64,000 nucleotides of DNA, taken from positions 744,001 to 808,000 of the forward strand of contig ML996700.1 in NCBI GenBank assembly GCA_010356995.1, read 5' to 3'. Below the pieces are notes generated by a model, which saw only the letters and a program-made list of their open reading frames with translations, had not been told where the DNA came from and ran no database searches. Position numbers and translations under genes: made by a program. The stretch comes from Trichodelitschia bisporula. Taxonomy: Eukaryota. Below, in pieces: positions 1 through 64,000 of this stretch (position 1 is its first letter; each line of letters starts with the position of its first letter).

Positions 1-1859
1 ATCGTGCCGATGGCGACGAAGCGCTCCGGAGTATCGAAGCGTGCTGCCGCACGGATGAGCCCGGGCAGGACTTGGAGCTTGGCGCTCCAGCTGCTGGGCA
101 GCATCTCGTTGGATAATTTGAGCACCTCGCCTAGGACGAGTGTGGTTTTGCGTCGCAGGGCGGGGGATAGCGGGCGCTCTTCGGCGTACAGCAGTGCCTC
201 CATGAGGCCGGCGTGCAGCAGAACGGCGAGGACGACGGCGGTGAAGTGCTCGACTAGGTTGCGCTGGTTGCGCTCTTCTGACGCTTCTGCGTTCTCCGCT
301 GGGGGAACTTCGGACTTCAGGTTCGTGACACGGGCGTAAGTGGTGAGGCGGCGGCCAGCTACGAACGAGGATGACCATGAGGGCGGCTTGATACGCAGTA
401 TATCGGTGAGCAGCTCAAGCAGCGTGTTGCGGACCTGGGGTAGCTCAATGTAGAGACATTCCACAAGCGAGCGAATAGCAAGGAAATTGTTAACCGACAA
501 CGCAATAAGACCCGGCCAACTGCGGAGCAGCGCAGCGATCACACTAGCACACGTCTTCAGCTTCTCCTCACTAGTATGCCCCGTCCCCTCCGTGAACGAA
601 GCCAGCGGCGTCTCCAACTCGTGACCCGACCGGAGAAACCTACGCCGGCTCGGGATGTCCAACAGGAAAACGAAGGCGGATGTCAGGCTCGGCGCCGCAC
701 GGTAGTTGCCATCGCCGAGCGCGTCTGTCAGAGTCCCTAGCCCGCCAGCAGCGACCAGGATTTCCGGCTTCTTGGTCAGGATTTCGGCGAGGGTGAGAAT
801 GGCGATGTTGCGCAGCCTGTCGTCGCCATGCTCTGCAATGGCCACGATGATGCGCACGACGCCGCGTGAGAGCTCGTGCACTCCGTCCTTGATGTCCAGA
901 AACGAGCGGACGAAGTTAAGTGCCTGCTCACGCTCGACGCTGGCTTTGCTCTCTTTGACGAGAGACGAAATTACGAGAATGTCGGTGTTGAGGGCACGAA
1001 TGGTTTGGAGCGAGCGTCGGTCGGTGATGGAATGGCGTAGCACACGATACGACGCAGCGATGACTTCGCGACTCTCGTTGAATAGCAGCCTCTGCAGGCA
1101 CGGTCCGTAAGCGGTCCAGTCAAGGTCGTAACGCAGCGTCGGGTGTAGCTTGAACAGATCAACGAGTCTATTGGAAGCGTCAACGTAGCACTCCGGCGAC
1201 ATGTCGTCTGTTTCGATCGCTTGTAGCAGCTCCGCGAGCGCAAACGTCGGTGATTCTTCCAGCGGCGGATCTACGGGAGCGAAAGTCTGTCGTGACAACG
1301 GGCGTGGCGTAGCACCATTGAAGATGAACGAGAGCCGGCCCTCATTCGCAGGCTGCGACTCCTTGGACCGCATAATCTCCTGTTCAAGACCCGCCCGCAA
1401 CTCCGCAAGTTTGCGATTCGACATGTTAAGTTCCGCCTCAGCCCTCAACTTCTGCTCCTTAAACTGCTTCGCATTCTTCGAGTTGAGCGCCTCAAGCAAA
1501 TTCTCCGACCCCGTCTTAATCTTCGTCTCCTTCTCAATCTCACTCCGTATCTCCGCCTGTCTCTTCTCAGATATACTCCTCGCATCCTCCTCCAAGCCGC
1601 CGGGAGCGGTACCAAAATCAGGCCGCGGCGTCTCACTCCGGAACGACGCAGGAGCAAAGCTCGCCGGCTGTACGGCGGTGGCGAGCGACTGATTGCGCGG
1701 CGGGTAGGCGCCGGCAGACGACATAGAGCGGGCATCGCGGCCATACCGCAATGCGGGTTGAAGGTAGTTGGCCTGGTCGAGCGTGGGTGTTGCGTCGGCC
1801 TGGCTGACGGCGACGGAGGAAGCGCCCGAGGCGGGCACGCGGTTGGGTGGTGGCATCAT
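1..1859 (-). CDS. AVO3: TORC2 subunit Rictor/Avo3/Ste20 (pianissimo family), 5' part; gene continues beyond position 1
   Basis: Minus-strand ORF from ATG at 1859 (MMPPPNRVP...) running off the window. It contains an HR1-like segment (IRSEIEKETKIKTGSENLLEAL...AEAELNMSNRKL) followed by helical Rictor N-domain-like sequence. Not in the ORF track because there is no stop inside the window. Confidence 0.8.
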   Translation of the reverse strand, partial: MMPPPNRVPASGASSVAVSQADATPTLDQANYLQPALRYGRDARSMSSAGAYPPRNQSLATAVQPASFAPASFRSETPRPDFGTAPGGLEEDARSISEKRQAEIRSEIEKETKIKTGSENLLEALNSKNAKQFKEQKLRAEAELNMSNRKLAELRAGLEQEIMRSKESQPANEGRLSFIFNGATPRPLSRQTFAPVDPPLEESPTFALAELLQAIETDDMSPECYVDASNRLVDLFKLHPTLRYDLDWTAYGPCLQRLLFNESREVIAASYRVLRHSITDRRSLQTIRALNTDILVISSLVKESKASVEREQALNFVRSFLDIKDGVHELSRGVVRIIVAIAEHGDDRLRNIAILTLAEILTKKPEILVAAGGLGTLTDALGDGNYRAAPSLTSAFVFLLDIPSRRRFLRSGHELETPLASFTEGTGHTSEEKLKTCASVIAALLRSWPGLIALSVNNFLAIRSLVECLYIELPQVRNTLLELLTDILRIKPPSWSSSFVAGRRLTTYARVTNLKSEVPPAENAEASEERNQRNLVEHFTAVVLAVLLHAGLMEALLYAEERPLSPALRRKTTLVLGEVLKLSNEMLPSSWSAKLQVLPGLIRAAARFDTPERFVAIGT

Positions 1860-2445
1860 TGTAGCAATGTGCGTGTCTTCGGCGTCATTTCCTAGTGCGT
1901 GCGGACTACGCGCTGCAGTGAGGGGGGGTGGCGGAGGATGTGGCCGACATTCGGGGTTGGCGGGTGGATGTGCTTGGGGGGCCGAGGGGTGGGGTTTCGA
2001 GGTTACAGGTACGCTGTAAAGACTGGTGGGTTGGTGTGGTGGATGACGGAAATACGTTCGGAGTGAGGGGAGGGGAAAAGAAGTGGGGGAGGTGGTGAGA
2101 GTGGGTGCGGGGTGAGATGGGTCGTGGTAGGGAGTCGGAGGTGGTGACGGAGGTGGTACGCGGAGGAGTCGGAGTAGAGTACTGGCATTGGCCCGCACTC
2201 CTTGAGCCTGACGATGGCAACAGCCCAACCGCCGTAGGGCAGTGCCAACCGCGCGCTTATTGCGCTTGTTGGACTTGGCAAGCTTCGTTCGTAGCCTCAG
2301 GCTCCCAGCCTGAAAAGGATATCACGGGTGGAGATATTCGATCAAGCGTCAGGATCTATACAGCCATAATCTCCACATATCCATATTCATATGCGTACAG
2401 TGTAGATGCGAGCAGACTCTACGCCGGCCCAAGCAACCAGGAGTC

Positions 2446-4030
2446 TCACGCAGCTCCCATCCGCGCCAGCAACCCCTCCTCCTCAAGATACCCCGCAACA
2501 TCAAGCACCAACCCATCATCCCCAAACTGTCCTATCACCTGTAGTCCTATACCCCCCTCCTCCCCCACCTTCACAGGAACACTACCCGCCGGTACACCCG
2601 CCAAACTCGCTGGCACCGTAAAAACATCCCTCACATACGCCCCCACCCCCCTAGGAACCTCATCTCTCTTCGGCGGCGGCCCCGGCGCCGTCGGCGTAAG
2701 CAGCACATCAACGCCCTCATCCGCCCCAGCAGCCCCCTCGACCAATACGCGGGGTAAGCGGAATACCCCGTCCATCTCCCGGACCACCACCCTCCGCACC
2801 CGCTGCGCCTGCACGAAGTAATTCTCGCGCGCGCCGGCGCTGAGGCTGAATGTGCCGAGGAGGATGCGGCGGGCGACTTCGGGACCGAAGTGGGCGCGGA
2901 TTGGGGCGTAGAGGGTATCTTCTTCTGTGGCTTCCTTCTCACTACTACCCTCGCCTTTACTAGAGCCTTTACTCGGACTGGCGCGGAAGCCATACCGCAC
3001 GCCGTCGTACTTCGCTAGATTGGATGATGCTTCTGCTGGCGCGAGCACGTAGTAAGCGGCAAGGGCGGCGCGCGTGCTCGGTAGGGAAACGGGAACGAAG
3101 GTGTGGCCGCGCTGGTGCAGTGCCTGGAGTGTGTTGCGCCAGGCGGTGCGTGTGCCTGGCGTGAGCTCGGCGACGTTGTATTCGGCCGGGACACCGATGC
3201 GGAGCGGTGCTCTGGGGAATCTGCCGCCGGCGCGAGCAGCAAGAAGATCCGCGAGTCGCGCGCGGGTAGCGGGACTCAAGGAAGTCGGATCTAGCGGATC
3301 ATGTGCCGATATGGCATCTACAGCAGGCCATTAGCATCTTCCGCTATAAAACCGGTGGAGAGGTATACCGAACACGGCCCGCACGTCCCTAACCCTCGAG
3401 CCCAGCACCCCAACCGTATCCAAACTATTCGCATACGCCACCACGCCCCACCGACTCACAACCCCATAACTCGGCTTAAACCCCACCAACCCCGTATACG
3501 CCGCCGGCAACCTCACCGAGCCGCCTGTATCCGTCCCAAGGGCCGCCCACGCCGCGCCGGAAGCCACAGCGGCCGCGCTCCCGCCTGAACTGCCCCCGGC
3601 GGAGAGGAGGGGTGAGGCGGGGTTGGAGACGGGCCCGAAGGCGGAGTAGAGCGAGTCCGAGCCCATGCCGAATTCATCCATGTTGGTTTTGCCGGTGATG
3701 ACGGCGCCCGCGCGGCGCAGGTGGGACACGCAGGTTGCGTCGAACGGGGGGGTGTAGGAGGGGAGGAGGGCGGAGGCGCATGTTGTGGGGTGGGTGGTGG
3801 TGCTTATGTTGTCTTTTATTGCGATGGGGCGGTGCGTGAGAGGTGTGTTTGGGGGTGGGACTGGATGGTCATGTTAGCGGCGATCGCGAGACGGGGAGGG
3901 TAGACGGACTGGGTGTTGCAGGAGGCGTGTAAGCTGCCGAGGGTGTGGAGGAGATGAATGCATTGTAGGGGTTGGTGGAGTGGTGGCGGCGATGGATGCG
4001 GGGGAGGGGTATGCGGTGTGGAGGAGGCAT
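2446..4030 (-). CDS. gatA: Mitochondrial glutamyl-tRNA(Gln) amidotransferase subunit A (amidase signature family), 2 introns
   Basis: [61 protein letters not shown] and [14 protein letters not shown] motifs; introns near 3320-3370 and 3860-3910; start at 4030 is inferred. Confidence 0.9.
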
Positions 4031-4241
4031 TTGGGGGGTGAGGTTGGGGGTTTTTCTGTGGGACGCGCGCTCCCGGCAAAAGGTTCACGACTCCGAGGGT
4101 GACGAGGGTTGGAGTTCGAGTACCCCGCCCCTGAAGTGCGGGGTGATTATCATCATGGTAAATATGTAGCAACGCTATCCTTTGCGCTGGTTCGCATTTT
4201 ACTTTAACCTCTTATCCTAACTATTTTTATTATTGTTAACC

Positions 4242-5334
4242 ATGGCCGACAAGATCCCCAAATTCGACGACCTCCCATTGAATCCTGGTGATCCCCACCA
4301 CTCAGCCTGGGGACTGTAAGCCTTCACACCCCATCATCTCACCCCAATTAACCTCCCCAGCTACGGCGACAAAGACGAGCTCGGCACCCTCAACCGCCTA
4401 ACCAACTCCATCGTCTCCGCCGCCGCCAAAGAAATCCAATCCGGGCACCGCATCTCCCTAAACTGGCCCCTGGATGCGCAAGGCGACATCCCCTTCTTCG
4501 GCCGCCAGACCTTCCACAAGCACATCTACCAAAAGGGGCGACGCATCGTGAATGACGATACTTGGACGTTTAACACGCAGTCGAGTAGCCAGTGTGCGTG
4601 ATCCCTTCCGGTATGAGCCCGTCTAATGTAGCGCAGGGGACGGCCTCCGCCACTTCGGCTATCAAAAGGAAGGCAAGTTCTACAACGGCGTGACAATCGA
4701 CGACATCCACGGGGAACACAAGACCGACATCCTAGGCATCCACGCCTGGGCCGACAAAGGCATTGTCGGCCGCGGCATCCTCGTCGACTACCACGCCTGG
4801 CGGACCGCCCAAAACATCCCCTACGACCCCTTCAGGACGGGCTCCATCCCCCTCTCCCACCTCCAGGCCACCCTCAAAGCCCAAGGTACCGAAGTCCGCT
4901 TCGGCGACATCCTCCTAATCCGCAGCGGTTTCATGCACAGCTACGCCCAAAAAACCGTTCACGAACTCAGGTCCCTCGCCGCCGCCCAACCACCCTCCTT
5001 TTCTGGCGTGGAGCAAAGCGAAGAGGTCCTCAGATGGATATGGGAGAACTTTGCCGCGGTTGCTGGGGACCAGCCGAGTTTTGAGTGCTGGCCGACGCAG
5101 CAGCCGTATCTCCTGCATGAAGTCCTCCTGGGCGGATGGGGGTGTCCGATCGGGGAACTATTCGACCTCGAGGCGCTCGCCGCGCATTGTCAGAAGGAAC
5201 AGCGGTGGAGTTTCTTCGTCACCAGCGAGCCGTGCAATGTACGTCCCCCGTCCCATATCGCATTACTGAGCTAACACGAGGCGCAGGTCCCGGGCGGCGT
5301 GGCAAGCCCGCCCAACATGCTGGCCATATTCTAG
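4242..5334 (+). CDS. Putative cyclase / kynurenine formamidase-like metal hydrolase, 3 introns
   Basis: Spliced: AWGLYG..DELGTLNRL, FNTQSSSQWDGLRHF, GIVGRGILVDY, LHEVLLGGWGCPIGELFDLE, PGGVASPPN; canonical introns at ~4316-4360, ~4594-4636 and ~5240-5286. Confidence 0.85.
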
Positions 5335-5400
5335 CTCTAGTCTGCCAACTGTACAAAGAAATTGGATATCCCAATCATTACCCATGCCCCGTAGCCATGC

Positions 5401-6777
5401 CTATTCCAGCACCGTAAGCCTAACAATATCCCTCTCCTCCCCCTCAACAACCACCCACCCCCCCTCCTGCCCCCTTACAATCTTCCCATCCACACAAACC
5501 CGCCTCCACCTCCCATCCCCTCCCTCCTCCTCAAACCCAATCCTCACGGCCTCAACCTCCTCATACGTCACCGCCGAATCATCAACATGCTTCCCCCCCT
5601 GATACGCCAACCCCATAATCCGCATAACATCCTCTCCCCCCCTAGGGCCAAAATACACAAGCCTCAACCCGCCCCCCAGCGGCCCACTCGCCGGAGAGAT
5701 ACAAAACCCCTTCTCCAAATGACTCACCAGCGTAACAAGCACATACGCATGCTCCCCCCCGCCCACCTCCCTCCATTTGCCCCCTGTTCTAACCCTTACT
5801 TTCCCGCGGTACACATGCGGCCCCCCGCCGTCCGATGGGAACACCGCCTCCCTCGCCGCCATCCCAAACCGCTCCACCCCGTACTTCCGATACTCGGCAG
5901 TATCACTATCCGCCACGAGCCCCGCATGCAACCCCCAACTCGCCACCACCGCGCCCCACAGCGCGTGCTCCCCCTCGGTCTCCGGGAGCGCGTCCGCTTG
6001 CCGCCCCTCGTGACTCAGCGCTCGCGCACCCGCCGAAAACGTAGCCTTGAACAGCGGGACGCGCTTTCCCGTCCCCCGCGCCAGCACGCTGAGACCGTGC
6101 GTCCCGTCGCGCGTCACGCCCGCTGAGTGCGCGAGCGCATTCGCCGTCCCTAACGGAAGAACCGAAATCGTAGGCGGGACGTACGCCGGGCCGTGCGGCG
6201 ATGCCATGAGCCCGTTGATCAGATCTACTGGCCCGCCGTCGCCGGAGAGGATGACGATGTGTTGCGCCTTGCCGGCGTTGGCGGCGGGGAGGAAGCGGGT
6301 TGTTGTAAGTTCGGTGATTGTGTGCGGGGAGGTGGTGCTGTGGACCACAGCGGTGGGGAGAGGGAGGTGTGACAGTAGTGGTGCTAGTAGCGAGGTGTGG
6401 AAGGTGTGTGCTTGGCCGGCGCCTGAGAGGACGGATATCACTACGTGTAGCTCGGTCGGTGTGACGGGCGGTGGGCGCGCGGCGTAGGACTTCAGCAATG
6501 TATCGGGTAGCTCGGTCGCGGGGACTGAGGTAAGAGTCGGGAGTTCTGCAGGTGCTTCGGCGTCGGGTTTTGGGACGGGTTCTTCGATGGCGAGGATCGT
6601 GTACCCGTTCCCATCTTTGGCTGGTACTATCACAACGATGCTGTCTTCTGCGAGGACGCGCTCCCCGTCCGCGGTCGTGTAGGTCAATTCACGGGCCGCG
6701 GGGTCGTAAGCCGGCGATGCGGGGCGCGCGAATGCGCGCGGGATGAAGGCGGCGATGAGGGAGAGGGCGGCGCCCAT
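5401..6777 (-). CDS. Diacylglycerol-kinase catalytic domain protein, sphingoid base kinase-like
   Basis: SVLSGAGQA, ILSGDGG, LPLGTANALA, LVADSD and VCVDGK motifs. First ATG is at 6777 in good context (gcaaccATGG); the ORF-track start at 6921 is a TTG. Confidence 0.8.
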   Translation of the reverse strand: MGAALSLIAAFIPRAFARPASPAYDPAARELTYTTADGERVLAEDSIVVIVPAKDGNGYTILAIEEPVPKPDAEAPAELPTLTSVPATELPDTLLKSYAARPPPVTPTELHVVISVLSGAGQAHTFHTSLLAPLLSHLPLPTAVVHSTTSPHTITELTTTRFLPAANAGKAQHIVILSGDGGPVDLINGLMASPHGPAYVPPTISVLPLGTANALAHSAGVTRDGTHGLSVLARGTGKRVPLFKATFSAGARALSHEGRQADALPETEGEHALWGAVVASWGLHAGLVADSDTAEYRKYGVERFGMAAREAVFPSDGGGPHVYRGKVRVRTGGKWREVGGGEHAYVLVTLVSHLEKGFCISPASGPLGGGLRLVYFGPRGGEDVMRIMGLAYQGGKHVDDSAVTYEEVEAVRIGFEEEGGDGRWRRVCVDGKIVRGQEGGWVVVEGEERDIVRLTVLE

Positions 6778-7237
6778 GGTTGCGGACTCGCCGGTAAACT
6801 CGAAAGAGTGCGGAATGAGGGGAGGGAAGAAGTCATGATTGTCGTGCTCGTCTTTGTCTAAGATAGCTGCCTTGGGGCTGGGGGGCCTTGAAGTTGCGTG
6901 ATTAAGGTTATCCGATGACAAACGTGTTGCTGATAAGTCAGCATTGGGGGCCTGAGGCTGAATTTGGACAACACCAAATTTTCCGCTTTGGGATGGGTGG
7001 TAGTGACGATAGTGATCAGAACGACTGGCGGTGAGGTCTTACTGAGTTCTCGACGGAGCGTATTACGGCCGGTAACACGGTCCGACCCGCACTGCATAAG
7101 ATTGATGTTGACGTTGCACAGTTGAATCACCCGCTGCAAGCACCCGCGTCGGGGTTAGCCGAACTTTTCTGATACCTCCATAAGTACATAAAGTCCCTCC
7201 TCAATAGCCCGAAAGTCGAGCATCTTCGGACTTCAAA

Positions 7238-9634
7238 ATGGCCAACTCTCCGTCCCCCGCACCGCGGACTCCCACGCGGACTCCCACAAAACTGGCCGAC
7301 CGCCGCTACGCCCTCCGCGCTCAACTCCGCCCCGCCAACGACTCCACCCTCGACGGCGGCTTCAGGATCTACGTGACACCAGGGGAGATGAAAGACGAAT
7401 CCCTAACTCCGGGCGACCTGGTCCTCCTCCGCAGCGAAATCACCCACGCCGGCGGCGTCGGCATCGCCTGGCGCTCGACGGACCCCAACGCAGGCGGGCC
7501 CAAATCAACCACCGTCCTCAAAGTACACTCTGTGCTCCGCGAGTGCGCCGCCCTGGACCTTAAGGACCGCTACGTTTTGACGAAGTGGAAGGGCCGGTTA
7601 AGGCGCGCGAGACGCGTGGTGCTGGTGGATATCACGCCTGATGCGGCGCCGATTGCGGATGAGGACGAGAGGGGGATGCTGGAGCACTGGGCGGGCGTGA
7701 CACTCCGTAAGCACCCTCCCTTCCTTACCTCCTCAGCCTAACCCCCGGTAGTCCAACTCGAAGCCCTCGGCCCCGGCGGCACCCTCGACGTAACCCCCCG
7801 TGCCGGCCCCGACAAGCGCAAAAAACGGCGCTTCGTAATCGCGCACATCGACGTGGCAGACGTAGACGACGACCCGTTCTTCGTCCCCAGCTACTACCAC
7901 CACCTCTCCAAAGTCGAAATCCGCGCCGCAGCGACAGACACTGGCACCGCGGCGCCGGGGAACGACGCCCGTGTGCCTGTGTCGCTTGATTTTGCAGGAC
8001 TGAAGGGACTGGATGACCAGCTCGCCACGCTGCGCGAGCACATCGCGCGCGTGAACATGGCGCTTGATTCCCGAGCCACAGATCGGCGCCTCGGGCGACC
8101 GAGTGCGATCCTCCTGCACGGGGCGTCAGGTACGGGTAAATCGGCCGTGCTGGCCAAACTCAAAGCTGGGCCCTGGGCGCACATCGTGACCATCGACCGC
8201 AAAATTCTCTCTCCCTATGCTGGGAAAGCCGAAACCGCGATCTCGAAACTATTCACCGAAGCCGCGGCTTGCACACCGAGTCTCGTCGTCATCGATCGGC
8301 TCGAGGGGCTGGCTGGGAGTAAAGCCGAGTCCACGGCTGTGGCTGAAGAACTTGCGGCGCAGATACAGCGCGTGGAGGGTACGGCTGTGCAGGTCGTTGC
8401 TGCGGCGAAGCGGCCGATTGACGTAGATGCCGATCTGCTCAGTGTGTTTCCCATGGTGATCGAGCTGCCGATTCCGAATTCGCGCTCGCGGATGGCAATG
8501 TTGCGTGAGTTTACGGATAGTGCGCCGGAGGAGGTGTTGCTTGATGTTGCGGAGCGGACGCATGCGTTCGTCGCCAGTGACCTATTCAGGTTATGCGACA
8601 AGGCGTATACACATGCCCAGAAGCGGGTGCGAGAAGGTGGAATCGCGGAAACCATGGTGCGTTCCATGACCGCCATAAGATACCTCTGACACAAGCAGGC
8701 CGGTCTAACCCTCAACGACACAATCCAACTAACCGGACCGGACTTCGACCACGCCCTCCTGCACGTCCACCCCTCCGTCATGAACGAAGCCTACATCGAA
8801 ATCCCCAAGGTCTACTGGCGCGACATCGCCGGCTCCACCGACGTCAAGACCAAACTCTGGGAAACCGTCGAACTCCCCCTCAAACACCCCCGCATAACCT
8901 CCCACCTAAACCTGCACCCCTCCGCCGGCATCCTCTTGTACGGTCCCCCAGGCTGCTCCAAAACCCTCACAGCAAAGGCCCTCGCCACCGAGTCAGGCCT
9001 AAACTTCCTCTCCATCAAAGGCCCGGAACTCATAACCAAGTACGTCGGCGAATCCGAGTACCGCATCAGAGAACTCTTCCGCCGCGCCCGCTCCGCCGCA
9101 CCCTCCGTCATTTTCTTCGACGAAATAGACGCGTTAGCACCGGCCCGTGGAGACGGGCACACGGGCCTGAACACCGTCGCCACGCTCCTGACCGAGCTAG
9201 ACGGCATCGACGCGGTGCCAGGCGTCCTCGTCCTCGCCGCCACCAACCGGCCCGGCGCTATCGATCCTGCCCTCCTACGCCCGGGCCGCCTGGGCACAGC
9301 GCTATTCGTCGGCCCGCCAGGCCCCGCAGCACGGCGCCAGATTCTAGAAATGCACACGAAGGCCCGCCACCCGGGCCCGGACGTCGATCTCGATGTGTTG
9401 GCGGAGAGAACGGAAGGGTATTCAGGGGCGGATGTTGCCGCCGTGTGTCAGGCGGCGGCGGTGAAGTGTGCTCATGACATGGTGCGGGATGAGGGTGTTG
9501 AGATGCTGGGGATGAGGCATTTTGAGGAGGCGTTGGGGGAGTTTAGGCCGAGTCTGGCGAGGGAGGAGGTTGAGCGGTTGAGGAGGTGGAGCGTTGCGGG
9601 GGGGTTCAAGGATGTGGAGGATGAGGAAGGATGA
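7238..9634 (+). CDS. AFG2: Double-ring AAA+ ATPase, AFG2/Drg1/SPATA5 type (60S maturation), 2 introns
   Basis: D2 has GILLYGPPGCSKT, IKGPEL..KYVGESE, IFFDEID and ATNRP..IDPALLRPGRL; D1 has GASGTGKS; introns at ~7707-7751 and ~8657-8697. Confidence 0.85.
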
Positions 9635-9655
9635 GGAAGGATGAGGAAGGATGAG
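9619..9655. repeat. 10-bp tandem repeat (GGATGAGGAA) x ~3.7 spanning the AFG2 stop codon
   Basis: ggatgaggaa ggatgaggaa ggatgaggaa ggatgag read directly. Confidence 0.9.
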
Positions 9656-9839
9656 ATGTCGTCGAGACTGACACGAGTACTCGATGGAGATTTCGGTGTC
9701 TGTGGTTCAAAAAGTATGCCAAAAAAAAGTTCATTGCGGCTCCGGTCCTCAGTCTCTGAACGCCGCGTCCCGCTCCACAGCAATCATCAAACACATCGGC
9801 CGCAGCAAAAACTACAAACGCACCACAGGCCGAAAAAAA

Positions 9840-9933
9840 TGGAGGTTGCAAGAATCGAACTCGCGACCTTCCGCAATCTTCAAGATAGAACCTCGAATGC
9901 AAAGCGGATGCTCTACCTCTGAGCCAAACCCCC
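9840..9933 (-). tRNA. tRNA-Ala: tRNA-Ala(UGC) with 22-nt intron (9876-9897)
   Basis: GGGGGTT/AACCTCC acceptor stem with G3:U70 alanine identity pair, D arm GCTC..GAGC, anticodon stem TCCGC/GCGGA with TGC, intron after base 37, T loop TTCGATT, T7 Pol III terminator immediately downstream; 72 nt after intron removal. Confidence 0.95.
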
Positions 9934-11222
9934 AATGATTGGACAATGTCTTTCCTTTTTAAGAATACATTCCAGATGCTAAGCATCGGGAGCCCGCAGA
10001 CGTACGTTGAGTATATGTATCCTTGCAGCAGGATGAGATGTCGTGCCTGGCTCCTTGCTGTTCTCGTGTAACCTCCCCGCCTTGATTCCGACGTCGGGAT
10101 CCTCCTTCCCATCCTACCTCGTGAGGACAATGCACGGACGGCAGTTCAGCCTCGTGGGGCGCTTTTTGTGGGTCAGTCAGTCTCTGCTTCATGCATTGGG
10201 AAGAGTACCGCATGAAGCGCCTTTGCCATGCGACTGAAAATACGATGTTCATTCCTTTGTAGTTAGTAGCTCGACCAAAAAGGTTCAGAAGGATTGCTTT
10301 GGCATCATGAGGTCGGATGCTGCGGCTGGAAATGACGTCTGTAGAGTAACGCCACGTGATCCCAGCCCTCCGGCCAGCCTTGCCCGTGGCGTGGGCCCGC
10401 CCGCAACGTCTTTCGACCTATTTGAAGTCTTGCGGAATGCTGAGAGCTGGACCAGTGCTTGATCTGAAAGCTGTTGGGAAGTCCGTCGATAATGTCAACA
10501 TGTGTGGATTTGCGAAAAGGGAGTTGATCATCGTTAGCTTATTTTAAATCGGGGGAAGCCAACTCGAACTAGCGACATCGGACTTCTGATGAGGTTGTAG
10601 CGTGCGGAAGGAATACCGCCGTGAGATCCCAGCCTTCGTAATCCTATCAGTCCATGAAAGTTGACACCGTTCAAGAAGCCGTACTGGACAGCAACAGTCT
10701 GAAGCGTGGGCGCAGTGCTAATGAATTTGACATCAGGAACTCCAACATCCCGCCGCCGATCATGTTTTCGGCCGCCTTTATCTTCCTGTCGGCTAAGAGC
10801 CGGAAGAGATCAGACATCATATTACGAAATCGAAGGATGCGACTAAGGAAGCAATGACCAGAACTAGTACCGTATAATCATGGACTAGTGTAGCGCGTGC
10901 TTAGACCGGATTTTAAATCCGCCCTACAGTAGGCGATCCTTCACAGGTTCACCGGAATTCGACCGAGTTTCCCCGCAAGCGGGGCTCAAGCCAACGCCAA
11001 CCGCTTTTAAATAGTAATTAACACAGCAGTTCCCACAAGCCGCATTGCCAAATCTCAGCCTCAACGTAAGTGCTGACCAGTGTCCAAGGGGTATTAATTT
11101 TTATCCTAATGCTATGCACAATGACCGGTATCCCTTTCGTGATAGTCTTAGCCGTTCCGTTCAAGATTATGTACAGCCGGATGGCTCGAGAAATAAGCAT
11201 TATGCACCGAAGAATCCTCCGT

Positions 11223-12053
11223 CTACTTGTACCAGGCGCTCGCCGGGTCGCCAAGGCAAGCCCCCACAGTCACAGCTATTCGGATTAGCCCATCCCCAAG
11301 ACACATGCAGTAAGCACTTACGGGTCAAGCCAGCCGCGCGAACAGCGTTAATCTGATCCTGCACCAGCGTCTGGACAGTGTTCTGCAGCGGGTCGTGCTC
11401 GAGGGTAATCGAGCCGCCGGACGCCAGGAGGGAGTTGAAGATACCAACGCTGTTGCCAATCGTCTCCGGCGTCTGATACTGCCAGTCCTGAGTATCAATC
11501 GACGCGGTGATGACGTGGTACCCGAGGCTGCCGAGAGCAGAGAGCGTATCCCCGGAGTACGCAAAGTACGGCGGGCGCATGTACGTAGGCGCCTTGCCGA
11601 TGATGCTCCGCAGCGCATCCTCGAGCTGGCTCATCTGCGACGCAATGCCGTTGTAGTCTAGCGTGCTCAGGTCCGCGTGGCCCCATCTGCAGCGTATCAG
11701 TTTCACCGCAACTGCATCCTGCGGCATGTGACATACGTGTGGGACGCGACCTGGTGGCCCTCGGAAACCATGCGCTGGATCACGCCGGCATAGTTGTAGA
11801 TGCTGTCGTAGTTTTGGCCGTTGACGAAAAAGGTCGCCGGGACGCCGTTCGCGGCAAGAATATCGAGCACTTGGCTGGTATAGATGAACGGGCCGTCGTC
11901 GAACGCAATGGCAATGGTGCCCGGCACCGTGCACGACGTGATGACGGTGCCGTACGGGACAGCGGACTGGCGCTTCTCGAGGGCGCTGGGGAGGGGCGAA
12001 GCGAGCGCAGCGCCTGCAAGCAGGACAGGGAGCAATGTCGTGAGGGACTTCAT
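11223..12053 (-). CDS. Secreted carbohydrate esterase family 4 (chitin deacetylase-like), 2 introns
   Basis: Signal peptide MKSLTTLLPVLLAGAALA, KR processing site, FDDGP, SHTWGH metal-binding motif, MRPPY, LEHD; last exon PVTVGACLGDPASAWYK* after the intron at ~11276-11320. Confidence 0.9.
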
Positions 12054-15000
12054 TTTGATATTGGGATGGAAGCGAATGTAAAGGTACCACTACTGAGCTG
12101 CTGCATCGTGGCGACGAGCTGATTATATACCGTCGAGCTCTCCCACTAAAACCAGCCACCCGCGCCGGTGACCTGTAAGCACCAGGTTCAACTGACGCCG
12201 GCCGCGGCGCAGACATGCTAGCAGGCTCGGCGTGCTCCTGGACGGCCAGGCTGAAGTGCTATGAAGATGATTCGAGCGCCGCTATGGTAGCTTAAGCTGC
12301 GGTCAGGACTCAAACGAATCACTGAAAATGTGGCTGGGAGGGGCGGTTGGAGAGTGGTGGGGAGGCCGGGATCAGAGAAACTTTTGGGACCTGCAAGCCA
12401 CTGCAAATGCGCATACTTGGCGGCCAGCTAGAGTCCATGGCCATTCGATAGGAAACAAAACTCGACAGACGTCGCCGCTGAGTCAAATAAAAGGCGCAGC
12501 GGAATGAGCTCCAAGGCCTGCAGGAACGCACACGTTGGAGGTACGGTATTGGAAGCACTTAGTAACGAGATCTGGTGCGGGGTGAAAGCGGCACTGGGAG
12601 GCAGACTCTGCGACTCCGTTGTTGTTTGTTGACCCGCTTCCAAAGGTGCCGAGGACTGTACCCGATGGGGGCGGGAGCGGGGTCGGAGATGCCCGGAAAG
12701 AGAGTGATGTCCTTGGTGCTGGATTAATTTAGAATCAAGCATCAACCGGTGGAGGGGAAGCGGAAGGTCAACAAGCTCAACTTTCGGTTCGGCTCTCTTG
12801 GACAAGTCGCTTGCTGGGGTCAAGGTCGACGGACACCAGCCACTTGCGCATCCTGGAGGAGCTCATCACCTGATATTGCCTGGCTTCCCCGCAAGCGCCT
12901 TGGAAGGTACAATTTAGCACCGAACCACCCGGTGCCGGACTCGAGTTCGGGCCGGTGTAGCATTCTCCTATTATTGTCGCCTGGGGGCCCAAAGAAAGCC
13001 ATAACGGGTGAATCGGATATTGCGATAGTCGTATTCCAAAGGCTCCCAAGGCCCCTTCAATTTGGAGTCACTCTGCGCTACGAGGAGGATCGTCGAGAGC
13101 GGCTGAGCACATTGCGGTACTCGTGGACGTGACAAGCTGCAGGTCGAGGAAAGGTTCCACCCTCGGATACGAAGAGGCTTGACCCCGCATGCAGCTGTGC
13201 AACCGACGGCCATGCGCAGGGCAAGCCTCTTGCGTGCTGGCGGTCGGCAACCTGACCTGCAACTTTGTGGAGAAATGTGGAAACGTTGATCATGTCGACA
13301 TTTTCGAATACGGAGGTACAATTGTTGCTTCCTAATGTACCGCAAGCATTTGTGAGAGCCGTGAGTGACAAGTTCGGGGTCAAAAGTCGAGTCGCCGCTA
13401 CGTCATGAGAAAAAACGGCCCGTCGGGAATCTGCATACGCCTTGTCAGACCCGCATTAGCAAGAAACTGCCGTACGACTTCGGATGAGGTGCTCGCAGGC
13501 CAACGCAAGGTATCAGTTGACGTCCCCCGCTGTGCCATCGCGACATCCTCTCAACTTCGAACGTGCTTGTCCTGGAGCTTTGCAGGAGTGTTGGTGGACG
13601 TCTGGTGAGCTGGAGGACAGCACCCGAAAAAAGCATCGCCGATTCGGATCTTCCAGCTGCATGCGCTTAACGAAAGGATGGGCATTCAGCCACGCGGTGA
13701 TCGCCGATTTTGGCCTTTTCGCGGAGGAGGACGCTTTGCCGAGAGCTGGTAAATGGAGAGCGGAATGTTACCATTTTCGATCGTCCATGCCACGCTGTTC
13801 AGTGGGATGCTGTACCCCGCAGTTGTCAATTACTGGACAGCTTCGGCTGAGGTGGGACAGGGCGTTCAGAAGGCGTCTTGAGTGCAGCTGAGAGCGGGGG
13901 TGGTCAATTGGACAAGAGTGAAGCGCAAGCAGAGAGAAGGCTGAAATCCTAATATCTGATGGCTCGACCTGGACCTCTGATTTGTTGTAACACCTGCCAA
14001 CACGACTCTCAGTCCCCTTCTTGAAGGCTCAAGCAATGTTATGTGCCGCAAACGTGTGGAACTGTTCCACCTTCTCCTGGCGAACAGATAATGGAAGGCA
14101 TCGGCGCCCTGACATGCGCGGTTCAAGATGTTTCCGCGCAGACCTGGCCTTTACCCTGCAGCATTTAACATAGACTCTGTACCAGTCGTAGCGGGACGCG
14201 TGGGAGGAGTATAATGGCTTCGCCATTCCGAGGCCTATGTCGAGTATCCAGTCCAGTGATGAGAAACCGAGCGAACTTCCGATTAGGATCGAAACAAGTC
14301 ACTCCGATACCCGACTTGTTTGACGTGTTGAGAGGTACGGTTCCAGACGTTACAAAGCTTGATCGAAGTCGACTTGAAGTATTAGGACACCCAAGGAAGG
14401 AGTATATGGACGAGGCTGTGGATAGTTTGAATGCTTCGGATGCATCAAACGTCGGTCTGAGAGTGAGAAGCATAGCTATAAAGATCTGAGATGCTCCTGG
14501 TAAATAGAATCCGCTCTTCACAGGGAAGGAATACACCCCCTTTAAAGCACATCTCATGGCTCCAAAACAAATTGTGCTATTCCAGTGACATCCGGAGTGG
14601 CACTCAGATGCCTTCACAGAACGCCATGAGGGTGGAGAAATGATTGGTTCACAGAAGCGGTATCCTTGTTGAAGTACTAAACGGTCAGGTCGATGACGAC
14701 CATATAGCCATAACCAGCCGTAGACTAATGCATAAACTCGGCTTGAGGTATACCTAAGCGCTGAAGCTAGGCCTAACAAGTGGATTGACGTTTTTTGTCT
14801 TGTTGCACGTTGGTATCATTTCATGAGCTCAATGTGCGAGGCAACTACTTTTTCGCGTTGAGGCACCTCCAACGCTATCGATAAGATTAAGGCCACAAGG
14901 CGGAAAGAATGAACGCCAAGGCGCTTGCCCTCGAACTAACGACTAACGAACACGGTGGATCATATTTCCGACAATCCCGGCAACACACACAAGCGAAGTC

Positions 15001-15072
15001 GCAAAATCCAACGACTTCAACGCCCATCGCCAACATCGACAAACCCCGGGTCTCGATCGTATCACCGCCAAA

Positions 15073-15907
15073 ATGACGATCAAGCACAACCAGCAGCTCC
15101 AGAAGAACCGTGAGTCTCTCCTGCACCCATTAACCAGCCTACTGACCCCGTTGCAGACTTCCGCAAGGACTGGCAGCGCCGCGTGCGCGTGCACTTCGAT
15201 CAGGTAATTCCCCTCTCATTCTGTGAGAGCAGTGGCGCCTCATGATCGAGCGACCCTGCAATCGAGTATTGAACTCGTATTGACGTCGCATTTTTCCAGC
15301 CCGGCCGTAAGCTGCGTCGCCGCAATGCGCGCATTGAGAAGGCTGCTGTCCTCGCGCCTCGCCCGGTTGACAAACTCCGCCCCGTCGTGCGCTGCCCGAC
15401 CATCAAGTACAACCGCCGCGTGCGCGCCGGTCGTGGTTTCTCGCTCGCTGAGCTGAAGGTATGTAGACCACGGATATCCAACCGCAATAGCTAACCCGTC
15501 AGGCTGCTGGCATTCCCCGCAAGTATGCCCCGACTATCGGTATCGCCGTCGACCCGCGCCGCCAAAACCTGTCGGAGGAGTCGCTGAAGGTCAACGTCGA
15601 GCGCCTCAAGGAGTACGCTCAGCGTGTCATCGTCTTCCCGCGCCGCTCTGGCAAGCCCAAGAAGGGTGATGCGTCGGCCGAGGAGGTCAAGGCGGTCAAG
15701 GAGGGCGAGAACTTCGTCAAGAGCAACCGCGCTGCGCTGGCCATTGCCAACGTCATCAAGGTGCCGTCTGTCAATCCCAAGAACGAGAAGGGCGAGGAGG
15801 GTGCCTACCGCAAGCTTCGCGATGCTCGCTCGACCGCGCGCTTCGTCGGTGTGCGCGAGAAGCGCGAGAAGGCCAAGGCGGACGAGGCAGCTGCTGCGAA
15901 GAAGTAA
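15073..15907 (+). CDS. RPL13: 60S ribosomal protein L13 (eL13), 3 introns
   Basis: Spliced [32 protein letters not shown]...[28 protein letters not shown]...[11 protein letters not shown]. Confidence 0.95.
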
Positions 15908-16552
15908 GCGTATCGTACTCGGTGGTCGGCAAGGGGTTTGGGTTGATGCTCGTTTCCGGGATTCATGGCGTTCTGCTACGGCTTGCAAATGTGGGATGTT
16001 TGTCCGGAAAATGGGTTTGGTAGAACAATGAATGACCTGGGCGCCGTTAACCCGCCTTGAGCCACGGCCTTTTTCATGACTGAGCAGTGATATGTGATTT
16101 GCTTTGTGATGTGATGATGCCTTGCCCGTTGATACAAAGGCCGGAACGTCGTCTATCATAATCCATAGAGTACATCTCTGGCCGTTACACCATCGTACAT
16201 ATTAAGACATCAACGTAGTTGTTTTGATGCTCTCCCATTGACGCTACTGACCGGTACACCGTCTCCAGACACTGTACACCTAGGTCTCCTTTCGCAATCA
16301 TAATCCGTACATCCCCATCCAACACATCATCGTACACATCAAGCCATCCCCGTAGCCGCCAGATCCAGTCCAAATCCTAAGATATACAGTGTGATCCCCC
16401 GTTTTATGCAAACCCAAATTCAAACCCATGCAAGATATGCAACAGGCCGCCCCAGGCGCCACTCAAAGCCCATGCCAAATGTTTTCCATCCTGTTAGTAC
16501 ACTCCCCCCGATCACCGGCCAGCGAGGTACAGCAGTCTCTGCTTCATACCGA

Positions 16553-17842
16553 TCACCGCTCAACCAGCCTCGCTAAACTCTCCCTGCTCTCCAAAACCCT
16601 CGCCCCGCCAAAATCACCCCCTTCCTCTCCCTCCAACGTCTCCCTCTTAACATCCATCGTCCGCGTAACCTGCACGCCCTCCCCACTCTCCTCCCTCTCC
16701 GGCCTCAACTCAAAGCTGCTATCCCGGGCGCCCCCTTGCACTGTGACGCTCGTCCCCATCTTTCCTCCCATACCCTGCAGCGGCACGTTGTCGCCCTCCC
16801 ACTTCCGCTCCTTAGGCCACTCCTCCTTAACCCAGTTATTCTTGGGTCCGGGCACAGGAGCCGGGAGCTGCATCGCAGTCGACGGCTTCCCCCCGCTGCA
16901 GGCCGGGATGTCGAATCCCATGCAGCAGAGCATCTGCATGAGGAGCGGTTTCAGGGCTGCGCTGGACACGGCCGCTATACCGAGGCCGGGTTCGGCGGAG
17001 GACCAGATTATGACGTCGACTGTGTCCCAGAGGAAATCGTGCGAGGCGGATAGGGTGTGGATGTAGGGGATGCGGATGATAGTCGCTGCGCTGGCGACGG
17101 CGCCGACGGAGAGGATCATGACGAGCGGGATTTTGCGCCTTCTGCTGAGCTGCAGGTCCCACACGATGATGCCGGGGATGATGGCGAAGGCCCAATCCAG
17201 CACGGCGGAGACGGCGGACTGCGCGTACGTGCTCGCAATGCCGATATGCGCGTGGCACACGCCATGTGCGGCGCGGGCCTGGTCGGCCGGGGACCCGAGG
17301 CGCAGCCAGTAAGTCTTGATAGGGGTGCACTGGAAGATGGTGAAGATCAGGTAGTAGGCGTTGAAGAGGATGTTGGTTGCGTTGAGGGCGTAGAGGATGT
17401 GCCTGTGGGGACGGCGGAGGGCGAGGCGCAGGAGAAAAATGCCGACTGCGAGGCGGAGGACGGTGGTGTTGAGGATGTAGAAGAGTTCGCCGAAGTACCA
17501 GGCCTAATAGGGGTTAGATGGTTTGGAAGAGGAAGGGGGATAGTACCTTCATGGCGTTGACGCGCTGCCGCGCGGTTAGCTCTTCGGCGTGCAGGCCGAC
17601 ACCCCAATGGAGTCCGATGAACGTCATTGCACTGTAGGCCGTAAATAAAGCCTGTCCCGTCAGCTGTGGTTCAACCGCATTGCACATGCACTTACCAGCG
17701 AAGCCCCGATCAACCAGTCATCCAGTGAAAATGCATTAATCATACGCATGCGCACCCAAACCCTCAACACGAAGGTCAACCAGCAGAGCACCAGAAACAG
17801 TATCGTGGTGCCGGCCACCTCAGCTGCACGGGACTCCCCCAT
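16553..17842 (-). CDS. PTH11-like / fungal rhodopsin-family integral membrane protein (no CFEM domain), 2 introns
   Basis: LRVWVRMRMINAFSLDDW, QCTP, DWAFAIIP..IVWDLQLSRRRK, ASAATIIRIPY, IIWSSAEPGLGI..S..ALKPL pattern typical of the family. Confidence 0.85.
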
Positions 17843-19862
17843 GGTGGGCGGTCTGACGGAGAGTGGCGAGGTGTGAAAAGAACAGAAGCTGCGACGGTAT
17901 GCGCGCGCGCAGCATCGGCTTGCAATGCTGGATGGATATAGAGTCGATAGCAGGCACCGCGTGTGGCGCCGCGGGCATGAGGCTTTGAAAGCTTAACAGA
18001 AGATAGGACTACGTGTCGAACCTCGATCAGTCGATTCAGAGGAGGCAGGCCAGGGCGCTGGAGCAAGGAAACCGTAGACTCAGGTCCGGGGAAGCGTTCG
18101 TACTGGAGCAATATACGGATATAAAAGCGGACAGGAGCACAGCCCAGTCAGAGAAATGGAGATCAAGACCGAAGGTTTGAAGGACGACAGTGATGGCAGA
18201 TAAAGCAGATGGCGATTTGGTTAAAAGTCAAAAAGGAGGGCTGGGGAAGGGATTTCTTGTAAAGCTCTCGAGTGCGTGGCCGACCCACATGCTCCACTCC
18301 CCACGCCGGGGGCCTCCGTGGGTTGTCCATGTCGCGGGACGAACGGGTGGGGCAAAATGCATACATCTTAGGCAGTTAGGTTTGACGATCTCGAGAATGG
18401 GAATCAGGGAGGAAGTTCTACGGTACAGAACATCGGCAATTCCGAGGTGGGGTGTGAGATCTGACTTAGGGACCGCACCGAGGTAGGCTTGATGAGGCGT
18501 TCGTAGGCAAAGGCGGAGGACGGTCCGGAAGTATATTCGAAGACTGTGGATGGACCTGAGAGGGGTACTTCAGGAGCTAGGGAAGAGGGGTTGGTGAATC
18601 TTTGCCTTGTTCCTGCGTCGGGTCCACTCCTTCCACCCTAAGTCGCGCAGTGCTAGACGAGAATAGTGGGGGTTTAGTGGTCATGACAGAGGGGCATCGG
18701 AGGCGAGCGATGCTTAGCAGCTGATATGGGGTTGGCTGTAATTGGAGCATCGATGTCAGAAATGTGGACCTCCAATGCTGGGTGGTTACGTTGTTAGGCT
18801 ATCCGATATGTCACAGACGCCTGTAGTGAGCATTCAGTGCCTGTCGGCCACTGGGGCAAAGTGGTGAAGTGGGTGAAGTGGCGATGGAGAAGTAGAGAAG
18901 AAGCAAGAAGAGGCGATGAGGAAGCAGAGATGAAGCACAGAAGAGGTGAAGACAAAGAAAGGGATAAAGAAGCGCAGAAGAAGCCATGAAGCACCCATGA
19001 TGTCGTTAGATAAGGTGAGACAAATCCTTTCAAATAAGGTTAGAGGTGCGTTGACGCAATAAGGATCGCCAACCCTGCACAACAGCCTGTTCATCGATGT
19101 CCATTTCATACATAGATAGTTCGGGGCATAGCTCGCAGGACCGTTAAGCGTTACCCCTCACGGATTGTGCTAGCTACATATTGCATCACTGCTCTATCAG
19201 CTACTGTCCCATCCTTCAGGGAAAAAGCTGAATTGCGGCCCGTACGGGCACGAAGACTCGTAGTAGTGGCCACGCCTCAAGCCACTCAACCCTCGATCCC
19301 ACTCATACTCCCTCTCAAAGACACCTTTCTCATCTTCCTCAACCTCCTTGTTCACGGGAGCTTTCTCAGCGATCTCAGCCGTCTCAACTGGCTCAGCACT
19401 CTCACCTTCCTTGAACTGCAGTCACGTTAGCTACTCGCTCTCACAATTCCCCTATGCGCTCGAAAAGAATGAGACAAAAAACCAAAGAGCCAGAGAGGGA
19501 AAACGGGCTTCATTGTTCCCATCCCCCAAGCCCATGGCAACATAATCATACGCATCATCTACTAAAACGCCGGGGCTGCCCAAAGCGCAGATAGCAGCAG
19601 AAGGAGGCGCAGGCACAGAAATATCGACGCCCATAAACGAGTTTACGAAGAGATACCGTCTGAATGTGCCCCAGACGCTCCAGTGGTGCAGACAATGTAG
19701 AAAATGGAAAAACGAGTGACAGGAGGCGGTCATATATTCATGACAGGCATTTGCTTCCCACGCACGACCACGCCGGCCGTCCCGTTCTCAGCTTTCCTTT
19801 CGTTACGCGTGTCGCCACGCGTGAGCGCGCACACAAACACACACACTCGCCGATACGAAAGA

Positions 19863-21844
<1,982 letters not shown>

Positions 21845-23423
21845 GATGGAGGATTTGTGGTTGTGGGGAGGGGGTGTACGCAGTCTTGATTGCGGGGGTG
21901 CGGTGGGTGAAGGAGCGAGAGGGGAGAGGGGTTGGCGGTGCTAACAACGCGGTGAATGCGGCAAGCGAAGTGCGGCGATGGAGGAAGCCGCGCGGTCAAG
22001 AACTCATTTGAGGGCAGTAGTCTGAAGCGGGATGATGGCGAGTGGAGTGGTTGGTGATGATGAAAGAAAAGACGAGTTGTTGTTGTTGTTGAAGAGTGGG
22101 ATTTGCAATTCGACGTCCCTTGGTCATCCACAGCCTGAGCCCAACTCTTGGGGCGCGGTATCCACGTTGCGCAGCCAGGGCTTTTTGGAGGGGGAGGGGG
22201 GTGGGCGGCGGTGCTTGCTCAGAATTTGGGCTCGGGCGGGGGGGTGTTGATTGGGTGCAGAAGGGGGGGGTAGACTTGCGACGTTTGGAGGGGCTGGGGT
22301 TGGCGGGGAGGCGGTGGACTCGCTGGCGGGTGTTTAAGGAGCAATGAGGTTGGCAAAGAGACAGGATGAGGACAGAGGAGAGGTCAAACTAGGTCCGGCA
22401 GTTTTGTGTTCATATGGTTGGTTATGCGGAGAGGCAGAAGAGGCAGAAGAGGCAGAGACGAGGCCGAAGAGGCCGAAGCGACGGAAAGAAAGAAGAGTGT
22501 GCCCGAACAACAAACAACGCAAGATGACGATGCTTGCTGAGGTGATAGGGAAAGCAGCGACAGAGAAATGCAAAGTGATCCCGAGGGAGACTGTAAGTGG
22601 GAACTGGCAACTGGCGTCTGTTTGACTGCCTGAGAAAGAGCTATCAAGGCAGCGCACTCTCGGTCTCCGTTGGCATAGAAGAAGATGCCATGTACCTCAT
22701 GCAGGGCAGGACAAGAGGCCGTTGTTTGGTGGTTTGTTTGTACGTAGTATCTGGTTTGGCCAGTTATACTATGCCCAGCAGGGAACCCAGACACGATGAT
22801 GTAACTCCTCGAATCCGCCTTGCAGTGCTGTAAGACAACCTCGAGAACAGCTGCAGGTCTGCAAGGCACCACGTTAATCAGGTTCAGCATTTTGATTCCT
22901 TTGCTGCGACTGCTATGATATTTCAAGTGGAGGTATTTCTATAGCCTCTATCTTCTGAGATTTGGCAGCATCTGGCCTCTGGAGACTCTTTCCTTGTGCC
23001 CGAGACAAGATGATTCCACCAACTCTAGTTCAGAAGATCATAGCCCGGGACAGGATCAGATGCGCGCGGATAATTAACCTTGTACCAGTAGCACGAAGTT
23101 CTGGAATGCTTACTTGAACTTCTGCACTTGGAAAAGAGACGGGCAGGGGATGGCTCCGTAATTCCGAACTCTTCTGCGCCCAGCTTGGTGTTGCAAAGAA
23201 GCCTTCCAGAGATAAAGGCGGCGACGATTGAAAGTTGTCTTGCGTACATCATCTATACGTACCAAAATAGAGGCGAAAAAGAAGCTAGTTACGGTACACA
23301 TCCTACTGACCAAAAAGCTTTTCAAAACCGTCTACAGAAAGCATATACCAAACCCAAACGATTCCCTCTAAATCATCTCGATGCGGCAGTATGGAGTGGA
23401 CTGCGAGTCTTCACTGATGGCCA

Positions 23424-25130
23424 TTACCACGGCGCTGTTGCCTTCAGTTCAGCATCAGGGTCCACTAGCTCTCCCAGTGAATCAACCGTCGGCTCTTCAA
23501 CCTCGCCGTCTTCGTCCTTGATCTCGGCCACCTCGACAGCCAGTCGCTCGAGAAGGGCACGACCATATGAGGAGGTGTTCTGTGTTCCAGAAAGATCGTC
23601 TATCTGTCCACACTCGGCAGCCTTCCGAATTCCGAGAGTAACTTCCGCAAGCACAGATAGCGCAATCCTACTGCCGGCCGAATCAACTGGCAAGTGCTCG
23701 AACGCGCACCAATGCGCCGCAAGCCAGGCTCTCAGCCGGCCCTGCTCATCAGAGGGGGGGACTGCATGCATCTGGCGCAACTTGAGGTCGATGTACCGCG
23801 ACCCAGGCTCGTGTTTATCACTTCCATTTCCGTCCATGAAAGCGGAGCTATCCTCATCAGTGTCTTCGGAGCGCTGGGGTGGCAGGTGTGGAATCAGGCC
23901 CGCTAGATTCGTCAGGATCTGCGTAGCGGTTGCCTCAGGAATGGTCTTCTCCAGCGCGGACACATCATCCCAACTCGGATTCAGGTCTGAAGCCGCAATA
24001 CGGAGAGCGAAGAACGCGGCATGAAGGGCGCAATGCTCGGATTCAAGGGTGGCGCATGAGTCGCGGAGGGTAGTGAGAGCCGTCGACGGTGCCGGTGCGG
24101 AGTCCTGATGCTCGATTTGAGGGCCTTGCTGAGAGTCTGGCATGGTAGAATAGGTTGAGTTCATCGCTTCCAGAACCTCGGCGAACTTATTCAGCTGGCG
24201 GACACATGCTGCGTGGTTAGAGCGCATCGGAAGGATTTAGGCTCGCTTACCAGGAAAGGGAAGTGCGTTTGGATGCTTCAGCAGCTCGCTAGAAGCGGTG
24301 CGGAGCCGCTCTAGTGCGGCAACCGGATCGGAGCGATCGTCGACTGTCGACATAAGACAGGCATCGGGAGACCACAGGAAACTTACCGAAGGCGCCCGCT
24401 GGGATGCTTGTCTTTCCAGACGGACTGCCAGCTAGGCCTTCGAGTCTCTCAGCAATTGAAAACCGTGTAGGACTCGCGCAAGTTGGCATGAGAGCTTCAT
24501 CAATGGCGCCAATGATGCCTGAAATATCCGTTCGAATGGACCCAGCACCACAGATACCACCCACGGACGACGAGCCGTGCGGAGAATGCTCAAAATCAAA
24601 AATCGGGTCCTGGAACGGGCTAATGGGCTTTCGCGCCACAGGCATATGCGGCATTGCGCCGGCGTTTGAGAGGAGGCCATCGGTGTCGGAGTGGTCTTTG
24701 CGGCCTGTGATACTACCCCACTGGCTGAGATGACAGTCAGGGATGATAACGCCCACAGCCGGAGCAGGCACAGGAATAGGGCTAGAGCGGGGAACGTCAT
24801 CTGAGTCGCGTTTGCAGGTATCCAAGTGAACGCTCTTCTTTCGTGCGAGTGCAGTAGCTCGAAAAAGGGCCTTGAAGCAGCGTGCTGTCATGGAGCGGTT
24901 CGCCTCCTCACGCTTAAAGGGAATGGAGCTGCGCGTCTGGGAACGGGCCTGCAAGGTCGGGTCCTGGGACCACCATGCCTCCCCTTGCTTCGTCTCATCT
25001 GGCGGCGGAGGTTCCTTTGGCGGTTGGGTGAGCCCTGTAGACTTTCGCATGAGAGACAGCCGCTTGAACGTATTGGTGAGGGTGCCGGTGGATGTCTCAT
25101 CCGAATCCTTCTTGGGCTTCGGAGCGCTGA
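23424..25130 (-). CDS. Hypothetical multi-exon protein (5' end uncertain)
   Basis: ORFs 24289-25050 and 23424-24227 are flanked by canonical GTAAG donors (~24386, ~24250) with branch/acceptor sites; acceptor GCTAACggcttCAG at ~25128. No recognised domain. Confidence 0.5.
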
Positions 25131-25852
25131 AGCCGTTAGCTACGGTAACAAAAGCGGCAGTCTCGAGTACACAGGCGTTTCCTTCATGAAAGACAGCGCG
25201 TTCATCGTGAAGGACTGCGGGGTTGTGGGGTACGTAGAGAAGTTGAATTGTGGGACATGTGGTTCAGCCCTTAACAAGTCGGTAGAGAATGAGAGTCAAC
25301 AGAGATCCCGGAACACGAATTCATCGCAGCCTCAGGAGCAACGGCTAAGTTGTACCTGGCGGTTGGCATGAGAGGTAGCATGGAAAAGTGGAAAGTTCAG
25401 TCTCGAAGAGAATATTCGGAGGATCGGAGTGGTTGGATGTCACTGCACACACTATGCATAGACACGGTGCGGAGTTCATGGGGAAACTGTGTGTTGACAT
25501 TGGAAGGATAGGACACCTCAGGACCCTCCTTCGGTAGACAGCCGGATGGCGACTGACCGTTTATTGCGTGCACCAGATGTTGGTGTTTCGACGTCGGGTC
25601 GTGATGTCCTTGAGATGACCCCCGCATAAATGGTTGTTCCGTGCTCTCCCCCATGAGTGGGCCGGATGCAGTTAGCGGCAAGGCAATCGCGATGAAAGTA
25701 AACGCGTCTGTCTCTCTGGTCGGAAAGAACTCCTCCCGTTTGCTCATTCTTCGTCAACGCCTCCACATTCCGCGATCTCTCTTCAACCGCTGATACCACC
25801 TCCCTCTTCATCTCTAAACCTCGCCTCCATAGTCAATCGCCTATCTGCAGTC

Positions 25853-26869
25853 ATGGCGGGCGGCAACTCCGCGACCGTTTTCACGAAACTCGTGCAAGCT
25901 GGTACATTCTCTCTCTGCTCATTGCTCTGCGCATGGATTGACAAGTAGCAGATCGTGCCCGCAAGCAGCAGCAGGAGCTAGCAGACTCGATTCTAGGCAG
26001 TGGGCGACGTTCCGGTACACCTACCTCAAACACAGGCCGCAAACCTCCTTCCGGCCCTTTGTCGAGCCGGGCGGGCGTCTCCAAGGTAAGGACGGGGCGT
26101 CGTAAGCCGCACTCCAGCCTGACAACGCAGCCTCCCACTGGGCCCAAGGCGTCTCTCGATCGCCCGAAGCACTTCAATCCCCCTACTGGCCCAGCTCGCG
26201 GGCGCCCCCTGCAGCGTGCGGCCTCGTCGTCGCAGCTCGAGCGTCGCAATCGGGCAATCACGACTGCAGTCAACCAAGGCTCCGGTATCACAGTTCGCGG
26301 TATGGGTGGCATGTTCACCGTGATCGCGCAGAACTTCGCTCCCGGCACAACGGCCCAAGACATTGAGACGGTTCTTGTTCCGCCGGAGAGTGCGCATCTT
26401 CTCGTTCGCTGCCAGCTGCTCTCTGAATCACCGACTGTCATTGCAGAGCTGGTCTTTTCGTCCAAAGAGACAGCGGACACCGTAATTTCTTCATTTAACA
26501 ACATGAAGGTCAGTGACTCCTTGTTGGTTACTGGAGGTGCTGACCCCACAGGCTGACGGGCGCCTTCTCTACGTCTACATGAAAGATCCCCAGCCCGCTT
26601 TACGCAAGGCAGCTCCAGGTCGCGCAGCAGGGTACGATAGCATGGATGTAGATGAGGGCCATGCTTCCGACGACGCTAGCTCCTGGTCGCAACGCAAGCG
26701 CCTGGCAGAACCCGAGTTTCAGGACGGCAAGTACGGATTCCAAGAATCGCGTACCGGGGCGCAGCGCAGCAGCAGCGGACGGGGAGGTCGGCAGTACGAG
26801 CGACAGGAGTACGGGTCGGGACTTGTATCAGATGACCTGCTGCGTCCGTACGAGCCGCAGTATCGTTAG
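25853..26869 (+). CDS. Putative RRM-like nucleic-acid-binding protein, 2 introns
   Basis: Spliced MAGGNSATVFTKLVQADRARKQQQELADSILG...; RRM-like VIAQNFAPGTTAQDIE...AELVF...VISSFNNMKADGRLLYVY; RG-containing tail. Confidence 0.65.
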
Positions 26870-28055
26870 GGGCATCTCGATTCGGGTACTATGGGCACTT
26901 CTTGCAGGATATGTATATGGGCTTAGCCGGCGTAAGGCAACTATTATGCGCAAGGGACAGGAATCAAAATGGTAGACTGCAGTAGCGGAACTGCACTGGA
27001 CGGCAGGCGCCTTCGGAATGTAAGGCCATTGTTGGGGGAGTGTCTCCGGAAGGCTGCGCTTGCTCTTGCTCGGATATCGTTATAAACATCGTCTTCCCAT
27101 TGATGACGGGTCATCCCATACCATTGATCGACGGCATATTGTTCTTTGAACTGCAATCTCTGAGTATTCCTAGCGTGCTCCACCCTGCGTCATGGAAGCC
27201 ACTTTTCGCTATCGTATGTACCCCACTCCCGTGCACCCCATGCGGGGAGAGCTTGAGCTCGAGCTCCAAACATCCGACCACGACCCCTCGCGCTGGGCAT
27301 TCACCCGCACTGAACTCAACGTCCCGCCATCAACTGCTGTCGTAAGATTGCCAAACACCGGCCACAACCCCAAGCCGCTCAATCCAGCTGCGCCGCCCTT
27401 TATCCCAGCTTCCGCCAGGCTCAGGCACAGCGGTAACGCACCCGCACCGCCAGAAAATCACGAGACGCGCCGAGCCGAAGACCACCTTCACTTATTTGAC
27501 GACGCGGACTACTGCCTCTCACGACTGCAAAGGCAAGGCCCTTTGCGCCCTGCGGCATTGTCCCGCAAACCTCTCCATCATCTCCGGCCTGTTTCCCTCA
27601 ATCTGCGGTCGCTCTCGCCGCTGCGGCTCTCGGAGACGACTGTCTGGCCGTCATCACATCCATCACGATCGTCTTCCGTCCGCTCGGAGACTCCCTCGGG
27701 TCATTCGCAGAGTACTTTGAGCCCGAATCCGTCAGACACACAGTCTACATCGTCGTTGGACAGTTTTGAGTGGATCACCTGCACTTCGTCGTCGGATGAG
27801 GACCGAACGTGCGAGCCCTTGAACAACGTAGGACGTAACCTCGTGGACGACCAAAGGCCAGTAAGCAGGTTCTGGAAAAAGATTAAGAGAGCTTGCTCGT
27901 CGGAAGAGTCTAAGCTGTGCCTTCGAGGAGGGGCAGGCTGGCCTGAGGACGTGTCCCCTACGGAAACCCTCCGTGCATCCACCACCCCCAGTTCAACTCA
28001 TCCAAGTACTACAAAAACTCCTGCATTTTCCACCTATATTTCAACTCATTTCAGT

Positions 28056-29068
28056 ATGGACACTAAGGATGCCCTTGCGGGAGACCCCTCTCTGTGGTCT
28101 GAGGAAGAATACATTCTATCCCTTGCTCGAATAGAGATGCTTCAAGATAAGGTACTTACACTCTTCCTCGCCCTTCACTCACTTACATGTCCAGTTGAAC
28201 AAGCTTCGCACAGCGCCAGGTGACTTCATCCACTCAACGACCAAAACGGCCGAAACACCGGAGGAACTGTACCAGGGCATCAGCACAACGTTCAACGCGT
28301 TTAAGGACGGTGTAGGCGATTTCCTGACCACGCAGAGCTCCCCTGAAATCAAGAAGATTTATGAGCACGCAGAGGCGTGCATCAAAGCCGATCCGGACCT
28401 GGACCCAGCTCGGTCTAAGACGGTCGATCAGTATGGCTGGGTTGATAAGGCCAAGGAGCGTGGCCTGCTGAACAATAAGGAGGAGGAGAAAGACGAAGGG
28501 GGCCCGCTGCTTAGTAATGAGGAGATGTCACAAGCAATGGCGAATTTGGTCCAGAAGTACCCTTGGGTGAAGGCCAGCTGGATGGTTGAACAGCGGATGG
28601 CGGAGGTACCTTTTACCTTTTACCTTCCACCACGGAGGTGAAGCTAACTGGATAGATTTCATTCCACGCCGTCACCATACGGCTCCGGTTCAAGGTGACC
28701 GTTGAGAACCGTAACTCTAAAGCATGGTATACTGTCTCTGTATCCAGCGTGCCGCCGAAGCACGGTACGGATGCGTTTCTTGCTGGCATCAATAGCAGTT
28801 TTTCCCAGCGACCGAGCCCCGTCAACGATCTGCCTACTCTTCTTGTAAGTGCTCCCGTTCCAAATCGGCTTGTCTCACGGCGACGTCGCAGGAAATGATC
28901 ATTTCGTATCAGACTGTCAGGAGCGCCAAATGCACTATTTGCAATAAGGTCTTGGATGATAAACTGAACTGGCCCGATCTGCGCTGCCTGGGACCCGTCT
29001 CCTCCCCTGCTGCTGAACGAGTCTATCTCCCATACCATAAATCCTGCTTCGCCGGCGCCCAGGCATGA
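28056..29068 (+). CDS. MED27: Mediator subunit 27-like protein, 3 introns
   Basis: N-terminal helix (SLARIEMLQDK|LNKLR), C-terminal DLPTLL|EMIISYQTVRSAKCTICNKVL...YHKSC CxxC..HxxC zinc motif typical of Med27; introns at ~28152-28194, ~28606-28653 and ~28845-28891. Confidence 0.7.
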
Positions 29069-29157
29069 ACACCTCAATACGTCTTCCCCAACGCTCGTTG
29101 ATACCCACTCTCTGCGCACCATCGTCTTCCCACGTCTTTTCCGTTACCCGACTCTCC

Positions 29158-29676
29158 TTACGCGAACGGCGGCCTCCTCATGAACGGCATATTATGCCCT
29201 GGCAAAAAGTGCCCCGGGAAAGGCGCCATATTCCTCAGCTGAAACCAATCCCCTTCCTCACAGCGAAACGCAAGCGGGTGCATATATCGATCCGCATCTT
29301 TCAGCGGCCACTTCGCATCCGACCACGTCCACCGCTGCGGCGCGCGGTACCTCCTCGTCAGGAAATCGTACTGTTCATTTGGATCCCTTTTCGCCCACGG
29401 CATCGGATCATTCGTGTTATCGAACAAAAACGGGTCCATCAGTGCGCGGTTCGTCCATCGTCCACGTGTTGGCCGATCACCGTGCGTTGAGATGAAGATG
29501 TCAGGTCCGCGGCCTTGGAGCAGGTCTTTCGCGCGGCCTAGGCGGGAGGTGCGCTTGCCATCGCGCGGCCAGACGAAGCGTGGGCGGGGCTTTTGGCGTA
29601 CTGAGTCCCAGGGAGCGTCATTTTCGTACTTGTGGGGCAGGGTGCCGTCGGGGAGGAAGACGGGGACGTATTCCAT
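29158..29676 (-). CDS. Hypothetical protein, 172 aa, W/R/P-rich
   Basis: Uninterrupted ATG ORF with coding-like composition; no recognised domain. Confidence 0.6.
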   Translation of the reverse strand: MEYVPVFLPDGTLPHKYENDAPWDSVRQKPRPRFVWPRDGKRTSRLGRAKDLLQGRGPDIFISTHGDRPTRGRWTNRALMDPFLFDNTNDPMPWAKRDPNEQYDFLTRRYRAPQRWTWSDAKWPLKDADRYMHPLAFRCEEGDWFQLRNMAPFPGHFLPGHNMPFMRRPPFA

Positions 29677-30074
29677 CGTTTGGATTGTGTGCTCCGGTTG
29701 GCTGTGTGAATCTTAGATGGTGGGGGCTTAAATCAGACTTATAGCTTGGAAGCCTGGATGTTTGATCATTGACGGAACAAACGGGGGGCATCTGTGCTGG
29801 CAGGCGGGCGAGGTTTTGTCTCAGCAAACATGTTGGGTGAGAAAGGTTATTCGTAGTTTGGGTGGTGTACGATCGCTGTATTGGTTAGGTCCTGATGATA
29901 TGAACACCAGACGACAGCGTAATAATTGATCCAAAGTTTGACCTAGCAAGCGGTAAACGTGCGGTAGGGCAGTGAAGTTGAGCAACGCTTGTCAAGCTTG
30001 AGCGTGCGCTATCAATACATCTATTTTATGTACACCCGCAGCTCCAGCATCCGTCATCCTCGCAAACGGGGCGT

Positions 30075-30483
30075 CTACAACTTGCTAATGAACAGGCGGG
30101 CAGCCATGACGCGCACACGCTGCGGCAGCAGGTACTTGGAGAAGAGGTAGATGAGCGCCGGCAGGCAGATGAAGGCAACGGTCGCCTCGTTGACGAAGTA
30201 GAAGGGAACGAGCTGCGGCATACCGGCGGCGAGGACTGTCTGGGAGTATTATCAGCTTATGTTCGATGACGGCGCTCCTATATGGGCCGAGCCGGGAGAG
30301 ACAAACCAGCTTCGGGAAAGCCGCGGGCTTGGCATCCTCCTTCGCCACGCGGGCCGACGTCAATTGAGCAGACGCCGATTGCGCAACTGTCTTGGTGCTG
30401 AGGAAGGCGGCCGGGCGCGCAGTCAGCTGCGGCTGGCGGGCGAGGGCGCGCGCGAGCGGGCGGAAGAGACGGGCGGAGGACAT
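30075..30483 (-). CDS. ATP8: Nuclear-encoded mitochondrial ATP synthase subunit 8 with N-terminal presequence; exons 30307-30483 and 30075-30239
   Basis: Removing the 67-nt phase-0 intron GTTTGT..GCTGAT..CCCAG (30240-30306) gives 113 aa: a 65-aa Arg/Ala/Ser-rich leader plus MPQLVPFYFVNEATVAFICLPALIYLFSKYLLPQRVRVMAARLFISKL (48 aa), matching the termini and length of fungal Atp8. Confidence 0.93.
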
Positions 30484-30890
30484 GGCGGGTCTGGAGTAGG
30501 AGCAAGCGGTAGGTTAGCTTCGAGACGGGTTGCCAGGGTGTTTGATGGGGGTGGATTGGGGGCAAACTGACGAATTGCACTGTCGGCGACCAATGCGGAT
30601 GGCGGGATGCGGATGGTGATGGTGGTGGACGACGGTAATGGTGATGGAGGTGTGCGGTCGTTGTCGTCCGGAACGCAAATCGCTCCCGACGCCAAGGCTA
30701 GTCTGCATCCGATGTTTCCCCGAGAAGCGCGGATGGTCCGTGCGGGCTTTTGTTGCTGGTCCATTGGTTTCGTTTGCTTTTAGCTTTGGCGATGTTTGGT
30801 AGTTGACCTTGACTGCCTACAGGACTGTCCAGCACGCGCAACTTCGCCCTTACATCTCCACCACCCATAGCCAAATCCCATTCCACTGTC

Positions 30891-33800
30891 ATGTCGCTCT
30901 TCGGCAATCAAGGAACGAGCGGTCTGTTCGGCGCTCCTGCTGCATCCAGCGCGCCGCAAACGAACTCCTTGTTTGGTAACACAACCGCGCAACAGACCCA
31001 ACCAGCACAACAGCAGCAATCCCAACCGCAGCAATCACAAGGCAGTCTCTTCGGCGCTGCTCCCAAACCAACCCTCTCCCTCGGCGTGCCGAACCTGGCT
31101 TCTTCGACTGCTGCTACTCAGCAAGGCGGCCTCTTCGCCAACGCGACTGCGGGACCCGCGGCTCCTACGCTAGGCGGCTTTTCTCTGAATCAACAACAAC
31201 CGCAGGCGTCTGCTCCAGGGATGGCAGGTGCGCTAGGGATGGGAGGTGCTCCGGGGATGACAGGGCTTGGGGGCTCGCTGTTTGCGTCTACTGCGGCGCC
31301 GCCGCTGATGCAGCAGCAGCAGCAGCAGCAGCAGCAGCCCGATGCTCAAGCTCAGTCGACAACGACGCGTCCCACGCTGCAGTCGGCGTACTTTGACCAG
31401 ATCCTCGAGCGCGGACGTAAGCGCAATGCTGCCGCTGGTGCGTTGCCGGACGTGCCTGGGCTCCAACTCGGACTGGGTGACATTGCGCGCAAAGCTCGGA
31501 ACCTGGGAGCGGCTGACGCGCCGAAAGCGGGAGATACCAAGGCGTGAGTTTACGAGTCTGGTTCACGGACGCGGCTAACGGGTGCAGACACTACCTCCTC
31601 GCAGCATCGGGTGTTTCCACAGCTGCGGCGCTGCGCGATCTCAATGCCTTCAGTGCCCAGGCCGGCGCAGCTGCCGTTCCCGTTGCCTCGGGCGGCTTCT
31701 CCGACACCGACATTGAGAGCTTCGTGTCCAATATCCAGGCTCAATCGACGCTGGACATGATCCAGGAGGGACTCGAGCAGTCCAAGCGCGACTTTGACAC
31801 CTTCCTCGAGGACAACGTGCAGATGAACTGGGACGCGCAGCGGCGGCGCATCTACGAGCACTTCGGCCTGGCGAAACCGAGCGAGCAGGAGCAGGAGAGC
31901 GCCGGAGGTGCTGATCCTACTGATCGCGGCGCATTCGGGCGCTCTGCTCGCCGCAGCAAGATTGGGGGATCTACAATGGCGTTCGGCCAGAGCGGGCTGA
32001 ATAAGTCTATCCTGGGCAACTCTAGTGCGCGCGCTACTTTCCGGGCCAGCTCGTTTGAAGGTGCGGAAAAGACGCAGATGACGCTGCCGCCGGTGGAGGA
32101 TCGCTTCCAGCGCGACAAGCAGGAGCGGTATGCAGCGACGGTCAAGGATCTCAACGCGTGTCGCAACCGTGAACTGTGCTATCCGGTTATCCACAAGTTC
32201 GCCGAAGTCGAGGAGCAAGCGGGTCTGGATAATACGGCGTCGCTGATCAGCGCGTACCAGGCGTTGGCATCTATCACGGGCGAGCCGAACGAGATCGTGC
32301 AGTCGTTTGAAGCGAGGGCAGCCAAGGAGCGCAAGTTTGCGGCGGATTACCTGGACGAGAACTCCAATTCGAGGAAGTCCATTGAGCTGCGGAAGCGAAT
32401 TATCGATGGGTCACGGCGGTGCTTGGAGAAGATGTGTGTGCATTTTCCAATGGTGATAATGGAGCTGACTCTCTAGATTTCTCAAAAAGATTGAGGATAC
32501 CATAGCCAAAGACCCCAAGGTCGCCAACCTCGGTGGTATTCCTTCCCCAGTCAACAAGATCCGCGCCTACATCCGCGTCCTCTCCAGCCGCAAGGAACTC
32601 GCGGCATCAGACAATATCAATCTGCAGTCAATCACAGAGGGCAGCAACGAAGACTACTGCTGGGTGATTCTCTACTTCATGCTGCGGGCCGGCCTCGTCA
32701 AGGAAGCCGCGCAGTACGTCGCCGACAACATAAAGGCCATCCGCACCATCGACCGTAAATTTTGCCAGTACATAGAGCGGTATGCCGCCGACGAGGATCG
32801 CCGCTTGCCGCAGGACATGCGCCAGAGCATCAACAGTGAGTACAGCCAGAGGACCAAGATCGCGGCCGAAGACACGTTCGACCCGTACCGCATGGCCTGC
32901 TACAAGCTCGTCGGCCGCTGCGAGCTGTCACGCCGCGCGCTGGACAATATCCGCACCGACGAGGACGACTGGATGTGGCTGCAGTTCGCGCTTGCGCGGG
33001 AAGTCAACCGTGCCGAGGAGGCAGCTGGTGAGGTGTTTGGTCTCGAACAGATTCGGGAGATGGTTGCGGAGATCGGGCGTCGCCTCTTTGCCCCTGGGTC
33101 GGAGAATTCTCCTGGTGGTTTAGGCTTGCTCTTCTTCCTCCAGATCCTGTCCGGCATGTTCGAGCAAGCTGTTGCGACGCTCTATCCCACGAATCACGTG
33201 GCGGCTGTTCACTTCGCCATCGCGCTCGCGTACTATGGCTTGCTGCGCGTCGCGGATCTCAGCGCCACCGATCTACTCAGCTTTAACACCCGCCAGCAGC
33301 CGCGCATTCATTTCGCCCTGATGGTCGGTTACTACACTGGCGACTTCCGCGTCGCCCAGCCCGACGCTGCTGCCGACTACCTGATCCTGCTGTGTCTGAA
33401 CGCGGACCTGCCCGGTGAAGCCGGCGTCCAGCAAGCGAAGCTCTGCCACGAAGGCCTGCGCGAGCTCGTTCTCGAAACCCGCGAATTCGCCCAGCTCCTC
33501 GGCGACGTGCGCGCCGACGGCGCGCGCCTGCCCGGCGCCATCGAGACGCGCCTGAAGCTCATCCGTATTCCCGGCGCCGCCGCCACCGACACCCAGCAAT
33601 TCGTGCACACGCTCACCGTGCAAGCCGCCGCCGCCGCAGACGATAACGGGCGCACCACCGACGCTGTGCTCCTCTACCATCTCGCCAACGAATACGACCG
33701 CGTCATCAGCATCATAAACCGTACGCTGTCTGAGGCGCTGACGACCGAACTTGGGCATGAGCCTATGCACCTCGAGCCGCTGAAGCCCCGTGCTGCACTT

Positions 33801-34322
33801 GCGGCTAACAGCACGCTGTCGCTGACGGCCGTGTCGGACCCCGCGCAACTGGCACGTAACATGACGGATCTGTACCAGCGCGACGCGCTCGTGTACACGC
33901 AGATCCGGCCCGTGGCGCGGGATGCGTGCGTGCTGCTGCTGCGGCTGTGGGAGCTGCGCGGGATGGTCGAACGTCAACAATGGCAGGCGGCGCTGGAGAA
34001 CGTCGAGGCGCTGGGACTACTACCGCTCAACGCGCGCGGGAATGTCGGCGCCATCCGCGCGACGGCGGCGAACTTCGATGAGCTCCCCGAGCCTGTGGCA
34101 AGGGTTATTGGCGATGTGCTCATGTGGACTATTGTGGCGTGTGGGCAACAGAGGGAGGCGCTGAGGAGTGAGGGGTGGAATGATCGGGGGCGGAAGGAGG
34201 CGGCGATGGGGTTGGAGCAGGGTGCGAGGGATTTGATGATTTATGCGGGGCTTATAAGGTTTAAGTTGCCGCCGAGGGTGATGGAGGTTATTGCGAGGGT
34301 TGGGGGGGATGTTGGCGTTTAG
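30891..34322 (+). CDS. NIC96: Nucleoporin Nic96/Nup93 with LFG/Q-rich N-terminal region, 2 introns
   Basis: LQLGLGDI, KA|HYLLAASGV, SKRDFDTFLEDNVQMNW, W.ILYFMLRAG, DPYRMACYKLVGRC, EDDWMWLQF, LRELVLETREFAQLLGD; introns at ~31544-31587 and ~32434-32476. Confidence 0.92.
31311..31337 (+). repeat. (CAG)9 polyglutamine tract in NIC96
   Basis: Direct read; encodes Q9. Confidence 0.9.
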
Positions 34323-34884
34323 TTCTAGGGCGTCTCTGGGCGGGATAGTGAGGGTTGAAAAGGGTGTTGATATAGTGTTAATGTGAAGCGCCGTGGGTTA
34401 CCCGTTCAAAGTCGCCATATACCTTCCTTCCATCATGAGCACATTACCATGTTACTTCCTTCCTAACAATGCTCCTACCTCATATATCTCCTGCCTTATA
34501 ATTTACCTGTACCAAATCAGGCCAGGAAGAGGACGGACTTCGGAGGTAATGTTGTCCCGACAACACATTCAACTCAGGAGCGGTAGCATGTGCAGACCTG
34601 GAAATTTTATCCAACTTCTCACCTTGACTTTGACCGCCTGGCACTCCTCTGCTTTATCTACCAGAGTTACTGTAGGCCTTCTCCACAACAACAACAACAT
34701 GTACAATATCACTTGTTGCTTCACCAATGAGGTTAGGCTTGCACAACCGATTCCAAGCCACCGATATTCTGATTCGTCCAGTTGAGACTCAGCCTCACAG
34801 AGCCGCTTCTCCCCTGACAACGTCGCGACATCAAACCTCGCGAGTTACTATAAAAACCAATGCGACGAAGAGATATTCACGGCC

Positions 34885-37800
34885 ATGGAGGAAACATACG
34901 TGTGGGCTGGGTTCATCCTAGGCCTGATCCTGATATGGCCCTTTCTCTTCATTCGGCTCCTCAGCTACTCCTACATCATGTACGCTCTCCTCATCTCCCT
35001 CATCAGCCTCAGAATCGACCAGCTCGCCATCCCAAAAGGCGTCTTCTGGACATGCTTCACGCTCCTCCTCCCCAGCGCCTTCGTCAACAACTCACTGGGC
35101 ACTCCGCTCATGTCCATGATCATCTTCTTCTACTTCTGGACCAACCACGCCTACTGGGCGCCCACCGCCTTTGTCATCGACTTCGGAATATTCCTCGCCT
35201 TCCTCCCCCCCACCGTCACATGGTCCCAAATCCTCGCCTGGCTCGTTGCGCTGGCCACCCTCGGCCACAACACCATCGTCTGGGACATGCCTTGGCCCTG
35301 GGTCGCCGCGTGGGCCGCCCTCGCCGTGGCCCTTAAACTCTCGTTCCCCCCTGACCTCCACATGAGCTGGTACGTCCTCTCCGCCTCGCTCATCCTCGCC
35401 CTCGCAGCCGCTACCCGTCCCGACCAGTCCCTGGAGCGTTTCCTGGCCTGGACAGCCGCCATCGCCCTGACCCGGCCCCTTCTGTCCGTAGCCTACAAGC
35501 CCCTCGCGCCATACCTCCGTGACCCAGTCAAACTCATCACCGCCATCCCCGCGTTCTGGGAATCCAAATGGCGTCTAAGAAAGCCGCTTTGGTACCCTGT
35601 TTCCGCGCGCGCAGCTGTATCAGGGATGCAGCCCACGTCCCGCCTGTGTGCAAAGTGCGGGCGCTTCACGGCCCGCTCGGATCTGATCATGGGCTCGCGG
35701 AAGTACCTCGTGCGCCTGGTGGAATGGCATTCGTACCATCCCACGACAGCAGATCTATGGCGTTCGGCACGGGAGGTGAGTCCTTGCCATTTGTGCCATT
35801 TGTTTTGGTATTCAATTGGCGAGGGCCGGCGACGGGAAATTGTGTTGGGAGCAGTGTGGCCCCGGGCGGGGAGGGTGAAAGAGAAATTAAGAGTGAGAGT
35901 TGTTGAACGGCGCCCGCTGTCGAGTTATACGTATGTGCAGCTTTTCTTGGGGGAACGGCCGGTTGGGGTGCGATTATTGGTGCACCGCGAGGTGAGGCTT
36001 GATAAGCGTGAGTGGGGACTGCACTGGCGATGGGAGAGACGCTGATCCATGCAGTGTCGCTCGCGAGCCAGTTTCCAAGAACCGACTCGGATGAACATTT
36101 CAAGCAGATCAAGGAGTGGCTCGAGATGTGCTCCACTTGCCATCCGCAGTGCAGCGGCGTCGGCAGCGCCCCTCATGCACTCCCCACGCGACTGGTATAT
36201 ATCGAGCCCGAGCAACCGGCGTCCCAAAGCGACCCTCCCTCACTCAATGTCAACCTCGTTGAAACAGCCCAGCTCGCGGACCACGACGTCAAGTATCTCG
36301 CCCTGAGTCACTGCTGGGGAAGCACCGTGCCCTTGCGCCTAGTTACAGACACCTACGCCCCCTTCCTCAGCAGCATCCCTTTCCACTCTCTCGCTAAAAA
36401 CATGCAACACGCCCTCCTCGCAACCCACCGCCTCGGCTTCTCGTACATCTGGATCGATAGCCTGTGCATCATCCAAGATTCTGCCACAGACTGGGTTGCA
36501 GAAGGCGCGCGCATGGCCACCGTCTACTCCGGCGCAACCCTGACACTCGCCTCCACGTCCTCCGCCTCCAGCGCCGGCGGTCTCTTCCACACCCGCTCAC
36601 CACTAAGTCTTCGCCCCTGCATCATCGGCTACTCCTCTCTCACCGCCCTCCTCCCCTCAACCATTATCGCGCGCCCAGACGACATCACCGCCTTCACCCA
36701 CTCCATCGACCAAAGCATCCTCAACACCCGCGCCTGGGTCCTCCAAGAACGCCTCCTATCGCGCCGCATCGCACACTTCGCTACCAACATGCTAGCCTGG
36801 GAGTGCGCCTCGCGCTCCGCCTCCGAGCTCAGCACCCGCGGCTACGTGTTCAAGCGCTACCCGGAAGACTTCACCGACTTCTATGCCCCGAACGCAGCGC
36901 GCATCCGCAACACGACCGAACTTGCGGCCGCGCTCAAGCTCGTCCGCGCTACGTCCTGGCTCGCGCACGAAGCCATCCGCCGCCGGCCCCCGCACCTGCC
37001 GGACGCGGATCCCGACGCTCCGGTCGCGAAAGCTAGTGCTTGGACCGAACGCCGCGCGTTCTGGGCTCAGGCGCGCAAAGCCGAGGACGGGAGCTGGGCA
37101 TCGGATTCGTCTGATCATGTACGGGCGGGGTTTAGAGCGGCGTTTGCAGGGTTGCTGAAGGGGACGTATTTGCGTGAGGAAGGGGGGGCGGCGTTGATTG
37201 GGCCCGGCAGGTTCAGTTATGCCTGGTTTGAGATTGTGGGTGCGTATTCGAGGGCGAGAGTCAGCTTTGCGCGGGACCGCTGGCTGGCGCTGGAGGGCGT
37301 GGTGGCGGAGGTGAGGCGCGCGACGGGATTTCGGTATGTGGCTGGCCTGTGGAAGCAGTTTGTGTTGGTGCAGATGCTGTGGTTTGCGAGTGAGGGGCCG
37401 GGGGAGAGGGTGGTAGATGAGATGCCTTTAGGGGCGGGTGGTGGTGTGGATGGGGAGAGGGTGAAGGTGCCTATGGCGCCGAGTTGGTCTTGGGCTTCTA
37501 CCTCTGCGCCTGTCGCGCTTAATCTTCTTCCGCAGACAGCGCTGCATAGCTTGACGCTTAGACGCGTGCTCACTACTGTGCATGAGGTGACGACGCATGC
37601 GGTCCCGGGGCATGGAACGGCGCTGGCGGGGGAGATTCTGATCTCCGGCCCGGTGTCGAAAGGATGGGTAAGCAGGACTGTGGATGGGGGACTGGAAGTG
37701 CGGGTTTGGGGCCTGGGATGGGGGCTTACAGTCGGAGGGAAGCACTTTCGCGGAGGGACGTGGTTGAGGGGATTGGTTGCAGCACGGTTCTTTCCTGATG

Positions 37801-38015
37801 CCGAGGGCGAGGCGGGTGAGGGGGATGAGGTGGCGTGTTTGGGGTGTCTTGTGCTTGGGGGTAGGGAGGAGGGAGTTGGAAGGGAGGAGATTCAGGGTGT
37901 GGTGCTTGCTAAGAGAGGGCGGGCTTGGGGAAGAATAGGCTTCTTTGTTGGGAATGGGAGAGATGTCGTTGGGGCGTTTGCGGAGGGGGAGGCGGACAGA
38001 ATTAGGATTGTTTAG
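34885..38015 (+). CDS. HET-domain (heterokaryon incompatibility) protein with multi-pass hydrophobic N-terminus, ~1027 aa, 1 intron (36008-36054)
   Basis: Splice C|GTGAGT..GCTGAT..GCAG|TG joins the two ORFs in frame; LPTRLV, YLALSHCWG, YIWIDSLCIIQDS..DW..E..RMATVYSGA, LNTRAWVLQERLLS, YVAGLW, APSWSWAS. Confidence 0.9.
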
Positions 38016-38249
38016 AGGTGAGACTGTTGATGGTGTAGTATCGCGGAGCGCGGAATTCATACCACAGCTACGGAGTCCGCAATCGGCGACTGGGAACAGG
38101 TCAGCTGTGTCATTTTACCGGAGTCTGTTATGTCCGAGGCCGAATCTGGCATGTGTGGACGGTTTACTGGAACGCTTCATCTTCAGGTCCCCAGATGCTT
38201 GCGTCCTATATACGTGTACAACCTGAATAAAGGGTCTACACGTGCTAAT

Positions 38250-38995
38250 ACTAGCTTACCGCTCGGTACCATAGCCTCCGACCGCGCTACAACGTAAGCG
38301 GCACGACTCCCCTGTTGTTCCTCAAGAGACTTTACTCTGCTATGCTTCCTGCTCATGATTCTGGTCCACGGCTTCGTCCCGTACGCGGTCCGTTGGAAAA
38401 AGAGTAAATGATGTGACGTGTGCTGGTTCAACTTACCACACTGCGTCCTTTTCATGGTTCCGGTCTGCAACAACTCCCCAACTTCGACTTATGTCAGGGA
38501 ACGAGTAGAGGGCGTGACGTGCTACGATCTCACCACTCGGTGCTATGGCCTCCTAGAGCGTTGAGCATCATAAATCCGTGACTATTTTGCTGGTCGGCTT
38601 TAGCTCGGTCCGGCAAGGCTGGACAACCAACTTACCACACGGCTTCCTCATACATCTGGTCTTACGGCTCCTTCGCGTCGCCGACCTGCTGAGAAAAGAG
38701 TGTAAGGACATGACGTATGCTGGATCAATTTACCACATTGTATCCTCCTCGTACATCTGGTCCACAGCTCATTCCCGTCCGCGTTCTGCTGGGGAACGAG
38801 TAAACGATGTGACGTGTTGCGATCTTACCGCCTGATACTATGACTCCCGACCATACTGCGCGTCAGGACTCCCTTGACTGTTAGTTGGTACGCTTTCCTC
38901 GGTTGGACCGGCTGGATTCGACTTACCACGCGGCGTCCTTCTCGTACATATGTACCAGGTCCTTGTCCTTCCCGGTTCCCGATCCGAATGAGACC
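38250..38995 (-). repeat. Degenerate tandem array, ~98-bp monomers arranged in ~295-bp trimers, each monomer with a 5' splice-site-like motif
   Basis: Recurrent motifs gctgg..acttaccac, tacatctggtc, gaacgagta..gtgacgtg..cgatct(t/c)acc; minus-strand donors at 38926, 38828, 38733, 38635, 38533, 38436, 38335 and 38259. Confidence 0.75.
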
Positions 38996-39329
38996 TGCAC
39001 TTGCCATACGTCTGAACCGCGGCCTTTTGCCATCCGTATTCGCCCCAAATGTTGAGCTGCTGAGTGGTTACGTGCTTGAAATAAGCTTTGAAGGACACGA
39101 CGCCTTTACCTCCAGTCACGTACTTAAGCACTCTCGTCCCTGGCTAAAATCTCCCGTCTTGTCCAACACACTCCCCTCTCATCCAGCAAACTCCACGCCC
39201 ATTTCACAGACATTGACAAAACGACAACCCTTTCACCTTTCCCTTACACAGATAATACTAGAGCGTAAGCTTTTTGGCTTTCCCTCACGCAGATACTTAC
39301 AAGTGGCAAGCTTTTCTTTGCCGAGCAAC

Positions 39330-40213
39330 ATGATCCCAATTAGTACTACACCTTATGACGCGTCGACAGCCCTCCGCGCTAGCCTGTGCAGCGAGCCGGG
39401 CAAGCTGTACGGGAAGTTTGTCCTCGCAACATTGCGGTTCAAAAATGACAACCTCATTGCGCAAGAGGAGGACCTATTTGTTCGCGCAATGGCGGAGTTT
39501 GGCGATGGCTTCGATAATGCAAGGCGCATGGTCCTTGACGAGACCGATGTGCCGGGTCAATACGGGGCTGCTCAAAGCTTCGTCGCCCATCAACTTGGCG
39601 AGTTGCGGGACCAAGCGCTCACACAGGCGCCGTTCCGGTCTCTCATGACTTTCTACTACTGCGGGCATACTTACAAGAGTCCGGACGGCTTCTCCTCTGC
39701 GGCAGACAGGGGTCGAATACCTTCATAGACTGGGAGCCCCTCGTCGATAACTAAAGCAACAATCCATGACTAGGACGACGTCCATAGGCAGGCAGGCCCC
39801 AACCGCCGGAGGCGCCGGTGCAAAGATGAGGGGACATGATCAGCCGTCAGCCTTTACCCCGCACGGTTGAGCTTGTCACGTTCCTACCTGCGCCGAACCT
39901 ATCTTGTGGTGTGATAGAGCGTGTCTCCTCGCAGCGGCCCAGCCTCGTCACTCTCGCCCGGTGCAGAAGAGGGATCTGGAAGGTCAGCTTGATGATGCAC
40001 GTCCTCGGACAGCCGGATGATGAAGAACCTCTAGGGCTCAGACAAGGGATCGAGGAGTTACCGGCTCAATGTCGTGCCCGTGTTATGGATGTGTGGCTCT
40101 CGGACTCCACAGTCTTCCTCTTGACCGTACCGCACGCCGATGCAGCTCGGCTTCAGGCCTGCACTGGTTTCGTGCCTTTATGCAATGTGTTCGAGCGGCT
40201 GGACGGAGGTTGA
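39330..40213 (+). pseudogene. Disrupted fungal caspase-like (peptidase C14-like) gene
   Basis: LMTFYYCGH (His motif of the caspase fold), then a frameshift (FIDWEPLVDN* in another frame), no catalytic D-x-C segment visible, then C-terminal piece VSLMMHV...VMDVWLSDSTVFLLTVP...GFVPLCNV. Confidence 0.55.
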
Positions 40214-41197
40214 CTGAAAGGAGGGGTCGGGTGTGGTTGGTTTCCTGGTTTTGTCGCTTCAGACATGGTTAGGACGTGATGTGAGCATGGAAGGAGCATT
40301 GTTACGTCAGGAACGAGCGTACTGAGTGACATGAAGTAATGTGAGCATGATAGCAGGAATGAGCAAAGGAGGATACTTGGTATCGCGTATTTAAGTTTCG
40401 AGAGGCTCTTACTCTCTTCCTTTTCTCTGTCTTCTACTTCAATCTTCAGCATTACAGTTGCCTTCGCACATAATGAGCTTTGCTCCCATCAGGACGTATA
40501 CTGTATGTTTGTGCGGTACATGCTCTAGTCGTATGCGTTATGCTGTGCTTTTCCTCGTGGTAGACATCTAGCTCCCAATGTAACAACGATCTTCATGTTG
40601 AGTGTACTGTTGATGTCGGCATCACGGCGGGTGAACGAGTGACGTTGAGCCGCCTTGAAAATCTTAGGGCCACTCAGAAAAGTCGTAGCCGCTCATCTCC
40701 GCAAAGGCATCCGGGCTAGGCAGCCACGACTTTCTTGAATGGCCTCGGTCCGTGCGCAAGCCATGCAGATACCCGGGTGTCGATCGCGGACACTTCAACT
40801 TCACGAGAACGCGTCCCATCACCCATTGAGCACAATCAAAAGCCATCTCGCTGCCTACTTTGCTCTCCATTGGCGATTTATGTGAAATTTGTCTCCTTTT
40901 TCATCTCTTGTTTATAGCGATAGTTTTTACCTCGTCCAAGGAAGTGTAAGTGAAAGACTAGTATGGATCATCTTGACCTCAGACTGACCTCTATTCAGCA
41001 TTACCTACGGTTAGATACATAAAATTCAACGGTCTCCAGGGTGTCTGCATTGAGGTGCCCAAGTCTCAAACTCCAGGCTCACAGCAGCAGGCTACAGGCC
41101 TGTACCAATCCGCTCGAAACCTGGTCTGCGCCCGCCTCGCGTCCTTCTCCAACAGCCTTAACCTCGATTTCCGTCTCCACCGCAGAAGGCATCCACC

Positions 41198-41794
41198 ATG
41201 TTCACCCCCTTCCGGCTCCTCACTCGCACCCTGGCATCACATATCCCCCGCCGCGCCCTAACCCGCAGCTTCACATCCCACCCCCCCGCGCTCTCCTCCG
41301 CATCTCCCCCCTCCCCCGAGGGCGAAGCATCACCTCCCGCCCTGGAAACCATGATCGCGAAAGGCGAAGACATCTCATTCGTCTCCGCCGACATCAGCAC
41401 ACTCATCCGCGACAGCGGGTGGAAAGTGCTACCAGATGGGCGGCTGCATAAATTGTTCAAGCTGCAGAGCTATGGCGATGTTCTGCGCTTACATACGCTT
41501 ATTGGCAAGGAGAGTGACAAGAGGAATCATCATCCTAGGATGGTTTCAGTGAGTTCTGCTGCGCGGATCCAGGGGCGCGTGTTGACGTGTTAGGGATATC
41601 GTATGCTTATCGTTAGGTTTAAGACGCATAAGCCCGTGGGTTTGACGGCGAATGATGTAACGGGCGCGAGGGTGGCGGATGAATGTGCGGGGAAGTGTCG
41701 GGCACGCTGGGAGGATGCAGATGGGCAAAGCAACAATGTCTCCTGGAAAGAGTCAACTGTTCTCCGTCGGATTGTTGTTCAGCAAAAGCCCTAG
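41198..41794 (+). CDS. Pterin-4-alpha-carbinolamine dehydratase (PCD/DCoH family), likely mitochondrial, 1 intron
   Basis: Arg-rich leader MFTPFRLLTRTLASHIPRR; GW..L..LHKLFKL..Y, RNHHP, FKTHKPVGLTANDV..AR..D. Confidence 0.8.
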
Positions 41795-42847
41795 CTAAGG
41801 CCGGCCACGACTTTCTGGAGGGCGACATGACTTTTTCGGGTAGCCCTTGGAACAACGAGGTTCGGTGTTCGGAAGCGAAGACGAACTACGTTCTGAAACC
41901 CGGGGTTCTGGAAAGCTGCCGCGGAGCTGAAAAAATATGTCAATGAGGTATGGGAGCACGAGGGCCGGCAGATCGACATGTTTTGGCCCAAGTCAAGGCA
42001 TAAAAAAACGTTGTCGTACCGCTGCAGAAGCGTAACATCGCATCTTGACTGCAGCTCGTTTGGGAGTGCTTTGCAAGATTGGTCTGCGACAGGCGCTGTG
42101 AAATCGACGGAGTACGAGGACCGCATCGTTGTGGAGGAATATTTTCATTAGGGCGGTATTGCGTGTCGGGGCTCCCTTTGAGGTCACTTCTTATGACTTG
42201 ATGCCCCGCATCCGCCTGTATACCCAAGCTCATTCAACGACCGCATAAACTGTCAGTTTTACAGTAAAAATCCCACTCACGCGACAAGGCCAGTGCCGCC
42301 AAAATGTAACGGCAATACCTAACCGCTTCCACCGTCATCCACGACTAAATTAGCAATCCCAACTGTACATAGTAACTCCCCACGCGGGGAAAAACAGTGG
42401 GCCCCACACATTGGCCACAGAAAGCATACTACGGTACCAGCTCGCAGCAGTGCAAAAGAATCTAGCAAACCCGTTAAGCAGAATTCCAACATTCGGTGTA
42501 CCGTAGACCGTCATTGCCTAGGCCCCGCCATCCCCCGTCGTCAGCCATCCACCTTCCGCCAGCGACATTCCACGCATGAGGCATATTCCACCGGCCTGGG
42601 CGGCAGGCGGTGGTAGCAGCACGTCAGTCGGGGTTACCACAGTACTGCGTGCACGCATGGTGAACTCTGATTGGTCGACAGGCGAGGCTGAACTAGGGTA
42701 CGGGCGAGAGAGTTTGGTGCCGGCGCGCAGTTTGCTGGCTATTGATTTTAGTTATTTGGCACGCGGTACGGATGTAAAAGGTACTTGTCGAAATGGTCTC
42801 ACGTCCGTCGTTTCCGGGTTTGAATGATGGGTGTGCGTGGCTACATA

Positions 42848-44801
42848 CACGTGGGCAATCCCCGGGGGAGGAGGGCTGTGGCTGGGACCGGATCAGGCTG
42901 GGGGGGGATATGGCGGGGTTGGGGTGGAGAAGTTTACTGCGTTGCGGGGTGGAGATATTCGGGAAGCTGCCTGCGGATTCACGGCCGGTGAGTGTACAGT
43001 AGTTGATGGAAGGATTCTTCTTCATTATTCAAAGCAGAGGATTGCGTGATTCCCATGACGCCGTTCAGGCGAAGCCAAGGGTGGTACCGTAACTTGGCTC
43101 TCAACACAATTGGAATTTTGAGATGTCAAGAAGCGCGCAGTGGGGTATCGCTCGAAACCCGGCTGCCCGCGAATAAGGTTACAGGTCCGTGGTCGACTGT
43201 GCAGCCTTCTCTCCGAGGTCAAATCATGTAAATATCTCCGCACGTGCAGCCCGTTCGCCCCTGGTTTTCTCTCCGGGATTCGCAGAGTATGCAAATCCCG
43301 CCGTAGATCAAGGCGCGTGTTAGAACTCGGCATCGTCAGCCGCGCCTGTTAAGCGCGGCGGCGATCAATCCTCATGCTGTCATCCTCGTGTCGTTGTTGG
43401 TCGTCTCGGAGGGATTAATCGATGTACTAGAACATTATGCCTGACGTGGTGGGGCAGCCCAGTTTTCGATGTCATTGGGCAGTCGCACCTGCCGCGTGCG
43501 GCTGCCGAGATCTCCAGACGCCGACCACTGCGCCGTGCGCTCGATTCACGACCGCATCGGGTACAACCAAACACCTCCAAATAGCATCGTGCGCACCTCG
43601 AAGCCATTAATTGGCTTGTCGTATCGATATCTACTTGACTAGCCTTCCGCTACCGTCCCTGTCCTCTTTGCCACAAGTACAGTGGCTTTAAGCCGATGGC
43701 CCCCTCTCTCGCTATCCCAAGACCTTAGCCTTTTTGCCATGGCCCGATCATGCTTGACAATTTACCCACAGTTGCAACACTACTGGACAATTGCGTCGCT
43801 CTAGGCGTGGCAGCGCAATGCTTGGTATGCTTGACTTCTGTGCTCCTTCCCTCTTTCGAATGAGCGACACTGGGACTGACGACAACCAAGCACCCTGAAC
43901 CACCCTGACCCGCCCGAAGGGTCATCGCACAGCCGATGGCAACATGCACGTCCTTGTGGAGTCGGGCCGCCGAGGCCATACTTGCACAGTCCAAGCGACT
44001 TTGGCTTCGGACACTCCACTACGGCGATGCGTCTGTCCGATTGCGTATCAACTTCCCCACGTGCAACACCATATCGCTGAACCCTCAACGGGAAGGAGGA
44101 GGATTCTTTCGCCTTTGCGCTTGGCCATGGTCGCCGAGTCGTGAGCTCTGCCAAATGAGATGTCCTGGCTTTCAGTACCCAAGCTTCAACATCTCTTGTT
44201 GACAGGCACGGTTGGGTGAAGGGAAATACGCTCCAAGGCCGCTGTCGGTGAACTTCTCACTGCAAAGGTCGTGCGGGCTCATGGTCTGGCTTCAGTTCCA
44301 TCTTGGCCACGGTTCGACCGGCATCAACGCCAATTACCTCTCCGGAGACATCTTAGCAACACGTTTATCCATGATCCAGTCCCATTGGTTCCGCTCTCAT
44401 CTGCACTTGGCAAGCGGCGGAAGAACAAGCGGGCCAAGGCTCTTGGTTGGAGTCCGTTGCTCTTGGCAGGGCGGAGCTTTCGCCTTGTCCAAGACATCTA
44501 ATGAGCGGAAGCTCTCGAAAGCGCAAATGGACGAAAGGCTGTGACAACCGCAGACATCTCGAATCCCTTATGGTGGGGTAGCCACCGTCGGTGCTAGTCT
44601 CGTAGTTGACCGCACTCCCTGTAGCAGCACACGATTGTGGCAACACTGTGGGGAGCCCTGGATTCCACTACCATACCATGCGGGCAAAGCATGCTCCCCC
44701 CGGGTGAGCATCATATAATATGGGCGTCCCTTGCCGTACAACCCATCCTCACGCCGCAACACACGCAAAGTCCTCCCGTAGCCGAGCCTCAACACGCCAG
44801 G
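42848..44801. promoter_or_regulatory. Pho4/NUC-1 E-boxes and PacC sites upstream of the phosphate symporter
   Basis: CACGTG at 42848, 43241 and 44058; CACGTT at 44360; GCCARG or CTTGGC at 43074, 43093, 44120, 44302, 44406, 44433, 44462 and 44796. Confidence 0.6.
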
Positions 44802-44821
44802 CCGCTCCGTGATCCGTCAAG

Positions 44822-46772
44822 ATGATTCTCCACGCCTACGACTACCTGTTCGCCATCGGCGTCATCTTCGCCTTCCTTGACGCCTGGAATATCGGTACGT
44901 GGTCCCCACCGCTTCGTGCTGAAGCTCCATTCTAACAGTCTCCAGGCGCCAACGATGTCGCCAACTCCTTCGCGACGTCCGTGTCCTCGCGGTCGCTCAC
45001 GATGATGCAGGCCATGTTGATAGCGACCGTCTGCGAGTTCGCCGGTGCCATGGCCGTCGGTGCCCGCGTCGCGGAGACCATCCGCACCAAGATCATTCCG
45101 CCTAAGCTCTACGCCGCCAACCCCGCCATGCTTATGCTGGCCATGGTGTGCGCCGTCGTCGGCTCCTCGACTTACCTCACCATCGCTACTCGTCTCGGTA
45201 TGCCCGTGTCCACCACCCACTCCATCATGGGTGGTGTCATCGGCGCCGGTGTCGCGTCCGTCGGCGCTGCCCAGATCAACTGGGGCTGGACCGGTGTGTC
45301 GGCTGTCTTTGCCGCGTGGGCCATTGCCCCGGGTCTGGCGGGTGCTTTCGGTGCCATCATTTTCTTGATCACCAAGTACGGCGTCATGCGCCGCAAGAAC
45401 CCCGTCAAAGCCGCCTTCATCACCATCCCCTTCTACTTCATCCTCACCTCCTCGCTCGTTGCCAGTAAGTCGCCCTGCCAACCACCGTTAACCGGCCCGA
45501 AGCTAACCACCTACACCCAGTGCTTATCGTCTGGAAGGGCGCCTCCTCCAAGATCAAGCTCACCAACGCCCAAGTCACAGGCACCATCATCGGCGTCGGC
45601 TTCGGCATGGGCGCGCTGGTCACCATCTTCTTCCTGCCGTACCTGTGGCGCAAGCTCATCCAGGGCGACTGGCAGCTGAAGTGGTACCACATCCCGCTGG
45701 GCCCGCTGGTGCTGCGCCGCGGCGAGATCCCGCCGAACCCGGGCCACGACCTTGTCAAGAACTACTACGCCGGTCACCTGACAGTCGAGCAGCTGGAAGC
45801 GAAGCGCGTAGCTGCGCTCGCCGACCCGGAGGCCGCGCTGCGCGCCCCGGTGGGCGACGAGAAGCTGGCTACCGATGCCACGACGGCCAAGGGCTCGGAC
45901 GACGGATCCGCTGGCCCCGTGCACCACGTGCACCACGAGAAGCCTGTGTACAAGAGCATGATCGGCGAGAAGCCCGAGGGTCCGTGGTACAGCGCCGTCG
46001 GCCTGTTCTGGTGGGCTAAGCGGATTTTCCTGCACGGCGTGGACAAGGACGTTGTTGGCAGCCAGGGCGGGCAAAGTTTCCTGTCTGGTGATCTCGAGGC
46101 CATGCATGCGCGGGCCGAGCACCACGACAACGAGGCCGAGTACATGTTTTCCTTCCTCCAGGTTCTCACCGCTGCGACGGCTTCCTTTGCCCATGGCGCC
46201 AATGACGTGTCCAACGCCGTTGGCCCGTTTGCGACTATCTTCCTCATTTGGCACACCGGTCAGCTGGGCAGTAAGACGCCTGTTCCGGACTGGATCTTGT
46301 GAGTTCCCCTGTTGCTTGCGAGGAAGGGTATGGGTGGTTGCTGACTGTGCAGGGCCTTCGGTGGTGTCGCTATTATCCTCGGCCTCTGGCTGTACGGCTA
46401 CAACATCATGCGCAATCTGGGCAACCGCATCACGCTGCACTCGCCGTCGCGCGGCTTCAGCATGGAGCTCGGGTCTGCGATTACGGTTATCCTGGCCACT
46501 AGGCTGAGTGCGTACCTTCTTCCCTCCCCTCTCCTTACCATTGACTAACACACCCGACAGAGCTCCCCGTCTCCACCACGCAATGCATCTCCGGCGCAAC
46601 CGTCGGTGTCGGTCTGTGCTCCGGCGACTGGCGCACGATTAACTGGCGCATGGTAGCGTGGATCTACATGGGGTGGATCATCACGCTGCCCGTTACGGGC
46701 ATCATTTCGGGGTGTCTTATGGGGATTATTATTAATGCGCCGAGGTGGGGGCTTGCACAGGGCGCGAAATAG
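44822..46772 (+). CDS. PHO89: PiT-family Na+/phosphate symporter (PHO89 / Neurospora pho-4 type), 4 introns
   Basis: AWNIGANDVANSFATSV, GMPVSTTHS, SFAHGANDVSNAVGP, SPSRGFSMELG, LPVSTTQCISGA. Confidence 0.93.
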
Positions 46773-47879
46773 GGATAAGGAGTTGGGTGGGATACTGGGG
46801 GGTTAAGCGTTTTCGTTGTTAGGTTTGGTACGGGATGGTTTGGAGTAATATGTATTCTTTTAACTCACGAGGCTGACTCTTTCTTTGATGCTTGATGATG
46901 GTGTTGTGTTCTTCGTGAGTATGGCCTGGCTGTGCCGGCCTTTGGGAATGAAAATTTCTCACCATGGACTCGCGATGTTCACCTCTGATGTCTTCACCGG
47001 GCAGGAGCATCCATACCATAGGAAAGGGCATCCGCACTCTAGGAAGGAGCATCCTTAACCGGGGAAGTAGCTGGGGAGGGTATGGAAGAAACCTTGGAGG
47101 ACAGGACAACAAGTATTTCTGGACACCAGCGGCTCTGCCACTCCCCTCTCTCTTCTTTCGTCTTTTCTATGTTTTTCCTCTGCACTCTTGCTTTTGCATA
47201 CCTTAAGCACATGCTCCCATTACTCTCACCCGAGATTGATGTCATGATATGACCAGGATGAGCAGATGACGAAACTTTAGCTCTTGAGGTCGGTGGTCTG
47301 AGTGGCTGAGAAGGAAATCAAAGAAAACATCTGCTGATGGGATGAACAGAGAGATGGCCATCCCCTAGGCAGAGCATCAAATATGATCCACCGCGCTCAA
47401 GTCTGGCTGATCGAGTGCCACAGCTCCGTTCCCACCATCTTCGAGAGTGCCTGCGCTGGGATCTTCGAGCATCTGTACATGTCGCGATGTCTAGTGTCGA
47501 GTCGACAGGTCCTCCTCCGTAATCCACTTCACATCGGAGATGCGCTCGACGGAAAGAGTGTGAGCGGGACAATGGAAGCGCAGAGTAATTGGTGTCTGCT
47601 GGCGGAAAAAGGCCCACACTCCTTCGGTGACTATTGCGGCAAAAGATGGACATTCAACTCATGGCACCAAAAAGTTAAGTACCCCGCCAGGCGTACGCCG
47701 CCCCCCAACGGCGCCCAGCGCTACAGTACATAACGAGCATCCCATCTAAATCTCTATCATGGTATTTAAAACCCTCTGACAAACGCCTTCGCCATGCAAT
47801 TCTCCCACAGCAACCCAACAAAAAAAACAGATCATACAACATGCAAGCGCCACCCACATTTTTAAAAAACACCGCTCAC

Positions 47880-50771
47880 TCAACGCCTGCCCCGAAAGTA
47901 GTCGTAATCCGTAACCACCGGCCCAGGCTCCTCCCCCGGCGTCGTCGCCGCGCTCCTTCCGCTCATGGACCGCGCGTCACTCGCACCCATGGGCGCCGCA
48001 TCGCCCAATAACCCGCCGCGCGCCCGCCCATCGGGACTAGGCGAGTATCCGCGCAGCGGGCCTGATGGCGTAGTGTGATACCCAGCCGGGTAAACAGTGC
48101 CATCAACCGGGCCATCCAACTGCGGGGGCGCCGGCCCATCCGCCGCACGCGGCGGCGCAGGCGCAAGCGGCGCCTTTTTATCCCCACCATACAACTCGCC
48201 ATCGCCATTCTCATCCTTGAAATCGTCGCGGTCCTTGTAGTTCGCAAAATCCATGTCGCCTTCACTGACAAACTCGAAACCCGCGTGCGGGGCCTTCTTC
48301 TGCGGGCCGCGCCGCAGCGAGCGCATGCCGTAGCCACCGAATTCCGGCGCTAGGTTGTCGTACTCATCGTCCTCGTCCAGGCGGCCTTGGTAAACCTTTG
48401 CCAGCATGTGCTGGGACTTGGCGTGCACCATGGGGGTCAGGAGCGGGCGGTACAGGGCTGGGTGGCCGAAGCGGACGCCGACGTTGTTGCTGCGGATGGA
48501 CTTGTTGTCGGGGACGATTGCGTCCTCCTTGGCGTCCAGACGCTGAGCATAGTACTTGAAGACAGCATCAAACTTGCGGCTGCAGTAGAGCTTGAATGCG
48601 ATCATGAGCAGTGGAAGTGGGGCAAGAGCAACGAGCATGGGAACATAGTTGATACCCTTGGCCTTGACCAGTGCACCAACGATGAAGTTGGATAGAATGG
48701 CGGCGAAGACGACGCGGTTGAACAGCGAGCGCCAGAACATGCCACCCGACTCCATCTTTGTGACGAAAACGTACATGATGAGATACTTCTTGAGGTAGCT
48801 GTCGAGGCAGAAGTAAAAGGCCGTCACGGGGAGGACCAGCGGCTGCAGCGTCGCAAAGCACAGCGCGACGGTCGTGTAAAACAAGAAGTAGTTGTAGTAG
48901 CTGGCGTAGTCGAATGGCGGCGGCGCTGTGTACTGAATCAGCTGACGCGGCGTCGGGCTGAGGAAGCGGCGCGCAAAAGAGCCCCACGCCAGGTTGACAA
49001 CCTGCGAGAGATCGATGGCGGCGCCGAGATTGCGCTGCAGCAGCCAGCTGATCCAAAACGGCGACACGTTGCAGAATGCAATCATGATCTTGTTCCAGAT
49101 GTCACCGGCGCGAATGGCGGCGTTTAGGTCGGCGTTTGAGTTGCGAACCTGGACGACAGTGGCAATGAACTGCCAAAGGGCACCGAAGACGGAGAAGACG
49201 ATGAGATTGTTGAACACGAAGAACGTGTAAAGTTTGGACATGACGTGCCGCTCGCGAGACGTTTTGGACAGGTCACCGGCACGCTGGGACAAGCGCCGAA
49301 AGGCCGTCGGCAGGATAAGATAGAAGAGTGAGGTCAGCGCGGGGGCGGCCACACCCTGGATCACCGCCCATAGCTTCGGATCGCGGTGCAGCTCGGTGTC
49401 GAACGCCTTCCAGACCTGGCCTAGGTTGGCCAAGTTGGATATGAAGACGGCCAAGAGGGCGTTGCAGAAAGTCCAGATTACGGTAAGCACAAAGATCCAG
49501 AGGTTGTTGGTGATGGAGCGCGTGCGGCGCGCGCCCTTCGTAAGCGGCAGATTCTGCCAGATGATGTTGGACGGTTTGGGTGCCAGGGTGATGTTCGTAC
49601 CGTGGGGGTGCTTGCGGCGCGCAGCGAAGGCGACTGCGTGGGCTTCGGCGACGGTCTCGTAGCTGGCGAAGCCGTACGACATGGCATCACGTTGGTCGAC
49701 CTGTTGGCGGACCTCGGTGATTCTAGTCTCCAGATCCTTGATACGGTTCGTGAGGTACTCAATGGCATCCACTTTTTGGCCCTTGATAAAGTTGGGATCC
49801 TTTTTCGACTGCTTACACATCGGCCGCGTGGCGGGCAGACTGTCGGGGTTCTTGAGGTACTTGGCAAGCACAGACTCTAGCTGCTTGACCAGTTCCGAGT
49901 GCTCCTCGATCATATCAGGGAGGTCTCTGACGTTGCGGGCGATTGCTCCGCGAGGAAACTCGTGCGCGCTTTGAACCTCATCGACAATCCTGACGACACC
50001 TTCGTCGGTGCGCAGCGTCTTGGGTACCTCGGTGACCTTGGGCCAGTTAATAAATTGCCTAGTAGGCTGGGGCACATATCTCACCATGAGAGTACGAGCG
50101 TACAGGCTGTTCTGATACTCCGGGCTCTCGAGGTACGCCCGGCGCAAGCGAACAATGGCCCGCGAGTTGATGTAAAGGAACACGCACACGACCAGGTCGA
50201 TGGTCCAGGCGATGGCGACGAGTGCCCAGTATACTTGACCGATCATGAACTGCGGTGTGAGTTTCATGAAGCCGGCAACGTTTTGGGAGAACTGGCGACC
50301 CCCCACGACGTTGACGGGGATAATGACGGCACAGCCGACTAACGACAGGACGAGGAAGATGTTTCGACACATGTTGGTGAAGCGAATGAAGACGGCGGCA
50401 TCTAGTCCGACCTTTTCCACCAATTGCTGCTCCTTGGTTGTGATGAGGGGCTTGACCCAGGCGAAGACGCCTTTGCCGATGGGGGGGGGGGCATGCTTGA
50501 GGTCAGAGTGTTTTATGCGCGGAGCGTAAACGACGGTATTCAACGGGCGGAGGAAGCAGAAGATGAGTGCGACGAGGAGAGTGACCCCGATGGAGGTTCC
50601 GAGAGAGGCGAGGAAGGCACTCTGTTGGATCTGACAGTGTTAGCAAGAGGAATTGCTCGTTGCGGAGATGCGTACCTGGGTGCGGAAGGGGTCCGACACG
50701 AGCCTGAGGAACTGTTCTGCGGGCGTGAGAGTCGCGCGCGGGAGGAGTCTAAGCACCGGGCTTGGATCCAT
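47880..50771 (-). CDS. OSCA/TMEM63/CSC1 (DUF221) calcium-permeable channel family protein, 2 introns
   Basis: VVYAPR, VGLDAAVFIRF, ARTLM, DAIEYL, LAPKPSNIIWQNL, SPTPR, PPPFDYASYY, METKMESGG-like (VTKMESGGMFW) motif; introns at ~50631-50675 and ~50039-50084. Confidence 0.9.
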
Positions 50772-52037
50772 GGTGTACAGGTGGGCTACTGGAACATGAA
50801 GATGAAGGTGCTGAAGTTTTGGGATATGGACAGGCCGCGAGTGGCGAGCAGTGTGGGTATTAGTTGGGGATAAAGGACAATGCTTTTGTCTGGGGGGATG
50901 TGAATTAGAGAACTAGCATAACGACAGTGACAAAGAGAGGAGTGCAGTGGAATGGAGAAAAGATCTTCAAAAGGAGGGACAAGCTACGACAAAGGTCGTT
51001 GGTGAGGGTGAGAAAGTCGAGAGAGAGTGATATGGATGGTTTGGTGGTTTGGTGGTTGAAGGGGTGCTCTAACAAAAGTGTTCCGCTCACCCAAGGGCTT
51101 ATCGAAAAAGTCATGTCGCCACAGTAGCCGGGCTTTTGCTGAGAGAGGGGCGCATGACTTTTTGGATAAGCCCTTGGCCCATCAGCGATCCCAGTCTCCA
51201 CCCCCAGTCCCCCAGTCCCCCAGTCCCTTTTTTGGGCCCACACCGCGTCGATCCAACGTCATTCAGTGGCTAACGAGCCTTCAGTCAATGACAACCAATC
51301 ACTCCGATCGGGCCGTGAAAGCTTGAAACGCCGCAGCTGTGAGCAGCCGCTGACTTTTGCTCTCCCTCTTCTTTCCTACGTCTCTCTTACTGGTGCAGCG
51401 TGAGAGACCGGCGACTACTCTTCACCTTTGCGCGCGTCTACTATAGCTTGTTACATGTGGAATGCTTCACCTTCGAGTTTCATCCCTTCTCCACACCTCG
51501 GAGGCACTCAATGCATATGCAGTAAGCAGTACATGAATCTACACCTTCACGTGCCAGCCGATATCCATGATGAGAGAGTTGCACTAGATGCACATTGCCA
51601 CACACTAATTCTCTCAACAAACTCTACGGTAGCTAACTGCAGCAAGAGCGACGTCGTGCTACTATGGAACAACACCGGATCCCCGCAGTGGAGTGGCACA
51701 GGAATGCAATCGCCTCTCATTCCAATGTAAGCAGCATCTAATCACCGTGGCGCGTGCGGGAGCGCTTAGCACTGCCGCATTGCAACCACCTAGGGTAGCC
51801 AGTATCCCAGCATCTTCGCGTCCATGCGCAAGAAGTAGCAGCAGCGCAAGTAGATATCCTCCGTAGCGCACCGAACGCCCTCTCTGTCTATCCACCAAGT
51901 AGCAAAGCCGCTCGTCCCAAGCATCGCTGAAGCGAGGAATAAAAAAAATGCGGCCGATCCAAAACACCTAGGTATATCCCAAATCAACAGATTCATCTGA
52001 GCAAAGTCAATCTAGCCAGTATTCCACCGTGACGCAA

Positions 52038-52757
52038 TCAATCTTCATCCCACACGTCCTTGACATCCAAGCCCACTCCCGCCGTCTTCTTCTCCTTATC
52101 CTTGTCCTTCTCAACGTTAGGCTTGACCTTCAGCTTCTCTTCCTTGACCACCTCCTTCTGCACTATAACCTTCTCCTTCTTCCTCCAAAATTTGAACTTC
52201 CCACCCCAAGCCCCTCTCCTCTCCTCATCCTCCTCCCCCACAACACTCCCCTTGTCACTATCCTTCCTCTCACTCCGACTCCTCTGCCTCCTACCCTCCT
52301 TCCTCTCCGCCGCCGCTCTCGTCTCATACCCCGCAGACACACTCCGATCAACCCCCTCCCCCCCGGCCACCGTCGGCACAAGCTGCCCCGTACTCGCCGC
52401 CGCCGGACCCCCCACACTAGGCGCAAACCCGCCCGTGCTAGGCGTCGGCACAAACCCCCCCGTACTCGGCGTCTGCGCCGGCGAACTGAAGGTAGACGCG
52501 CCACTCGGCGACCGCGCCTCGCTGTCGGCGATCGTGGCGGGTGTCTTGGGGCTCAAAGGCTGCTGCTGCAGCTGCCGCAGGGGCAGCGGGTGGTACATCG
52601 ACCCGACGGGCGCGGGGGCAGGTGGCGAAGGTGGCGGTGGTGAGGCGGGCGGGCTGGGGATCAGGTCGGCGGGGGGGATGTAGCGCGGGGCGAGTTGAGT
52701 GAGGGGGTCGGCGTTCGCGCCGGTGTTGGTGCTTATGATGCTGTTGTGAGGACTCAT
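52038..52757 (-). CDS. Hypothetical Pro/Ser-rich protein with charged C-terminus
   Basis: 239-aa ATG ORF showing the same C-rich to G-rich gradient as neighbouring genes; internal TPSTGGF duplication. Confidence 0.55.
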   Translation of the reverse strand: MSPHNSIISTNTGANADPLTQLAPRYIPPADLIPSPPASPPPPSPPAPAPVGSMYHPLPLRQLQQQPLSPKTPATIADSEARSPSGASTFSSPAQTPSTGGFVPTPSTGGFAPSVGGPAAASTGQLVPTVAGGEGVDRSVSAGYETRAAAERKEGRRQRSRSERKDSDKGSVVGEEDEERRGAWGGKFKFWRKKEKVIVQKEVVKEEKLKVKPNVEKDKDKEKKTAGVGLDVKDVWDED

Positions 52758-55511
52758 TTTGGCGGTTGGTTGGGGTGGTCGTGCCTTGGGATTTGAGGCT
52801 GGATGGGGGATTGTGGGGAAGCTGTTGCGGCGCCCGCGGGCGTTGAGGGGTTGCGGTGGGTTATATGCGCGTGTATGCCGGAGTGCGGATAGCTAGGCGC
52901 TGGGGTTGTATAGGCAGATTGCGGCGAGGGCGGGACCCCGCGCCGTGCGAGGGAGTGGAAAAACTAGGGGCCCTTGCAAGGCTGGAGGCAGGCCTTGGAG
53001 CTGAGGCCTTCTCCGGTGAGGACTCTGGAGAGCCGAACGTCTGCCTGGTTTTGTGTTGCTTAGTCCGGCGAGATTGTCCGGAGGAGTATCTTCCAAGCTG
53101 GTTTGGGATGGTGGCACGAGGTTTGGTCTGGGGGAGGGGCGGACCGCGCCGTCGGGAGGCGGGTTGGGCGGGGATACGTAGGAGAGCGAGGCTGCGGTGT
53201 TGGAGCCTGGGATGCGGGTGCTGGGATGGTTTTTGGAATCGAATTCGAACCTGGATGGCCGAGTTGGAGTTGACGTGAGTCAAGCGGTGCAGTTGGTCGG
53301 TGGAGGGGTGGTTCCGCTGAATGGGGAGTGGCGGTCGAGGCCAATAGTATTGATGGTGTTGTTGGTTCCACGCATCAACGTCTAGACATTAGAACTAGAC
53401 GACAAGGAAAGAAAAACGGCAGTCCTTTTTTGCAAAATGTCCGAGCACGACGAGAGGCATAAGTGAATCACAGAGGACCGGGGCGTCACTCCGGTTATGT
53501 ACGACGCAGCCCTTTCTCGTCAAGGGCGCACACTCGCGTTTCACGGTGGGCACGCGCATGCGCGGGGGTGTGTGGGATGGTGGGAGGCGCAGAGGAGGAG
53601 GGGAAGGGGGGTGGTTAGCCGGGGTGCATATTGCGGCTGTGATATGCGATGGTCGCGCTTTCTCTTGCTGCTTTCTCGCTGGCTTGCTCGGCGTTCTCGG
53701 GTTTTCAGTGTAGGGGACACAGGAGACGGGGGTGCATTGTCTTCTCGTTTCATGGGAGGTTGACGCGCAGGCTTGAAGATGTGACGGGTTTCTGGGATTT
53801 GGTGGACGAAGGCGACGAGGAGAGAGGGAGAGAGAGAGTGATGGCTCTAAGCGCGCAGGCAGAGGTAGGCGGGAGGTGGTGATGTGTGGTTGGTGGAGGG
53901 AGTGACCTGCCAAGGGTGATGGGGTGCCGTTGCGCCGTAGGGCGGGCGCGTAGGGTGAAACGCCTGCTCAGTGTGTTTTGGATGACGATGAGCCTCATCT
54001 CGTCACTGCACTTGAAACTTCATGCTTCATGCCTTTTCTCCACAGTCCTCCAAACTATGTAGAAAGCCACTTCGAAATCAAGAACTGAACACTTTTGCAA
54101 CTCCATACTCTAGTGTATCTCGAGATGCCAATATCGCCGATCTCCCTCCATTCAGAGCAAACTCAAGGCCTCCCATCTTGGCCACCCCACCACACCCTCC
54201 GCCATCGCACTCGACCAAACACAAGGCCCATCTCCAATCCAATCACCACCTTCATACGCACCACTTGTTGTATTTGCAAAACGGTAAATCCCGTCGCCAA
54301 AAGCCAAAACACCACCGACGCACTCCGCCACAATCACCCGCGCCAGCGGTCCAGCCGATATACGCCGTTCTGTGGTAGGGTACCTTCCCGAAATCTGCAC
54401 CAAAGCGCAAGCTCGTGCCGCCGTGAACCTCTTTCGTCCCTCGACAGACATGCATGTACTCCGTCCTATGTATACCGCGCGTTGGTGGCCATCCGTCTCC
54501 CCATTTATCAGGTCCAAAGTGCGGCGTAACGGCGATCGATGTAGGGATTCTCGTTAGCAGATACTAAAAGGCAGAAGCGGTCAGGCGCGCCTGCCCGCTC
54601 CCAGCACCCAGCAGTGAAGTACAGTATTCCAAAACCGCGATATGTACTCCCTGGCCCTTGGTGTTACTCCCCACGCCGCAACCCGCCATGACGGTCGTAC
54701 AGTACCGTACTCCCGCGCGCACGGCTGGGGTAAGTATCTCCATCGGCGTTCACGGGCGGGAAACGCGGGAGCTAGACTTTCTCGCCCTCAGTGGTTCACA
54801 CGGCGCGATAGTGGTCTGATCGCAACATCCGTGAGCGCCGCGTCCCATTGGTCAGGGGAGATGAAACGAGGCTGAGGCTGAGCGGGCGCGTAATGGACGT
54901 TGCGTTGGTGAGAAAGGGAGGGAGTGTGAAGATGCAGTCGTGCGCGGAGGGGAAAGTCGAGGCGGGGAGGCTGTTGTGTGCGGGTTGGTTGGTTGGTGGT
55001 TGATGCCGTTTGCTCGGGGAATTTTGGTGTTGTGCGAGTTGGGTGCAGTCGAGGGAGCGCCTTGTGCTACGTTGGGTGTGGCGAGAGGGTTGCGGTAAAG
55101 GAGGTCTTTGAGGGTGGGGGAGGATAGCCTTGAGAGCGGACGGCTGTCAACGATTGGTCGGTCGGGAGGCCGAGTAGAAAGCTGATACACGTCTCGAGCC
55201 GGGTCTGGTTCGGCTCAGCCTCCGTCCAGTGGTCGGTCTAGCGCATATCATTGGGCCATTCTCGCTAGAGTCCATGGAGTGCGTCGACGGTGGGGGCCAT
55301 CTTCAACGCCTGGCAATCAATTGTCTCGACACCAATCGCCCACGGCGAACCATAAGTCGTACAAGATGGCGTCCAAGTGGATAGGAGTGAGGCTGAAGGC
55401 CGGTGTTGCGGCCTACACCAGCCCTATCCGTCGCGGCGAACGACAAATGTCCTTCACGATATCGAACTAGGGATGTCTATTCGTCTAACCGCCGTACCCA
55501 ATGCAAACTCA

Positions 55512-57680
55512 CTATCCCGTCCGCTTCGGAGCCCAGTTCTCCAACCATCTCCGCCCAGAATCGATATCTCCCTCCTCAGCCTCAAGCGCAGCAACACACC
55601 ACTCAAGCCGGTAGACACCCTCCATAGCCATCCTCTCAGCCAGCATCCTCCTCCGCTGATTCTCCTCCTCCGTGCAAAAATGCAGCGGGCTCTTCCACCC
55701 ACCCTGCCCATCCTTCTCAAACAATCCCTCCAACAACGGCCTCACAACTGGCAGCGCATCCTTCGTGCTCACGCCCTTAACCTCACTCCCAACCTTATTC
55801 CCCTTCCCCGTCTTACAAAACTCATTCACGCACCACGACCGCCCACACCCCGTCATAAGCTGGCTCAAATACCTCCTCTCCACCCTCCTCCTCAGCCCCT
55901 TCCCCTCAGGATCATACGCCGCAACATAAAGCGGCCCAAAGCACACCCCGCACAGACCCACGTCATTCCCCGCCCCGTCACTGCGTAACCGGGTGTTCCC
56001 GCCGCGGCCCACGCCCTCTAGCGTCCGCCCGCACAGCACGTTGCGGCACACGAGGGGCACGTGCCGGACGCGCTTCTCGCTCTCGTGGCCGATTTCATGC
56101 GTGGCCAGGTCGCGCAGCCGCACGAAGCGTCCGCAAATCGCGCATTCGGTAGTCCGGGCTCCGTCGGCGAGTTCGTGCGGCGTGAGACCCGAGATCCAGA
56201 CTTCGGCTTCGGTGCCGGGGGAGGGGGCGCCTTGTGGAACTTGCAGGCGGCAGAAGCGGCAAAGGATGAGTTTCGAGGGGCAGCGTGTCGTGCGATGACG
56301 GGCGAGATCGCTGATGCTGGGGAATTCGTGCGAGCATGCGGTGCAAGTCGCTGGGATGTGGAAGAAAGCGTCGTGTTTGGACTTGGAGGTGGCTGAGTCG
56401 CCGCTTGCGTCGTCGTAGGGGCAGTGCCAATGTGCTGCAAAGGCGGGGGAGCGCTTTTGGAAGACACGTCTACATATTGGACATGCGGTGTTGTTGCGGA
56501 GGCAGAAGTTCATGTGTAGAGGTAATGTGCGCGATGGGATCCACTGGAGGCAGTTGTCGCAGCAGGTTGAGTCAGGCGGCTCAGAGGTCTCGTCCTGCTG
56601 TACTGATGAAGAGGCCGGATCATGCGGGTCGACACGAATGGTAAACGTAATGGATCTTGAATTCGTGCGTGATTGTTCGAATGGGAAGGCGTAAACTGAT
56701 ATCCAGAGAGCTTCGGCGTCTGCCATGTCTATCCCATCTGGCGGGACCACCACCTTGCGTGATTTTCTGCTGTCCACACTCGAATATACGTGTTCCCTGA
56801 TGCGAGGTCGCGTTCGTTGACGGGGACCGAAGGGCGTCACGAACAGCGCAACCTCGGCGTCATCTGCTTCATCCTCGATAATAATGCTGATATCCACCCC
56901 TTGGGATCGTATCCATGATGGGACTTCGAAGTCGGCGTATTCGCCCTCTTTTACGGAGCCTGGCCGGGCCTTGAGCAGCTCCAGCTTCACATTAGCACCG
57001 TCAGATCCTACTTGCTGTTTCCGTGTTCGATCCACGACACGCCGCACGGTCTCGCGGGCCTGCTCCTCGTTCAGCGCCTCAATATCGACCTCTAGATCCG
57101 TATCGACGATGCAGATGCCCTCGCCCTCGGGCTTGAACCCATCCACCAAGAAGCGAAACTCTTCGCCGTCGGACGGCACGACGAGCACGTCACCATTCGT
57201 CAAGGTGGTATAGTTGTTCCGCAGGTGATGTTCGAGCAGCGCACGCCAATCTTCAGGGGCATATCCGGCCTCGAGTGGACGCAGCTTGACGAAGGTACCC
57301 TTGGGGAGGGGTTTGGCGACTACCGTGAGCATGGCGTCCGAAGGGGCATCGTTGAGGCCGAGCGCGTCGCGTAGATGTGGGCTAAGCACCACCTGCCCAT
57401 CGTCGGCAGAGAACTCTCGGATACCCGCGTAAACGACGCGTTCGTTGGCAGGGTTCACGACGCGAAAGGTGAGCGGGTGAGGGAGGGTCTGGGACTGTGT
57501 GGGTTCGAGACGTTGGGTGAAGCTGTAGGGGTCGAACGACGTGGGGGCGGGCGGAGGCGGGGCAGAGGCGGCGAGGAGCTGTTCGAGGGCGGCTTGGGGG
57601 AGGAGGAGCTTGTCTCCGGGAAGGTGAACGGGTGATTCTGGAGCTAGAGCGAGAGAGGCAGACCAGTTTAACGAAGCCAT
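55512..57680 (-). CDS. UFD1-domain protein with TRAF-like zinc fingers, AZUL-like zinc motif and UBA-like tail
   Basis: GDKLLLPQAALEQL, PLTFRV, YAGIREFSA, LPKGTFVKLRP, LLEHHLRNNYTTLT, ICIVDTDLEVDI; CxxC..H..C repeats; RRYLSQLMTGCGRSWCVNEFC; YRLEWCVAALE...WLENWAP. Confidence 0.85.
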   Translation of the reverse strand: MASLNWSASLALAPESPVHLPGDKLLLPQAALEQLLAASAPPPPAPTSFDPYSFTQRLEPTQSQTLPHPLTFRVVNPANERVVYAGIREFSADDGQVVLSPHLRDALGLNDAPSDAMLTVVAKPLPKGTFVKLRPLEAGYAPEDWRALLEHHLRNNYTTLTNGDVLVVPSDGEEFRFLVDGFKPEGEGICIVDTDLEVDIEALNEEQARETVRRVVDRTRKQQVGSDGANVKLELLKARPGSVKEGEYADFEVPSWIRSQGVDISIIIEDEADDAEVALFVTPFGPRQRTRPRIREHVYSSVDSRKSRKVVVPPDGIDMADAEALWISVYAFPFEQSRTNSRSITFTIRVDPHDPASSSVQQDETSEPPDSTCCDNCLQWIPSRTLPLHMNFCLRNNTACPICRRVFQKRSPAFAAHWHCPYDDASGDSATSKSKHDAFFHIPATCTACSHEFPSISDLARHRTTRCPSKLILCRFCRLQVPQGAPSPGTEAEVWISGLTPHELADGARTTECAICGRFVRLRDLATHEIGHESEKRVRHVPLVCRNVLCGRTLEGVGRGGNTRLRSDGAGNDVGLCGVCFGPLYVAAYDPEGKGLRRRVERRYLSQLMTGCGRSWCVNEFCKTGKGNKVGSEVKGVSTKDALPVVRPLLEGLFEKDGQGGWKSPLHFCTEEENQRRRMLAERMAMEGVYRLEWCVAALEAEEGDIDSGRRWLENWAPKRTG

Positions 57681-58658
57681 GAGAAATAATGTACCGTAGA
57701 GGCGTAAATGGCGGGGCAGCTGACGGAGGTACCAGCGGCGCGCAGGAGGAGCTTGGCGGAGAGTGGGGCAGGAAGCTGTGGTGGTGGTCCGACGGGCACG
57801 CTGGTCACGAAGTACAGATTCAACACCCCAGCTTCTACAGAGTGCAGATGCTCGAAGTGATGCTTTTATGCGGAAAACGTTGTGAATGTTTACTTGCCAC
57901 GCTTGGTGGAAGGGATGGAATCGAGTCGAACCAAGTCACGTAAGCGAGTAGGATCCCAAAGCAGAGAGTGAGATTGGTACTGCACGGTCTTTTCATGGAG
58001 TTGTCGAACATCTTGCAGCACATGCCGCTATGCTCCAATTTCGATGCCAATGATACCAAAGTCTAGTAGAAGATCTAGATGTCCGAGATCTTGCTCGGAA
58101 GAAGTTGCCGGCTGGCTTGGAATGCGGAGTACTCCGCTTCGATTTTGTTGCTTACGATCGCCTGATCAAGTGAACGAGCATTTTCGCTGACAGAATGTAT
58201 TCTGTGCGTATCTGGGGACGAGCGGTCTTATCCTTGGGTGCAATTTCTGAGGGGTTGATCTCTCGAACGGCGATGCGAAGAAGATAAGCAAGTGAACCCA
58301 GAGGATTGGGGACATTTTGTGCTGCCACCCCCCCTCAGCTTCAGATGAGGTCATCGCGAGCAAGTGCTTTGTCAAAGTTTCCCCAGAGCTCTTTCGGGCC
58401 AAGGCACTTGTCCGCGTCAACGGCGCTTCTAACGATTTGTTTGCCTTCCTTCGGCGCGGCAACTGTCTATCACGGTCTCTGGCGGTAGAATACTTGCCGG
58501 CCGACGAACGTGCCGGCTCACTCAGCATCGGGCGGAGTGTGCCTAGTCTAGGTTGTAGCAATTAGCTTCGCGCTTCCTCTAATTCGCTTCTCTTCTGTTC
58601 ATGATGCCGCCAGTGCCGGACCCAATGGCGTAATGAATTGAAGTGGCGGGGCGGTCGA

Positions 58659-58797
58659 CGGAGCCGCCCGACGAACACGTTCAACGGGTCGCGCAAACTG
58701 ACGCCGGGAACCTTGCGGGCCTTGTCGTGCCGTCCCCAAGGCGGAGGTGGCCGTCAATGCCATTGTGGCTCTGATAACACCCGCGTTGGTATAAAGA
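58659..58797 (+). promoter_or_regulatory. Uricase promoter: CGG-N6-CCGA (UaY-like), TGATAA (AreA-like) and TATA box
   Basis: CGG agccgc CCGA at 58659-58671; TGATAA at 58772-58777; TATAAA at 58790. Confidence 0.55.
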
Positions 58798-58915
58798 CGA
58801 CGGAAAGCCGCTTATTGTAGACGCAATTCACTCATCTACAAGCTTCGTCTCATCTCATCTCTACCCATTTCCCTGTCTCTTGCCTCTTCCATCGCTTCCA
58901 TCTACTACATCCACA

Positions 58916-59915
58916 ATGGCCGAAGTCACCTACGCCCGCTATGGCAAGGATAACATCCGCCTGCTCAAGGTCATCCGCGACCCAGCCGACCGCAACAAGC
59001 AGACCGTGGTAGAAATGACAGTGCGCATCCTACTCGAAGGCGACATCGAAAGCTCGTTCGTCCCCCGCCTCCGTCCCACCTCCCCACTAACCCCCACAGC
59101 TACACCCGCGCCGACAACTCCGTCGTCGTCGCAACCGACACCCAAAAGCAAACCTGCTATATCCTCGCAAAGCAGCATCCCATCGCGCCCCCCGAACTCT
59201 TCGCCTCCATCGTCGGCACGCACTTCATCACCGAGTATCCGCACATCCACGCCGCGCACGTCAAAATCACCCAGCTCCGCTGGACGCGCATGCTCATCGA
59301 TGGCAAGCCCCACGCGCACTCCTTCCTGCGCGACGGCGAGGAGACCCGCGACGTCGAAGTCGTGGCACGCGAGGGCGCGGGCCTGGATATCAAGTCTGGC
59401 ATCACGAAGCTGACGGTGCTGAAGAGCACGGGGTCTGCGTTCTACGGCTTCCATCGCGATGCGTACACCGCGCTGCCGGAGACGTGGGACCGCATTTTGT
59501 CGACTGAGGTCGAGGCCGCGTGGCGCTGGCGCCGGTTTGCGGGGCTGGAGGATGTGCGCCGCGAGGCGGGGGCTTTTGACGGCGCGTGGGAGAGTGCGCG
59601 GCGTATCACGCTTGAGACGTTTGCGAAGGAGAATAGTCCTAGTGTGCAGAACACTATGTTCAAGATGAGCGAGCAGATTTTGGCGGCGGTGCCGCTGGTG
59701 GATTCGGTCGACTACTCGCTGCCGAACAAGCACTACTTTGAGATTGGTGAGTTCTGGCATGAACCAGGCGCTGGATATTGCTAACTCTCCCAGATCTGAG
59801 CTGGCACAAGGGGCTGAAGAACACGGGCGCCGACGCCGAGGTGTACGCGCCGCAGTCGAACCCGAACGGCTTGATTCAGTGCACGGTGTCGCGCAAGTCC
59901 AAGGCCAAGTTGTAG
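58916..59915 (+). CDS. uaZ: Urate oxidase (uricase), peroxisomal, 2 introns
   Basis: YGKDNIR, SYTRADNSVVVATDTQKQT, LTVLKSTGSAFYGF, TWDRILST, SPSVQNTMF, LPNKHYF; C-terminal AKL PTS1. Confidence 0.95.
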
Positions 59916-60192
59916 TCTAGCATTCTAGCGGGAGCATCTTTGGTTCGGCGCATGGGATGGTTGCACTTTAGCGTTCGTTATATGATACATCTACCGTTCA
60001 ATTCCTGACTCCTGACGCCGCTGATGCTGCTGATGCGTGCTTGCGGGCTGCCCAGTAACCTCCCGTGTGGATCGCTCTTCCTTTATGGGTTGCTGCCTTG
60101 TGCAGGCTGCTGATGACCACGATACATGTCCATAGCCAAAAGCGGTCCCCGGTGCCCTACAATCCTATGTCCCTACGCAATGTCCTTGGTGT

Positions 60193-60830
60193 CTATGCCT
60201 TCGGAGCTGCCGGAGCTGTCGGAGCTGCTGATGCCGCCTCGCGCTCCTTCTGTGCTTGCCTCGCCTCAATCTCCTGCAACACCGCCGGCTTCTGTCCATA
60301 ATACTTGACCACATTCTGCTTAAACGGATGCTCATGCCCCTCAAACGCTGCTACCAGTTAGCTGCATCCCCCCGCACCCAACCCACGTCCCCTCAACTCA
60401 CCCTTAAGCCTCCTCAACCGCACATCCCTCAGCCGATTCTTCGGCAACATGCCCCTCACCGCACGGCGCAGAATCTCCGCCCCACCCCACTTATCCATCA
60501 CCCGCTCCATGCTCATGGCCTTCAGACTTCCAGGTCGCGTCGTGTGCGTGTAGTACATCTTCTGTGCCATCTTCCGCCCCGTCACACGCAGGTCCTGACA
60601 TCCCACCGCGACTATGTAGTCGCCGCAGTCGGTCGATGGGTCATACATGGGCTTGTGTTTGCCCATGAGGGTGAGGGCGATGCGGCTTGCGAGTCGACCG
60701 AGGGGAAGGGGGGACGCGGTGATGTCGAGGAGGTGCCAGGGACGGGCGTAGGCGAGGCGGGTCTGCGTGGTTAGGTCTTTGCGGGTGGGGGAGGGGAGGG
60801 AGGGCGTACCTTGCCCACGGCTTGGGACAT
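60193..60830 (-). CDS. MRPL23: Mitochondrial ribosomal protein uL13m, 2 introns
   Basis: MSQAVGK|TRLAYARPWH, LGRLASRIA..LMGKHKP.YDPSTDCGDYIV, AVRGMLPKNRLR, FEGHEHPFK. Confidence 0.92.
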
Positions 60831-62279
60831 GGTGGTGGTGCGGGCTGGCCCTGGTGGATGGTTGGCTGGTTATGGGGGGGCGAGAGCTGAGAGGAGGGTT
60901 CAATTGAGCGGATGTGGGTGTGGTGGTCGTGATGCGGCGGAGGTGTTGCGGGCTGGCGTTTTGCGGTCGGCGTGGAAAAATCCGGATGCGGCTAGCGCCC
61001 GGGCTTTTCGGGATGGGCCGAGTGGGAGTGACGAGAGCTCCGAGACGTAAAAAGCCGAACATCAAAACCTATCGTTCGGTTTTTACTTTCCTAAGACTGG
61101 GTTCCTTGATTCCGCATACTCAGGTTTGTTCTCCGTCGGAGCATCACAAAATGCGAGCATGGGTTGATTTTTGTATGATTTTTAGGTTGCATGTAAGATC
61201 ACATTGATGTCGACATTGCGAGCTCCGCATTACAAGCCTTGATATCTCCATGACTACTGGGAGTCTGACCACTTCCCTTTCCTCATCTTTCTCATTTTCG
61301 AACTAAGTAGTAGTCCAAGTAGCAGGCATACCGTACTGATATCCTCTTTAGTGACCCAATTCATCGATGAAAGTAGCCGGGCAGCCGAGCCATGCCACGA
61401 CGGAACGTCTCATGGAAGAACCGGGCTGAAGCGCCGCCCAAAGGATATATAGGAATTGGGGGAGTGTGGAGCACCACGGCTATCGTGATGTCCTATCATA
61501 CTACATCGGTTGAGTTCCTTGTGCGTGTCCCACCGGGAGACGTTGGAGAAGTCAAGGCATCAACGGCCGTATAATTAGCTTCAGGCCTCTGCGGCCAGGG
61601 ACATCGATATGAGTTCGCTGATTCATCTGCATTGCAGTCCGCAACTTCATTAAATCATATCCCAAAGCCTGTCCGGCGCTCAGTGAAGCAGCAAACTATC
61701 GTGAAGCAGCATATGAAACGAGGTCAACTTAAGCTCTACGCACAGCACAGTTAGCCATCAAGCCATCTGCTCGCTCCGCCAGGTGAAACATACGTCCATT
61801 GGACATCGAACGCATTACCGAAAGCACCAACATATTGTAAAGCGACCAGGCCGGCCTATCCACAGAAGTGCGATATCATTGGATCCCCAAGCTCATCCAT
61901 GTGGTGGGACGCCTGACGGTCTGCCTTGCCGTACCACTAAACCCGCGAGACCGTGGCTGTGACGCAGGTGCACGAACCCCGAAGCTCAGAGTATTTGACG
62001 TCAGGGAACATGAGCTGATCAACGTTGGCTCCATCAACGAAAGCATTGAAGCACCAACACGAGTTCCAAGTCATCGTTATGCTAAATGTACACAGCTTAG
62101 GCTCTCAACCCAAGCACGATTAATTACCGAGTGTCTGCCCTATGCGCGTCGAACACATGCACCAAAAAAGTTCACGAAGCGCGCTGCGACAGGATTACTG
62201 CCGCAAAGAAGTAACGCCACCCCAATGCCCAAAGCACCACCGGCGCCGTCGCCAACCGCCTCCCAATGCAACCGCGACT

Positions 62280-63268
62280 CTACTGCGCCTTGTTCTTCTT
62301 CGCCTTCTTTGCCTCGCGCTGGCGCTGCAGCGACTCTGCCGTCGCCTCCGTATCGAGGCAGAAGTCCCACCAGCGGAAGCTGCTGGCGTAGTTGCCGATG
62401 AACTTTTCGTGGTGGACGTCGTGATGCTCGGCACCGGCCCAAAAGGGGAGGAAGTGATGAAGGCTCCAGGGGAACTCGTAGCCCGAGTGCGCGTCGATGG
62501 CCTGGAAGAGCCGCAGCACAATCCAGATGTACATGGTCAGGATGTGCAGGTCGCCCGTGACGGCACACCACAAGATCGGGCAGCCGACGGTGCCGAACCC
62601 GAGCACCATGACCTCAATGGGCGACGCGTATTCAGCCGCCAGGCCAAACGGCGCGCTGTACTGGTGGTGGATCTTGTGGACGTTCTTGTAGAGGAACGAG
62701 GACACGTGCATTAGCCGATGCGACCAGTAATGCCAGGCATCTTCGAGCACAAAGAAAACGGCGATTTGGTAGGCCATTGTCCAGATCGAGGGGAAGGGAA
62801 CCGTGGTGCTGAGGCCGCAGTACTGTGCCATGGGGTGGAAGAGCCTGGATCAGTCAGCGAGATTCGGGTGTAAGCGGGAGCAAACGTACCAGATCTGCGG
62901 GAGCTCAACGGTGAAGTGGCTCAGCAGCACGAGCAGGGCGCAATTCCACTGCTCGCGCGCAGTGGGAATCTTGTTCGCCTGGATCTTGTAGCGGTTGAAG
63001 TAGGGTATGCAGTCGATGATGATCCAAGGTAGGCTGCGGCCGAAGTAGACGAGCTCATGTATGACAAAGGACATTACGCCTGTTGCGAGCACGTCGTTTT
63101 GCATGTATGCGTACCACGCCATCCACAGGCGCTCAAGGTAATTGAGGGACACATTGTACTTGGAGACCTCGTCGAACTGCGCCCAGTAGTCGAGGCCGGT
63201 GATGGTAGAGTTTCTGGCGGGTTAGTTGTGTTCGCCGGGAGCAAGAGAGCGACTTACACCACGTTCAT
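62280..63268 (-). CDS. ERG25: C-4 methylsterol oxidase, 2 introns
   Basis: [53 protein letters not shown] histidine boxes. Confidence 0.95.
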
Positions 63269-63601
63269 GGCGGCGACAGGAAGCGGTGAGAGGGGTGTGA
63301 GAGGGCAAGGAGAGGTGCAGAGCGAGGGATTGCACCGGTAAAGGAAGCGAAGAGCGTAAGAGAGGAGATGGGAAGTTAAAGAGGAGAGAGGAGAGCGGAG
63401 ATAGTGCGCCCCTGAGAAGCACTGAGAGGCCAAAGCAACGGGGGGATTTGAATTGCGCGTTGCAGTTGGACGATGAGTTTAAGGAGAGAAGGCGGGAGGT
63501 TTTTGTTGGGTGCAACGCGGCAAAGAGGCTCGGGGGCGCCAGGGTCAACGGCGCTGCCAGCCCCTGTCCCTCTTGTCCCTGTCGAGCCATTTTTGCCTGC
63601 G

Positions 63602-63767
63602 CGGAACATGGCGATTCCGGCGCGCTGAGAGAGAACAACTGCAAAGTCACGCTTCAACCCGAGCCAGCCCACTATCATATCTCTCGGCCCGAGAAAATCT
63701 GACATGATGAGGCTACTGCTTGCGCGGCAAAAATAAGTCATGCGACTGATTAATTCGTCATGCCACT
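63602..63767. promoter_or_regulatory. ERG25 promoter: CGG-N12-CCG (AtrR-like) and SRE-like GTCATGCCACT (SrbA-like)
   Basis: CGG aacatggcgatt CCG at 63602-63619; GTCATGCCACT at 63757-63767; near-copy GTCATGCGACT at 63737-63747. Confidence 0.55.
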
Positions 63768-64000
63768 CCCTCAGCCGCTGCTGCTCTCAACCAGCTGCGG
63801 CCACTCATCCGGCGTCTGGACCTGCGCATTCTCAACGCCTGGTCAGCTGACACAATTACCGGTTACGTATTAGCTCTACTATGATAGTGGTACAGGATAT
63901 CAGATGTTCTCCCACCAAGAACGCCCCTGAACTCCTCGGAACCCGCCGCTATGATACCGTAGGCTACAACAGACAAAAGCACGGCAAGACAAACACAAGA

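Follow-up and report, generated by a model that had tools for sequence, protein, structure and literature searches.

A spliced nuclear gene of Trichodelitschia bisporula that very probably encodes subunit 8 of the mitochondrial ATP synthase

A 64,000-nt stretch of Trichodelitschia bisporula DNA (hereafter the window) carries a gene on its minus strand that very probably encodes subunit 8 (Atp8/A6L) of the mitochondrial F1Fo ATP synthase and is the orthologue of the nuclear atp8 of Pleosporales. As an earlier note on this DNA had proposed, it is a functional transferred gene rather than a NUMT: its intron is absent from contigs of sequencing runs, its codon usage is nuclear, its leader resembles a presequence, leader and intron recur in relatives, and dN/dS lies below 1 in 8/8 comparisons.

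The gene consists of three exons, one in the 5'UTR and two coding, which are separated by two GT..AG introns (Table 1). Translation starts at an ATG at 30483..30481 and ends at a TAG at 30077..30075. Coding exon 1 (30483..30307; 177 nt, 59 codons) ends in phase 0 and contributes 59 aa, and the coding part of exon 2 (30239..30078) adds 54 aa. The spliced product is a 113-aa precursor composed of a 65-aa leader (59 + 6) and the 48-aa Atp8 part, with the 3' end of the 67-nt intron lying six codons upstream of the Atp8 Met. The earlier note had removed 30240-30306 and fused a 65-aa leader to a 48-aa peptide; its coordinates and peptide proved exact throughout, on the minus strand. The 5'UTR intron, a feature absent from that note, has its 3' end 7 nt upstream of the atp8 ATG and was seen in only one contig, from run X2.

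Table 1. Features of the atp8 locus (positions within the window).
Feature	Position	Strand	Remarks
Presumed shared divergent promoter	30626..30795	.	Gap between atp8 contig end 30625 and NIC96 contig start 30796
5'UTR exon	30572..30625	-	X2 contig piece joined to 30490; true transcript start may be further upstream
5'UTR intron, 81 nt	30491..30571	-	GTCAGT 5' end, GCTAAC branch site, CAG 3' end
Exon, 7 nt 5'UTR + coding exon 1	30307..30490	-	Most of the presequence encoded here
Spliceosomal intron, 67 nt, phase 0	30306..30240	-	GTTTGT 5' end, CTGAT branch-like site, CAG 3' end
Coding exon 2	30075..30239	-	Last 6 leader residues (TVLAAG), 48-aa Atp8, TAG stop
Atp8 domain, 48 aa, MPQLVPFYF...RLFISKL	30078..30221	-	One membrane helix with Pro21

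Of the words sampled from 29950-30600, two thirds are present in two public runs, X1 and X2, which come from one sample and one study. The kind of these runs is off record, and their label 'RNA?' is a guess. When their contigs were placed on 29700-31000, one contig in each run joined 30239 to 30307 and showed no other difference from the window. The skipped stretch is exactly 67 nt long and has CT..AC ends on the plus strand, i.e., GT..AG on the gene strand. The X2 contig contains a second joint, 30490 to 30572, again with CT..AC ends on the plus strand, and reaches 30625. Since the contigs carry two precise GT..AG deletions and both stretches are kept in the genome assembly, the simplest reading is that the contigs represent cDNA. 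The splice evidence, which comes from a single sample and study and consists of assembled contigs rather than raw reads, agrees with the junction proposed at 30240/30306, as the 67 nt missing from the contigs of both runs are exactly those that were predicted.

The 48-aa part matches Pfam PF05933 (Fun_ATP-synt_8) with 72.9 bits (E 2.4e-20; curated cut-off 26.1 bits) over the whole profile (1-48 of 48), in agreement with the family assignment made in the earlier note. The match to yeast Atp8 as present in solved ATP synthase structures (e.g., chain 6b2z_A) has an E value of 1.5e-11, residues 1-48 aligning to 1-48. The predicted protein has a single hydrophobic stretch, whose best 17-residue Kyte-Doolittle window scores 1.84 (a measure of hydropathy only), followed by a basic C-terminal tail, PQRVRVMAARLFISKL. 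Profile, structure match, and helix with basic tail all assign it to the fungal ATP synthase protein 8 family, the match being far above chance. The likeness to the mitochondrial yeast protein (6b2z chain A) extends over 48 residues end to end and includes the MPQLVPFYF N-terminus and the RLFISKL C-terminus, whereas the T. bisporula gene differs in being nuclear, in having a leader, introns and GC-rich codons, and in encoding a less hydrophobic helix with a proline. The precursor is identical to the 113-aa NCBI 'hypothetical protein EJ06DRAFT_532269' (P0004) of T. bisporula (Phaeotrichales, Dothideomycetes), which UniRef names ATP synthase protein 8, and the public gene model already has the 67-nt intron.

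The predicted leader has the make-up of a matrix-targeting presequence. Its 65 residues include 10 R+K, 2 D+E and 17 Ala, the first acidic residue stands at position 49, and the strongest amphipathic stretch, residues 4-14, reaches a hydrophobic moment of 0.94. Exon 1 alone matched no Pfam family. The T. bisporula precursor has no Arg at -2 or -3 of Met66, and Arg45 would give an R-2 site; in the alignment described below, several relatives carry an Arg or Lys three residues ahead of the Atp8 Met. Regarding the origin of the leader, 1.84 billion representatives were scanned with the full precursor, and none of the 126 matches was to the leader alone. One match only, P0085, has its best stretch starting in the leader; this protein (2081 aa, 14 stretches) was rejected as repetitive and rich in Ala/Gly.

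Base composition, neighbouring genes and the spliceosomal intron place the gene in the nucleus. The mature part has a GC3 of 0.90 and exon 1 one of 0.83, vs 0.62-0.77 in three stretches of the adjacent NIC96 gene, so the codons are GC-rich like those of the nuclear neighbours, as had been claimed. Nowhere in the 64-kb window does the GC content of a 1-kb segment fall below 48.5%, and MPQLVPF occurs once. For comparison, we sorted 80 metagenomic atp8 loci into two types by DNA composition: 72 mitochondrial-type loci have a locus GC of 0.21-0.33 and a GC3 of 0.06-0.27, whereas eight nuclear-type loci have a locus GC of 0.46-0.62 and a GC3 of 0.69-0.94.

The head-to-head arrangement with NIC96 given in the earlier note is correct, Pfam Nic96 matching 32469-34319 (+) with 612.9 bits. 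The NIC96 ATG lies at 30888 (+), 404 bp from the atp8 ATG, and an FG-repeat N-terminus is found there as a weak match. NIC96 (30888-34322, +) is spread across three or more reading frames (30888-31544, 31517-32473 and 32469-34319) and hence contains introns. The interval between the atp8 and NIC96 contigs is presumed to be a divergent promoter shared by the two genes (Table 1). The eight nuclear-type loci, several with only a short upstream sequence, gave no tblastn match to three NIC96 pieces; this is evidence neither for nor against conserved synteny.

Word-based searches yielded nine longer relatives for exon 2 and 26 for the full precursor. Those with names are from Venturia, Verruconis, Lepidopterella, Mytilinidion and Lophium, from Ampelomyces and Amniculicola (Pleosporales), from Aplosporella, Lasiodiplodia and Phyllosticta (Botryosphaeriales), from Tothia, Eremomyces, Rhizodiscina and Aulographum, and from two Trypetheliales MAGs and one MAG labelled Pyrenula. 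A word-based search with the 48-aa part gave a further 42 matches that bear no organism labels and cannot be assigned to nucleus or mitochondrion; they were left out of the counts, and 27 of them carry a JGI name, either 'F-type H+-transporting ATPase subunit 8' or 'hypothetical protein'.

An alignment of 21 precursors (T. bisporula and 20 others from several Dothideomycete orders) revealed a consensus MSSxRLxRPLARAxQR at the start of the leader, which is reduced in the two Trypetheliales rows. The alignment has 24 invariant columns, 23 of them within the Atp8 part, where the two ends, MPQL.PF at the N-terminus and ARLFISKL at the C-terminus, show little or no variation. This conservation, like the full-length agreement with both the Pfam profile and yeast Atp8, speaks against an imported protein that acts in another role, as a small inner-membrane protein outside the ATP synthase, with subunit 8 supplied otherwise; for relatives without a mitochondrial atp8, no other supply of subunit 8 is known, and we consider such a role very improbable compared with that of subunit 8 itself.

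The intron position is common to 8/8 nuclear-type metagenome loci, the AG lying 18 nt ahead of the MPQL ATG in seven of them and 21 nt ahead in L005, and in all eight the 3' exon begins at a T/H-x-L codon, as in T. bisporula. In a quick maximum-likelihood tree (48 columns, 100 rows), the nuclear-type rows, i.e., 18 named nuclear proteins, the eight loci and a protein from Vermiconidia, fall on one side of a branch with an SH-aLRT of 97. A 48-column tree alone is weak support. Leader, intron position and clade membership all point to orthology of the T. bisporula gene with the nuclear copies of other orders. Together, the shared leader, the shared intron position and the tree speak for a single old atp8 transfer in Dothideomycetes, which fits these sequences best, and for another transfer in Pezizales.

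The Pezizales case is Ascodesmis nigricans, in which a 2.97-Mb contig encodes a 105-aa Atp8 precursor (P0190). This precursor has an unrelated leader and sits on a long branch outside the Dothideomycete clade; it is probably the product of an independent transfer.

Using the Nei-Gojobori method, we compared the 48 Atp8 codons with those of each of the eight nuclear-type loci, with which the T. bisporula protein shares 32-39 of 48 aa, and obtained dN/dS values of 0.08-0.31, which are rough since dS is unreliable in short, GC3-biased genes. All eight comparisons indicate constraint, i.e., purifying selection on the Atp8 codons. The ratio is below 1 in every pair. The idea of a NUMT or dead processed copy, a remnant of mitochondrial DNA that is open by chance and has no function, can draw only on the fact that atp8 is normally mitochondrial, and it has to contend with a GC3 of 0.90 vs 0.06-0.27 in mitochondrial-type loci, an in-frame spliceosomal intron that is removed in contigs, a frame intact over 113 codons, a leader and intron position kept across orders, and dN/dS values of 0.08-0.31 in 8/8 pairs. 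Its three expectations, mitochondrial-like composition, a lack of nuclear features and neutral decay, are contradicted by GC3, by two introns and the leader, and by dN/dS, respectively. We therefore rejected it as next to impossible and treat the gene as a functional nuclear copy.

The membrane helix of the nuclear forms is softened. Because these forms make up one clade, the contrast effectively represents one evolutionary event and p-values for it are overstated: the Kyte-Doolittle mean over residues 12-30 is 1.10 in nuclear-type loci (sd 0.10, n=8) vs 1.71 in mitochondrial-type loci (sd 0.14, n=72), with non-overlapping ranges (0.96-1.27 vs 1.38-1.99). At 1.32, T. bisporula Atp8 lies between the two ranges. 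A proline occurs within residues 12-30 in 7/8 nuclear-type loci vs 1/72 mitochondrial-type loci. A cruder earlier classing, which relied on the make-up of the upstream residues, set aside 31 of 106 proteins as ambiguous or lacking the start motif and was replaced by DNA composition, pointed in the same direction (proline in 18/19 nuclear vs 2/75 mito-like proteins). Low helix hydrophobicity fits the hydrophobicity explanation for the rarity of such gene moves, as far as it is set out in the accessible text of a 2024 review (PMC10809612). According to the same text, atp8 is rarely transferred but natural transfers exist, with fewer than six across eukaryotes.

From these features a route for the protein can be proposed. 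What is known of mitochondrial import and of allotopic ATP8 in yeast suggests that the precursor would be made in the cytosol. Its positively charged amphipathic N-terminus (residues 4-14) would steer it via TOM and TIM23 into the matrix, where the long leader would be cut off, possibly in two steps. The single helix would then be inserted from the matrix side in an Oxa1-type manner with its N-terminus out. The N-terminus of yeast Atp8 lies in the intermembrane space, so that a simple stop-transfer would give the wrong orientation. After insertion, Atp8 would take its place in the complex, where the peripheral stalk and subunit a would be its neighbours. In the nuclear forms, the reduced hydrophobicity and the conserved proline plausibly prevent arrest of the helix during import.

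A nuclear atp8 with a presequence is not new. Franco et al. (2017; PMC5626475) reported that Stemphylium lycopersici has no mitochondrial atp8 and atp9 and instead carries nuclear homologues with TargetP-predicted N-terminal extensions, and described the same mitochondrial losses in three other Pleosporales. Both genes are reported to have moved to the nucleus in Shiraia-like species as well (2025; PMC11881002), and atp8 is recorded as missing from further Pleosporales mitogenomes (PMC7225605; PMC8956966). In Botryosphaeriales, the mitogenomes of Macrophomina and Phyllosticta yuccae contain atp6 and atp9 and no atp8, and the accessible text of the two papers leaves a nuclear copy uncommented (PMC8451660; PMC10815617). 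These accounts of Pleosporales (PMC5626475, PMC8956966, PMC7225605) and Botryosphaeriales (PMC8451660, PMC10815617) match the statement in the earlier note that atp8 is missing from several Dothideomycete mitogenomes.

The closest described system is the nuclear atp8 of Pleosporales (S. lycopersici TW65_04673), which by its published description, as far as accessible, is likewise a nuclear Atp8 gene behind a predicted targeting extension, but in a host of Pleosporales rather than, as here, Phaeotrichales. Two other Pleosporales proteins, from Ampelomyces (P0017) and Amniculicola (P0023), have the start of the leader and the clade in common with T. bisporula Atp8; their aligned leaders are about 51-54 aa long vs 65 aa in T. 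bisporula. The accessible text of the Pleosporales papers (PMC5626475, PMC11881002) mentions neither an intron, nor expression of the nuclear copy, nor hydrophobicity. In the open-access literature, as far as its text was accessible, we found no paper on this gene in Trichodelitschia and no mention of an intron at a conserved position, of a helix with lowered hydrophobicity and a proline, or of a nuclear copy in Mycosphaerellales, and none of the Trichodelitschia papers listed (20 of 21) names atp8 or a mitochondrial genome in its title or the start of its abstract. As the gene is an orthologue of a published nuclear atp8, first reported for Pleosporales in 2017, and its T. bisporula protein is already annotated in NCBI and UniRef, novelty is modest and the value of the present analysis lies in comparative detail, not discovery.

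Nuclear atp9 of Podospora and Neurospora (PMC3420929) offers a parallel, again judged from accessible text, being a relocated small hydrophobic Fo subunit with a presequence of ~65 aa that has served as an allotopic model; it differs in encoding another subunit, with two helices, that forms an oligomeric ring. Engineered allotopic ATP8 is the other parallel: yeast ATP8 is reported to be functional from the nucleus given a targeting sequence and recoding (PMC3420929), and in yeast and human cells cytosol-made Atp8 with a targeting sequence is described as restoring ATP synthase (PMC3420929; PMC10809612). These are laboratory constructs with borrowed leaders, whereas the T. bisporula gene is natural and has its own leader and sequence changes in the helix.

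The published view, as stated in the accessible text, is that mitochondrial atp8 was lost after the split of the two Dothideomycete subclasses. The Atp8 of Vermiconidia calcicola (Mycosphaerellales, subclass Dothideomycetidae) falls inside the nuclear-type clade and thereby hints at an older transfer or at coexisting nuclear and mitochondrial copies. The V. calcicola protein (P0076/P0187) is 116 aa long and is named 'ATP synthase F0 subunit 8'; its helix contains the proline, and the contigs that encode it measure 197-452 kb.

Coexistence might also apply to T. bisporula itself: beside an intact mitochondrial atp8, the functional nuclear gene would then be a second copy, either redundant or with an expression pattern of its own, and the transfer would be incomplete. 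Nuclear and mitochondrial copies of atp9 are known in some filamentous fungi. The V. calcicola copy makes coexistence plausible somewhere in the class, since other Mycosphaerellales, namely Zymoseptoria and Zasmidium, reportedly keep mitochondrial atp8 (PMC5626475). For T. bisporula we nevertheless regard it as unlikely: every relative with a nuclear copy whose mitogenome is described in accessible text, in Pleosporales and Botryosphaeriales, lacks atp8 there, and the dN/dS of 0.08-0.31 together with the GC3 of 0.90 suits a sole, well-expressed copy.

We tentatively combine the observations into a broader scenario, possible rather than probable, in which the atp8 transfer would be older and more instructive than the accessible literature has it. 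A single relocation, with the leader on its own exon, may have predated the split of the two Dothideomycete subclasses, since a member of this nuclear family is also present in a fungus of Mycosphaerellales; both copies, the nuclear and the mitochondrial one, may then have existed side by side and been lost differentially, and the helix proline and lowered hydrophobicity may be adaptations that enabled import. If so, the gene family would offer a ready-made natural blueprint for expressing ATP8 allotopically, and a dated case on which the hydrophobicity hypothesis of organelle gene retention could be tested. Each natural move of a gene for a membrane subunit shows what import requires, and the same question underlies the nuclear expression of mitochondrial genes as therapy. 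The T. bisporula copy is a clean expressed example: its long leader has an exon to itself, its intron is conserved and its helix is softened.

Several relatives deserve separate comment. The MAG protein P0031, labelled Pyrenula ochraceoflavens (Eurotiomycetes), has the Dothideomycete leader and groups with Trypetheliales (SH-aLRT 97); its label or binning may be wrong. P0070, an unnamed 178-aa protein, consists of three head-to-tail 48-aa Atp8 units with 17-aa linkers and could reflect a repeated gene or an assembly artefact. Compared with P0017, P0071 carries 19 additional residues in frame, from an initial V to a final Q, exactly at the T-x-L boundary. Likewise, P0010 differs from P0009 exactly at this boundary, its upstream part being unrelated and ending in Q. 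Both gene calls look like read-through of the same intron.

The contig that carries atp8 extends 2246 letters past 29700; a contig that spans several genes is no proof of a single transcript. The atp8-carrying run contigs extend across the region of an ORF at 29161-29673 on the minus strand, which has no Pfam match and lies directly downstream of atp8 on the same strand. A homologue of this ORF with 41% identity also adjoins atp8 in two metagenome loci (L006:684-1184 and L007:859-1113), there on the opposite strand.
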